Shown here one piece after another: positions 1-64,000 of a stretch of DNA of 64,000 nt. Origin of the DNA: Fimbriosthenelais zetlandica (Eukaryota); the NCBI GenBank assembly GCA_977030845.1, contig OZ365111.1, positions 12,152,001-12,216,000 on the forward strand, written 5' to 3'. Under the pieces are notes generated by a model, which saw only the letters and a list, made by a program, of their open reading frames with translations, had not been told where the DNA came from and did not search any database. The translations under genes were made by a program, and so were the position numbers. How positions within the stretch are numbered: the stretch's first letter is position 1; the number at the start of each line of letters is the position of its first letter.

Positions 1-63
1 ATATCATCACAGTCTACATACCATTGGTCTTTCAGAAGTGGCTCAATGACATCTCCACTGCGA
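1..63 (-). CDS. VARS2: VARS2 exon 12 (partial)
   Basis: ttttcag acceptor at 65-64; encodes (S)[20 protein letters not shown]. Confidence 0.9.
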
Positions 64-3000
64 CTGAAAACAAAATGATGTATGTAAATTCTGCAGGGAA
101 ATGTAGAAACGTTTCTAAACATTGATTGAAAATTTCAAACATTGGTACCTGCAGGTTGGTAATGTCATAGGATGATCCTCTACACCTCTGAGTAGATTCA
201 TATCTGTCAGTGCCTTTTTCACCTCTTCTCTTGCAATAAATCGTGGCTTGCCCTTAAATTGAATTAAAATATTTAATTTAGGAACATATATTAATAAATT
301 ATTTATTATTAAATTAATATATTATTAAATAAATACATCCACTTAAAAGGCACAGTAATATTCTAGGCATCAATATATATATGAAAGTATATTCTATTGT
401 GAAATTCTTCAGAGACAAAAGTATATAATATTCTTGAAAAAAACAGAAATGTTTATAATTTTACCAGGAATTGTTCAGGAACGTTTATCATTCGGCCATG
501 ATCATCCAGCACGTTGATAAGCGGCAGCCGATGACGAACCCCTACTACATTATCAGTGTAATCATGAGCTGGTGTAAGCTTAACAGCACCTATATTAATA
601 AAAGAAAACATAAAATAAAGATCTAGATTTTATCTTCCAAATGAACCATGCCATTTCATTTTTATTGCCAGAACTGACCATCGCAAGTAGCTTTGGAGTT
701 CTTTATATTCTTTTAAGTTTTTTTCTATTTTTACGTTGTCAAATTATTAAATACCTGTATTACAAAAAAAATCAAACAATTTTTTAAAAAGAGTGAACAA
801 AGCTGTGGTCTTAATAACAGTTCTGCCGGAACATAAAATGGACACAAATGCATTGAGGTTAAATAATGTACCTGAGCCAAATTCTTTGTCCACAAATGTA
901 TCACAGATGATGGGTAGGGAGGCACCGTTCAGTGGGTGAGTGAGTCTACAGCCGTGTAGGTGGGTAAAGCGGGGGTCGTCAGGGTGGACAGCTACTGCAA
1001 CATCACCCAACATAGTCTCTAGTCTGGTGGTCGACACTATCACCTCCTCATCTACAAAGAAATTGTAATTCTTAAACATTTTCAAAACTTATACACTCAC
1101 ACTGGAAATACGTTCAAATCAAATTTGGTTCTGATATTGTTTCATCTGGAACCAAGTGCAAGTTAAAAATAAAAATATATATCTTATCTTACCAGATCCC
1201 TCAACAGGGTAAGCAAATGACGTCATTTGGCCAAAAGGAATTTCCTTCTCGTAACCAGGAATTTGGATGAAGGTTTTCTTATCGAGGTTTATATTTTCAA
1301 CCTGAGAATGAAAGCAATTTATTTGTAAGATAATCATATATAAATATCTTAAGGAATATTGCATGATTATGTTTGGTTTAAGTTTTAGAAGTACAGACCT
1401 CTATGTCTGATATGGCTGACTTGAGGGCACAGGACCAGTTGACAAGCCTCTCACTCCTGTAAATGAGACCTTCTTCGTGAAGTCTGATGAATGCTTCATC
1501 CACTGCGTAGCTGTGCCCCTAGTGATATAGAATCAATCAATATTATAGAAACTATTCCTTTAATATTGAAGATGTTCGAGCGAATAAAATGATGTCTCAA
1601 ATTTTAAAGAAATAGAGAAATGTCATATTTCTTATAGGAACGAATGATTTTCAAAAAATTCCAATAATTATTCTACAATTCATCGAAAAAAAGAATGATT
1701 ATCTTACTGGATCCAAAGTAAAATATTCACGGGACCAATCCAGCGATGAACCCAGTCGCCTCATCTGCTCAGAAATAGCATTTCCTTTCCTGTAAAATAT
1801 TAAATAAATTGCATTCGACACAAATAGATTATATATACCCAAATAAATATTCCCCCTTCCTGAATTCAGTGAGTCTATGCCTACATTTTTCTTGGTACAT
1901 GAAACACATAGGGGTTGCTCAGAACTGTGCATAATAAATTTGAACTCACTCTTGTTTCCACTTCCACACTTCGTTGGTGAAAGCCTCCCGGCCTATTTCA
2001 TGTCTAGTTTTGTTCTGTTCCCTCCACAGTTTCTTCTCCACTACCACCTGTGTGGCAATACCAGCATGGTCTGACCCCGGCAACCACAGCACCTTACGTC
2101 CACACATTCTGTGCCTGAAATTGAAGTATTCAAGATACATAATGTTTTACATTTATTTTTAATTAATGGTATTTACTGTTATAGGGTTAGGCTACTTACC
2201 ACCTAGCTAAGCTATCTTGGATGCTATTTCCTAGAGCATGACCAAGATGTAGTGTACCAGTAATGTTTGGAGGAGGAAGGCATATGGAGAATGATCCATC
2301 ACTTTTGTTCTTCTAAAATTCACAAGAGAACATGAAATTATACAGATCTCATTCTCATTCAGATACCCTTAGGCATCAATACATAATTTATATGCTTTAA
2401 TAATTAAGAATATTTTAATAAATAATTTGCCACAGACTTACTCTGGATTCGGGTGAGAAATGACCAGATTTTTCCCACCACTCATACCAGGCTGCCTCAA
2501 CATAGTCTGGGCTATACGTGTTTGGAAGGGGGCAACTTGTAGCTGGAAACAAATTCTGAAATTAATCTGAATTCAATAATAACTAAATAACAGTAAAATG
2601 TCCAAGACTAGGTTATGTGCCGTATATAACTTTGTAAGTTTCCAAATTGCCATAATTTAACAGTCGAAATTAAAATACTTTCGGTAGAATATACTTTGCG
2701 GTGACTAACATTTCTTTTCTCCAGGAACTGTTGGAACTGTGTAGAGGGGATCAATCCTTAGTAATTTCTGAAAAATTAAAAAAACATACAAGCACAAGAT
2801 TAGGCTTACCTAGAAGCTGTTTGACAGACGAGGCAAAATATATGACTCACAAATTACTAAATCATATCAGTAGATAAAATGTCCATAATTATTGTCTACG
2901 GTACTAGTATTATTAAAATGAGAAGATATGATCAAACCTTTTGCTGTTTTAGTTTTTGACGCTCCAAAGCCAGCAGTTTCCTTGCTTCCTTTTTAGCTTT

Positions 3001-3339
3001 CAGTGCCCTTCGTTTTTCAGAGCCATCGTCCTTTATCCTGTTATTATCTGGAGCTTCAGATTCGGATGTTGAATAACACCTTTTTCCAGAAGTTTGTTTA
3101 CAGCTGGGGCAATGTCTGTCAATGGGAATAACAGTGGGCCAGACATATCTCTCTACAACCGAGTGGAAATTCCGGCAAATTGAGGATGTTTTGTAAAATA
3201 CTGGCAGGGTATGCATAGATCCACATGAACTGCTTAGGAATCGTAACTTGTGGCGGTCCTCCTTCCCTCTGAATCTCTGTAAAAGACGCAACCAACGATG
3301 AATATACATCCCTGCATGCCGGTTCAAGGAGGCGGCCAT
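1..3339 (-). CDS. VARS2: Valyl-tRNA synthetase, mitochondrial type; gene span, 3' part outside the window
   Basis: 12 GT-AG exons join in frame: 3339-2938, 2767-2710, 2542-2442, 2312-2200, 2114-1950, 1789-1708, 1518-1399, 1301-1193, 1051-872, 589-465, 252-149, 63-<1. The protein has the class-I HIGH motif ([13 protein letters not shown]), plus [54 protein letters not shown] and [16 protein letters not shown]. The Arg-rich presequence and the PGSDHAG/RSGDVIE variants favour the mitochondrial paralog. Confidence 0.93.
149..252 (-). CDS. VARS2: VARS2 exon 11
   Basis: [34 protein letters not shown]; flanked by ag / gtacc; phase 0 to 2. Confidence 0.9.
465..589 (-). CDS. VARS2: VARS2 exon 10
   Basis: (G)[41 protein letters not shown]; phase 1 to 0. 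Confidence 0.92.
872..1051 (-). CDS. VARS2: VARS2 exon 9
   Basis: (D)[28 protein letters not shown]...DKEFGS; phase 1 to 1. Confidence 0.93.
1193..1301 (-). CDS. VARS2: VARS2 exon 8
   Basis: [36 protein letters not shown]; phase 0 to 1. Confidence 0.9.
1399..1518 (-). CDS. VARS2: VARS2 exon 7
   Basis: [40 protein letters not shown]. Confidence 0.92.
1708..1789 (-). CDS. VARS2: VARS2 exon 6
   Basis: (E)[27 protein letters not shown]. Confidence 0.92.
1950..2114 (-). CDS. VARS2: VARS2 exon 5
   Basis: (W)[30 protein letters not shown]...WKWKQ. Confidence 0.93.
2200..2312 (-). CDS. VARS2: VARS2 exon 4 (HIGH motif)
   Basis: [37 protein letters not shown]; gtaagt donor. Confidence 0.93.
2442..2542 (-). 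CDS. VARS2: VARS2 exon 3
   Basis: (S)[33 protein letters not shown]; the acceptor gtttccag fits the phase-1 donor of exon 2. Confidence 0.85.
2710..2767 (-). CDS. VARS2: VARS2 exon 2
   Basis: [19 protein letters not shown], matching the conserved ValRS Y-x-I/V-PT-x-PGEKK segment; ttttcag / gttagt. Confidence 0.85.
2938..3339 (-). CDS. VARS2: VARS2 exon 1 (mitochondrial presequence plus Lys/Arg-rich helix)
   Basis: [26 protein letters not shown]...[27 protein letters not shown]; donor AAG|gtttga. Confidence 0.85.
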
Positions 3340-3408
3340 GTTGGATGGGGATCACCGGAAGTGAGGATTCCCTCTCTAGTTCCTGGTTTACACGTACAAA
3401 ATGGCGGC
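3331..3408. promoter_or_regulatory. Candidate bidirectional promoter core (ETS/GABP-like and two YY1-like motifs)
   Basis: CCGGAAGTG at 3355-3363, CAAAATGGCGGC at 3397-3408 (+), and AACATGGCCGCC over the VARS2 ATG (-). The region is locally CpG-rich. Confidence 0.6.
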
Positions 3409-4854
3409 GCTCCAGTCACAAAATTTTAATAGATAGCTTGGTTCCCGCCTACTGTCTTGGTGGCGCTAGTGGCGCAAACATCTCAGTTCAGTTAGGTCTT
3501 GGGACAAGGCTATTTAATAGATCTTAATAATTTTATCAAGGATAGTAGACTCTACTATCCTTGATATTATTCCCACGCCTGGAAAGATTTACTCAAGCGA
3601 TAATAAATATAAATAACTAATATTAACCTACATATTTATGCATTCTAATATTTATAATATTATCACTTGAGGTAGGGCCTATAGACTTTGTATGCTGCTA
3701 AGCTACATAGAGAGATGTGACCTGAAGTCACCTTGATTTACGTCTTGCCATAGATTTATGTCTTACCATTATTTAGCATATGTCCTACCATTAGGCCTAG
3801 GCCTATATTCTACATCTTTTATTCTGGGTTTCATAGGCCTACATGCAGCATGAGGAATTATTTATAAGCTTACGGGACATGCAATACAGTTGACCAATCA
3901 TGCTTTCATTAATAGCATATATACAAGTTTTATTGGATTAATTAAATTTGTTCTTTGTATAAATTATGAGGGTAATATAGTGATTAGGCCTATTGATAGT
4001 ACAGCAATGCTAATTTTGTTGTGAGAATGATTTCTTTCAATATGGACTGTAACTTAGTTGCTGGATTATAGGTGGGATTAACTCTGGGATCAAGTCGGAC
4101 CAGTAGACTGATCCCTATATTAGCACTCACTGCATGGGGAGAGATTCAACTGGCTCTCTCGTGTGAAAATTCCATATCCACATACTGTACATATGTAAAG
4201 TCACGAGGCTTATTTCAAACATGCAGTAATAAGTAGGTTATTAATGACAAATCTCCAAAGTGTGTTGACCAAGAATTAATATCGGCACTTCATACCATGC
4301 TCTTGTTTTCGAAACAGCTAGGAATATTTGATATATGTAGGCCCAGGCCTATATTTCCTCGAAGGAGACGTAGATGAAAAATTAATTGGTTGCTTGTTGT
4401 ATGATTAAAATTCATCAATGATGGAACTGCTAATGTGGACATCGCTGCCTACATGTGTACTGCATGCTGATGGCAATCTGTGACAATACCATTTCGTATA
4501 CACGTACAAGGTATTTTATTTTACCCATTTTAACCATAGGATTTTACGGAATCTCATGCACCACCCTGGAGTTAAAGTCTACTTATTTAGGTCTGATTAG
4601 GCCTATAGATTTCTTGGAGATTCTATGTACGGTTTTGTGTTCATATATAATTATTACCTGCATGCAGGTATAGTTAGTGACGTTCCTCTTGGAGTTTCTT
4701 TTCAATGCTGCATGTAATATATTCCGTGTAAATAACTATGTAATTTTTAAATGAAAAACATAAATATAAACATGTATATTTTTATAAGTTTATATTCTAT
4801 TGCAGGAAAAATGGTGATCGATAGATTTTCTGAGGAAATTTGAAAATAGAAGTA

Positions 4855-6225
4855 ATGGCTTCAACTGGAAGTTTTCCAATAATATCTCGGACCTCGTCTC
4901 CTATGACTGCTTCTCTCAAAATCAGAGGAGTCATAGAGAAAGGCTATAATACAACATGGAGTGAAAAGGATAAAAAATTACTAGAAACACTGCAGAGATG
5001 CCGCGAGAGGTTAGCAGATCGTTTAAAATGTAACGATGCACAAGACAGACTGAATATATCAGCAGTAATTAAAGTCAAAAGGAAAGGGGAAGGAGAAGAT
5101 AGGAGGTCGCAGCGGAAAGATGCAAATACAAAATCCAGGGTTAAATCATACCCCCAATTTTCTGTTGTGTCTTATTCAGAAGACAAACAATCCAAATGGA
5201 TGCAGGAGAGAACGAAAAGGTCTTCAAAAAAGCCCAAATATCTTCAGTTTCCTCCCACTGAAAATAAAAAGCCGAATTCACAATATGGCAACGCCTTTAC
5301 TTCTATGCGAAAATGTGACAGTAAAGGTGGAGGTTGTGTAGCGAAATTCCCTTATAAAGGAAATGTCGAGGCTGGCGACGATGAAGTAATAGACAATGGA
5401 GTTAAAGTTTTGAAGGTTGAACCCATTTTGAGGACATCAACTTCCCTTTCAGGTAGAGAGCTAAAGAGTAAATCAGACCAAAGTCGGCCAAGGCATAAAT
5501 ATGTTATGTGTGAGTCACCATCTTCAGACCCAGCGAATATAGTGATACCAACAGCTGGAACACACTTGAAACCGAACTCTTCATTACCTGAAAAATCTAT
5601 ATCCAAAGAGAAATACAATAAAAATGAAATAGCCATTAAATATTCGAGAGGACCAAAGAAAGAGATTATCAAGGTATCGGCCAACATCATTGACTTCAGT
5701 CCCTCTGTTTCCAGCAAGGCACAAATCCTACTCAAGGAGAAAATATCCAAAAGAACTTATGATTTTCCTGGTACTGCCCCAATATCAGGGGTCAGGATAT
5801 CAAATCATTTTTCCACGACTGTCCCTTCACAGCATGACAAATTTTCATTACCGAATATTCCCAAAGAAAGAAAAATTAAACAGTCACTAGTCGAAAACTA
5901 CTGTATTCCCCAGAAGATTCGTGATGAGACACCACTAAATAATAGGCCTAACAGCTGTTGCGATACAAAACAAAATGATTTGAACTCCATTATTCATCAA
6001 GAGGAATCCTTCAAAACACCTGGAACAATATGCCCAGCACCATCGCCTGAGAGTGAACGGCAATATGACAATACTATCAATACACCTGATAAAATTTTCG
6101 TTTTGAATGTTACTAATTTAACTTCCCCTAATTTAGCATCCTCAAAGATGCCTTCAAGAAATTTAGAATCGTTTTCCAACCGTCCCACTTCGTGTATGAG
6201 TAAAATTACGCATGGAATTATATAA
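4855..6225 (+). CDS. Uncharacterised Lys/Ser/Pro-rich, probably disordered protein of about 456 aa (single coding exon)
   Basis: 1.37-kb stop-free frame in AT-rich DNA; first ATG at 4855 (gtaATGg). A splice acceptor (tattgcag) at 4805 implies a non-coding 5' exon. AATAAA at 6309 and 6314. No recognisable domain. Confidence 0.65.
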   Translation: MASTGSFPIISRTSSPMTASLKIRGVIEKGYNTTWSEKDKKLLETLQRCRERLADRLKCNDAQDRLNISAVIKVKRKGEGEDRRSQRKDANTKSRVKSYPQFSVVSYSEDKQSKWMQERTKRSSKKPKYLQFPPTENKKPNSQYGNAFTSMRKCDSKGGGCVAKFPYKGNVEAGDDEVIDNGVKVLKVEPILRTSTSLSGRELKSKSDQSRPRHKYVMCESPSSDPANIVIPTAGTHLKPNSSLPEKSISKEKYNKNEIAIKYSRGPKKEIIKVSANIIDFSPSVSSKAQILLKEKISKRTYDFPGTAPISGVRISNHFSTTVPSQHDKFSLPNIPKERKIKQSLVENYCIPQKIRDETPLNNRPNSCCDTKQNDLNSIIHQEESFKTPGTICPAPSPESERQYDNTINTPDKIFVLNVTNLTSPNLASSKMPSRNLESFSNRPTSCMSKITHGII

Positions 6226-6855
6226 GAAATAGACCCTAATCACCCATTTTTCTATGCCTAGGTATATCGTAGCCCTACCATATTTTAGGCCATATGGGGT
6301 AAGGTTCAAATAAAATAAATTCGTAGAATTACGTAGCTGGATGATTTTATATTCAATACTTGTAGGTCTACTCTTTTTAACCTTTTCAATTAAAATAAAT
6401 AAATACCGTACTAATTTAATTTTTAAAAACTAAGTTAACTTTCATATTCCCCAATAGGTTATATGGAGGAATTCTAGGCGTATTTTTGTTCTATTAATCC
6501 CGGTATATCTTCTAAAAAGATTTGTTTACCTTTCATTTGCGACTAAAATATGGAATATTTTGTTGTTGTTTAATGTCAACTGAATGTTTTAGCACTTTTT
6601 GTCATTCACCAATTGATATAAAAATGTTAAAAATCAATCCGTGTGTCTTTTGTGTATTTCAAATAAAAATGTTAGGTCTAATATCTTGTGTCGAATTTAT
6701 CCAGATATTTTGCAGCCGTGTCAGTCTCATGTTATAAAATATCATAGGCAGTAGGCGAACGGGTTGGGGACCGGAGGGACTATGCCCATCGAGCAAAAAT
6801 CAATGATGCTATGCCTTCCTTTCCTCTCCGTTCCGTGGCGGGAAACGCATGAGAA

Positions 6856-6991
6856 CCACGTGGGTGTGTTTACATTTTGAGTCTCGCGGTAGTCACATGA
6901 CCGCGAGACCAGCAATGTCTAGGTGTGACGTCAGAGGAAGAGATTGGATAGACCCCCCTCTGCATGGCTGGATTTCTATCGAGTATAAAAG
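6856..6991 (+). promoter_or_regulatory. GTF2A1 proximal promoter
   Basis: CCACGTGG E-box at 6856, palindromic TCTCGCGGT..ACCGCGAGA at 6882-6908, CRE TGACGTCA at 6926-6933, ATTGG (CCAAT box) at 6943, TATAAAAG at 6984, all within about 230 bp of the ATG at 7081. Confidence 0.6.
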
Positions 6992-7080
6992 CAACCCGTG
7001 GCAGACATTATCGGCTTCGGTGAAGCCCCTCTTTCTATATAACCCACGTCACTCAGAGAGAAGAACCGAGGGATTCATCG

Positions 7081-7101
7081 ATGGCTTCCCATAATAACGT
7101 G
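7081..7101 (+). CDS. GTF2A1: GTF2A1 exon 1
   Basis: MASHNNV followed by a gtgagt donor, phase 0. Confidence 0.8.
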
Positions 7102-10100
7102 GTGAGTGTCTGTTTCTTCGCAATTTGGGGCCGGTCTGATGCGGAGAATGGCCTGATCGGACATGTTTTTCCTCTTCCCCAATACACATTAGATGACAGT
7201 CGACCGGGTGATGGCTTGTCCATCTTGGATAGCACTGTGTAGTCTGTAGGCTAGTGTTAGAAGCATAGTGTAGCTACCACAGTACTACTGTGGCAGTCAC
7301 ACAACCATCCTCCTCAGACTCAACCAAACGTGCCCAACAAAATCCACCAGACTATCTACACTACAGCTACCGTACTACTAGATCATGTATCTTTGTAAAG
7401 AGATTTTGTAGGGTGTGCAATGGCTGATAAAATCATTATTCTTGCTCCATAATAATAATCTTCTTTCAACTACTCTCACTCTCAGCTCCGGTGGCTCATT
7501 CCTATTTCCTAGCGGAGTGAGGCCTGAATGAGGCAGGCCTACCCTTGGGCCTATCCCCTGTGTCCCCATGTAGGCATACTCTATTACCCTGTCCAATTAT
7601 TACAATACACATAGAACGTAGAAGATAGTATTTTGACAAATTATAAACGTAATATGGACAAAGACCTCTAGTAGTAGAGGCCGACTAAGCTAGACTTTTT
7701 TTTATATGAATTCACTGACTGAGGTGTGGCTCTGGCTCGTGTGACTTTAGTTTAGCCTAGGCCTATGGCTATGCATGTGGTAGATCTCCTTTTAAATAGC
7801 CGGTAATTAAAAAAAAAAAATGGGTAAAGGGGGGTGGACAGTAGGCCTAATATCCTACCCGGAGTAACTAATTATCTAAATTATCTAATAGTAAATAATA
7901 TCATAATTATTAACATAAGAAAAAAAGCAAGGCCAAGCTCATCACTTCAATGCAACATTAGAAAAATAAATGCAATAAATTAATCTTTAATACACCGAGC
8001 TCCATAATTGTTTGAATCTAGATATGTCCAACATCACTGTCTGGAAAGCCAACAGACTACAGTGATCGGTCTAAAACCTCATCATGTCAACTGACTGAGG
8101 GATAGACTAATAGGCCTATAGACCTTCTTACAGTTACACTAGTCTAGTATTTAACAGAATGTTTAGATCTAGATCTACCCCATTTTTATTTTTAGCTGAA
8201 TATTATTAACGTTATGTCATTGTTACAAATTTTAATATTTTCCTTCAGCGAAAGCTTTACCAGTCTGTTGTTGACGATGTGATCAATAATGTGCGAGAAG
8301 CATTCCTGGATGAGGGCGTGGACGAGCAAATACTACAGGAGCTTAAACAGGTAGATTTTCTACTTTAGTTTTGACAGCTTATTTATGTGGGGAAAGCTAC
8401 TTCAGAGAGGCTCCCTATCAATCCAGTTTATGGATTTTAATTTCCATATTTCAACCCAGTTTGTAATTTGTCAGGACAGCTTTTGGCACCTAATTTTATT
8501 ATTGTAGATCCAGATGTATAGGCCAAGGCCTTAGATAACACCAACGAGAGTACCGGTACTTTATTTTACTCTCGTTGATAGGACACATAAATTAAAATAT
8601 AACTACTCAGGGCCTAGCCTAGACAATGGTTTATAGGCCTAACCGTTACTAAATGCGAAAATATATTATGAATTTTTATTTATATTAAGAAATAAATTAC
8701 CGGGTACCGTATATGATGATATTTCTTCCAGCTATGGGAATCAAAGTTACAACAGTCCAAAGCTGTAGATCCTATCAATAAAGAGCACGAGGAGTTGTAT
8801 ATGACATATCAACAGCAACAACAACAGAAACAACAGCAACCACAACAACACCAGCAACATCAGCAAGTCCAGCATGCAGCACACGCACCAATCCAGCAGA
8901 CAGTTATCTCAGGTCCGCCCCCTGGTGTCAATGTCACACAACTCTCACAGAAACCAGTCCTAGCTCAAACAGGTGAGGTCCCCATTGGTTACATAATGAT
9001 CAGATATATCATTGGCTCTATTTTTACTAAATTTATGACACCGGTACATATAGGCCTAAACACTTGGAAATTAGAAAAAAAAAAAGAATAAGAAAAGGTG
9101 ACATGTGTAGAGATACCTGATAGTGTACACATACATTCTTTGAAAGAAAGAAAAATATTAAAAAAAAAAAAATTAAAAGATTATACCGTATTTAAAAGAA
9201 ATCAATTTCATATATAAATTTGTCACACAGCATTTATTGAAGAAAATTAATCTCTGTACTTTTCATATTTTAATTTCCGCTCCAGTCACTCTATCACAGG
9301 CGGCGCAACTACCACAAGGAATCCAGATCGCGGCATCCAACCTGGTTAGTATTTTATTCCGTGAACTTAATTAAATTAAAATTAAAAACTTAAAGGCGCG
9401 GTGAAAATCCCATACTGCAGGAAAGACATATATTATGTTATATATAAAGATATAAATTCGATCTTTGTTAAAATATTTATATGGGCTTTTACCATGGCAA
9501 TAGTTTAAATAAAGTTAATATGTGATGTACACTTCATGTGTCATCTCTCTCTTGTCACAGAGTGCAGGCGCACAGCAAGCCACTCTGGCCCTTCCTGGAG
9601 GAATCCTACCACAACACATCATCAGTGGTCAACTGAGTAATGGAACAATCACCCTCCAAACCAGCCCGGCAGCAGCTCAAATACTGCTACAACAGCAGAC
9701 AGGGCAGGGGCCTGCCACCATCACCATGGCTAACCCACAACAGATAGCAGCGGTCCAACAGTTAGCCCGGTCCCAGGCTCTCGCTGCAGCCGGCCAACTA
9801 ACACCCAAATCCGAGGTCTCTATCACTCTTTAAAAAATAATTTAAAATTTTTTAAATAAAGCGACTAAATGTGAGACTACCACTATTTTCTGGTAAAATT
9901 GAAATAAATTCAAAATATTTTTTTTTTTAGAAAACTATCATAGCTAAATTCTCATTTCTTCTTGTTTTATAATAGTCTATAGATTCATTTTGTGGGTGCT
10001 ATGCCATTTTTGATGTTGAACATTACAATCAGACTTTGGGATAATATTTTTAGTCTCAAAATGTATAAATAAAGTAAAAGTATCATTTTCTGTTTTTAGC

Positions 10101-10970
10101 AAAAGATTCACCAGATCGACGGAGCCAATGATAGTAGTTCAGACGACGACTCTGATAAAGATGACGATGACGACGACGATGACGACGAAAATGAGAACGA
10201 GGAGAACAACGACGCTGAGGGCGAGGAAGAGGTAGGAGATTTATCCAAGATAAATTATTATACTATAGTATGGTAAAATTCCCTAAAATTTTAAATTGAG
10301 TGTTCATTTTAACTAGCATAGCATAGGCCTTGAGGCTTTAAAATGCTCAGCCTCAGATTTACATCTATGTGTGCTGCTTAATCGCTGAGACATTATAAAA
10401 GCTAATTTTCAATCAAGAAATTTAATTTATGTTTTTGACAAGTGGACATCACATCAAAATTGACAGTGTTCTCGTTATAAGATATTTATATTAAATTCCA
10501 GGAGCCCCTTAATTCAGATGATGACATCAGCGAGCATGATACCTCAGATCTGTTTGATACAGATAATGTTGTAGTCTGCCAGTATGATAAGGTAAAAATC
10601 AATATGTATTTTTGGTTTGAGCTTCTGACGTTTAACACTAGTAATTAGAAATATTAATAAGATACATGGTTGATAATATGTAACTAAATAATGTTTTCTG
10701 CTTATCTCAAGAATTTAGTTTTATTGTCCATAGAACTGTATAGAGATTTATCAAAAGGTTAATAGAATTCAAAATACCTATCCATTTACAATACTTCTCT
10801 GCAATTTGATTAATAAATATCATGTTTTCTGTGTATCTAAAATGTAACGTGTCTTTTTGTAGATTAATCGCAACAAAAATAAATGGAAGTTTCACCTGAA
10901 GGACGGAATCATGAACCTTAACGGCAGAGACTACGTATTTTCAAGAGCAAACGGCGAAGCAGAATGGTAG
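7081..10970 (+). CDS. GTF2A1: Transcription initiation factor IIA large subunit (alpha/beta precursor), 335 aa; gene span
   Basis: 8 exons (7081-7101, 8249-8350, 8732-8972, 9286-9344, 9561-9815, 10100-10231, 10502-10591, 10863-10970) total 1008 nt in frame. N-terminus KLYQSVVDDVINNVREAFLDEGVDEQILQELKQLWESKL; QIDG cleavage site; acidic tract; C-terminus EPLNSDDD...NVVVCQYDKINRNKNKWKFHLKDGIMNLNGRDYVFSRANGEAEW*. Confidence 0.96.
8249..8350 (+). CDS. GTF2A1: GTF2A1 exon 2
   Basis: RKLYQSVVDDVINNVREAFLDEGVDEQILQELKQ. Confidence 0.95.
8732..8972 (+). CDS. GTF2A1: GTF2A1 exon 3 (polyQ)
   Basis: LWESKLQQSKAVDP...QQQQQQKQQQPQQHQQHQQ...VLAQT. Confidence 0.92.
9286..9344 (+). CDS. GTF2A1: GTF2A1 exon 4
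   Basis: (V)TLSQAAQLPQGIQIAASNL; phase 1 to 0 bridges exons 3 and 5. Confidence 0.8.
9561..9815 (+). CDS. GTF2A1: GTF2A1 exon 5
   Basis: SAGAQQATLALPGG...GQLTPKSE. Confidence 0.88.
10100..10231 (+). CDS. GTF2A1: GTF2A1 exon 6 (Taspase1 site and acidic tract)
   Basis: QKIHQIDGANDSSSDDDSDKDDDD...EGEEE. Confidence 0.93.
10502..10591 (+). CDS. GTF2A1: GTF2A1 exon 7
   Basis: EPLNSDDDISEHDTSDLFDTDNVVVCQYDK. Confidence 0.95.
10863..10970 (+). CDS. GTF2A1: GTF2A1 exon 8 (terminal)
   Basis: INRNKNKWKFHLKDGIMNLNGRDYVFSRANGEAEW* (TAG). Confidence 0.96.
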   Translation: MNRNKNKWKFHLKDGIMNLNGRDYVFSRANGEAEW

Positions 10971-11404
10971 AACTAGAATGATCGCTTCTCCTCGCATCAC
11001 CAATTCTAGAATCCTATCAGCTAATTCATCCATAATAATAATAAGTCCAAGACTTAAGTCCTCTCCAAGACATTCACGATATCCACATGGTTCAAAATCA
11101 TGTAGTCTAAATGACAACGATGATCATGTGTTAATTTTCGCTAGCGTATGATAAAAAATAGATATTGTAAAATGTTGACCTAACTTGGTAAGACGGATCA
11201 TTCTGTATTCATTTCCCATTTTTTCTCCTATTTTCTATCAGTTTTTGTAACACCAAATTTTTTAGCATTTGACACATCTTTCCTCCTTTAAAGTGTTGTT
11301 TAATGGTGGCGTATGTTGTTCTATAGTTCAACTATTGTTCTGCATTTTTGTCAATCTAATCATTATTAGTGTGATATGTGATGGAAGCAAGTAAGAGATT
11401 TTTA

Positions 11405-11615
11405 CAGGGATGCAAGTTTTCAGACCATTGCCTGAATTTAGGCATTTTGAAATTTCCCCTCAATTGTTAAACCTTTGGTTTCTGGTATAGGGAATATATA
11501 AGGGTCCAAATATATAATTTATAAAGAATATGTTTTCATGTAATTGTGTTTTGTGACCTAAAAATGATCTTTGGAGCTGTCAAGATTATTTGATTTGCAT
11601 GAACTTGCATCCCTG
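11405..11615. mobile_element. 211-bp MITE with perfect 14-bp TIRs (hAT-like CAGGG terminus)
   Basis: CAGGGATGCAAGTT at 11405-11418 and its exact reverse complement AACTTGCATCCCTG at 11602-11615. No clear 8-bp TSD remains (gattttta vs gataaaga). Confidence 0.65.
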
Positions 11616-13275
11616 GATAAAGAACGGCTGTAAGTGAAGGGTATTAACTTAAATGTGTATTCCCCTGGTGAAGATAACGGTTTATTAAGTAGGAACCCGT
11701 TTATCTGAGATATAATGGGGCAGAGTGGACGAATGGCAAAGTGTCAATAAAGGTTGGAGTATAGATCTCGCCCTGTGTGCTAAAATTTAAGAAGAAGGCA
11801 TAATCAGAAGTGCAGTAGATCTACACTGAAAACTGGTTTATATATTAAAATAATTAAGCTGGTTAGGAGATCATTGAAAGGGCGAGGCAACTCTAAACCT
11901 TGTAAATACACCATTGAAGGAATGGTGCACTTGAACACGATATTTGGTTGATGTGATATTTTTTAACCAAACTCAGATTCATATAGGAGTACCTTTGTAT
12001 ATTATACCTTTTAAGTGTGAATTTAAGTATACCTTGGTTGGTTCTCAAGATGTGAAAATGTGCTTATTTGACTTCTGTTGTTTTAAGGAATCGTTGTTTA
12101 AATTCTTAAGAACTCAAAACCTCGGTGTATTAAGAAATGGTTTGTCGTATTATTTCATGTGTTCATTCATTTTGGGCCAAAACCTATTATGAGAAGCTAT
12201 AAGAGAAAATTGACGTATGCTATCTGGCCAAATTTATATGGAAGTAACTTGATCATTATGACACTATCATTCTAGTATAATATTCATATTTCATTGACGG
12301 TTCACGTTTTACGTGTACCCTGAAAATGAAAAGATTGTTAGCCAAAAAGAGAAAAGGAAGATGATCTTTGAAGTAATGCAATTACAAAGGTCTCTTTAGT
12401 CCAGTTTGTTTCCATTTCTCTTCCTCGTACTGTGACTTATCAATTTGATTTTTTTCATTTGTTAGGTGTTGAAAATGGATTACTTCTTTAGTCCTTGTTA
12501 TAAACAGAACAGGGAGGTTATAAGTTTAATTTACGTAACGATATATTAAGACAATTAACTGGAGGTTGTCTCACCGATGATTGCTTTGTATAGTAGGCTA
12601 GCCTCAGTTATTTACAACCTAGTGACCTCTCTTTTATCTGAGTGCTGACATCAAGTTTGGGTTTTCTAGTTTCCAATGAATTTGTATTTTTCCCCCATTA
12701 ATGTCTAAAGGGAAGGTTTAATGTGGAGGTCGGTATTTTTTTGTTGGATTTTTTTTCTAGGAATGTGTTTCTCCATTTAAATCCTGATTTACATCAAGAC
12801 TTTCATTTCTTGAAACCAGTTTATTTTAAGAGAAAAAGTGGGAGGATAGGTCTATTTTACTAAGTGATAGACCAGTTGAATTATTGTCATTTACCGTCAG
12901 AATACAGTGTAGTTTATGTTGAAATGGGCAACATCTGTTTGCTCTCTTGTATAATCTAATTATCTTCTTCATAATGTAGTTTGCAAAATTTGCAACATTT
13001 GATGATTCAAACTAGTAATCAATATTATCATGTTGAAACATATTCCAAGGTAGATCCCTGACCCACCAGAATGCTTGATCTGAAATGGAAAATGACAAAT
13101 ATTTATCAGAATTTATAATGGTTTACTGTTCAAAATTAATGACGTGCATGACTTTATTGTTTTGGCAACTTCTTTTTTCATTTGTCATCATCGAATGATG
13201 GGATCTCCCATGGGAGAATTAATATAAGCAAAATTTTAAGGACTGAGGTACAATGTAAATATATTTATGAAGGGG

Positions 13276-13281
13276 AATAAA
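13276..13281 (+). terminator. Candidate distal poly(A) signal of GTF2A1
   Basis: AATAAA followed by a T-rich tract; a more proximal AATAAA lies at 11746-11751. Confidence 0.4.
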
Positions 13282-14284
13282 GTGATGAAAAACATGTCAT
13301 TGTATTGCCTTACTTTTGCCTTTTAATTTACAAGCCTAGCTTTACTAGTTAGCTAAAAGTACTTCCCCTTTATCTCTCTATATGAAATTCCCGGGCTTAT
13401 CATGGGCCCAAAGAGATCCAAAGAGTGGTCCTACACTCTTTGATAGGCCTCCCTGGGACATAGTTCTTGGAATCTACACTAGGGGGAAACACCGGCGATA
13501 TACTACCGAACTACTTTCTATTGTATCCCTTCGCGCACAGGTGCGCTTTCACTCACTGGTTCAGTGGTCATTATTTCTGAAGAAAAACGTTAAATCTCGT
13601 ATATATCACAAATACAATAATCAACAAATAAGATTTTAAAGTAAATCTAACTTCAGGAATAGATATTCATTCCAGCTACATTTATTTTACAACTTATTTT
13701 GGGCGAACTATTTTCTTGCGCGCGGTATGAAAGCAGAGAGTAGTCGTGGAGCGTGAAAGCCGCGGAGTTACAAAAGGTACAGGTAGGCCTCCCTCAGTGG
13801 CACTTCTCAAACTAGCTTAACACAGTAACAAAGATTTAGAGAAATTAGGAGAAAACCGTGCCAAGTCCCAACTAGGTAAGCACTAGGAACAGTTTTTCTA
13901 CCCCTCCAGCATTGTGGCCTGACATTGCGGCCAATTTTGATAGGGATACGGTACTGTTGTGAAGTGTGGATAGAAACACTTCACGCAAGGTGGTTGTGTA
14001 TTCAGTCAGTGTGTCTGTCCCAGGGCTTGTTGAGGCAAGCCGACTGATTACATTGTTGTCAGTTGGATTATTATCGTGACCGAAATCATTTTCAAATGGA
14101 TACCAATCGATAATCACGTTTGTGAGGAATTCAACTTGCAGTGGAATACTTGTTTCACGTTTTCGTCGTTGTGTTGTTTTCTAGGAAGATGTCCCGTCTT
14201 GGTGGAGTACTCTAGCGCCGTGTTTATTGCCTGTGCAGAGGTTTGTTGGATTGCCCAGTGAAGCGTGGATTAATCACATAAACC

Positions 14285-14335
14285 ATGGCTGGCTCAGTTA
14301 ATGTTGCTTTCATGGACACACCTCTTGTCACCTGG
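14285..14335 (+). CDS. CCDC88: CCDC88 coding exon 1
   Basis: accATGg; [17 protein letters not shown], gtgagt donor. Confidence 0.9.
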
Positions 14336-17300
14336 GTGAGTATCGATATTGATTATAATGGCAGAGATTTGAACTAAAAATTGATGAGTGTTCAAAGTGA
14401 AAGGAACGAGATTGTAGCTGCCTTTAAAAAAGCCTGAAAATTAAAATTGTGCACCAGCACATGGCACTTTTAATTAATTGAATAAATTAAAGTTTACTAG
14501 ACATTTAATAATAATTAATTGGACTGAAATCCATGAATATTTATCAACATTTTTTGGTATTAAATCATGTATGATTTTTCGGTTGGAGGATACATTGTTT
14601 TAATTGTCGAATAAAAAGATCTAATTTAATTAAATGTGACTTTTTTTTAGATTCAAACATTCTATCAAGACCAGGGACCAATTACCTACAAGGATTTATA
14701 TGATGGGGCCTTTTTGAATTCAGTAATGCTGGAGATGTAAGTATACCATATACTAATACAGGCCCTGTATTTATACTATATTAGGCCTATATCATGAAAC
14801 AAAGTATCAAAGTATATCGGTGTAGGCTATAGCATATATATATATATCTGTCTGACACTTTTTACCGATTGTTATCAGTTCATATCCATTCGCCAAGCTT
14901 TAAGTGTAGGCAATACGGTTCTTGATAATCACTAATCCACAAAAGCTCTTTTAAGCACCATTGGAATGTTGGTTCTTATAATGTGCGGGTATCTGATGGC
15001 ATTTTTGTTAAGAGTAAGATTTCGACACAAGATAAATGATCGAGATTATATTCCGGTTATCAATATCAGCATGAGTTCAGACATATAACCCACTGGTAAT
15101 GACGAAGACTTGTGCAGTCAATGGCCAAGAAATTCTTTTTTATTGGTCCTATAATTAACCTATAGATCATATCAGTAATTATTATATATACCGGTAGTCC
15201 AGAAACATTTTTAGGTTATATGGTGAAAAATCCAATAAATTTAGAAATTTAAAAGAAATTTAAATCTAACAATTTATTCTTTTTAAAGTGATCCTCGGGC
15301 CCTTGAGGTAACTGGTGGATCCAGTGTGGAAGAGCGCCTGAACACATGGGATATACTTTTAAAGAACATCAAGACCTATTATCAGGTAAGCCTTTCCCTT
15401 TTCCTCGTGCAGACAGACAAACCTTTCCATTGTCACCCATACACGCCTGAACAATCTTCATTTTTTTTTATTCCCAGCTGACATGATGATTGGGATTCTC
15501 ACCCAGTCATCTGTTCAAACCTCTATCATATAAAATAGGTCCCTACCCTGGACAAATAAATGGACAGTTCTCAATGAACAAACATTTAGGGGTAAATATA
15601 ATGGAAGTACTGTACTATATTAGAAGAAGAGGGTTGGGAGCCAAGTAAATGCAAAGGTGCACACATTATACTGTGTTGGCATAGGTTGTGTCCCTATAAG
15701 ATAGTCTGCTGTGGACTGGTGTCAATATGGAGACCCAGGTTATGATTTGTGAACCAGACTCCGCTCTATGGCCATGTGTCACTGAGTGCAGCAGATGTTG
15801 AGGGATATGCAGTACTTATCCTTATGCAGATGAGAACCTCGAAAAGTCACATTTGCCTTGTTAAACTAAGTCCCCTTATCCTTTAAAAGTGAAAATACAT
15901 AAAGTAAACATACTGGTAATGACCCATAGGTCAGAGTGGCAAGATTACTATGTACACAGGTCTTGGTGAAGTAGATTAAACAGGGTCTGAACCTGTAACC
16001 CCTGTCCAGAGAGGATTTGCATATTTTTACCATATCATCATAAGAATACATACAAACATTGCTATCAATTGAGAATTACGTCACATTAATTTTTAATTAA
16101 TTATATTATTTTAAAGCAAGATATTTTTGTTGACTATCTCAGGGGAAGTTTCAGGGCATTAATATATTTAAATTTGTTGGTTGAACACCAAAACTCTGCA
16201 CTAGAAACTGTTTCTATTTTGTATTGGTTTTTATTGTCCAACGTTTCGGCAAGAGGCTGCCTTCTTCAGGGACTAATATATTTTTTTAGAAAATATTGAC
16301 ATTTGACAGAATTATGTGGTTGCACTTCACAATAAAACTAAAGGGTTTGGCTCTACACACACTCAGGAATGTACCTCTATAGGAACCCTAATCATATGAC
16401 TCATAAAATGTACCTATGCCGGACCACACTGGGTGAAACCATGTTTAAAATACCAATCCTGGCCTCTGATCAGAGTCATGTGTATTTCAGGAACAATCAA
16501 TGTGCCAATACATAGCCGAGGGATGAGTAAGCCATTGTTGTAATAACATTACTTAATAGAATTGAAAATCTACTTGATGACCACCACCATGATTCCTGCT
16601 CATTATAGGCGTGACGTCAATTAAATCTGACCAAGGGATACAGTTACAGAAAACAGTTGGGGGTTGACTGCGTCATGGGGAGGGGTGATTGAGTGGGTTG
16701 CATATATATATCAAAAAGTACCTTTAACTAAAGAATAGGTGGGTGGACGTGGCATTTACATATAGTAAACCCACAGAGACAGCTTTGGCTAATCTGGTAA
16801 TCAATTATGCCAATGCATAAACAATGAAAGTTTATATCCTTTGTTAAGTATGTAAAGAGGCGGTGTTTACCTTTGGGATTGAGCTAGGGGCATGCTCTAA
16901 CTTGTAATATACATAATCAGCTTGAGCTTTGATACTTGTGACTAAAAAGCCAGGAGATTTATTTAGGTGACTCAGAAGACTTTCACTATATAGAATGACT
17001 TTCAAGGCAATAATTACACCTTTCCAGGCTGTAATCGGAAGGGAAGGTTTTGGCATGTACCTATATGCTTGGTGAGACGGCTGATTAATCCTAGTCAAGG
17101 AGAAGGATGGAGTCTTGCTGGGGAGGCGTGGTCGGCTTGTACACCAGACATTTCCTTCTCACCTGCCCTCTTTGTTGCAAAACTTTCCAAAACATTTCCA
17201 AATGTAAACAGGCCTTGTTGGTATCTGGGGTGAATTTTGAACCACCTTTCTGACCAAATTTGGTTATTTATGTAGAATTTGTTCAAAAAATCTTATTAGT

Positions 17301-20300
17301 TTTCCCCTTAAGTATGTCCATTTGAGTTTTTGTTCATAAAATCTCAGTAGTTTTACCCTTAAGTATTTAAGAGATGTACCAAAGTATTGCTTACGGAAGA
17401 CTATTCCATCTGTTTATTTCACACAGTTACAATTATAAGGGCTCTATGCCAACTACTTAACTTGAAGTGGTTTATTGTCTATTTAACATGGCAGGCGGAT
17501 CTGATCTAGTATATATTACATTCACATGTAACAAACACCATTTATTACATTTAGATAGAACAGACCTGTTGTTGCTTGACTATGGCTACTTCAATGGTAT
17601 AGGCCATGTGAGGGTGTGTCAAGGTTAGTTAGCACTCCAGCTCCAGGCCTGTGGTTTACCCCTGATTAGCACCTTGTAGCCTACTCCTCCTGAGCTCATG
17701 TCTGATCTGCTGAGACTTGCCCCTCTCTTAAGCTCTAACGCCATTGATTTAATATGTCTCATCTCCTTTAGCCCGCCTCTATTTTCCCTGAAGCCATGGT
17801 CAAAATAATGGCACGCCCAGACAATTAAATATTCTGGCTGGGGGACTTAATGAGCCTTATCTTCTTTGATTCTCATGGGGATTTTTTTTACCCCAGACAT
17901 GGCTAGTTGACTGGAAAGCTACCCACTTTAAACGTGGCTATAGATGTTACAATTTGTAACAGGTATTTTTATTGCTCATAATAGGAATATCCTATAGGAA
18001 AGCTATCAATATATAATTGAATTTATTTCCTTCTAAGAAGTGGTCACATATTTATAATATGTTTCAGAATTACGCATCATCACACTTAATTTAAGACTGA
18101 ATAGTAATGTATGGATGAATGAGGTTTTAGGGTTCATATGTTAACCATCACACTTGTAAATGACAATTGTGTCAATGGTTGAATTTATGGCACACGATAC
18201 TCTAATATGATGCCGGGTTCTCAGCCAAATTACTCTGAACAGGGGGGATTTCTCGATGAATCATAACTTTGACTTGGCCAGAAACTGCCCCTAAAACCCA
18301 CTGTCCATCCACAAATGGTCATTACGGTCCATGGATGCCCATTATTCTCACATTCACCTTGTTATTGGTCTAATACCTGAAAATGAAAAAAAAAACACAT
18401 TTAGCAGAAATTAGCTCAAACACAATGGATTAAAAGCACAAAAAAACTTGATTCTATGATATTATAAGAGAAGAGTGATCGACATTTTTTTGCAATTTAT
18501 GATTAGCACACCCATCTGAGATTTCACGCTACTAAATATAATTTCTTTTTTCAATAAATTCTAACACATACATGTATGTTTATGGCTTGTAAGAGAAGAG
18601 CTCTACTTAAGGATAGGAAGTCCCACTTGTCCGTGTTGGAACTTACTGGGTACACAAGAGGATGCTTTCACATTGCTATGATACATCCTCACAGGCGATA
18701 AGTACATAACACCGCCAGATCCGAACAAAAATAATGTATTTTGTGGCACAGCACTAAAACACAAATTTAATATAAAAAATCTTAATCTCTTACTGCCTTC
18801 TCTTTCATACTGTGACAGAGCAATGAATCTTTTTTTTAATGAATCATTTTTTTTTCTTGAATTTACTATCATGCTTCCTTTTAAAGAGCATTGAATAGGA
18901 AAGGGATTTGACACACTTTCCATTGGATCATTCCTTATAAATCAAGTAAAAACAAGAAAGATGTTGGATTGACTGACCTGAATTATTAAAAAAACAATTT
19001 GCTCCTTTAGTAAAAAGGCACTAAAATTCTTTGGTATTTAATATATACGAGACTGCTATTGTATAGTAAGATCTATGCATGTTAGAATCAACATGTTACC
19101 ATGGGCGCCAGTCAGGTGGGTTAGAAACATGATACAGCACACGCCCCATTCTCCGTATCTACTATCTAGTCTTTCTTCCAAGACTAAAATACAAAAATCT
19201 GAGGTCCCCTTCTAGAGGAGGGATGATGGAAAAATGAGGGTGAGCGATCTGGTATCAGAGCGTGAACAGGGTCTTTATATTAGATGTGGACAGATCCCAA
19301 AAGATGATATTTCAATCATGCAGTCTACTCGTCTCTCCTTTGATTCCCCCACACCCTGTGGGATCGTGAGAGAGGTCGGGACAAGGACAACTTGTTCTGA
19401 AGAGAGAAATACATCTGACATATCCTCCGAGCACTTTCACAAAAATTGAATGCAATTAATTGAGAAAAAAGTGGAAAAGAGGCCAACGATTTGTCTGGTT
19501 GTCGCCTTTTGAAGTTTTTGTGTATTTGTGGCCACCTGCTTACCTCGCCAGAGGAGGTCCGGATATAAAAATTAGGGCTTCTGCTTTTGATTTGTATTCT
19601 ATCCCAGGTATGGTTCTTACTTATAAGGGTTCCCAAGTGCTTAAAATCCTTGGATTAAAAGCAAGTATTAGCATTGCTGGGGTGTATACAATATATATGT
19701 TTAATTTACACACATATTTTACAAGTTGCCAGATTCACAAATCATACCAGTGACAACTGCCCTCAGGCACTTTATGTTGACCCTAGCAGTGGACAAACAT
19801 GTTTATAAAATCTAAACCATAGCGACCTGTCCCAACTGGTAGAGTTTGCTTTGGGTGCACCCTTTTTAAATCCATTCTCTGGTCGACCCCCCCCCCCCCC
19901 GCCCCGACCCCTTCTCATTTATTCAACTTTTTCTCTGACTTCCTAATAATCATGGCTTTTCTCATTTCTTTAATAATTTATACCATTAGCACGGGACCTC
20001 AAAAACCTTCCATATCAATTGTTAATCATTCCACGATTCCAGCTGTAAAATGCACGGGTCGTTTCCATAGAAACGAGAGATACAAACGTAGTCTCCCGCA
20101 CCGGCCTGGTTAATAGTGTATAAGGAAAAAGTAGGAGATCAAAGCGGGTAGTTCATCCAGATCATTTGGCCGGGGCTGTGTGGAGGGGTGGATCGAGGAG
20201 TCGGATACTGTATTTAGGGCATTTAAGGATAATTTGTCTCCGCAAGAATGAGGCCTTGATAAACAATCAGATGTATCTGTTCTATGTTCCAACGTCTCCC

Positions 20301-23300
20301 CCCGATTCTGACAAGTTTTATTTCTCGAAATTGTAAGAAAGATTATTTATCTTCATTAAGGATAATTAATTATCTTTTTTCATAATCATGAAGTTTTTTG
20401 GAATCATGAATTTTTGACGTGGGCGGTATGGTTCATGTGAAATGCTTTGCGGTATATCAGGAATGGAAACATGACACTTTGCCCTTGATATTATTCCCCG
20501 GTGAGATTTGTTCCACCAACCCCCCCCCCCCCCCCCCCCCACCCCCACCCCACACCAACCCCCACTGTCAGTAATTAGCGGGCATAATTAACGTCTGGTT
20601 AAGATCCAAGCCACACAACATGACTGGGGGCTCTATAACATAGGGATTAAGACTAGAGAGGTCAGTTACAGTGTAAAAACTGTGAGTCAAGTACTGTTAT
20701 AGATCAATGCATGCTATACCAGCCATTACAAGCTATTGAGATGAAGCTTGGGTTTCACAGATTATCTTTAAAACTTGCGACCTTCCACAGAGTAAAGATC
20801 CCATGGGGATCAGTCTTTAAATAAAAATAACTGTTGATATTTTGAATTATAAGATGCAGCTGAGAAAATGCCAAGGAATCTTGTATTGTTTTAAAGGCCA
20901 ACTTATCTGACTTTACTTGACTATATTTGGCACATCTATTGTTAATCTAGCATGCTTCGTATAGCTCCTATCACTTTTGGTGTCAGGCCAAATTGACTTA
21001 GATTCGTCTCCATGGAAACTCTCATATATTTCTTAGGAGGGATTTGTTCCATAATCGTGACATCATGCTATGCGCCGCTATTGATTCGACTAAAGATTAA
21101 ATTTACAATTAATGGGAGAAGCACATGCTATTAATAAATGTTTGTTCTTTGAAGCTTTATTTACGTGTCAAGGGTTTGTGGTCAGATTTAGCTAATCCCA
21201 TGAAGTATTTGTATCTGAAATTAACACTGGAAATTAATGGTACGCATATATGATAATCCTATGAAATGTTTTATGATGTGTGATTGGTAGTTCGACCTTT
21301 GCCATTGTTTGTTGGTACCTGTCATAACAAGACAACAGTGCCTTAATATAATGTGTACTTGGTATTAGATTAGCTTAGCACTTGCCAGCATAAAAATAAT
21401 ACCACAGTGGATAGAATGAATTAATTTCTTCCTCCTTTGGATGGGAAGCCCAATGTTCTTGTCTCTTTGGTTAATTGCACGAGTCCCACAAACGTCCCTC
21501 TCTAAATGTAAACTTTGGTTTCATTCCGGCACATTGGAGTGCTTTAATGCCCCAGCCCTTCCGACCCACAGTGGTATTTTATGTTCTGACCCGGATGATC
21601 CCTGCACTTCAAACCTTTTAACCGGGTTTTAAATACCTGAATTGAACGAGTGGGAATTCCTTCCTTTATTTCATTCCAAGGCAGACTCTTGCAATTTTTC
21701 CCCCAACTTAAGTTAGTCTCTGCTTAATACACATTGGCATTGGTGGGATCAAGTGAGGATCACGGATCAATAGGTTTAATCCCCTTTGTTTATCTTGTGA
21801 TATATGGTTCCATTACCTATACTTAAATTAGCCTGTCTCCTTGTGCTTTGACCTATTATTGGTGGTTTGCATAATAATCTAAAGCTCTGGCATTTGACCA
21901 CTTATAGCCATTCTTGCTTGGGCATGTCTTATACTTATGATCACATTAATTATTTTCTTATGGCATATATCTGCCATGTATTGGTCCATTAATCCTCCGC
22001 GATCCAGGATTGACCTTAACATTAGCTGGGCATACCTATACATTATTATGTACATATATCTTAGATGGTGCACATGTTTTAGCCTTTGGCTCCGGATTAC
22101 GAACTATGACTTAACAAGATGAAAGTGAAGATATTAATTAGCTTTAAAACTCCATTTACATTTTCTTTAAGCCTATTGCCCATAGTGTTTGTCTAACTAA
22201 TTACTTGCACTGGGATTAGGAAATTCAGGTTTCATCCTTGAAGGCATTGGAGACTTAGGGAATGTAAGTCAGAAAGAGGTACTATATTTCTCAATTTCGC
22301 ATAATACTATTTGCTTAGATCAAAGATAAATGCCTTCATGGGATGCAGTTGTGTTTTTGTTGTGGGAAAAAATGTCGACCGGAGGGAATGTAGACTGGAG
22401 GATATGATAGTCTGCTGGAGTGATGTGACAGTGTGGGTATTTACGGGATTATCTGTCATTGATCAGCACTCTCGATCATCCATCATAATTCACCAGATCA
22501 GTATATATCACTGTGACTGGGTCAAAGTCATAGTAGCTCATCATCTCCTATATTATACCAGCATCACAGAGCTGCTCATTATCTGCTCGGCCTCTGCGCT
22601 ATTCAACTCAAATGACCATCGATGGTCACTCAACCTAGAAACCAAGCATTTGCGACCTCTTTTAATGATATATCTGATTAGTAATAAAATGTGGGGGCAT
22701 GATATAAGATAGAAGATATATTATACTTTGACAGTTACTTAATATTCTGAGGATTAATCTTTATGAATGTAGAGTTATTTCAATCAATTGTTATGTTATT
22801 ATTCAAAGAAATTTTGATAAAATAAGTATAGCTTGATCAGTATAGCAGAGATAGCAGAGGTCAATGAGTTCACGCCCCCGTTTTATGCCCGGTAGGAATC
22901 TCATCCAGTGCCATGCTTTGAATTGACAGATCGCCTGACCATGTCATTCTCTATTCTTGGCTGACCGTGCCAGAGTGAGATGCTATTTGGTGCTTGCCCT
23001 GCCCGCGGCCACTCAGCCCAGAACTTCTAAAGTCCACTTCCATTGAAATCCAATCGATGGCTTAGTACGAGTTTTGATTTGAGATTTTCAGTTGTTAATG
23101 GTGTAATGGCCTCAGGCTTTATCAGATGTATGTACAGCGTGTTTTGATCAAAGCACCATTAAATAACAGTTACTCACTCCTCTTCATTTCAATTTCCCAC
23201 CGCTTCCCAAATCATACAACAGTCTCAACTGTTTTTAACTTTAAGGGGACATCTCAAATCTTCGCAGGTATTTTCTAAATTTAAGTCCCTTAAAAGTAAT

Positions 23301-26300
23301 AAAACAGTTGTTCGTCTGAGGCCCAAGTGCTTTAATTTTTGAAAAACAGTTGCATGGATAACCGTGATTTTAGCCTGTTTTTCACACTACATGTATTATG
23401 ATAGGGGGTGGAGTGGTGGTCTGGCTCCAAATTAAAGGATTAATTTTATTTAAACAAACTTTTGGTAAAGACGTTTTTGGCATGGCCCTTATTAAATCAG
23501 ACAAGACAAATATAAGACTTAGAGGGGATCTTGATATTGAAATATTGATATCATTTTCCTGTCCATTGTTGATGAGAATTTTTGGAGTAGTGAAGACGGT
23601 CGCCTTGATCACGGTCCGTGTTTTAACTGTTAAGTGTCTCCTTTGAAGTTTGAAAAGTCTGTGATCAGCGCAGCAAGTCGGCTGTGAATGTATACAATCA
23701 AACCCCAAAGCCCCCAGACATTGTAATTATAGGTCTTTGAGTCATCTTTTAAACCTGACAGTTTTCCCATAGCTTAAACAGATATAAACACAGTTTAAAA
23801 CTTTCAATGCACCAATCATTGGTTTTTTCTCTATAAAATCCTTTGATTTTCATGATAAATATTCAGATCCTCCTTTTCCCCCTTTGGCTATTCCCCCGAC
23901 TGTTTGACATTCCATTGAATCGATCTTTTGGAAGGGAAAAAGTTTTTCCCCAAATTATTGCATGATTGTGGGCGATATGTCAAATTAAGGCACCAGTGAG
24001 TTTGATTAGTTTGGTGCTCGCCAAGTTGTAAAATGCATCATGTGGGTTCTATAGATATCCCGTGGGAGAAAATCGGTGGGGGAAGACATCCATCAGTTAA
24101 AGATCAGTTATAGTCTGTGACTCCTTCATTTCAATGCAGCGCATCAAAGAGATGCGCATAAAGACAATGGCATTAAACTAGACTCAGAGGGTTGGCACAA
24201 AGTATATTATTTATTTTTTCCAAAGGAATATGGAACTTTTTGACGTAGTCCATACCCCTATGGGTAGCTCTTTCTGAGTGAGGCAAGATGCTCCTGTCTT
24301 GTCTGTGTTTCCCTTTTCAACACACATCTGAAGTAGGGACCTAACATCAGTGAGATATCTAATCTTGTTTTGCTTGTCACCCATCGCCCTCCGGGCAAAA
24401 TCAAATATTTTGAAATATGAGTCTCATATCAACAATGTTTGCTGTGTCTGGTTTATAGACAGTCTTTCCTTAGTCTTTGTTCATCTTGATTTTGAGCATT
24501 TTGCCTTATGATATTTCCTTACCCATAATATTACACTCATAAAAATGCCTGTCAAAATTGCGAACCTGTTCATGCTGCATGCATTGCACCAATATACCAA
24601 GGTCCCGTACCTTCCTTTGTGGCCTGCCAGAATGATTGCATGTATCACCTGCGACTGACCCCTCTTCAAGCTTGACCTTACTGATGCTCTCTTGGCTACA
24701 CCTCTGCACCCAATGTTATGAATGAGTCAATCTGTCACAGGCTTTAACTGAAGCTGATCTAATAGGTATAATGGAATGAGAGAAAGTACTGGATGAACTG
24801 CCGCCCTAATTCACTTTATTAAGGCTTTGCTGGTTATTGTTTTACAAGGCTGCATTGTGGACATAATATGCTCGAAATTATGATGCTGGTATTGGGCTTT
24901 TTGGTCGATGAATTACTTTCTCTATGGTAGAATGATCATGGATGTTTTTTGACATCATTTTCAAGCATAGATTCATCTGTTCTATAAATGAACTGTCCAC
25001 TATTCCAAATTTTGATAGATTTTTTAGATTTCTAAATGTATTCTGAATGATCGGAGACGGGGCTAAGAATATAATATTTAATCAGATAATGACACATAAT
25101 CTGCCCTGCTAACTTACCCCTATTTCATGGACCCTTTATTACCCCCTATAATTGTGACCATAAACCAGACCTATACCCCCCACCCCCTCAGACAATACCC
25201 CCACTACTAAGTAGATCGATAACCAATCAATATTCCCTGATCTGCCATGAGATGGCCAGTCTATATACATTGAACCCACGAAAAAGCGTTCCATTGACCT
25301 ATCATGGGCAGGTACCTTTATTGTCCAGAACCTTTGTCATGTCTGGAATTAAGCGCATCAGATCAATTGTATGCCGACATGATCAGTAGCGTGCTATGGG
25401 AGCTGGTGTGAAGATTTAAAGCATGTTGTTTTAGCATGTAGTCCCTATCAACTCCCCCTGAAATTTTAAAGGAATGTTTGAAATCAATTATTCCGAGCCT
25501 ATCGCCTGTACATTTCAGTTGTCGGTGTACTATCTGTGATGTTGGGATCAAATGTTCCATGAGTTGCACGAATGGAATTTGACAATCACTGTGTGTGAAG
25601 TCGTAGCTATAAAGGTAGCAGGAATACTGACTACGGTCTGCCTATAGACTGTCCATTTATGCAGTTGTTTCAGAATGTTACCACCAATGTTACCGCGATT
25701 CAAAGCACGTCCTCACCATTACCGTGACACCATGTGGCTGGGGCAAAGAAAAAATAAAAAGCATTGTGGTTGCAGGTATGGCAAACCTGTATGGCCTGGC
25801 CACAACTGTTTTGTCTCTGTCCACTTCCATCCGGTCAGAAAGACGGTATTCTTTAGAAGTTTCCCAACCAGACCACCCAGCTTTTTATTCAAAAAGGCCG
25901 AGTTGTAAACTATACGATTAATCTTTTTAATGCGATACTCCCCAAGCCAAGGGTTCTGGTCAAAGTACTATGTGCTGACTTCAGATTATAGAATCGTAGC
26001 CAAACAGTGGCAGCCAAGCTTCTATTGAAAATAATTGCTTCAGTTTCGTCATTGCCAAGGACAAAATTGAGAATACAGAGCTATAATTTTGAAAATTAAA
26101 TCCAGATTCTTCTCCCACTCAATATTACTCTGTAGGCGGCACTTTCTCACAACATGTGCCACCGAGATAGGATTTTAAGGCTCTCTCAAAAACCCTTGAT
26201 ATCTTATATTAGATCATTAGCAATAACGTTCAAATTATATTACCATGTAGAAAGTCGTCTTAGGAGATAGTCAAGACAAATTGACAGGGTTTCTCCGAAT

Positions 26301-29300
26301 TTTTATATCAGAAAACCTATAGTCTTTACAAAAAATCATATAAAATTACACTGCCGAACTGTGACATAATCTGAGGTAGCCGATTTCAAACTTGTCTCAA
26401 ACAATGGTTTGGGCCTATACAGCAATCACATATAATAATATGGAATGCTAATGTCTTGCTTAGTCCTTTTATGTTTTATTTTGGTCATAAAAATACAAAA
26501 AGACCATTAATTTGACAAATATCTAAATGCGTGTCACTTATGTAACATGTCGTTCCACTCATGTTACGTAAGTGACAAACCATGATATTGCAGTAATTAT
26601 GGTTCATAATGAATCAATGTTTATGAAAATGTTTTAATAAATGTTAAATGTACACATTTAACATATAATATATACAATAAATGCATTGTTTATCGAAGAA
26701 AAATGCACTATTTTGTATGTCTCTCCACTTGAATAATGTTACGTAAGTGACAATTGGGCACTACTTTTAAAGGATTTTTCCCTGTAAGAAAGCTTCTGAT
26801 TGGCCCATCCCTTAGTCAGATGATCAAAATTGAGCCACTCTTGAAGCCTGAGACAAATTCAAACTCAAAGCAAGATGGAGAATCTTACAAGAAGGGTGAG
26901 CATGTCTGTCTCTCCACATTTGCTCGAAAGTTACGTAAGTGACGCCTAAAAGAGATAGTCGATTTATAGCAAAATAACTGGTATATATAAACGGCTTTAA
27001 AATCTATATCAATAAAAGGTAACATTTGACCGTGTATATAGATTAATTGAAGATGTATGTAGGATTTCAAAGCTTTTACGATGCTAAATGTTCTGTCACT
27101 TACGAACATGGACATTTTTCACTGAAAGTGGTATTGTCACTTGTGTAACTTGGACATAAATTTACTTCCCGTCAATCTGTCACTTATGTAACTTGGACAT
27201 AATTTTATTTCCTTCAAATTGTCACTTATGTAACCTGGACATTATTTTATTTCCAACTCCCTGTCACTTACATAACATTGACAGTTTGTCAAATTATGAA
27301 AGATTAAAACTAGGCCCTATGTGTGTGATGCTTAGTAGCCCAAATTACAGGATATATCATATAAATAAGGTGTCATACTAATATTATCAATTTGGAATAT
27401 TATAAATAGATATTGTATTATACATGTAAATCTAAGTTAATTTATGTTTAGGCCTAAATGATAAATTCTAAACTAATATTAATTAGTTATAAAAATATCA
27501 GTCATTAGTTGCAGAATTAGGTAGTATTAAAAAATAAATATGTCATCATCTATGATAACACATGAAAGTTGTGGTTTTTGTTTATAAATCATCAGTATAT
27601 AGGGAAAGAATTTAAGTAATTTAAATTGATATTGATTATACAAGAAGAGTGTGTCCGAATGTGTCACTTACATAACATGGACAGTCCATTACTTGTCACT
27701 TACATAACATTGACAGATTTTTCTATGTCACTTACATAACATTGACAAAATAACCATGGTCACTTATGTAACATTGACGAAATAACTAATGTCACTTACG
27801 TAACATTGACAAGGAAGCCAACAATCTTAAAAAGCTTTTTAACATGATATAAAACGAAAATAATTTAATTTTTTGATTGTGATTTTCATTATTTTATGTT
27901 TTAAAAGTATTTAGTAGACATTTCTGGTCTAAAATACCTAAAATACCCGTAAAAGTTATGTCTGGCCTCTATGTCACACTCGGGGGGCACATGTTGAGAG
28001 AAAGAGCCAGGCCTATTTGTATTTTTTTCCGTTTATATATTCCCTGGTATATTTTCAAATCTTCATCAGTTCCCTCCTGCTCTGGGTTATGTTCCATTCC
28101 GGTGTTCCATATTGTGACGTTACTATTTATAGTTTGCTTCACTTGTACTTGTGAATGGCCCACCTCATCAAATTATGACAGACCACGAACATAGACTCAT
28201 AGCATGCACAACTTCCCTACTCAGCCAGCCTCTCACGTTTTGTACTTCATGCATAATTAAAACCACCCCATAAAAACTGTCCACATTTTATTTTAAAAAA
28301 ATCATTTATGTTCATCTTCATTCATGATAATAATTGGCCTGTAGCATTCGCCTGAAGGGCTTATGTCGACCGTGCCCTCTAGCTTGGTGCAGCGTGGAAG
28401 TATACTTTTTACAAAAAATGCTTAAGTTATTGTCAGTGACCATTTTAAGTATTCCCTCGTTCATTTAACCTATTATTGTCAGTTTTTGACAGAATTAGAT
28501 GTTTGATTTGGTCATGTTGTAATTGACACGTGTTTTTCCTTTCTCTCTTGGAATTTATAGTACTGGTGCGTAATAAATGAATTATGTAGATTAGATATTT
28601 GGTCTGAAGTGGACTGGTGGAAAGAAATGTCACCACCTTTCAATGCATTCTAGGGAAGGTGGAAACTTTCATTTCTAAATTTTATTTTTACTAAATTGAA
28701 GTGCCTTTTTTAGTTGTGCTTTGCTCATTTCTAACCTTTCCCAACTACTATAACTATTGATTTCAGTATAATTTACATATATACAGATATATCTATGCAA
28801 TCTCAAACATATCCAATTTTTCTACCCAGCGATAGAAATAGGCGATAAAATGTTCACGTGTATAGTGACTATAGTGTAGTTTACGCAGCCGTCGCGTGTC
28901 ATAGCGGGGTTCATCTCCATGCTTCATTGATAAGTGGAGACTAGCAGCAGTAGCAGCTGTTCCCATCACCACCTCTCTACCTTCCTCACATGCCTTTGTT
29001 TGCTCCAGACTTCTGCCTCACCTGGCTCACCTTTCGTTCCCTCTTAACCATAAATGGGCGAAAATAAAGAGCATAATGTAACCGCACATCAAGGAAAGGC
29101 TAGTGTTACGCTGTGTTACTTACCATAGGAAACGTCTTAGATATCATTTCATTGAAAGTTCTTTTGATCGATTTCTGAGTATTCTATGGTGTTAGATTAT
29201 ACCACATATATATCGTATTTGCCGGAGTATAAACCGCACCGAAAACCGCTGTTTTGCATAGAAATCCATATACAAATTGCACTAATAGTCTAATTTGCAA

Positions 29301-32300
29301 TGCACATACATGTATCTGATTGCTGCGTTGATTGGGGTTGATGAGAATCAGAGTGCCATAGTGGAGATTGTCATAATCATAAATGAAGCGCCATATTACA
29401 CTGGCCAGGAATAATACGTGTCAATCTATTTATGACAGTAATTAATTCACTCTTTGTAGTCACAATAAAAAGTGATAAAGCTGCCACATTCCTGACCCAC
29501 ATAGCGATAATTATATTTAATAACAATTCCTGATTTCACAGTGACGTAATTATTGATAATTACATAATAAGGTCCCCGGGGGTCAGGCAGAGGGTTGGGT
29601 TTCAAATCATTAACCTATTATCAGAGGGAGCTGGTCTATATGAGTATCAGCTCGATCGGGTACGATCAGGATTTCTCCCATCTCCTTTGGTTAATGTCAT
29701 TGGCATGTGATCAGCATAATGCCAACTGCATAAGCTTCCAATGGTCAAACTGAGGTCGATTATCCATGTATTGATTATGCTTAGAGCTAATGATACAAGA
29801 ATGCATTAGATATTTTACTCCAGATTTCACTCTTTTTGCGTTTTAAAATGGTAATTTATGCGGCAAAAATTAAATTCTGAGAGACGCATCACATACATTG
29901 TAATTCAAGGGTAGGCTGACTTTGGGTTTAGTTGATTTGTTGTTTTTCCAGTATTGATTTTTACCTCACTGTAATGATGGATATGATAGGCACAGCAGGG
30001 CAGCGCTTATTGCATTTCAATCATTCCATCCCAACGTGCGAAACATACACTTTCAGGATCGATAACCCTTGGCTGTTTATTATTCCAATTCCAAACCCCT
30101 ATATCTGTCCTAGAAAACATATTCTCCAGAAGTTAGAAAATTCAGGGAAACCCTTAGTTTTAGGGGCTTTGAGTTTGACTAAAAATGGACGATTCTTTGG
30201 GTTTAATAGTTTATTGGATTAAATTTAATTGGATTACTATGTAAAGCTGTGGTATATCACTGCGGGCTATCCAGGCCACCACTGAGTAGCAATTAGCCTG
30301 ATTAAGTAATCGATATGGAACAATCAATGATTAATCCAAGTCTGATCAGGGATCCAGTAAAAGGCCTGTAACGTGGGGGGCTGCCAAGGAAGGGGTTTTT
30401 ATAATGGATTAGTCTGTCAACAACATTAAGATCTGACCTCAGATCCCCTGTCTTGACCCGCGTATTTTAAATGCTCATCAAAAGGCAAAACGTTTCTGAC
30501 ATTTCACTCGGGAAGAAAACTCCATTTTCGGAATAAATAATAGAATTATATGCTTCACAATTTCGATGGCTAGTGTGTTGAGAGACTGATATTTTACCAT
30601 CCCATCAAACGACTCCAATATTCCAAAGGTTTTGGCAGGCTTTATTTTATGAAATGTGGTAGACCCATTGGTCTAATCCTATATGATAGTCTATGATGGG
30701 ATCAGTTTTTCCTACTCCATGATATGATGGGCATGTAATAGTACTCTAGATAGTGATTGGCGATTGCTTCATTTTGTACAGAGGAAAAATCTGGTCTCCA
30801 GTTCCTCTCCCGAACCGTACATGCAGATGAACACTACCCATACTGTAACGTATAATGCAGTACCTGTATGAGCATCAGTATCTCTAAAAGTCATTATATT
30901 AGTAATTAATAAATTCGCGACAATTATGCGCCTTGCATATCTAATTCTAACTTTATCATAGTATCTTGTGTATGTTGTTACATAAGTCTGCGAACCAAAA
31001 CCAAAAAAAAATTCTTTCAATTTTTCAAAGAAACATTCATTCAGACAAGATCACAGTTTTTCGGGGGTGGCTAAGATCAGTTTTGGTATCTATAATTGCA
31101 TACTTGTCATAAACATGGCATAGAATTCACCTGCACTACTGACCGTCTGTTACAGCATTATGAGTTCAGAGGTTACAAGTCTGGCGCCTGTTTGTTTATA
31201 TCGCCTCACACCGGCCATCATTTGTCATATTTTAGCTGACTGACCAGCCCTTCCTCCACACAAACTGTGATTTTCTGCTCAGAAAGCTACATCTGTTCAC
31301 ATTATGAGAGCAAATGTTTGGCAAAGCTACACCAATATCTGGAGACTATCTCAACCAAGCACCCATCTGTCATGTACATTTTATGATAAACCAACATATT
31401 ATTATTAATAAGTATCATAGAAATCCTCAGCGAGAAATTCCTGTGAATGATATGCATATATATCAGCTAAAATATATGTAGAAAATAAATAATTGAAACT
31501 ATGCTGCTTCAGTGCATTGAATGAGGTTGATTGAGTGCATTGTCACGAAGAAAGCCAGCAGCGAAACATGCTTTTCCGAATAACTACCAACTATCCCATC
31601 CCCATAATGGACATCACATTAATGGCATTTTAGCATTGTTCTACCACATTGCCATGGTAATGTTTCAAAGAATTAATTCTCTGAATCCTGTCTGCTGGAC
31701 TCACTGCGAGCTGTAACATGGAATGTTTCCTTGTGAAGTCTGGTTATTGTGCACTATTTATAATGATATATTACTCATTATTAACCTGTTGGACTCGTGG
31801 ATCATCAACAGTACATGTAATGGCATTGTTCATATTTTCACACTGATGTTCTGTCAATTTCCTACTAAAAGTATAAATAGAAGTTTACAACAATATGTAT
31901 GCAAGATATGCATGAAGAACTTAATTGCTTTTAGACATAATAAACTCATATTGAAACTTAGCCTCAGCTCCCATACGCACTTCATGATTGATCCCATTCA
32001 GGGATTAGGTGCTGGTCGCGCCACTTGCTTCCTACCAGGAACATTAGCCTAATGAATGCTTGACCTTCTCTGTCACTATTTTGAAGGCTGTAGGCATCTA
32101 CAGAACGCTTCAAATAGTGTAAAGGCACGTAATATATCTAGTAGATCTATGTAGCCCAGAAGGGACCACAAACAAACTACTAAACATAGTTCTGTTATAA
32201 CAGTTGCTTTCAAATATCGTTTAGAATTCAGGCAAAATAAGTAGATCTTCCTATAATATTGATAGTAGTTTCGACATTAAATTGCATTAAAATTCCCGAC

Positions 32301-35300
32301 GTTTTCTAGAATTAAAATATTTAAATGTAATTTAAAAATTACATTTAAATATTATAACTAAAATATTTAAATGTAATTTAAAAATTACATTTACAGATTA
32401 TAATTGTAGAAATTATGTTTCCTCATGTCTCCAGTCGTTATGTTTAGTCATGTGAGAGAAAAGATCCACCCTATCTGTTATCTCATTTGTGCCCACTCAA
32501 GCCACTGAACGTCTCCTGGCTACATAGGAATTTAGGTTAACTTTAGACTTTATAAAACACGGCCCTTTAGGTGATTTATAACTGCATAATATTATACGTG
32601 ATATAAATTGTGAAAATTGGCTATATTCTCCCTTAAAATGTTTTTCATTAATTAATTCAATATTTCTAATATTGCGACATGTCCCATTGACAAAATTTGC
32701 ACATGTTATAACTGATTTACTTTATCAAAGATGTTTTCTTCCTAATAAAAATTATAATTAATACAATATTTCTCGTTTTATAGGACGTTCTGCAACAGTT
32801 CATTGTTATGCGACTGCCCAACATTGCCACCATTTGCAGGGACCCAGAATCAGGTAACAGAAATCAATACACTCAACAAACCCTGCTGAATATATATTAT
32901 GAATACATATTATGTCAATATTATATCACCTGTTCTAGGGGGCCTGCATATTTAATTATCACTGAACAATACTTGGTAAATTATCTAAAAACCTCTCAAC
33001 GGATTTGATGAAAAATACTTGTTGTCAATAAATGTGTATACCCTCCAAATCGAGCCAGTCAAGCCTGACTGGAGCCATTAGAGGGATCTTGCAGCAGGTC
33101 TACATGTGTAGTACACTTGTTGTAAAGCTGGCATTATGTTAAGCCATATACATGCCTTGCGCTTATAAGAGCAGCTTATGTATACTGAAGCCTGTGACCA
33201 ATGAAGCATAGTGCCTCTCAGGCACAGGCTATTAACCTGATCAGGCAGAGATCAAAAGCTTGAGCCCCGCCCCCCCACCCCAATGCTACATTGAGTCCCC
33301 CCATGCTATAACATACAACAATATCTTTTCTCATAACAAATACCAATGTGTACCATCAATGCTGGCAATTTTTGTTTATCAGAAAGAAGTAGTTTATTAA
33401 TTATGTGGTTCGCCTTTTTCCCCTTTTTTATTTAGCTCACTTCTTACATGCACAAAGTTGATTTTCATGGAGAAGCTTAAGAAACTATTATGCCACAATC
33501 ATATCAAATTAAGAAACTATTACTGCAATATATATACCAAGTTTCTTTAGGTCTCAATTTTTTTTAAAGTTGCCTCATACCTAATATATCATAGGCAAGT
33601 TCGTTTGAAAAGTATAGATTATCATGATTTGTACATAATTTACAGCTGAAGTCGTGACGGACATGTTGAATGATAACTATCTCCATACATTTACATGGTT
33701 AATTTATGACCTATAATAGCATATGAATTCAAACTATCAGTTCTTCCAGTCATATTCGACTCTTCAATACTAGAGAAATCCCTCAGTGTCCTAGCGCTTC
33801 AGTGATCAGCCTAACCACCTGTCCTTTGGGGACCTTTACCTGTTGGCTTTGTCACCTAAATCTCCGTTGACTCCCGGGATGATCTTTCCCTCACCTCACC
33901 TAGTAAGGTCTTTCTCACCCGCCTTTCCTATCTCTTATAACCCCCTCGAGGCACAGTTCCTCAGAAATCAAAGCCTGATAAATATATACAGAGGTTTTAT
34001 ATCTTGTAAGCGTAGTGCATTAGTCAGGTATTTGCCAATAGCGCAGACAGGTTTACAGGGACTACCTGGTTCCTGAACCTAGAGAGAAGAATGGAGGGTT
34101 CTGTTAATAACCTCTCAGGAAGAGAAGTGGAAAAGGTACCTTGTTCCATCCGACAACAAAGGTACCATTGTGATTTTGAAAATCGTGTTTTTAAAAAAGG
34201 TTCTGGTCTTCATGTTTGGAGCTGAATATAGAGAAAGAACATAACATATTTTTTAAATGTTTGACTCTTTTGGCAGAATATTTTTCGGTAAATTATGGAA
34301 GATTAGATTTTTAATTTCTGTCTTCATACCACTTCTGGGAAATTGCCCATGGATATTGCACGGAGAACATTGTCATTCTAGCTCATTACATAACACTAAA
34401 CATTATCAATTCATGCTATTATGAATTTCCATGCTTAACATGTGCATCAGTTTATCGTAGAATAATAAGCTGAATTAACATACCATTTGATTTAATATTC
34501 AACTGGACCGTGTGCCCCAATTTAATATTAGCTTGGCGCTAGAAGTATAATTATCTCGAGAATTTTACAATTATATTTGGCTATCATAATGTACTAGGAG
34601 CTAAACATAGTGGTCCCCTTATTGAACCTCTAACATTTGCATGCTGAAGTAGCAATTAAATTCACACGTGTTTTTGTTTTGGCACGGTGTGATTGGACTG
34701 GTTCGAGTGAACGAGCAACCTGTTAACTGTGGAAAAAGTTAATTTACTCCACATGGCTACTCGGTGAATGAGTGGAAGAGAAAATTAGCGGGGGAAGAAA
34801 TTTCAAGTCTCTTTTAACTCATTTGATGCTGTTTCATCTAGTTCTGTGGATCTATTTTATTCAAGTACTTGATCTTCCTAGAAATGTTCCCAGAGATCTG
34901 TCCCTTTCAAGACTGATCCTTGTCACTAAGGATCATGACCCCACCTTAGGCCTGCTCCCCCAGGTCAGCAGCCTCAGCTTCCCTGTTCCCTAGGGAAGTC
35001 CACCTCACAGAATAATGCCCCAGTGTTTTCCTATCAAAACTCCAATCAGTGCTTTGATATCAAAAATACACACTCAGTATCCTCTGACAGATTTATTTAG
35101 AAATTAATTAGGATCTCTGAGTTATGGATTACAGATTATTATGAAGTCCTCTGAGGTGTCCAGACGTGCAGATTAATGTTAGATTTACATTAGAAAGCTG
35201 ACATTAATCTGCTACTAGAAGACAGTGACATGATCCGAGCTGTCATCTCATCATCTGCTCATTAAACCATCACCATGTATGATGTTAATGGTCACTTGAT

Positions 35301-38300
35301 TATTGCATGATAAACCTCATCATTGTAAAACCAGATAACCCCAGGCTGTGTGTGTTTTTCTCCTCAACCAGACACAGTTTCCTGGTTGTCTCAATGAAGA
35401 CCGATATTAAAATAATTGAAAAAGTTCAATATTTAGACTGTTTGGTTCAATGGGTGTCGTGGAAAATGTATGAAAAAGTTCATTATTTAGACTGTTTGGT
35501 TCAAAGTCCAGACATATTGGCAATAACATTTAGCAGGTGGTTATGACCTGGGAAAGGTCTTATTGTTTGTTCGATGACAATATTTCCTCACTTTCATATT
35601 AAAATGACATGCCTTACTCAATCAATTTTCATATTTTTCAGAAAAAGCCAGACAACAACTCCTAAAGGTGCTACTGCTCGTGCTGGGATGTGCCGTCCAG
35701 TGCGAGCGGAAGGAGGAATTCATTGGAAACATAAAGATTTTAGACATTGGGATCCAGCATGCTATTGTAGAAAACATCCAAGAGGTTAGTCTTATTCTAG
35801 TGTTACATTTCCTACAGAGGTTTCATTCTTGTCTTTTTTCTCCCGCTGCTTACAGTATTGTATTACTAGTGTATATACCACTAATCCGATTCTCCATCCG
35901 GCTCCATCCGATAGCTTTCTATTCACACAAAGTACTTGTAATTGAACAGTCTTTACACATAGGTAAGGATAACCACTGACACAATTTCAATCATTAAATG
36001 TCTTTAGAAATGGGGAATCGGATGGCGACTGATGGGAGAATCGGACCAATGTACTCCCGCCTTATCTTGGGAATCTCCTTGTGGCACAGGCCGCAATAGT
36101 GTTGGTAAAAGGGACCAGCAATGACAGACATGTTACATACAACAATGCTATCCTAACACGCTATAAAAAAGCATCTGCTCCTGCTCATATCGTTCTATAC
36201 ATTCCCTCTAGAAATTATACCCCCTGTCTAGACATTAATATTTGCTATTTTTAAAATTTTTCTCTTGAAAGAAGCATGAGACTCGTATAAGAAATCGACC
36301 TTTTCTGGAATGATTTAAGGAGAAAGACCTGTCTTTTCGTTGAGTTAGGTAAGAGAGAGCTCCAAACCCCTGTTGCCTATTTGTCATGGTAACCAGAACG
36401 TGATGAACAGTTCCACGTGTTTCCCCCTTTTTCTGGTCGCAGGAATCTGATTGTCTTTTTAGTAGAGATGTGTTTATCCCAGGGCCTGTCAGAAGTGTTG
36501 GTGCTACTCGGTCTCGGGGGAAAACTTGCTAAAAAGCCCTCAGACATGTGAAGTTATTTTAATAGACTGTATCCTATAAATTATCTCTCAAGGGGACGTA
36601 GTGTATATTCGTGGGAAAGTGCTACGGCCCTCTATATTTGGAAAGAGACATTACAAAAAATATTATGTCTCAAGATGCTCAGCACATATTTGTCTGATTC
36701 CAGAGTTTTCTTCTCACATTTTCAGAATATCTTTGAACTTGAAAACTGATTGAGACCACCTGGAACTTACACTAGTTGTCTGACACTGTGATTTGCCAGT
36801 GCTCCTTCACTCTCCCTCTTTATCGACATCTGAGATATCATTTAAAGTTCTTGGGATTTAAAGACAAAAAATGTTCTGGATTTGGCACACGATTGTTCTG
36901 CGTGTAGCAGGTTGAGGGTCTAAAGTACTCGAGTGAAATAAACATTCTGCCAGCGTTAAGATGGTCTGGTTAAGGGGACTGGGAGCTGAGTGGCTCAAGC
37001 TATATTATAGTGGTGGTAATGTTAGGGTACCAGCTCGAGGCCCTGCTCTGGGTCAGAGGACCAAGTGCTGGTGCCAAGTGGCATGAGCGCAAAAACTTGT
37101 CTTATTTTGAAGTTGGCAACAATTCCTTTGCCCACTTATGACTTTTGTCATCAGCCACCGAAACCCTTGCCCTGTAAATGGAGAATTTTTGCATCATTCC
37201 TGATACGAAACTGTGTCCCTGCCATGTGTTTTGAACACGTTATCCGTGCTATGCTCACGTCGGATCCAAGCTAGTTGATTCCAACTTAGAGTAAAATGAT
37301 TGATCATTTTACTCTAAGATTCCAACCACAGCTCTCTGAGACCAGCGAGTACATAGTACAAAATGTAATTTTTTAAGCATAAGGGAAAACATTCACAGTT
37401 GAATATGGGTGAACATTATTAAATGTGAAAGAAATCTAGATTTAATATAATGTTCGGAAAGTCAATAAAAGACTGTTGAATGATGCGTGAGAGGAGAGAG
37501 TTGAAGATGGCTGAGCCCCAGCCTGTATAGACTGGGACAGGTTTATGTGGTTGGGTGACAGGCAATGAAGTGGAAAGTCAGGGCTCCCCGGGAGGTCCTT
37601 CCCCTCATGTCAGGGCCTGGGTAAGTGACCTTACCCCTCACAAAAAATAGATCCAACTAAAAATAGCTGCATGTCATCTAACCCTTCTGAAACCCTTCAA
37701 TGGAAAAGCCCCTGAAGTCTGATGTAAGCCTTGGGGGGAAACCTTTCATGTTTAATACCTAAGGTGGCGAATTTCTCGGTTTTTCTCCCAAATGTTTTGC
37801 CACATGTGGACAGTGTATGTGTGGGTAATTTGTACCAATTTAAAGCTTGACACCATTGATGGGACCTCCTGAGCCTGAGGGCTTTAAGGGTCATGGCTGA
37901 CCATGTGATTCTTATCTAAGGGCGGGTCTGTCCACCCTGATTAAGACATGGCTGTCAGGTGACATTTGTTGGTCATTTATTTTCGGACAGATATGCAATC
38001 AGGGTCATTCTATAGTGCATTCTTCGTGTCATATAATTTGTTAACCCCCAGTCAAAATTAGACAATTAAAGAGAATACCAACAGAAATCTTATTTAGCAA
38101 GGGGTATTATTCAAGACCGGAATATAAATTACTTATATGCTTTCTCATAGAAACTGACAGGGATTGTATAAATTCGTTGCATCTTTGCATAAAAAACTAA
38201 ATTCAAAAAGAAAAGGTAGCAGAGGAAGCAGCTGGACGTTTGATGTGCATGCCTCACTACAGCTCAGTGGCACCACCTGGCGTGTGAATGATCAAGCTCG

Positions 38301-41300
38301 CCAGGTGGCATTAGCAGTCACTATCAATATCTCTACTAGTTCACTAACAGCCCACTTGTGGGCGTTAGTGTATTGCTTCCCCCTGATGAGCTAATGCTGA
38401 CCCATGGCATAAAACTTTTGACTGGGAGTTCTAGTGGAACCCCCTGAGGTTTACCCCTGATAAGCCCGATCAAGAGTGATTAACAAAATGACCTGTTAAA
38501 CGCAAACTGTCAGCTGGGGGAACTGCCTGTGTGGGGCTCATCGACTGAGTCAGTTTCGGAATAATTTTTGGAAGATAAAATCCATGATTTGCAGCTCAAA
38601 TCGTAAGACTTTGCTGCTGGATATTTCTTTCATTTATGCGTCATGTCCATAAATACATAAGATGAATTATTCTAAGTGTCAAGGAGCGCAGGAAAATAAT
38701 TGTATCCATCTTGAGGTTTTAGATTACTTTATCAAGGTGTACTTTTAAATTGTATCTGTTTGGTGTACACAAATTGACAATATTTTATGACTGAAACTTT
38801 TCCTAGATAAGCCAGACTCCATTGCTTCTAGCCTCTGACCCTTTCTGTATAAATCTGTCCAATAATGAGTGGGGACGAGCTGCTCCCGAGGGGTTCTGGT
38901 TTAGTCAGAAAATACCAAGAGATCCTGGTACCTCATTCCCTAAGACTTGGTATTTGGGTTACCTACCTATCAGTGGAACTGCTAATGGGGGAAGCTACCT
39001 TGGCACATGTATTCTGATTGAACTGATTGTGTTGCTAATCTATACAATATACGTAACGTCTATCTAAAAATCTGCCGAAGCCTCTACTGAGATATAGTCA
39101 GTTATTGGGCCTTATGCTAATGTACCCCAGAAAAACACATACCATATGCCAATGAAAATGGATCTATGTAAACCGATACAATCCCATCCATTCTAAACCT
39201 GAGATTTTAAATTCCCATTTTGGACACCCCTGGGAACTATTAGTTTTGGACAGTTACACTTGAATTAGTTATACCAACCAAGCCATGGCTTGTGGCCAAG
39301 CAATGTTATTGGATCCCGTTTGTTATGCCATTACAGCTGGAGTTAAGCCAAGCTATAGTATTTTTCCTCCTGTACAGATTGTCTTGTGGCCCTGTTAGCC
39401 TTGGCCGAGCTTGAGCGAGGGTCCTATCATAAAAGAAAAACCCAGCTGTCAACTTATGTCTCGCCTCTCAGTTCTCAAGAATCTGTCCCCCTTTGTCACT
39501 CATGTGTGTGATGACTTTTCTTACTGACGTCCTTTTTCCCACGACCAATTTTCGGGACGTATTGTATGTCAGAGCATTTGTGAGGGCTCTCTGCATATAT
39601 CTAAATTGTTAGGCTTAAATGCCCTACTTCTCCCTGCCAAATGGTCAGTCATAGGGTAGAGAAATGACACATACTTGCATGTCTGCTTATATGAGCAAAG
39701 CTCAGGTTGATTTCCAAGGAGGTCTTGTCAATTGATTGATGGTGTCACATATGGACACATGGGAATGATTGATTCTCCTAAAAGTTTCCATTCACTGGAG
39801 CCATACAAATCAAGACTCATGTGGTTTATTCCCACAATATAATATCCATACTTTCAATGCCACAATGATTCTAATTGTTAAATCCGGATCTATAAATTAA
39901 ATATTTGAAAATAGACTGAATTTCACACGTGAAAAATGGGTTAGATTTATAATAAAATTTCAGCATTGTAGGAACTTGCTGAAAATATTGATCAATGATT
40001 TGTTTACCCCTTAGTGACCAAGGCCTTTGGCCTGGAGTGACCACATAGCCTGGGGCTCTGTTCCCCTGGAGGTGCCTCCAGCATGGCCTTTGCTCCAGCA
40101 CCTCTTGAAAGTACACCCCTATCTAACCATGGAGCTGTTTGTGGAATGTGAATATCAGGGAAGTATTCTGGAAATGGGGGAAACTGGAGGGGCCAATTGT
40201 CAAACGCTTTACACACAACCTGGTTTGTGCACTGATATAAATGTCAAGAGACATTCCCCTCCTCTGACCCTAGAAAAGGTGAAAAACACTGATAACCCTC
40301 TTGAAAAAATAGTTCATATTTAATTGGTGTTCAAAGTAAGGGGTGACCGGTCATATTAAAATTTGCAAGTTTTTTCTTTTAAATTTGAGTCCTTTTGGAA
40401 CCAGACCACCAATCCACCCCAAGTCTTAAAGTGTGAAAAACAATGGAATCACGGTAACTGATTATCCACGCATTTTTTTTCTCACAAATTAAAATGGGCC
40501 TCGGACCACCAACTACTGTTTTGAAGGACTTAAATTTAGAAAAAAAAACTTGCCGACTTTTGAGATGGTCTCTAAGTTACCAAACTCTATTCTGAGAGAA
40601 CTCCTCAAAGAAAGCAAATGGATGTAATGTCTTTTGACCTGGATGACTTACAGAGCAGGTCATGGATGTATAGCTGTGAATGACTTACCTCTACCCCGCC
40701 CTCGTTCCTTGCCATTTAATCGCCTCCTCCACCACAACCCACATGTTAAAGATTGGCTTTGAAACCCGAGCTTTTAAACTTAGACTGGTCAGTGGAAAAC
40801 CCATCTAAATCAATTCCAGGACGAAGATGTCTCGTCCGCATGCTCCTATCATTCAAGAACCTTCTGCACCGATTGAGCAGCTCACCTATGCAAACAAAAT
40901 TTAAGTTTTGCTAATGTCTCCCAGGATCTAGAGCTCAACTGATTTATTTTAGTTGATTCTTAAGTAATTGAACATAAATAGCTTGGCAGAAATGTTCGCT
41001 CCAGGAGGAGAATATTTGTCAACTCCATCCCAGATTTTTTCCTGGGGGTTGCTATAGCTCTTACTGCATTATTAGGACAAAGATCAAAAGGGTCAGGTGA
41101 GTACAAGGTAGCGGCACATGTGTTTCAAACAATGGCACGGTCTTCTGGAAACGATAACATTAACAGGGAGTTAGTTATGCGAGGCCATGGTTTCACGTGG
41201 GAATCAAGTTTCAGAGGTATAGGCTAGTTACTGGTAGGGATACGGCCATAACTGCCCGGGGCTATACGTAATAAGTCCAGAACTTCACTAGGGCTCTATT

Positions 41301-44300
41301 TTCACCATACCATATCCCTTACAGAAAGGTATTCACAAATTATTCAAAAACTGATTGTCATCCACTATGAATTCAATTTGGAAAAATGATTATTTTCAGG
41401 TACATTGATTGAGCTTGATCTTCCAAGTTTAATATTAAATTCTCATCGAGCCGTATAAATTTATTAGCTCTGCTCTGCTCTGATTTTGCGGCGTATAGAT
41501 TTATTAGCTCTCTTTGCATCAAATGAATAGGCATTAATTCAGTTTGATGGTGTATTTTTTCCCTGATGGTATAATTCTGAGAGCAGTTATGACAGGCATT
41601 AACATTGAGTAATGGCAGGTACCTGTGGATCACATACTTCACATGAGCAGTACCGATCACTGGGATACCTGGCCGTGACATCTCTATATACCATAAACAC
41701 TGCCACTATTAGACCTGCCCATGTCTTTGATATTCATTTTTAGAAAACCATATATGCTTCAATTGACCATAGATGCGCTTTTTGAAATTATAATTTGGTT
41801 TGATGTTGAGGGCCCGTCTATGGTATGTTTTTGTGATTCGCAAAAAGCCCTCAGGCATTTATATGAATGCATACGGTATAGGAAGCGTGCCTCATGTGGC
41901 TTGCTTCCCACTCCCCTCACTCACTCACTCACTCATTGTGGCTGAGACCGGCTTTGCACTCGGTTGTGGGATTCATTCACGCACTGTTGGCCCTGCCTTC
42001 CACCTCTCTCTATATCTCCTCAGTGGATTTTACCCCAGGATATTAAGTCAGGACCCCGGAAGGGCTAGTATAAAAGTCCGGCTTGTGATCCTTCTAGGAA
42101 TCAGATGGGGTAATGGTAGGAGAGGGTGGGAACTTCTCCCACCACTTTCAGCCTTCATTGGAGCTACCCTGAGCCCCTCACATGTGGAATGGCCGGGTGG
42201 AAATAGTTACAGCTTGGAAGAGAACTTTTAAGACTTTGAGTGCAACACTCATAATTCATACATAGGCCTGTTAGACGAACTGGGAACCATTCCCATTTTG
42301 CCAGACCTACCATTGGGTAGACAGAGTATCCATGGTATGGAGTAAGGGCTGGTTATACGAAGCTAAGGTATTAGTGGACACAAAACATACGCCCATCTTG
42401 ACCACATCAGCCTGGAGTCTGCCCTTATGTCCAGCCCTGCTTACTGACCATCAGACTGGAACCCAACCCCCTTCCACATGTATATTTATGTTTACACCCG
42501 AGAAGGACTGGGCCTGCTCCTCACTGGTTTGTTTTAACTCCTCCGGCGGTTCATTTGGAAACCCAAGTTGTGAAGATATCAATCAATACCAAGTGTGATA
42601 GACAAACATTTACATTGGAGTTTTCATTATATGCCTTTCACTGGAAGAGAGCGGGAGGAAATTTAATTCTGATTTGTCAACAGTGTGGGGAATATAGAGC
42701 AGGGCTGTTTTACTTTAGCTGGAGATCTTATCTCTCCAGTCTTCCCTACTCAGTACTCACACCTTCTCCATGCCTTGGGGAGATGCAGGTGTCTGCCATA
42801 TTATAACCATTAACATATGACAATCATAGGCTTCTCTTACATTCATTCATACAACAATTTTGCCATCCGGATGCCATGAGGTTTCCTCAGAATTGAAACC
42901 AACAGATAAGCCAGAAGTTTGGTACATGGTTGTGGATATTACTGCTTCTGCATCAAATCCAATTTTGGGATATTTTTAAACCAAAAAGCCATGGCTTTAC
43001 TTTCGCCATCCGAACCAGGAATGTCTATTATCCATTTCGCCTGGGTAAGTGAATTATTGAATACATTCTTATAATTTCCATAAATAATGAAATGATCATA
43101 TGAATTCATTTGCTTATCGAAGAGAGAAACCAAAGTATCTGCTGAATATCAATGTACTTGTTAGTATTCGCTAATACATGTATTTCAATGTCAATTCAGT
43201 GTAAATGAATAAATCAAATCTGTCCATGATAGGCTTAGCCATGTCTTTTTCTGTAGCTTTCTATAACATACTTGTGCCAGTGTCATCATCACCCACCACC
43301 CCTCCAACTTGTTCTCTCAGCAGGCCTCAGATAGCAGCAATGACTGACATAGTCCATATCTCCCATCATCAACATACTATCTATCCATCATCTGAGAATG
43401 GTACACTATACATTTCCCATCCAGACTATTTCTGTACTTTACCCCCTGATATGTTCATAGATTGGAGGCCACCTTTTGTCTGACCTCCAGATACAGGGAA
43501 ATGAGCAGTAAATGAGTCACTCGCGAGCTCTATATAAAATCTCACCATGTTACGAGATAATGGTACGGTGTCATTTGAAAAAATTGTAATCATATCCATC
43601 ATATATTTACTGGCACGGGAAGGATCAAATTTGATCCATTGATAATGTCCAACCATAGCTAGAAAGCTTGAAAACTCTGTACCGGTAACTGTTTTGTCAG
43701 TCTCCTAAAAAATCTGAATGATATATTTGGTGACTCACTGATCATTGGTATAGACAGACCGAAAAGTCTAGGTTATAACTTATATAGACCTTCTTTCCTT
43801 ACTTCAAATAGGCCCCTTTCCCTTATAGTCATAATGAATATAGTTAGTCGTACTGAGCCTGGATCTCCCCATCTACTTCCTGTAAAAGCGCGGTTTGTTA
43901 TCACTTATGGAAAGTCTGTGTTTAAAGCTCCCAGCTCCCAGACACTCTCCACATTATAAAAGGAGTCAATTTGTCCACATTTAATACCCTCCAACTTTAT
44001 TTGAACTTCTCCCAGAGGACATGAAAAAACATTACATTAGAGAAAGTCTGATGGTATTGAAACCAAAAAAAAACAAGAGTGAAGGTCTGATGGAATTGAA
44101 ACAGAAAAAATCTGATTGGAATGACACATGACCAGGATGTTATAAATTGGATTTTTTTAAATGAACTGATCTGGTTTAATGTGTCCAACCATTTGTAATG
44201 GATCTATTAGGTGTAGGGTTCTATTTTAAGCCTGTGGGGTCCAGGCTTTGTTCCACTTGAGGTCCTGTTTGGTTTGTCAAATATGTAGAATTCTTGTGAG

Positions 44301-47300
44301 AGTAAAGTTTACGTGAATCAATCCAGTGATTGTCACGCCTTTTGTGACATGGCAACATCGCTTTCCATTTCAAGTCTCGGGAAAACAGATCAAGGCTCTT
44401 AAATCTCTTTAAGAAACTTGTCACAACACAGTAAAACAGCGCTACTGAATGTATTACATTCATCCCGTGCCCAGGACTCGCTGAAAGATGGGCCTAAACA
44501 TCTTGTCAGACCTTGTTTACAAGCCATTTTATTTCCACTTACATTTCTATTATGGCATCCCGCCTTATATTAAAAAAAATAATATCAGACTTTCTCCGCT
44601 TTTTCCCAGAAAGTCTCATTTTGTATCCTGCTCCCATGGCTAATTCCTATGACCATTTTTGCTCGCTGTGCTTTCAGTAAAATGCCCTCTGTCATCTCTG
44701 ATTTGCCTCTGGCCCTCGTGAAATATGTGCCAACTGTTTTTGTTTGGTATTGTTGGATGTTTTACGACTAAGGGACCAGAGTGTCGTTGCAGCATCCCTT
44801 TCTCACATTGTCTGGGGTCTCTAAGTTTTCCATTGAACAACATCAGCTTTAATTTAGCAGACATTGCCATTCCAGCACGTCTTCCATTGTATCGGTTTCA
44901 ATGAAGGGACTCAAATATTTTTCTGTCTAAAAGCTGAGGACATTATGAAAATGATACATAATATTATATGGAGATTTTTTGCTGGGTGTTGGCCGCACAA
45001 CGTCCGAGCCCATTAGCATCCCAATTTGTGCTAAAAAAATATTCACGGTTCTAAACTTGATGTAATTGGTGTCCTTGATATTTCTCAGAGTCCTTCAAAA
45101 TCCATCCCCGCTGGAAGGGTGCAATGCCATTATATTTGTACGATGTACATAGATCTATTTTAATACCAAGCTGTTCCATTGTGATTGAAAGAAGCCAAAT
45201 ACTTAAAAAGTTAATTCCCGGGACCAAATGATTAAAAATAGGCGAAATTCGATTCCAGTTAAATGGTAGAATATAGTGAGCACCTCGTGCCATTTTGCAG
45301 TCAGTGTCAGGTATGCATGTTTCTGGCTTCCTATTTACATTAGCACAGCCGCATGGGGTTTCTCCCATTCAGGATTCATAATTTTGCCTCAGGTAAGAAC
45401 CCGATAACTCTGTATTTTGCTCGCGTTTCAGCTCACAACTCGTTTCCCTTTCTACCTAGATTTTCCCCTTTGATGTTTTACTGCCATACATTGTTTTTTT
45501 GCCCCGTGAATTTGGATTAAGCTGGATGCCATGATGGAGACAGACTACACATGTTGTAAGCTTATCCCGTGCTGACATAAGCTGCATTCCTCCCTCACCC
45601 CTCATCCATCTTATCCCACACGCTATAAATATGATAACATGGGCCTACATGTGGATCATCTGGTGGAATTATCAATTTGATCTTTCAAATTGACACTTTC
45701 CCCGCAGCATTACTTTGCTCTTACGAGATTAAATTTCCAGGCGAATGATTTATGGTACAAAATACACACAGTGGTACCTTTGATAAAAGTTGAATCTTTT
45801 CCCACTTAACCGTATCAGTAATGTTATCTTTATAGAGTGAAGGATTCAGTGAATGGAATGTCAGGTATTAGCCCTGATTCCTTGGGTCACTATCAGGCCA
45901 CCTTTGCTCAGTCAAACCCGACCATCTCATGAGATGACATCTGAAAGAGCAGCTCAGACCTGATACACGTGCTGCCACGTGCAATACCTGTAACTGGCCT
46001 TCTGTTAGAAGAAGCTTAAACATTTTTAAATGGACGTACAGTCAGTTTGAAACACATTAGGTTCAGTGATATCCTTTTGGAGCCAATGTTGAATCAAAAG
46101 TCTTCATTTGATTCACTCATTTGATTCAATCGTGCATTTCGCGAAATTATGTTTTTTTCTGTGCTTAATCTAATAAAAAATCAGAATATTGAAGCATTAG
46201 CAATCTGGATGAAGTATTTCTAGTTGTCAATAGGGAAATTATAGGCATCAGACAGCAGCCAGTCTCTGCCTGCTCTACAGGAGGTTAAAATATCAGATTC
46301 TGGCCCTGTCATGCTGGTTCTGCTAATTTCTGAACCTTTGATGTACGTTCAATCCCTATGGGAGGCAGTGGAGAAGGCAAGGTCATGGGTCAGACATGCA
46401 GCAGTGATGGAGGTGCAGGGAAGAAGCGGATCACTACATGACTGATATGTCAGTATAGGAGGTCCACCCCTCACTACATGCATGCTGCTTGTACAAGGAA
46501 TGGGGGGCCTGTCCATCCTGTCCAAGATAAACATTTTCGGACCTCTAGAGTTGGCTTTGGCAGTTTATCTATTTTGATTTTTCTTATTGGATGCCCACAG
46601 GTGCGTTTTTAAACTACTTGAATCATTTTCACCTGGATATGCAAGTTTCCCTAATTTCCCTGGTATCGCATCGCATTTTGCGACGCAATTTGGCATCGCA
46701 ATTTTTGCGATACATGTTATCTGCATTCTTCAGGTGGCAAATGAAAAATCGCTATGCAAAATCAAATTGATTAGTAAAAATTGCTATGCAACCAACTATT
46801 CCCTGGGATGGATACAAAGCCAGAGGTGAGGGAGAATGGGGAAAGCTGGTCATCCTGCCAGCCATAGCATGAGAGGATACCAGCAACTGAACTTAGGTTA
46901 AAAACAAAATCATTTAGTGACAATTAAATGAAGTTATTTCCGCATGCAAACAGTCCTAATAGTGTTTACTGGTGATTAATGAATTTATAATTGCTTGTAA
47001 TTAACATGTTTGCATGTTTGACCCCTTTGGGAGGTCAATGACAGGACCATGTTCTGATATAATGGTCATTGTGCCTACCGTATTCATAGTAGGGTACATA
47101 TTCTATATGCTGGCCACGCTCTTCCGCGAATTTCAGAAATGTTAACTGGTTGGAGGAATGCTCCAAATAGGACCATTGGAGCAAAAACATCTGCTCTGTC
47201 CCCTAAAGGCTATAATTTAGGCACAATTGTACTGAATTTAGTGAATTTATTAACCTATTATGGAAAGGTACTGGGAATTTGCAAAGTGGGCTAACTGGCT

Positions 47301-50300
47301 TAATTCAGCTTCCTGGCATTTTGTAATCAATGCCACTTATATTGATGGATTTGGTGAAATTAAGGCAATGATATAGGTCTATGGTATAGTGGTATAGGGT
47401 GGTGAGAGATATAGCCATGTTGGAGTTATGATTGATAGTGTGTGAAGTCAGTCAGTGAGGTGTTTATGATTAAGCGGCCGTGAGCTTAACCTGCCCTCCC
47501 CCACCCGCCTCCACTCCCTGCTACCCACATGTGAGGGTGTCTTAAATACTCAATCTTGACACCCAAAATTCTGCCCCCTTAAATACATTTTAAAATAAAG
47601 TGACAGTTCAGTGTTGGAAAACAACTTTTCTATGTAAATAATGCACCTGCAGGCCTTAGAGTAAAATGTCATTTTACTCTAAGTGTAGGCTAAAGAATTG
47701 TTGGCTAAAAATACTGGCTGGCCAGAACACCTTGGCATAGATTTAGAGTAAATAGAAAAATGTCGTTCAATTCATTATAATTATATATATAAATTCCTCG
47801 GAGTAGTTTATGTCAAGTACTGGTAATTGCCAAGCATTATATTTGAACAACGGTTTTAAGTTTGGAAGTTTGCCTAAATGCCTGTGTTGGACTCACCCCG
47901 CCCAGTCTGAGTATTATGTGTGTGTACCCTTGACCTGGTAATGTCCATGTCTCTGACTCTCTATGAGGGGTCAGAGACCATCATGTGGTCAGTGTCTGGT
48001 TAAGTGTTAATGGGTGAAATGTCAGAGACCAAGGTTACATGGTCAGTATATTCCTTATGACAGAAAACATGTTTCCTAAGTTAACATTTGGTTTTGGATG
48101 AAATACTTGGTTCCTAATCTTATATCTTTCACATGAACCTTGCTTAGGCCTATTTAGGGATTGACGTCGGCCTATCGAATACAGCTGTAGAAATTTGCTT
48201 CAAATTAATACATTGAGACATAACATGTATGATTGAAGCTAGGGTTTAGTATAATGAAGTGCTTTCTGAGTATTACCACATGTGAGCTAACATCTGAGGA
48301 AATAATTGATATATCTATTTGTGCCTGTGGGTTAATAAGAGAACAAATGTAAGTCATTCAGCAGTTGGTCAGAGTTGGGGGTAATCGAAACATATGTTTC
48401 CATTTACCCCTGTTGTCTGTATCATAGAGATAGACTAAAGCCCCAGATAAATGATAAACCAGCACCCAGTATAATCTTTGCTGAGTTGGGTTTAGAATAC
48501 AACACCCCAAAACAGGATGATTGTCATGGGCCCTATTGAATGAAACTGGTCATAGAGTATGGAGATGCTTGTTTTGAGTCCATCTGAGCAAATTGATCTT
48601 AGTGTTCTGAAGAGGGCACCTGAAGTGTTTCTCCCTTAGCGCTGGTCTAACTAGATGATATTCTTACCTGCAAGCCCAACCCCCACAACCCTAGGGGTGG
48701 TAAAACATCTGCTCAGAGCAGCTCTTGTGTCATAGTTTATGCTCGTGTTGAAATGGAGATGCGAACGGAGATGTGTTTTGCTACAGACTCATAGCTGTTT
48801 AATGCCCCATAAATCACACTTGCCACTATAAGTAATCAATAACACTGGGGGTATGTTCTTTTCCTGGTCCACCGCAGGTTCTGCTGCAGACAAGCATCTG
48901 CCAGTCTTGTAATGCCCCCAGATATTTCTCATTCAGAAAGAATTACTTCTATAACTTATAAGATTATCGCATTTGTGATTTGACTGAATGAATTCATTTT
49001 AAGTGACAACCAATGTTTTGCTTACTCTGGTTGGGCAGTGCACTTGAATGGAGATTCACTCCTGAACCTGAATAGAAAATGCAATATTGAAGGTCGGAGG
49101 TAAAGAGAAAGTGTACATGAACTGACTTATGTACTAGAGTCAGCCTAAGGGCAGAGGGTGCAGGACAGGTGTGGAGTGGAGGAGAGGGGGAGGAGGGGGC
49201 TTCATCGCCTGGGGTTATTGTGAACTTCAATATGTTATAACTTGGTCAGAGTCTGTTATGTCTTCAAAGGCTAGCAGTCAACAGCGCACATCCTCTTCTT
49301 CAGTTGGCTGGTTAGGTTGCTGCAATGATTGGTTGATGTCTGGTCTTTTAACACAAAGCATATGTTTGTACTTATCTGCTTTTCTCACTTACTGTCCACA
49401 TTTCCGTCAGTATATATGTTTTTCTCAACTTTCCAGTTTTACTTGGATACTTTTTCGAGTTCAACCATCTTTCTATTTTGTGTCATAAGAGATTTTTGTT
49501 TCTTTGGCCAAATTCTGAGGAAGTTTCATTCAGTGAAACCCCTCTTACTAAATAGGTTCATGCGGTGTTCGTCCATGGGATTGCCTCATCCTCAGTTTTC
49601 CCTCTAAACCAGTCTAAATGACTGACCCTCCCACCCTGAAAATTCCTGGAATAGCTCACCTGGTCAGGTGCTAAAAGCCATAGGTTAACTATATACAGGG
49701 GAATTACTTATACTTACGCATTGGTGTAGAGAATAGCTTTCTAATGAGACCACATAATCTCTCTCGCTACTACTTGCTATCTTGGCATTGTGATCTAATA
49801 TCATTTTCTGGTTTCATATCTTTTGATTCAGAACTTGTCAAATGAAAGGTCAGATCTTTTCTTCGTCTGTTTTCATTCGAGGTACAACTGGGAGTGTGTG
49901 AAGTCACCTTTGACAGGCAGTTCACTGTTAGGGAGGTCCTGTCAGAAGTTCTTTCAACACAGCTGTATCTCTCGATCTTTTTCTCTGATGTTAAACATGC
50001 CACACAACTATTTATTATTGAATAAATAATCATAGACGGAACAAATTTATGAATACATTGACATTTAAGTTAACACTTGTTGAATCAAGTACTGAAGCAT
50101 GTACTTTTATAAATATATATTTGAAGTGACATTCACAAATTTAATATCACAGGTAGCAATATTTAGAAAAAAAAAATCATCAAGCAGTCAGCATCCCAGT
50201 GCAGTTTACATCATAAAAAGTGGCCACATTCCTGAGAGATGGTGACGATATTGTACCTTTTCATGTTTATGTGGGAATGTGTAGCAGGTATGGCCGATCG

Positions 50301-53300
50301 TGACCACTTAATGCAGAGTTACAATATGTTAGCTAAACCTCCAGGTTGTGGCCCTCAGTCTGTTGCCTGGAGGGAGTCTCTGGTATGTCAACCATCCAGG
50401 GTGTAATGCATTGATATCAGAAACAAAGAGAGCAGTACAAAAACCAGTCCCCATTGTAAATTGCGGTTATGATTTTCAATGGTATACATGTATGTCGTAA
50501 ATTAATAATCATTTTATAAGTTTTATAATCCCATTCTAGATGTCTAAGGGGCCGCTATATTAATTAATTTTGTGCATTTTAAAATTTCATCTGCCAGTAG
50601 CCTCATTTTCTTAAGTATTGCTGCCCATGTAAACTTACCCAGTCCATTTCAAATGTGTTAACAACCTGTAGCATGTTTACAATCGGAGCTTTCCCCCTGA
50701 TAAACCTATTAGAGCCAGATGGTCAGCAGATTAAAATAAATCCTGCAGGAAGAGCGTGTTAATCTACATAAATACTTGAGGAAATTAGCAGACTCATATA
50801 ATCTGATCAATACACATCATGTCTGGTTCATGATTACCTGACCAAATGGCCAATATATGTTAATCTGCTTCATAGTTCATCAAGTTAGTTTTAGATGAAT
50901 TTGAACAGTAGAATATTGCGTATGAATTTATGTGCCAGAAGAAGTGGCAGCAGGTCCATAGAAATGCCCACAACAGTCCAGGAACCTGTCAACTTATGTC
51001 TAAGATGTGATATTTGAGCCTTCGTCCTATGGGAGGTATTAGAACGTTAATAAACCAAAGTGATGGAGTGCCTGCTAGGTTTACCGGCCCACATGGGACT
51101 TATTTAGGCATTTGCCACCTAGATTAGCAGCTAAACAGAAGAAAGGACTTTGAACTATGAAGGCTTTATTTCTCACTCAGTACTAGGACCCAGGCCTGGT
51201 GGAGACCAACACAGAGAGGTCCATTTCAACACGTGTTTGGCAACACCAGCAATATATTACCCCATGTAGAAATATTTCCTATCGCAATCTCAGATTGAGG
51301 CAACTGAAATCACTGCAAAATATTGGCATTTTCACCTTTTGAATTTCACTCAAATCGCTAAGAAACCCGATATTTTTTGGGGTCCATTGCAAAACCTTAC
51401 GTCTACATCCCCAGATTTTAAGGAACATATCATGAGATATTTCACTGGTTTTATTTTGTCAAAAGCATAGCTTGTCCCTTTGCTAAATCTTGTTATACAT
51501 CCTTCAACAAGAATCAAAGGGGTCCTCTATCAAGAGGAAAGCTCACTCGTGTCATTAGCATAGGGATGAAAGCAAGAACAGCTGTCAGCAAAAAGCTGGT
51601 GTTCATAAGACGTCTGGACTTTTTAATGCTTTGAGCAATTGGCATTTTTGAAGAAAAACAACCAACTGAGAAGATAAATCTCTTTAGGAGCGTATCAAAT
51701 GAGTGTACAAGCCACACCCAGTTGTCTATTAAGAGCACCATTAAGTCCGTGTAATGATCGCTCTGTCTCTCTATCCTGCCACATCTAATTAACTCAATGC
51801 TTTAGACCATTTAAACCTATTTAATGCTGGGGCATTGCCAGTTGGCTGTGGCCTCTTCCGGAGCAGGGATGTGTGGGTTTATAGCCTTGGGTCATCTGTT
51901 GGAAATGAGGGATTCCGGGAATTCCTCATGACCAAAACAAGTCCCGATTCTATGGCACTGAGAACTTACGTCGGGAGGTCGAATAAAAATTAAACCTGAT
52001 TTAGATTGAACTGGGCACAAAATAGTTCAGATTTACCCCAGCTGTTTGGTGTGTATTTTACATGGGTTTAACACTTTTATCCCTGTAAATGAACTAATAG
52101 TGAAGTATTTGGTGCAAGGTTCTCCTACTGAATACAAATATTAAAATTCATGAAAACAGTGAAGTGGCTCAAAAAAAAAGAAGATATGTAATAGGTCATG
52201 TTAGTCTTCTAATAGAAAATATTCGAAATGTTGATGCCCGGAATATATATGGATTTTAACCTGAATTCTGAGTAACGTTGTCATGTTTCCAAGTCCATTG
52301 CCATCACTCAGAACTGTATTATCAAGCGCTCAAGTCAGAAAGTCGGTAGACTATAGACTGTTGCCGTTTGTCTCTTTCAGATAACAGATGACAGTAAGAA
52401 CGTGTTTGCCATCGAGCTGCCAGAAGAACAACAAGATGAAGTGTCACGCTGTCTCTTCTCTCACCTCACTTCACTCCTACAGGAGAGGGATGGTTATGTC
52501 GAGGTTAGTCCATCTACTGCACCAGATTCTATTTATGAAAATATTCAAAATAACATTGTCAAAGTTGTACTAATTGGGCCTACTTCCGTGGTAGTATTTC
52601 AAAGAGTCTGGAAATGCGTTATGCAGACTGCTCCGTAGTAAAAATAATAGAGCCTACTTTCAAGATAGTATTCGGAAGAGACTGGAAATGCCCTGTGTAG
52701 GCTTTGGTAGATATAGATGCTTGATATGTATCAATTTCTCGTAGTTTAATAATAGCCCATGCATGTAGAAAATTGTTGAAAACCCAGGTATCTTTTAATC
52801 TCAAGTGATATCAAAACTAACGAGTATAGATAGAAGCTTCTTTCTATATTTTTTTGTCAATAACTAAAGACTTGTTTCGAAGACCCTTTAAACACATTTT
52901 GAGTTGATGATTTTTGTTTTTAGGAAATCAAAGATCTTTCTCAGACTGTGGAGGACCTATACCAGGCACAGCAGCAATCAGACGCCATGAAGGCCGCCTT
53001 AGCCAGTCCCAGTCCTAACACAACACCAGAAAAACATCACATGAGTGTGGAACTAGCTGAAACTAAAGCCAAGGTGGGTGCTTTCCTCAACCCTGTTATC
53101 ATGAAAATTATATCATTATGGCCTAGAAATGATTGTATTTATTAATTTTTTCCAAGAAATTAATTGATTTATAATTTCATTTCTAGTTGCGGAAGTTGCG
53201 TCAGGAGTATGAGGAGAAGAGTGAGGCAGTATCAGAGTTGATAGAGGAGCTGGATGAGGCGAGGACTCAGCTGAACAAACTGAGAACTGAGAACTCTGAC

Positions 53301-56300
53301 CTCGTCCATGATGCCCGCTCAGCGCGAGCCTACCGCGATGAGGTGGATATACTCAAAGAAAAGGTTAGTCCTTCTGCCAAGTTTTTACTCTTGTTTTACA
53401 TTATATTTAAGGTGAAAACCAAGTGTTAATATTATAAGAACGGGAGAATAAATTAGTATGGTTTCTATTGCAGGTATCCCGGGCAGATAAATATGAAGCT
53501 GAAATCTCTAAATATAAAGAAAAGTTGAATGAACTGGACTTCTTCAAGGCAAGAGTTGAGGTAAGTACCATGATAGATACTTGTCATTAAAACTATCTTT
53601 CTGTTAATAATTTGTATTATGGTAAGTCACGTCAATGTAATGTTTCAGCACCTATACTGGGAAATATTAATTCAATAGAAATTTAAAAAACCTTTTTCCT
53701 TTGAATTATATAATATAGATCATAGCATTAGGCTATAGAAGTATTGCTTCTTGGCCCTTATGTGCCTCATTTTCGCCAATATGAATAGTAGAAATATGTT
53801 TTTTTCATGTATTTGTTCATTTATTGATTTTCACAGGAACTGAGGGAGGATAACGGTGTATTAGTGGAGACCAAGATAATGTTAGAGGACCAGCTAGCCA
53901 GCAGTCAGAAGAGAATAGACACGGTGGTGGAGCTGGAGAGTGAGCTGCTCAAACTGAGACAGCAGGCTGACGAGCTGACCGCTGACCGGGACCACCAGCG
54001 ACACAAACTACAGCGGATCCTCGAGGATAACGCCCGCCTCGAGTTTGAGAAAAAATCTAGCTTTAACGAGAGTGCTACGCTGGAAGAGGAATTGGTGAAA
54101 ATCAGGCATCAAATGCATGAAGGTGGGTCTGTCTGTTTGACTAAAAAAAAAATTTTGTTGCCTTTTGTAGAGAGCTAAATTAAGCATTTGAGGATTGAAA
54201 AACAAATCTGAACAGTTATAATTATATCTTTTCAGGTGTTACCAATTCCCTCTCAGCCCAAATGAATGAAACGGTCAATGCGAAAATCTTGAGGTTAGAA
54301 ATGGAAAATGGTAAACTCCATAAACAGCTTGAAGAGGCAAGACAGAGCTCACTGATCGACAACGCTGGTAGGACGTTAGAACTAGAAAAAGAAAATCACA
54401 GACTATCCAAGAAAGTTGAAAAGTTACAGGAAGATGCGGGCAAAGAACATCAGAATGCCTTACACGAGGTTGTCAGCAATGCTGATCTCCAGAGACAGAC
54501 AATAGAACTCGAGCGAACGATAGAAACTGTGAGAGAAAGCAGCGAGAGACAAATCCGGGAGTTAGAGCGAGAGAAGGAACTGTTGGAAACGACAGTGGAG
54601 ACTTTACGAGAGAGAAATGAAAAGACGGTTGATTTGAGAATATCTGATATAGAAAGTGAGAACAAGAGAATGCATGAGAGAGTGAAGGAGATGACAGCTG
54701 ATGTGTCGAGGTTGGAGTATGAAAACCGCCAACTGCTGAAATCGCAAGAGAGAACCAAGGAGAAAGTGGAGCAAATCAGCAAGCTAGAGGACGAGAAAAT
54801 AGAGATAGACACAGAGAGAGAGGAACTGAGGAAGATGGTAGCCACACTCAAACTTACCTGTGATAATTACGAAGAGTTGGAGATCCAGAATTCAGACCTG
54901 GAGGTGGATAATGAAAAGCTGGTTAAAACCTGCGAGCGGCTGAAGGAGTCTGTGACTAAACTAGAATCAACGGAACAGCTAAATATCAGCCTGACTGTGG
55001 AGAACCAGGCTCTGAAGAGAAACATAGAGAATGTGAGGAACTCATCCTCTAAATTAGCTGGATTAGAGGACGAAAAGGAAGAGTATGAGCGAGAGATTCA
55101 TCATCTGAAGAAAACAGTGGAGGGTTTACGAGAGGTACAGACGAAACATGAACAGTTAGAGATGGATCTACTAGAGATGGACACCGAGAACCAGCGACTT
55201 CAGCGAGCACTGGAGGCGAAAACTCGCCACGTGGAGGAGCTAGAACAAGACAGTCTAGACCTGGAAAAACAAGTGGATTCATTAACTAAAGAGCTGGACA
55301 ATGCCCGGATTACACTCAGACGACTTGAAACCATCGAGTCGGAGCATAAGCTGCTGGAACAAGAACATGCGCAGACAGTACGAGGTAAAGCCATGCTGGA
55401 CAAGGAGAATAAACGGATCAAACAAAGCGTGGAACTGAAAGCAGCGGCTGTAGATGAACTCACAAGTCAGGTGTCGGCGCTGGAGAGGGAGAATAAAGAG
55501 TACATGAAACAGGCGGACAGGACGAAGGAGAGCATCTCACGGCTGAGAGAGTTAGAGAAGGAGAATCTACAGCTGGCACAGGACGCGGGCGTGGATAAAC
55601 GTACCTTGGCCACGCTGAGGGAGGATCTGGTCAACGAAAAGATCAAGTCACAACAGCTGTCTAATGATCTTGAGAAACTGAAGCATGATCTAGAGAAAGT
55701 GGGCATTAGCAAGGAGAGCTTGAGCTTCGTACAGAGTCCCAGTCCCTTAGCTGATGAAAGGTAAGTTTATGGCTCTATACAAATTCTAATATGTCTCTAT
55801 AAAAATTAATTTTAACTACAAAAAAAACCCAAAAAAAATTGATTTTCAAGATTCATAATATCTTGCTGTTCTCTAGATCTCATGATCGATTTTGTACTCA
55901 AAAGTATCAAACCAAGTAAGGCAGTTATGAAGCACTTGTAATATTCTGATTTATTTTTTCTTTTAGTAAATTCTTGGCCCTGGAAGAATTGATGCAAGAA
56001 GCCCTCACCAAGAAAATGGAACTCAAGGAAGAGAAAATCCAGACCCTCCAAAACAGGTAAGGACCACTACTAAAATTTATAAAAAATATAATCGGGCGAT
56101 TTGAAATGAAGTGTTCAATTATTTAGCAAACTTTGGATAACGAAATCTTTTTGAAACTTGTTTCCAGGTTGGAGGAATCGGTGGCCAGGAACCAACGTCT
56201 ACAGGAGGAATACTCAGGAGTCCGGCGTGAGCTGGCCATCCTCCAGCAGCGTCATGAGGAGGACACACTTCTCCTCTCTTCTCCAGGGTATGAGTCGCCT

Positions 56301-58429
56301 AAACAAACCCCTCCTTCTCCTGCTACTCATGCCACTCCTCATGCCAGGAGAGAGAAGTTAGTCTTGCATGCAGCCTGCTGGGCCTGCGCTTTCTGCTTAC
56401 TATCTCTGCCTAAATCCATCTGATTTATTTTGGTTATGGTGTATTTGGTTATCTATTTATTACAAATTGCATGTATACACTATTTTATTTTCATTTTATA
56501 CAGAAATGTGCCCCTTAATCCCCCCGTTATGCCCCCCTTTAGCTTGACCATAGGGATTATGAAAATTAGTCCACGGGGTCAAAAATAAGTCTTTCGGTAT
56601 GTCGCAATAATAAATCAGTTGGATCTGTGCGTATTTAACTGCATGTACTTGTATATGACTTGTATATGAGTTTTTTTATATGCTGCCGTATCTGTGTCAT
56701 TTATCAAAAAATATTTATGAAAGAAATCGCTTGTAATGATTCTAGGAAAAAAAACTGGAAAATGACTGGAATTTGTTTTGTAACAGACAAGAGGGAAGTC
56801 ACCACAAATTGGCATTCTGTATAATGATATACTACCGTCCCAGTTTACCATCATTGTATATGAAAAATATCCATAAAACAACATCAGTATTGCGTGCTTA
56901 GTGACACTTTTTGTCTTGGTGACGTCAACGATAGGGACAAAGTGTGGTGTTCAGTGACTAGGGTTAAATGGAAGCAGGTAGCAAAACATAGCATGGCATC
57001 CCCAATGCTAGCTTTTTGTTACAGACCTATTCATCATCATTTTCCCATGAGTCTATATGGTTACCTTTTTAGACTGTTAATCTCTTTTGGAATGTCTGCT
57101 CTGATATATGTTTCACATGTTAGTTTCATAATACTGATACTACTGGACATATGTGGTCTACGCTATCTTGCATCAACATCCATAGAATGTTGTGTTTTAG
57201 TGTATCGAATGTTATGAATGAATTCCTCGATCGCAGCTTAGTGTTCAGTGATAATTCCCTGCATGTTTCATCTTCCTGAATTTCAGCTCTTGCGTCTGCT
57301 AGGTGGCGGTTCATAGCTTGCGCTGCATGTTCTCATATTTTTTGTATCACATTGCTCAACTTCGTATCATTGCCGATATTTCGTATGCATCACTTGCTAA
57401 ATAAAATATGTCTCTTCCAGGCCTATTCCACCTCCAAAACCACAGATGTCTCAGAATGCCACCAAAGATATCCTTGAGTTGAAAGACCATCTCATTACTG
57501 TTGAACGAAAGAACGCCACCTTAGAAACAGAGAATAGGAGTCTGATGACCCAGCTGAACAGCCTTCAGTCGAGACTGAATCATAGTGAGTCACAAACAGC
57601 CGCCTGTCAGAAACAGCTGAATGACAACCAGCAACAGTTCCACAGTCTCCAGTCACAGTTAGCCAAACTCCAGGTGGAGAACACCACATACCAGGCCCAG
57701 ACCTCATCTCTACAGTCCCAGAACTCCACACTCCAAAGACAGCATTCACGACTCGAGTCAGAGCACGATCAGTTGATGGTCACCTGCGACGAGCTACGAT
57801 CCACTCACGAGACCCTCTCCACGGACCACGAGGCTCTTCAACACCTCCACGAGCAGCTCACATCAGAGTATGAGGCCCTCATCTCAGAACATGGCTCCCT
57901 CAAAGCCAACCATAAACACTTGAAAAGTGAGCTTAAAGATCAGCAACAGCAAAACAGTGATTTACAGAGGGAGAGGCAGACACTTGTAGAGCTGAAACAT
58001 TCCATAGAGCAGGATAAAGAAGCTCTGAAAACCGAGTCGAAGTCTCTGGGTAACCTCCAGATGGACTATGTCCATATTAAACAGGAGAATATTATGTTGA
58101 AGTCCACCAATGAGAAGGTCAGTCAAGATTATGTGGAGCTGACGTCTGATCATAAAGCGATGAAGGCCGAGTATAACCAGCTACAACTGAAGTATACCAA
58201 CCAGCAGGGACAGCTGAATGAGGCCAGGAATCAGCTGAATATGTGTGACGTGGACCTGTCTAAACTGGCCACCAAGTGTGAGGTAAGATCAAGTTTTCTT
58301 CAGAGGTATTAATATTAACTATTAGTTACGGTCGCCCTTGGACATTAGAAAAAGAACCAGGCGTAAATAAATAAATTTTCTCTCCATCTCTCTATCTCTA
58401 TCTCTCTCTCCCTCCCCCCCCCCTCCCTC

Positions 58430-58474
<45 letters not shown>

Positions 58475-61400
58475 CCTCTGTGCTGCAAGAGCACTGAAAA
58501 ATAAAGTAGATTTGGAAATGTAATGAATGTTCTTTATTGATTGTGTATTTTCTTCTCATTCTTCAGTCTCTCAGCCAGTTAAATACTAAGTTAGAGGAGG
58601 AGAACAGAACGTTAATGATGCAGCTACAAGCACTACTCACACAGAACCAAGAGATGCTGACACAAGCCATGGATAGTAAAGATCACTTCCACGAGGAGGA
58701 GCGGGCCTACATGTCAGTCTTATACTTTTAATACTTTTCTTTTGCTTTTAAATTCAATTTGATTCAATTTGTAAGCAAGATCAGACGTGTGTGCTGCCTG
58801 TTATGCGCTCTTCAATTTGATTGTTTTGGTAGTTGCATATCCTTTCCATTGGTCTTTCCTATAATTGTTTGATACATGATGTCTTTTTGTTGATTCAGGG
58901 AGAAATTGGCCGAGTTGAGAAGACAAAAAGAGAAATTAGAGGAAAAAATTATGGAACAGTTCAAACGTTACGACCCCGTTAAAAGAAAGTATGTGCTACC
59001 TTTTTATCCAACCTCTATTCTCTGCGCTCTCCTCTGGTTTCATGAATATTTTTTTTTAGATTTCCTACATATTCCTTTTCACAGATTTTACATTTACTCT
59101 TTTCTTTTCAGAAGCAGAGGCTTTGGAGCCAATCTTGTGAGGAAAGCACGTGGTCTCCTAAATAGGGTATGTATTTCTTTCAAAATGTCATATTTCTTAA
59201 ATTTATGATGATATACACACAAGAAATTGAAAGACAATTTCCCCATTTCCCCAGTGATAATCACAAAACGCGTATGTCAATTTTTTAGAACCGAAGCAAA
59301 GAACGTCATCAAACAGATGAATACTATCAAGCTGAAAGTCCTGAAAATTCATCCATGGGATCAAATGAAAGTCCTTCTGAAAGATTACGCAGTAAGTTAA
59401 TCTTTATCATAAATGACTACATGCATTTAGAAGTAATATTAACATCCATTACAGTGATGAAAGATTTGTTGTGGAAGTGATTTTCTAGTGTGTTAAATTT
59501 GCTTTTGGATCATTAAAATGGAAAATATGTCTATCTTTCATCACTGAATTACTTGATAAGTTCAGTTGAAGAAATTGGTAGTTTCCAACATAAGTTATAG
59601 TTGCATTCGCAGTTTAACGTTATGAGCATGATGTTTGCTCTAGTTGCTTGTTTTATTCACTAAATTAACATAAACAGTTTGATTACGAGATGCATTTGTT
59701 CTGATCACTGCTAAGGTTGACTATAGTGTCCATTTGAGGAATGATCTTTGTATGGTTTGAAGCCTCTGAATTGAAATTGTTAAAATTTTGACAGTGATTT
59801 GTAAATATCACGAAATGGCACAAAGTCTGTTCAGCACGGACATGGATGGTAAGTCCTTGCTATGAGAATGGGTGAAATTATCCAGGGTCATTGATTGCAT
59901 GGGTATACTATAGGTTACCCAGAAAAAAATAAAGGTAGACAATTCTACAGCTTTTAGGGATACATAATTCTTAGTTGGCTTGTAAACATAATCTTAATAA
60001 TTAGTATCAAGACTTATGAGGGGCAAATTTAAGTAATTAGCAATTCGAAGCAAGTAGGTATTAAAGATGCATGACAATAAAGATTAGTCAGACTTGGTCG
60101 TTGAGGGGTCATCGCACACCATTAAAGATGGATGACAATATGAATATTAGTCAGAATTGGTCGTTGAAAGATTATCGCCCACCATTGAGTAAAGGTGCAT
60201 GACAATAAAGGTTAGCCAGACTTGGTCGTTGAGGGGTGATCGCCCACCATTGGCAGGTAAGTGCTGGGAGGGATGTCATGGTGTGATTGGGAGATTAGGT
60301 TGGGGGGTTGTTTGATGGGTTTTGAAGCCGAGGTTTTCTGGTGTTCCTTGCTTGTCCTCTACCACCGCATGCAGCCTTTCTCGTCCGCTTTCAGACAAGA
60401 GGAGACAGCGACGTAACAGTGCAGGGGATCTACTCGAATCGCCCAAACTGGGCCGACAGAACCATTATCTAGCTCAGTCTACCACTGCTCTAAATGTGCT
60501 CCAACGTTCAAATAAACCCAGCTCAGGACTTGGTCTCAGAGGTACAATCTAAGCTCCAGCAGCCTGGGCCCTCAGGGTCCAAAACTGCTTAGTTATAAAG
60601 CACTGAAATGAAGCACATACACAAATATATAGGGATGACTTCCTGGTATATTTATAATGCACTTAAACACACGCTAAGTATGGTGTCGGTATGCAAATGA
60701 TAAAGTCGGGTATGATTTCTTTTGGGATATTATGGCATCTGTTGAAAAAAGAAATGCCATATGTATTCAGTTATCCCTTCATCATCTCATCAGCCTTTCA
60801 TGTAACAAATCGGTATTATTTACAGTGTAAAAACAAATTATGAGCCTATATTATTAACAATTTAACATTTCCCATTGAAATTATTTCTTAACATCCGACT
60901 CCCCCAGTGACATTCTAATATTTCCGAGACACTATTGTATTATAAGTTTGCATATTCATTTTGCCATCACAATTATCATTCCTGTGCTGAGGACATGGTT
61001 TTCTCCCTCACACCCCGGTACAAGCATGCTACCCCTTCAGTAGTTGATATAGCATAATTAATTGATTACTAATGTATTTTACACTTATTTCGAATTTGTT
61101 TTACTATAATATGATAATGATTTTTGAACAAATATTTTAATGTATCAGATACGTTTAGTATCCTATCTATGCTTATCGCATTTTTCTGCAATATTTTTTT
61201 GAAATTTTAGTATTAATACTATTATAGACTGCCAATCATGTTTGATAATATAGCAATTGTGACCACCTTAATTTAGTGGTTAATTACTGTACGTATTCTG
61301 TTTAATCCACGCATCCATGTATCTATTAAGATACCCTATCCTCTGCTTCTTTACCATCATATTAACCTCTCTGACAGGAGCCAAATCCTCTGAGAATCTT

Positions 61401-63720
61401 CTCTCTACTGCTGACTCTCCCCACTCCACCAGTCGCCCACAAGGCGACGCAGATTCTATGTCGTCTGAAAACAGTTCCAACCGCAACACCGAATGGCCCA
61501 GCCGACCCCGTAAGTCTCTCTCTAACTTCCTATCTACTCTCCAGCTATTCAACTACTGTTAGTATTAATAACTTGTTTACCCCATTGGTATTTATTAACA
61601 GTAGTTGAAAAATGGAAGTATACTTTCTTTTTACTTCTCATGCTTATAGATTTCTATTAAAGTTAAGAGCTTTTATATGACCTTATAGGTAGGCATTGAA
61701 GATGCTTTGTTCTAGTTGAATGCTTTTGAGGATAGGCTGTGCATTGTGGACTGAATGAAACAGCCAAATACCCTTTGGTATTATGGTTTCCTTAATAGAT
61801 GTTCTCAATGCAATTTTTACCCCAACTTCTAATTTAATATCTAAGCCCTCTGAGTTACCACCAGAATTTGAAGTGGATTGATACTTTAACCTTAATGAGG
61901 ATTTGGGAGCAATAATTGTTCTGTCTTAACTTACAAAACGAGGATTTCCGATTCTCCGAACTCTCCAAACATCCTTGTTTTTGACCTTGTAAAATACCAT
62001 GGACAAAAACCCTAATAGTTCATTTTTCACCCCCTTATTTTGTGCCAGTAGAGCTATTTTGCCCCATTTATTTTTTCCTCCACCGACCATAGAGCACCCC
62101 CTGATCTTCCTCCAACTTTGACCTTTGATTGTATCCTTTATTGCCATCAGATAAAATGCCACTTCCCGGCTATGATGAGTTGATAGAACTGAAAACCAGT
62201 AAGTATGTGTTGTTTAGGTAGTGCCTGACTAGTGAAGCGGTCTTATATTTAGGCTATACTGCTGGGGCCCGTTTCATAATGTTTTCAGTGATTATGAAAC
62301 ATGCCCGCGGACAGCTGCCCCGACCACATCTACAGCCACATCATGTTACTTGTTAGCTTCATGTTCCTTGTTACATACTCTCTTACCTCTTATGTTACAA
62401 TTTCTGCTTAGCACTTTCTGGCATGCTGCATGATCACTTTCAATGTTAAAAATGTATAAAGTTTCCTACACTTTAAAGTTAACCACCAGTATCTAGAGAT
62501 TCAGTTTGAACTAAGGGGAATGAAATATGTACAGGAAAATCACAGAATATTTTAAGTAATCTTATCCTCACCCATTTCCATGTTATATTTGATCTTTCAT
62601 TGGGGCATATCCATATTTCCCACTGTAAATTCCCTTCCACTTTAAAGTATGTCTGAGACTACTATGAGAATTTCTGCTTAGGAATACAAAGTAAGATTTA
62701 TTTGAAAGATAGGCCATTGGTTTCGGGGTTGCCAAAAATTCACAAAGCCTTAGCTGTTATCTTATCTTGAGCATCTTGCCTTCCGCAAATCACTAAAGAT
62801 ATATCTAGTTGGTTCTTGGTATTTTCTGTCGTCTTAATTATATTCTGACGGGATCGAAACACTAGAAGATATATTAATACATGTATATATAAATCCCTAC
62901 ACGTAAAATCGGTCTGAAAAGTAACCATTGGTCAGTGGGTGCACGTACATATTGGTCTAGATATTAAATAGGTTTGTTCAAGGAAGCACTACCGTATTGA
63001 TCAGCATGTTGGATGTTGACATAATAAATGATGCATGATTTATTAAGTGTACTCAGGGCTATAGACTGAGATACAATCAGGTGTTGTGAAGGGCATCTCT
63101 GTTGTTATGGAAACAGATGTTCACTTATCAAGTAGTTCACAGATCACTGGGTGTGTTTTTATTACAGAATATGGACACAATCTACAGCCAAGTGATATAA
63201 GTCAGTTATTTGTCACGATATAATTGATAACATTTTCCATTTTTAGTGTTCACTGTTTCATTGTTATAATTTTAAAATTTTGTTATAGTATTCCCATTTT
63301 TTATTTTTCCATATTAATTTTGAAATTAATGGCATTTAACTTTGAACTTTGAGGGACACGAGCCCCTTTGATGATTTTCATATTTCTAAGAGGTCCATGT
63401 ACAGACTATTCCCTTATTCCCATGGCCAAATATAAGAAAAGTAAATGAATTAAATTTTCCTTAAATTAACATTGACGTTTTGGTTGTTTGCAGCTCGGAG
63501 GCGCACCTTGTTAGATACGAGTGGGAACAGTAGTTTCTTCCAGAACAGCCACGGATACCATGGCAGCCAGAGCAGTGAGGAGGCCAGCCATTCTCGGGAA
63601 CCCTCTCTGGAGAAGTACAACAAGAAAAACAAAGATGAAGACTCGGATGATTCCGAGAACGACGATCTCATCTCCCTCAATCAGTTCCTTAATGAAAGTA
63701 ACAGGTCACCGAAATCTCGG
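14285..63720 (+). CDS. CCDC88: Girdin/Daple family coiled-coil protein (CCDC88, Hook-related); gene span, 3' end outside the window
   Basis: 22 GT-AG exons join in frame (1607 aa so far, or 1630 aa with the longer exon-13 donor). Hook-type N-terminal domain ([27 protein letters not shown]), long coiled coil ([39 protein letters not shown]), STTAL motif and GBA motif [11 protein letters not shown]. Whether it is closer to vertebrate CCDC88A or CCDC88C cannot be decided by eye. Confidence 0.95.
14651..14736 (+). CDS. CCDC88: CCDC88 exon 2
   Basis: [28 protein letters not shown](I); phase 0 to 2. Confidence 0.9.
15289..15385 (+). CDS. CCDC88: CCDC88 exon 3
   Basis: [32 protein letters not shown]; gtaagc donor. 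Confidence 0.9.
16232..16278 (-). ncRNA. Minimal type-I hammerhead ribozyme (Penelope-like element type)
   Basis: Minus strand reads UAUU-A-GUCC CUGAAGA A GGCA GCCUCU UGCC GAA ACGU U GGAC-AAUA. It has stem I, the catalytic core, a 4-bp stem II, a palindromic ACGU stem III and the GUU cleavage triplet, followed by AAUAAA. Confidence 0.7.
19887..19911. repeat. Poly-C tract
   Basis: C14 followed by gccccgacccc. Confidence 0.8.
20061..20074. promoter_or_regulatory. RFX X-box-like motif
   Basis: GTTTCCATAGAAAC fits GTHNYY-AT-RRNAAC. Confidence 0.45.
20520..20551. repeat. Poly-C tract (G-quadruplex-capable on the minus strand)
   Basis: C21 followed by acccccacccc. Confidence 0.8.
21006..21019. 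promoter_or_regulatory. RFX X-box-like motif
   Basis: GTCTCCATGGAAAC. Confidence 0.45.
23241..23491 (+). mobile_element. Diverged ~250-bp non-autonomous DNA transposon remnant, copy 1
   Basis: Aligns by eye with the reverse complement of 40337-40575 (catctcaaa, ctaaatttaagtcc, gaggccca, accgtgatt, tgtttttcacact, ggggtgga.tggtggtctgg.tccaaa). Ends are ttaa-gggg and ccc-tta. Confidence 0.6.
27095..27282 (+). repeat. Array of 5 copies of a ~20-bp GTCACTTAYRTAAC-containing motif, ~42-bp period
   Basis: GTCAC starts at 27095, 27136, 27179, 27221, 27263. Confidence 0.9.
27663..27810 (+). repeat. Array of 5 copies of the 20-bp motif GTCACTTAYRTAACATKGAC, exact 32-bp period with unrelated 12-bp spacers
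   Basis: GTCAC starts at 27663, 27695, 27727, 27759, 27791. Confidence 0.92.
29211..29240 (+). mobile_element. Degenerate Tc1/mariner (Tc2/pogo-like) terminal remnant
   Basis: tatcgtatttgccggagtataaaccgcacc resembles the TA-CCGTATTTT..CGGA.TATAAG.CGCAC termini of Tc2/pogo-type elements; no partner TIR found. Confidence 0.35.
32313..32393. repeat. AT-rich palindrome in tandem duplication
   Basis: aatatttaaatgtaattt-aa-aaattacatttaaatatt (18-bp arms, 32316-32353), repeated about 46 bp later. Confidence 0.8.
32784..32853 (+). CDS. CCDC88: CCDC88 exon 4
   Basis: [23 protein letters not shown], similar to Girdin ETLQQLIMMSLPNV; phase 0 to 1. Confidence 0.9.
35642..35784 (+). CDS. CCDC88: CCDC88 exon 5
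   Basis: (E)[47 protein letters not shown]. Confidence 0.94.
35886..36044. repeat. Imperfect inverted repeat (possible MITE or hairpin)
   Basis: ccgattctcc-atccggctccatccgat (35886-35912) vs reverse complement of 36017-36044 ccgattctcccatcagtcgccatccgat. Confidence 0.55.
37285..37318. repeat. Perfect palindrome with 16-bp arms
   Basis: CTTAGAGTAAAATGAT-tg-ATCATTTTACTCTAAG. Confidence 0.85.
40337..40575 (-). mobile_element. Diverged ~240-bp non-autonomous DNA transposon remnant, copy 2
   Basis: Inverted homolog of 23241-23491. Confidence 0.6.
47655..47683. repeat. Perfect palindrome with 14-bp arms, same core as 37285
   Basis: CTTAGAGTAAAATG-t-CATTTTACTCTAAG. Confidence 0.85.
52381..52503 (+). 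CDS. CCDC88: CCDC88 exon 6
   Basis: [41 protein letters not shown]. Confidence 0.9.
52924..53073 (+). CDS. CCDC88: CCDC88 exon 7
   Basis: [13 protein letters not shown]...[13 protein letters not shown]. Confidence 0.9.
53187..53363 (+). CDS. CCDC88: CCDC88 exon 8
   Basis: [13 protein letters not shown]...[18 protein letters not shown]. Confidence 0.93.
53474..53560 (+). CDS. CCDC88: CCDC88 exon 9
   Basis: [29 protein letters not shown]. Confidence 0.92.
53837..54122 (+). CDS. CCDC88: CCDC88 exon 10
   Basis: [20 protein letters not shown]...KIRHQMHE; phase 0 to 1. Confidence 0.93.
54236..55760 (+). CDS. CCDC88: CCDC88 exon 11 (1525-nt coiled-coil exon)
   Basis: (G)[27 protein letters not shown]...SPLADE; phase 1 to 2, gtaagt donor. 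Confidence 0.95.
55967..56056 (+). CDS. CCDC88: CCDC88 exon 12
   Basis: (S)[29 protein letters not shown]. Confidence 0.9.
56168..56356 (+). CDS. CCDC88: CCDC88 exon 13 (two possible in-frame donors, at 56287 and 56356)
   Basis: (R)[39 protein letters not shown], optionally extended by [23 protein letters not shown]. Confidence 0.85.
57421..58282 (+). CDS. CCDC88: CCDC88 exon 14
   Basis: [38 protein letters not shown]...SKLATKCE. Confidence 0.94.
58436..58470 (+). repeat. (CT)n microsatellite with adjacent C-rich tract
   Basis: About 17 CT units; pyrimidine tract from 58381. Confidence 0.9.
58567..58712 (+). CDS. CCDC88: CCDC88 exon 15
   Basis: [48 protein letters not shown]. Confidence 0.92.
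58899..58988 (+). CDS. CCDC88: CCDC88 exon 16
   Basis: (M)[29 protein letters not shown]. Confidence 0.93.
59112..59166 (+). CDS. CCDC88: CCDC88 exon 17
   Basis: (K)[18 protein letters not shown]; phase 2 to 0. Confidence 0.85.
59289..59391 (+). CDS. CCDC88: CCDC88 exon 18
   Basis: [34 protein letters not shown]; gtaagt donor, phase 0 to 1. Confidence 0.82.
59795..59848 (+). CDS. CCDC88: CCDC88 candidate 54-nt cassette exon 19
   Basis: ttttgacag / gtaagt; open in phase 1 to 1, encoding (M)[17 protein letters not shown]. Confidence 0.55.
60062..60251 (+). repeat. Minisatellite, 3 diverged units of 61-67 bp
   Basis: Unit taaagatgcatgacaataaagattagtcagacttggtcgttgaggggtcatcgcacaccat starts at 60062, 60123 and 60190. 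Confidence 0.85.
60395..60541 (+). CDS. CCDC88: CCDC88 exon 20
   Basis: [48 protein letters not shown]; STTAL resembles Girdin FSTTAIN. Confidence 0.85.
61378..61509 (+). CDS. CCDC88: CCDC88 exon 21
   Basis: (G)[43 protein letters not shown]; gtaagt donor. Confidence 0.8.
63101..63114. promoter_or_regulatory. RFX X-box-like motif
   Basis: GTTGTTATGGAAAC. Confidence 0.35.
63494..63720 (+). CDS. CCDC88: CCDC88 exon 22 (GBA motif)
   Basis: (P)[18 protein letters not shown]...[23 protein letters not shown]; gtaaag donor, so the gene continues beyond the window. Confidence 0.9.
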
Positions 63721-64000
63721 GTAAAGATATTCTCCTTTATTAGAGTGTTTTATAGAATATTTCTGTTGTGCTATAATCTAATTTTAATCATTAATGGCAA
63801 TTTTTTTTAGATATATATTTATCCTTGGGTACACGAAAGTGACCTTTCCATTACTATTTAAATTTGTTTAAAAAATAGTTTAAAATTTCAGTTGCATATG
63901 ATTATATCATACGCAAGCTTTTTTATTTTTCAAGCTTTTATATTTGGATATTCTGTGACCTCAAGGGGTCAAAATATCTTCAACCGCTTCAAACTCGCTT

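What the first reader, a model, noticed from the sequence alone, without database searches (positions are those of the whole stretch)
16232..16278. Complete minimal hammerhead ribozyme, antisense within CCDC88 intron 3
Seen on the minus strand: 5'-UAUU-A-GUCC [CUGAAGA] A [GGCA-GCCUCU-UGCC] [GAA-ACGU-U]/GGAC-AAUA-AAAA. Stem I is GUCC/GGAC, extended by UAUU/AAUA across a 1-nt bulge. Stem II is 4 bp, and stem III is reduced to a self-complementary ACGU. The predicted cut is after the U at 16240, followed by AAUAAA. Established: minimal type-I hammerheads with a palindromic stem III occur in Penelope-like element terminal repeats and cleave as dimers, and an extra nucleotide after A9 is tolerated in a natural viroid hammerhead. 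Inference: a solo Penelope-type remnant whose core and all helices remain intact although no RT or GIY-YIG ORF survives nearby. It is either recent or retained, and could process antisense transcripts or act in trans with other genomic copies. The GUU triplet is permitted but usually slower than GUC.
Basis: partly seen in the sequence, partly recalled or inferred. Interest (0 to 1): 0.8.

Follow-up and report, generated by a model that had tools for sequence, protein, structure and literature searches.

The report
Solo Penelope-element hammerhead ribozyme copy
The motif is a real minimal hammerhead ribozyme, but it is an ordinary one: the first 38 bases of a recently inserted 104-base end-fragment of a Penelope-like jumping gene that has many copies in this genome.

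Summary
The hammerhead motif is present exactly as described on the minus strand at 16236-16273. It is not a chance match. It opens a 104-nt insertion (16170-16273) flanked by a perfect 10-bp target-site duplication.

That insertion is 100% identical to the 3' end of a multi-copy retroelement. Long copies of the element carry a GIY-YIG ORF and a 423-bp tandem terminal repeat, and a 51%-identical relative has RT plus GIY-YIG in one ORF. So this is a Penelope-like element (PLE).

A bulge-containing min-HHR pattern hits the genome 161 times, against 2 for the reversed control. The hits fall into at least five families whose helices I and II covary (7 of 9 pairs show double-sided changes).

Every published hallmark of PLE "min-HHRs" is met. 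This includes the extra base after A9, which is a hallmark and not an anomaly.

- The UAUU/AAUA extension of helix I uses flanking duplicated target DNA and is fortuitous.
- The copy is a young, dead-on-arrival short insertion, not a decayed full element or a retained one.
- "Intron 3" is unverified.

No RNA data were obtainable and cleavage is untested. Three other first-reader notes flag PLE-type hammerheads elsewhere in this genome.

One side observation: copy 5' ends cluster at the ribozyme's 5' edge.

The parts
16170..16273 (-). 104-nt short-form insertion of the 3'-terminal module (hammerhead plus tail) of a Penelope-like element
   Evidence: 100% identical over 107 nt to L021. All copies share the 3' end ...CAACCAACAAATTT.
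16236..16273 (-). Minimal type-I hammerhead (min-HHR): helix I GUCC/GGAC, core CUGAAGA, bulged A, helix II GGCA(G)/(U)UGCC, GAA, palindromic ACGU, U17
   Evidence: Sequence; MFE fold shows helices I and II; covariation across families.
16240..16240 (-). U17; predicted cleavage 3' of this base (GUU|GGAC)
   Evidence: Follows from hammerhead numbering applied. Not tested experimentally.
16241..16244 (-). ACGU, self-complementary helix III strand (15.1-15.2/16.2-16.1), which can pair only with a second copy
   Evidence: Invariant in alignment A1. The dimer requirement comes from PMC4209133 and PMC6765202.
16262..16262 (-). Unpaired A between A9 and G10.1
   Evidence: 161 genome hits with the bulge. 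The no-bulge pattern gives 4 hits (control 6); 3 of those 4 also match the bulge pattern and read as bulge = G.
16170..16235 (-). 66-nt tail with blocks conserved across PLE families: AAUAAAAA (16228-16235), AGUUUUGGUG (16186-16195), and an AC-rich 3' end
16274..16283 (.). Target-site duplication, copy on the 5' side of the element (AAATATATTA read on the minus strand)
   Evidence: a 10/10 match abutting both ends; 0 of 20000 flank shuffles reach 10.
16160..16169 (.). Target-site duplication, copy on the 3' side of the element

Best explanation
Window 16170-16273 (minus strand) is a young, 104-nt, TSD-flanked short insertion of the 3'-terminal module of a Penelope-like retroelement. The element has RT, a C-terminal GIY-YIG endonuclease and a CX4CxxC linker of the Neptune/Nematis type. 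The module begins with a dimer-type minimal hammerhead and ends with a 66-nt tail holding conserved sequence blocks. In full elements arranged in partial tandem, the hammerhead lies in the pseudo-LTR, about 100 nt upstream of the next unit's 5' end. Inferred from the literature: two such motifs pair through ACGU to form helix III and cut after GUU, probably slowly and with help from the element's protein, so processing multimeric transcripts. Inferred from the AC-rich 3' end and conserved blocks: the tail is where the element's RT starts target-primed reverse transcription at an AT-rich nick. At this locus the copy was dead on arrival. It has no ORF and no partner ribozyme nearby, and it is antisense to the neighbouring gene. 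Its ribozyme sequence is intact only because the insertion is recent.
For: Repeat family with a common 3' end and variable 5' ends. L021 has hammerheads at 3336 and 8884, a 423-bp direct repeat and a GIY-YIG ORF between them. One search gave 122 PLE-ORF matches in the genome, many with open frames of roughly 600-1000 aa. L031's ORF has RVT_1 at 1.2e-12 and GIY-YIG at 2.3e-6. The CX4CxxC linker is visible. The min-HHR pattern gives 161 hits against 2 in the control. At least 5 families covary in helices I and II: 84.8% of cells are paired against 10-43% when partners are slid, 7 of 9 pairs have double-sided changes, and 0 of 500 shuffles reach the observed score. A family C hammerhead lies 1.75 kb downstream of another GIY-YIG hit on the same strand. 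The TSD is a perfect 10/10 match. Only 107 nt of the element is in the window and there is no PLE protein match. Substitution density is equal in ribozyme and tail of dispersed copies (2.14% vs 2.27%, p=0.9) while loop 2 varies at 24%. The published min-HHR hallmarks all match (PMC4209133).
Against: No cleavage or RNA evidence is available; no sequencing run was listed. Rfam hammerhead models give no hit. Helix I is only 4 bp and the dimer helix III only 4 bp, so activity may be very low. For an anole PLE, the hammerhead was dispensable for in vitro insertion and no cleaved RNA ends were seen (PMC11167929). The sampled long copies of this family have interrupted RT ORFs. RVT_1 was shown only in a 51%-identical relative.
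Confidence: 0.88

Rival explanations
1. The roughly 105-nt hammerhead-plus-tail unit is a discrete non-autonomous retroelement (SINE-like or mini-retrozyme) with its own defined 5' end, mobilised in trans by PLE proteins, and not a random 5' truncation product.
For: 22 of 35 family A copies begin 0-8 nt upstream of helix I, and 12 of 15 sampled copies of families C, D and E do the same. An older subfamily (loop GCAACU, 3' end AACTAACAAAA) was seen almost only as short units. Short units have their own 8-13-bp TSDs. CCA|GTCC at the boundary fits an Inr-like YYANWYY, and PLE transcript starts are reported to lie in the pLTR (PMC6765202).
Against: Young short copies, including the window's, are identical to the tails of long elements, so they may be truncation or short-transcript by-products of the autonomous element. 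Sampling ranked by score could not see copies truncated inside the tail. There are no tandem arrays and no RNA evidence.
Confidence: 0.3
2. The conserved hammerhead-like fold serves mainly as a protein-binding or recognition structure of the PLE 3' module, and self-cleavage is incidental or vestigial.
For: Core and helices are conserved together with tail blocks across at least 5 families. The literature reports very low in vitro activity (PMC4209133) and protein-assisted cleavage that is not needed for in vitro insertion (PMC11167929).
Against: Every catalytic core nucleotide is invariant across families, including positions needed only for chemistry, and H17 is never G in the aligned families. 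Part of this invariance was imposed by the search pattern.
Confidence: 0.2
3. The solo copy has been co-opted by the host, for example to process an antisense transcript of the CCDC88-like gene or to act in trans with other copies.
For: The ribozyme sequence is intact, and the copy lies upstream of, or within, a + strand CCDC88-like gene.
Against: The copy is identical to 14 others, so it is too young to show retention. Dispersed copies decay neutrally. There is no partner hammerhead in 64 kb. A monomer cannot form helix III.
Confidence: 0.03
4. It is a chance match to a loose hammerhead descriptor.
For: No Rfam hammerhead hit. The fold z-score is only -2.05.
Against: 161 hits against 2 in the control. 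Compensatory covariation across families. Fixed position in a PLE 3' module.
Confidence: 0.01

Closest known systems
Minimal hammerheads (min-HHR) of metazoan Penelope-like elements (Cervera & de la Pena 2014, PMC4209133; Lunse et al. 2017 as cited in PMC6765202)
   Same: Type I topology; helix I of 4-5 bp; unpaired nucleotide between A9 and G10.1; G10.1-C11.1; no helix III hairpin, only the palindromic 15.1-16.1 tetranucleotide; location in the pLTR or 3' end of an RT plus GIY-YIG element; mostly found as dispersed single motifs.
   Different: Helix II here is 4-5 bp, not the 7-8 bp of the Schistosoma families. The carrier elements have about 2 kb with extra ORFs between the endonuclease and the ribozyme. 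Activity is untested.
Poseidon PLE of Anolis carolinensis (PAc; PMC11167929)
   Same: AT-rich target, reverse transcription starting in an AC-rich 3' region, and a hammerhead in the repeated terminal region. In a tandem the ribozyme sits upstream of the next ORF.
   Different: In PAc the ORF starts inside helix II. Here the ribozyme is about 200 nt upstream of the first ORF of the next unit. The protein-assisted cleavage shown for PAc was not tested here.
Non-LTR retrozymes of animals (PMC7229834; bioRxiv 10.64898/2026.07.22.740005)
   Same: Non-coding units carrying type I hammerheads, related to PLE pLTRs and probably mobilised by PLEs.
   Different: Retrozymes are tandem repeats of about 170-400 bp with canonical hammerheads (6-bp helix I, loop-loop contacts) that yield circRNAs. 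This is a solo 104-nt unit with a minimal ribozyme, bounded by a TSD and not by the cleavage site.
CChMVd (+) hammerhead with extra A10 (De la Pena & Flores 2001, as cited in PMC4209133)
   Same: An extra unpaired nucleotide between A9 and G10.1.
   Different: It is a viroid type III ribozyme with stable helices. The shared feature is an analogy, not family membership.
Schistosoma Sm-alpha/Sj-alpha SINE-like elements with hammerheads (as reviewed in PMC6765202)
   Same: A short dispersed retroposon carrying a type I hammerhead.
   Different: Those carry a Pol III promoter and a canonical ribozyme. No such promoter was recognised here, and an internal TTTT argues against Pol III transcription.

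Membership tests
PLE minimal hammerhead (min-HHR) | Hammerhead catalytic core: C3 U4 G5 A6 N7 G8 A9, G12 A13 A14, A15.1/U16.1, H17 not G | tested here: met
   CUGAAGA ... GAA A-CG-U U. Invariant in A1, though partly imposed by the search pattern.
PLE minimal hammerhead (min-HHR) | [quoted passage not shown] | tested here: met
   A at 16262. Genome-wide, 161 hits with the bulge. The no-bulge pattern gives 4 hits against a control of 6, and 3 of those 4 also match the bulge pattern.
PLE minimal hammerhead (min-HHR) | G10.1-C11.1 closing pair of helix II | tested here: met
   19 of 19 distinct rows (the search pattern required this).
PLE minimal hammerhead (min-HHR) | No helix III hairpin; palindromic 15.2-16.2 that allows an intermolecular helix III | tested here: met
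   ACGU at 16244-16241.
PLE minimal hammerhead (min-HHR) | Helices I (4-5 bp) and II supported by compensatory changes among consensus families within one genome | tested here: met
   all 4 helix I pairs and 3 of 5 helix II pairs show double-sided changes, and slid controls collapse. The search pattern did not require helix I or pairs 10.2-10.4.
PLE minimal hammerhead (min-HHR) | Located in the terminal repeat (pLTR) of an element encoding RT and GIY-YIG endonuclease | tested here: met
   For the family: L021 tandem repeat plus GIY-YIG, and RVT_1 plus GIY-YIG in relative L031. The window copy itself is solo.
PLE minimal hammerhead (min-HHR) | Self-cleavage, as a dimer, 3' of H17 | not testable with these tools
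   No RNA runs were listed. An in vitro assay is needed.
Rfam Hammerhead_1 (RF00163) and other Rfam hammerhead models | Score at or above the gathering threshold | tested here: not met
   No hammerhead hit at E<=10 in 2.5 kb or 81 nt. The genome-wide best RF00163 hit is 20 bits elsewhere. These models expect a helix III hairpin.
Animal non-LTR retrozyme | Head-to-tail tandem repeats, each with a canonical type I hammerhead | tested here: not met
   There is a single motif in the 64 kb, the insertion is bounded by a TSD, and the hits are dispersed.
Penelope-like element, EN+ with Zn-finger-like linker (Neptune/Nematis type) | RT followed by C-terminal GIY-YIG with a CX2-5CxxC linker; partial-tandem pLTR; frequent 5' truncation | tested here: met
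   CX4CxxC; 423-bp repeat; truncation series. Clade placement by phylogeny was not done.

The most novel reading that the evidence does not exclude
In every PLE family of this genome, the 5' edge of the hammerhead marks a preferred 5' end. A roughly 105-nt 'ribozyme plus RT-entry tail' would then be a discrete, repeatedly retrotransposed unit. Either it is a minimal non-autonomous retroelement transcribed from an initiator at the ribozyme's first base, or it is the footprint of the PLE ribonucleoprotein on its 3' module. If so, the hammerhead fold would delimit the mobile unit instead of, or as well as, cutting it.
Probability: 0.3. Interest if true: 0.5.

Novelty: new member of a known kind. 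Interest (0 to 1): 0.25.

Why it matters
On its own this is routine repeat annotation. It is a recent dead-on-arrival fragment of a Penelope-like element carrying the well-described dimer-type minimal hammerhead, with no sign of host function.

It is useful in two ways:
- It is a clean worked example showing that Rfam hammerhead models miss this class. A simple bulge-containing descriptor recovers about 160 copies with strong covariation.
- It is a pointer to a PLE lineage worth curating. That lineage has conserved extra ORFs 3' of the endonuclease, a conserved tail motif, and copy 5' ends piled up at the ribozyme's edge. These features bear on the still unresolved question of what hammerheads do for PLEs.

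Tried and rejected
- **Rfam scans.** Scans at E<=10 on 2.5 kb and on 81 nt, and a genome-wide RF00163 search, gave no hammerhead hit. I do not count this as evidence against the motif, because the models need a helix III hairpin.
- **Atlas and Pfam search of the 270-aa ORF** downstream of the endonuclease gave nothing.
- **Strict and relaxed descriptor scans of other PLE loci** (L024-L032) found no further ribozymes. Those loci mostly do not reach their 3' ends, and L031's tail was not identified.
It was replaced by short fetches.
- **The look-up of sequencing runs**, once with kind rna and once with kind any, listed none. Read laying was therefore not used and there is no expression or RNA-end evidence.
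- **RNAcofold of two 38-mers** returned only the trivial swapped duplex and was uninformative.
- **RNAalifold on the tails of 5 families** predicted no shared structure.
- **A Pol III (A/B box) reading of the tail** was considered and rejected. The matches are imperfect and there is an internal TTTT.
- **AAUAAA as a poly(A) signal** was considered and rejected. Copies carry no poly(A), and the block is part of a conserved A(A/U)UAAAAA tail motif.
- **My first script for mapping 5' boundaries** failed for lack of anchors and was replaced.
- **The Lunse et al. paper** could not be read.
Full report
**1. The observation**

Read on the minus strand, window 16273-16236 is GUCC CUGAAGA A GGCA GCCUCU UGCC GAA ACGU U GGAC, followed by AAUAAAAA. 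The MFE fold of the 55-nt and 104-nt stretches forms helix I (GUCC/GGAC) and helix II. Helix II is 4 bp plus an optional G.U, leaving a 4-nt loop.

Rfam's hammerhead models do not report it at E<=10, in a 2.5-kb scan or in an 81-nt scan. RF00163 finds only one 20-bit hit elsewhere in the whole genome. Those models expect a helix III hairpin, which this motif lacks, so the miss does not count against it.

**2. It is a repeat, and the repeat is a retroelement tail**

Searching the window's own assembly (447 Mb, 79 contigs) with 221 nt around the motif gave 266 candidates. All 40 that were scored match only query positions about 87-192, which is window 16274-16169.

All copies share one 3' end (...CAACCAACAAATTT) and then diverge. 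Their 5' ends vary from about 104 nt to more than 1.6 kb. That is the signature of a 5'-truncating retroelement.

The exact 38-nt ribozyme occurs 15 times, and 31 times with up to 3 mismatches, against none for the reversed control.

**3. The carrier is a Penelope-like element (PLE)**

In L021 (G000:C14:2511000-2520999) the motif occurs twice on one strand, at 3336 and 8884. Both lie inside a 423-bp direct repeat (3022-3442 and 8568-8990, 98.6% identical). This is the partial-tandem "pseudo-LTR" arrangement.

Between the two copies lies an ORF with a GIY-YIG domain (PF01541, E=1.6e-6, above the curated cutoff). That ORF matches 122 places in the genome, many inside open frames of roughly 600-1000 aa. 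A 51%-identical relative (L031) has RVT_1 (E=1.2e-12) and GIY-YIG (E=2.3e-6) in one 775-aa ORF.

Both proteins show a CX4CxxC motif just before the GIY-YIG. This is the Zn-finger-like linker described for Neptune and Nematis PLEs (PMC8557442). The sampled long copies of the window's own family have interrupted RT regions. I describe this only and reconstructed nothing.

**4. Not chance, and structurally supported**

A pattern requiring only the core, one bulged base, G10.1/C11.1 and GAAACGUH hits the genome 78+83 times, against 1+1 for the reversed control. The same pattern without the bulge gives 4 hits against a control of 6. Three of those 4 also appear in the bulge-pattern list and read as bulge = G.

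The hits fall into at least five sequence families:

| Family | Helix I | Helix II | Triplet and notes |
|---|---|---|---|
| A (the window's) and B | GUCC/GGAC | GGCAG/YUGCC | GUU |
| C | UACC/GGUA | GGAC/GUCC | GUU |
| D | UAAU/AUUA | GGCC/GGCC | GUC |
| E | AUC/GAU (plus a second 3-bp segment) | GGCC/GGCC, 11-nt loop | GUU, N7 = C |

On a 21-sequence alignment (A1), the hammerhead pairing gives these results:
- 84.8% of cells are paired, against 10-43% when partners are slid by 1-3 columns.
- 7 of 9 pairs show changes on both sides, including all four helix I pairs.
- The covariation score is 0.494, against 0.142 +/- 0.03 in shuffles (0 of 500 reach it).

The search pattern did not constrain helix I or pairs 10.2-10.4, so this support is independent of how the sequences were found. 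Because the five families are few independent lineages, the shuffle count is not a probability. The slid control is the fairer comparison.

**5. Comparison with the known class**

Cervera & de la Pena (PMC4209133) defined PLE "min-HHRs" by four features that emerged beyond their descriptor:
- consensus families full of compensatory changes;
- a conserved G10.1-C11.1 pair;
- palindromic 15.2-16.2 with little or no loop 3.

They also noted a short helix I (4-5 bp), location in the pLTRs, and mostly dispersed single copies. All of these are met here.

Such ribozymes are reported to cleave only as dimers, and weakly (PMC4209133; Lunse et al. as cited in PMC6765202). In an anole PLE the ribozyme needed the element's protein, was dispensable for in vitro insertion, and left no detectable cleaved ends in RNA-seq (PMC11167929).

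**6. What the window copy is**

Only 107 nt of the element is present in the window, at 100% identity. No PLE protein matches anywhere in the 64 kb.

The insertion is bounded by a perfect 10-bp direct repeat, AAATATATTA (16283-16274 and 16169-16160 on the minus strand). In 20000 shuffles of the flanks, none reached 10. The element proper is therefore 16273-16170, 104 nt, starting at the first base of helix I. The A at 16274 could belong to either the element or the TSD.

The extension is fortuitous.

The AT-rich target and the AC-rich element end match what was measured for the anole PLE: AT-rich DNA cleavage, with reverse transcription starting in an AC-rich region (PMC11167929). Applying this to the present element is an inference.

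**7. Recent, not retained**

The copy is identical to 14 others and to copies inside long elements.

Across 33 family A copies, deviation from the majority base is 2.14% in the ribozyme (excluding loop 2) and 2.27% in the tail (Fisher p = 0.90). Loop 2 differs at 24%, reflecting differences between lineages. Individual old copies carry helix-breaking and core-breaking changes.

Inserted copies therefore decay neutrally. Constraint acts on the source elements, where core, helices and tail are kept and loop 2 is free to vary.

**8. Local context**

A HOOK_N exon (profile positions 102-146) lies at window 35650-35784 on the + strand. Long coiled-coil ORFs typical of a Girdin/CCDC88-like gene lie at 52-59 kb on the + strand. 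An earlier first-reader note (s1-191796) places a GBA motif at 63.66 kb.

The ribozyme is therefore antisense to that gene if 16.2 kb lies inside the transcription unit. I did not locate the upstream exons, so "intron 3" is unverified.

There is no second hammerhead in the window, so no partner in cis for a dimer. No sequencing run was listed for the element or for the locus, so there is no expression or RNA-end evidence.

**9. Mechanism (what is shown and what is inferred)**

Shown here:
- the motif, its family, its covariation, and its fixed place in the PLE 3' module and pLTR;
- the TSD-bounded solo insertion;
- neutral decay of dispersed copies.

Inferred from the literature: in tandem transcripts two motifs pair through ACGU and cleave after U17, slowly and probably with protein assistance.

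Inferred from sequence: the tail blocks A(A/U)UAAAAA and AGUU(U/G)UGG(U/G)G, conserved across all five families, together with the AC-rich end, form the RT entry site.

At this locus I expect no activity or function.

**10. Side observations**

(a) Copy 5' ends pile up at the ribozyme's 5' edge. 22 of 35 family A copies start 0-8 nt upstream of helix I. 12 of 15 sampled copies of families C, D and E do the same. Each has its own AT-rich TSD.

The boundary CCA|GUCC fits an initiator-like YYANWYY, and PLE transcript starts are reported to lie in the pLTR (PMC6765202). Alternatives are RNP protection of the 3' module or a true non-autonomous mini-element. My sampling could not see copies truncated inside the tail, so this remains a lead.

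(b) Long copies have about 2 kb between the endonuclease ORF and the ribozyme. This stretch holds a C2H2-like ORF and an overlapping ORF in another frame. The same arrangement occurs in the 51%-identical relative, and the zinc-finger ORFs are homologous (E=2e-10). Canonical EN+ PLEs are described as single-ORF elements (PMC8557442).

**11. Verdict**

The object is a new member of a known kind (PLE min-HHR, solo short insertion) and is of low intrinsic interest.

Three other first-reader notes (s1-228875, s1-207743, s1-214106) flag PLE-type hammerheads elsewhere in this genome. That is consistent with the roughly 160-copy census, but I did not check those places individually.

Noticed in passing
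L021:7083-8256 (+) and L031:2756-4116 (-): This PLE lineage has extra ORFs between the RT-EN ORF and the 3' hammerhead: a C2H2-like zinc-finger ORF and an overlapping ORF in another frame. The arrangement is kept in two families that are 51% identical in RT-EN, and the zinc-finger ORFs are homologous (E=2e-10). Canonical EN+ PLEs are described as single-ORF elements.
   Followed up: partly
Family A loci L002-L020 and L033-L046; families C-E loci L050-L065; window 16273/16274: The 5' ends of genomic copies cluster within 0-8 nt of the hammerhead's 5' edge (22 of 35 in family A, 12 of 15 in families C-E), and each short unit has its own 8-13-bp AT-rich TSD. The boundary CCA|GTCC fits an Inr-like YYANWYY.
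   Followed up: partly
window 16186-16195 and 16228-16235 (-); the same blocks in L049-L065: Two tail sequence blocks, A(A/U)UAAAAA and AGUU(U/G)UGG(U/G)G, are conserved across all five hammerhead families, with no predicted shared secondary structure. They are probably the RT recognition or initiation region.
   Followed up: partly
G000:C14:1108042-1135168: PLE-ORF matches with 768-aa open frames recur at a period of about 8.74 kb (four units), suggesting a tandem array of a different PLE-containing repeat.
   Followed up: no
window 750-1088 (-): An ORF fragment with a motif that looks like valyl-tRNA synthetase (my recollection, not searched) suggests a neighbouring gene on the minus strand at the window start.
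   Followed up: no
window 4834-6222 (+): A 463-aa open frame of unknown nature, possibly another mobile element. It was not searched.
   Followed up: no
L066 (G000:C13:17776325-17776662, minus): One pattern hit, with a CUGAUGA core and a 22-nt segment between the cores, does not belong to any of the five families and lacks a convincing helix I. It is probably a chance match.
   Followed up: no
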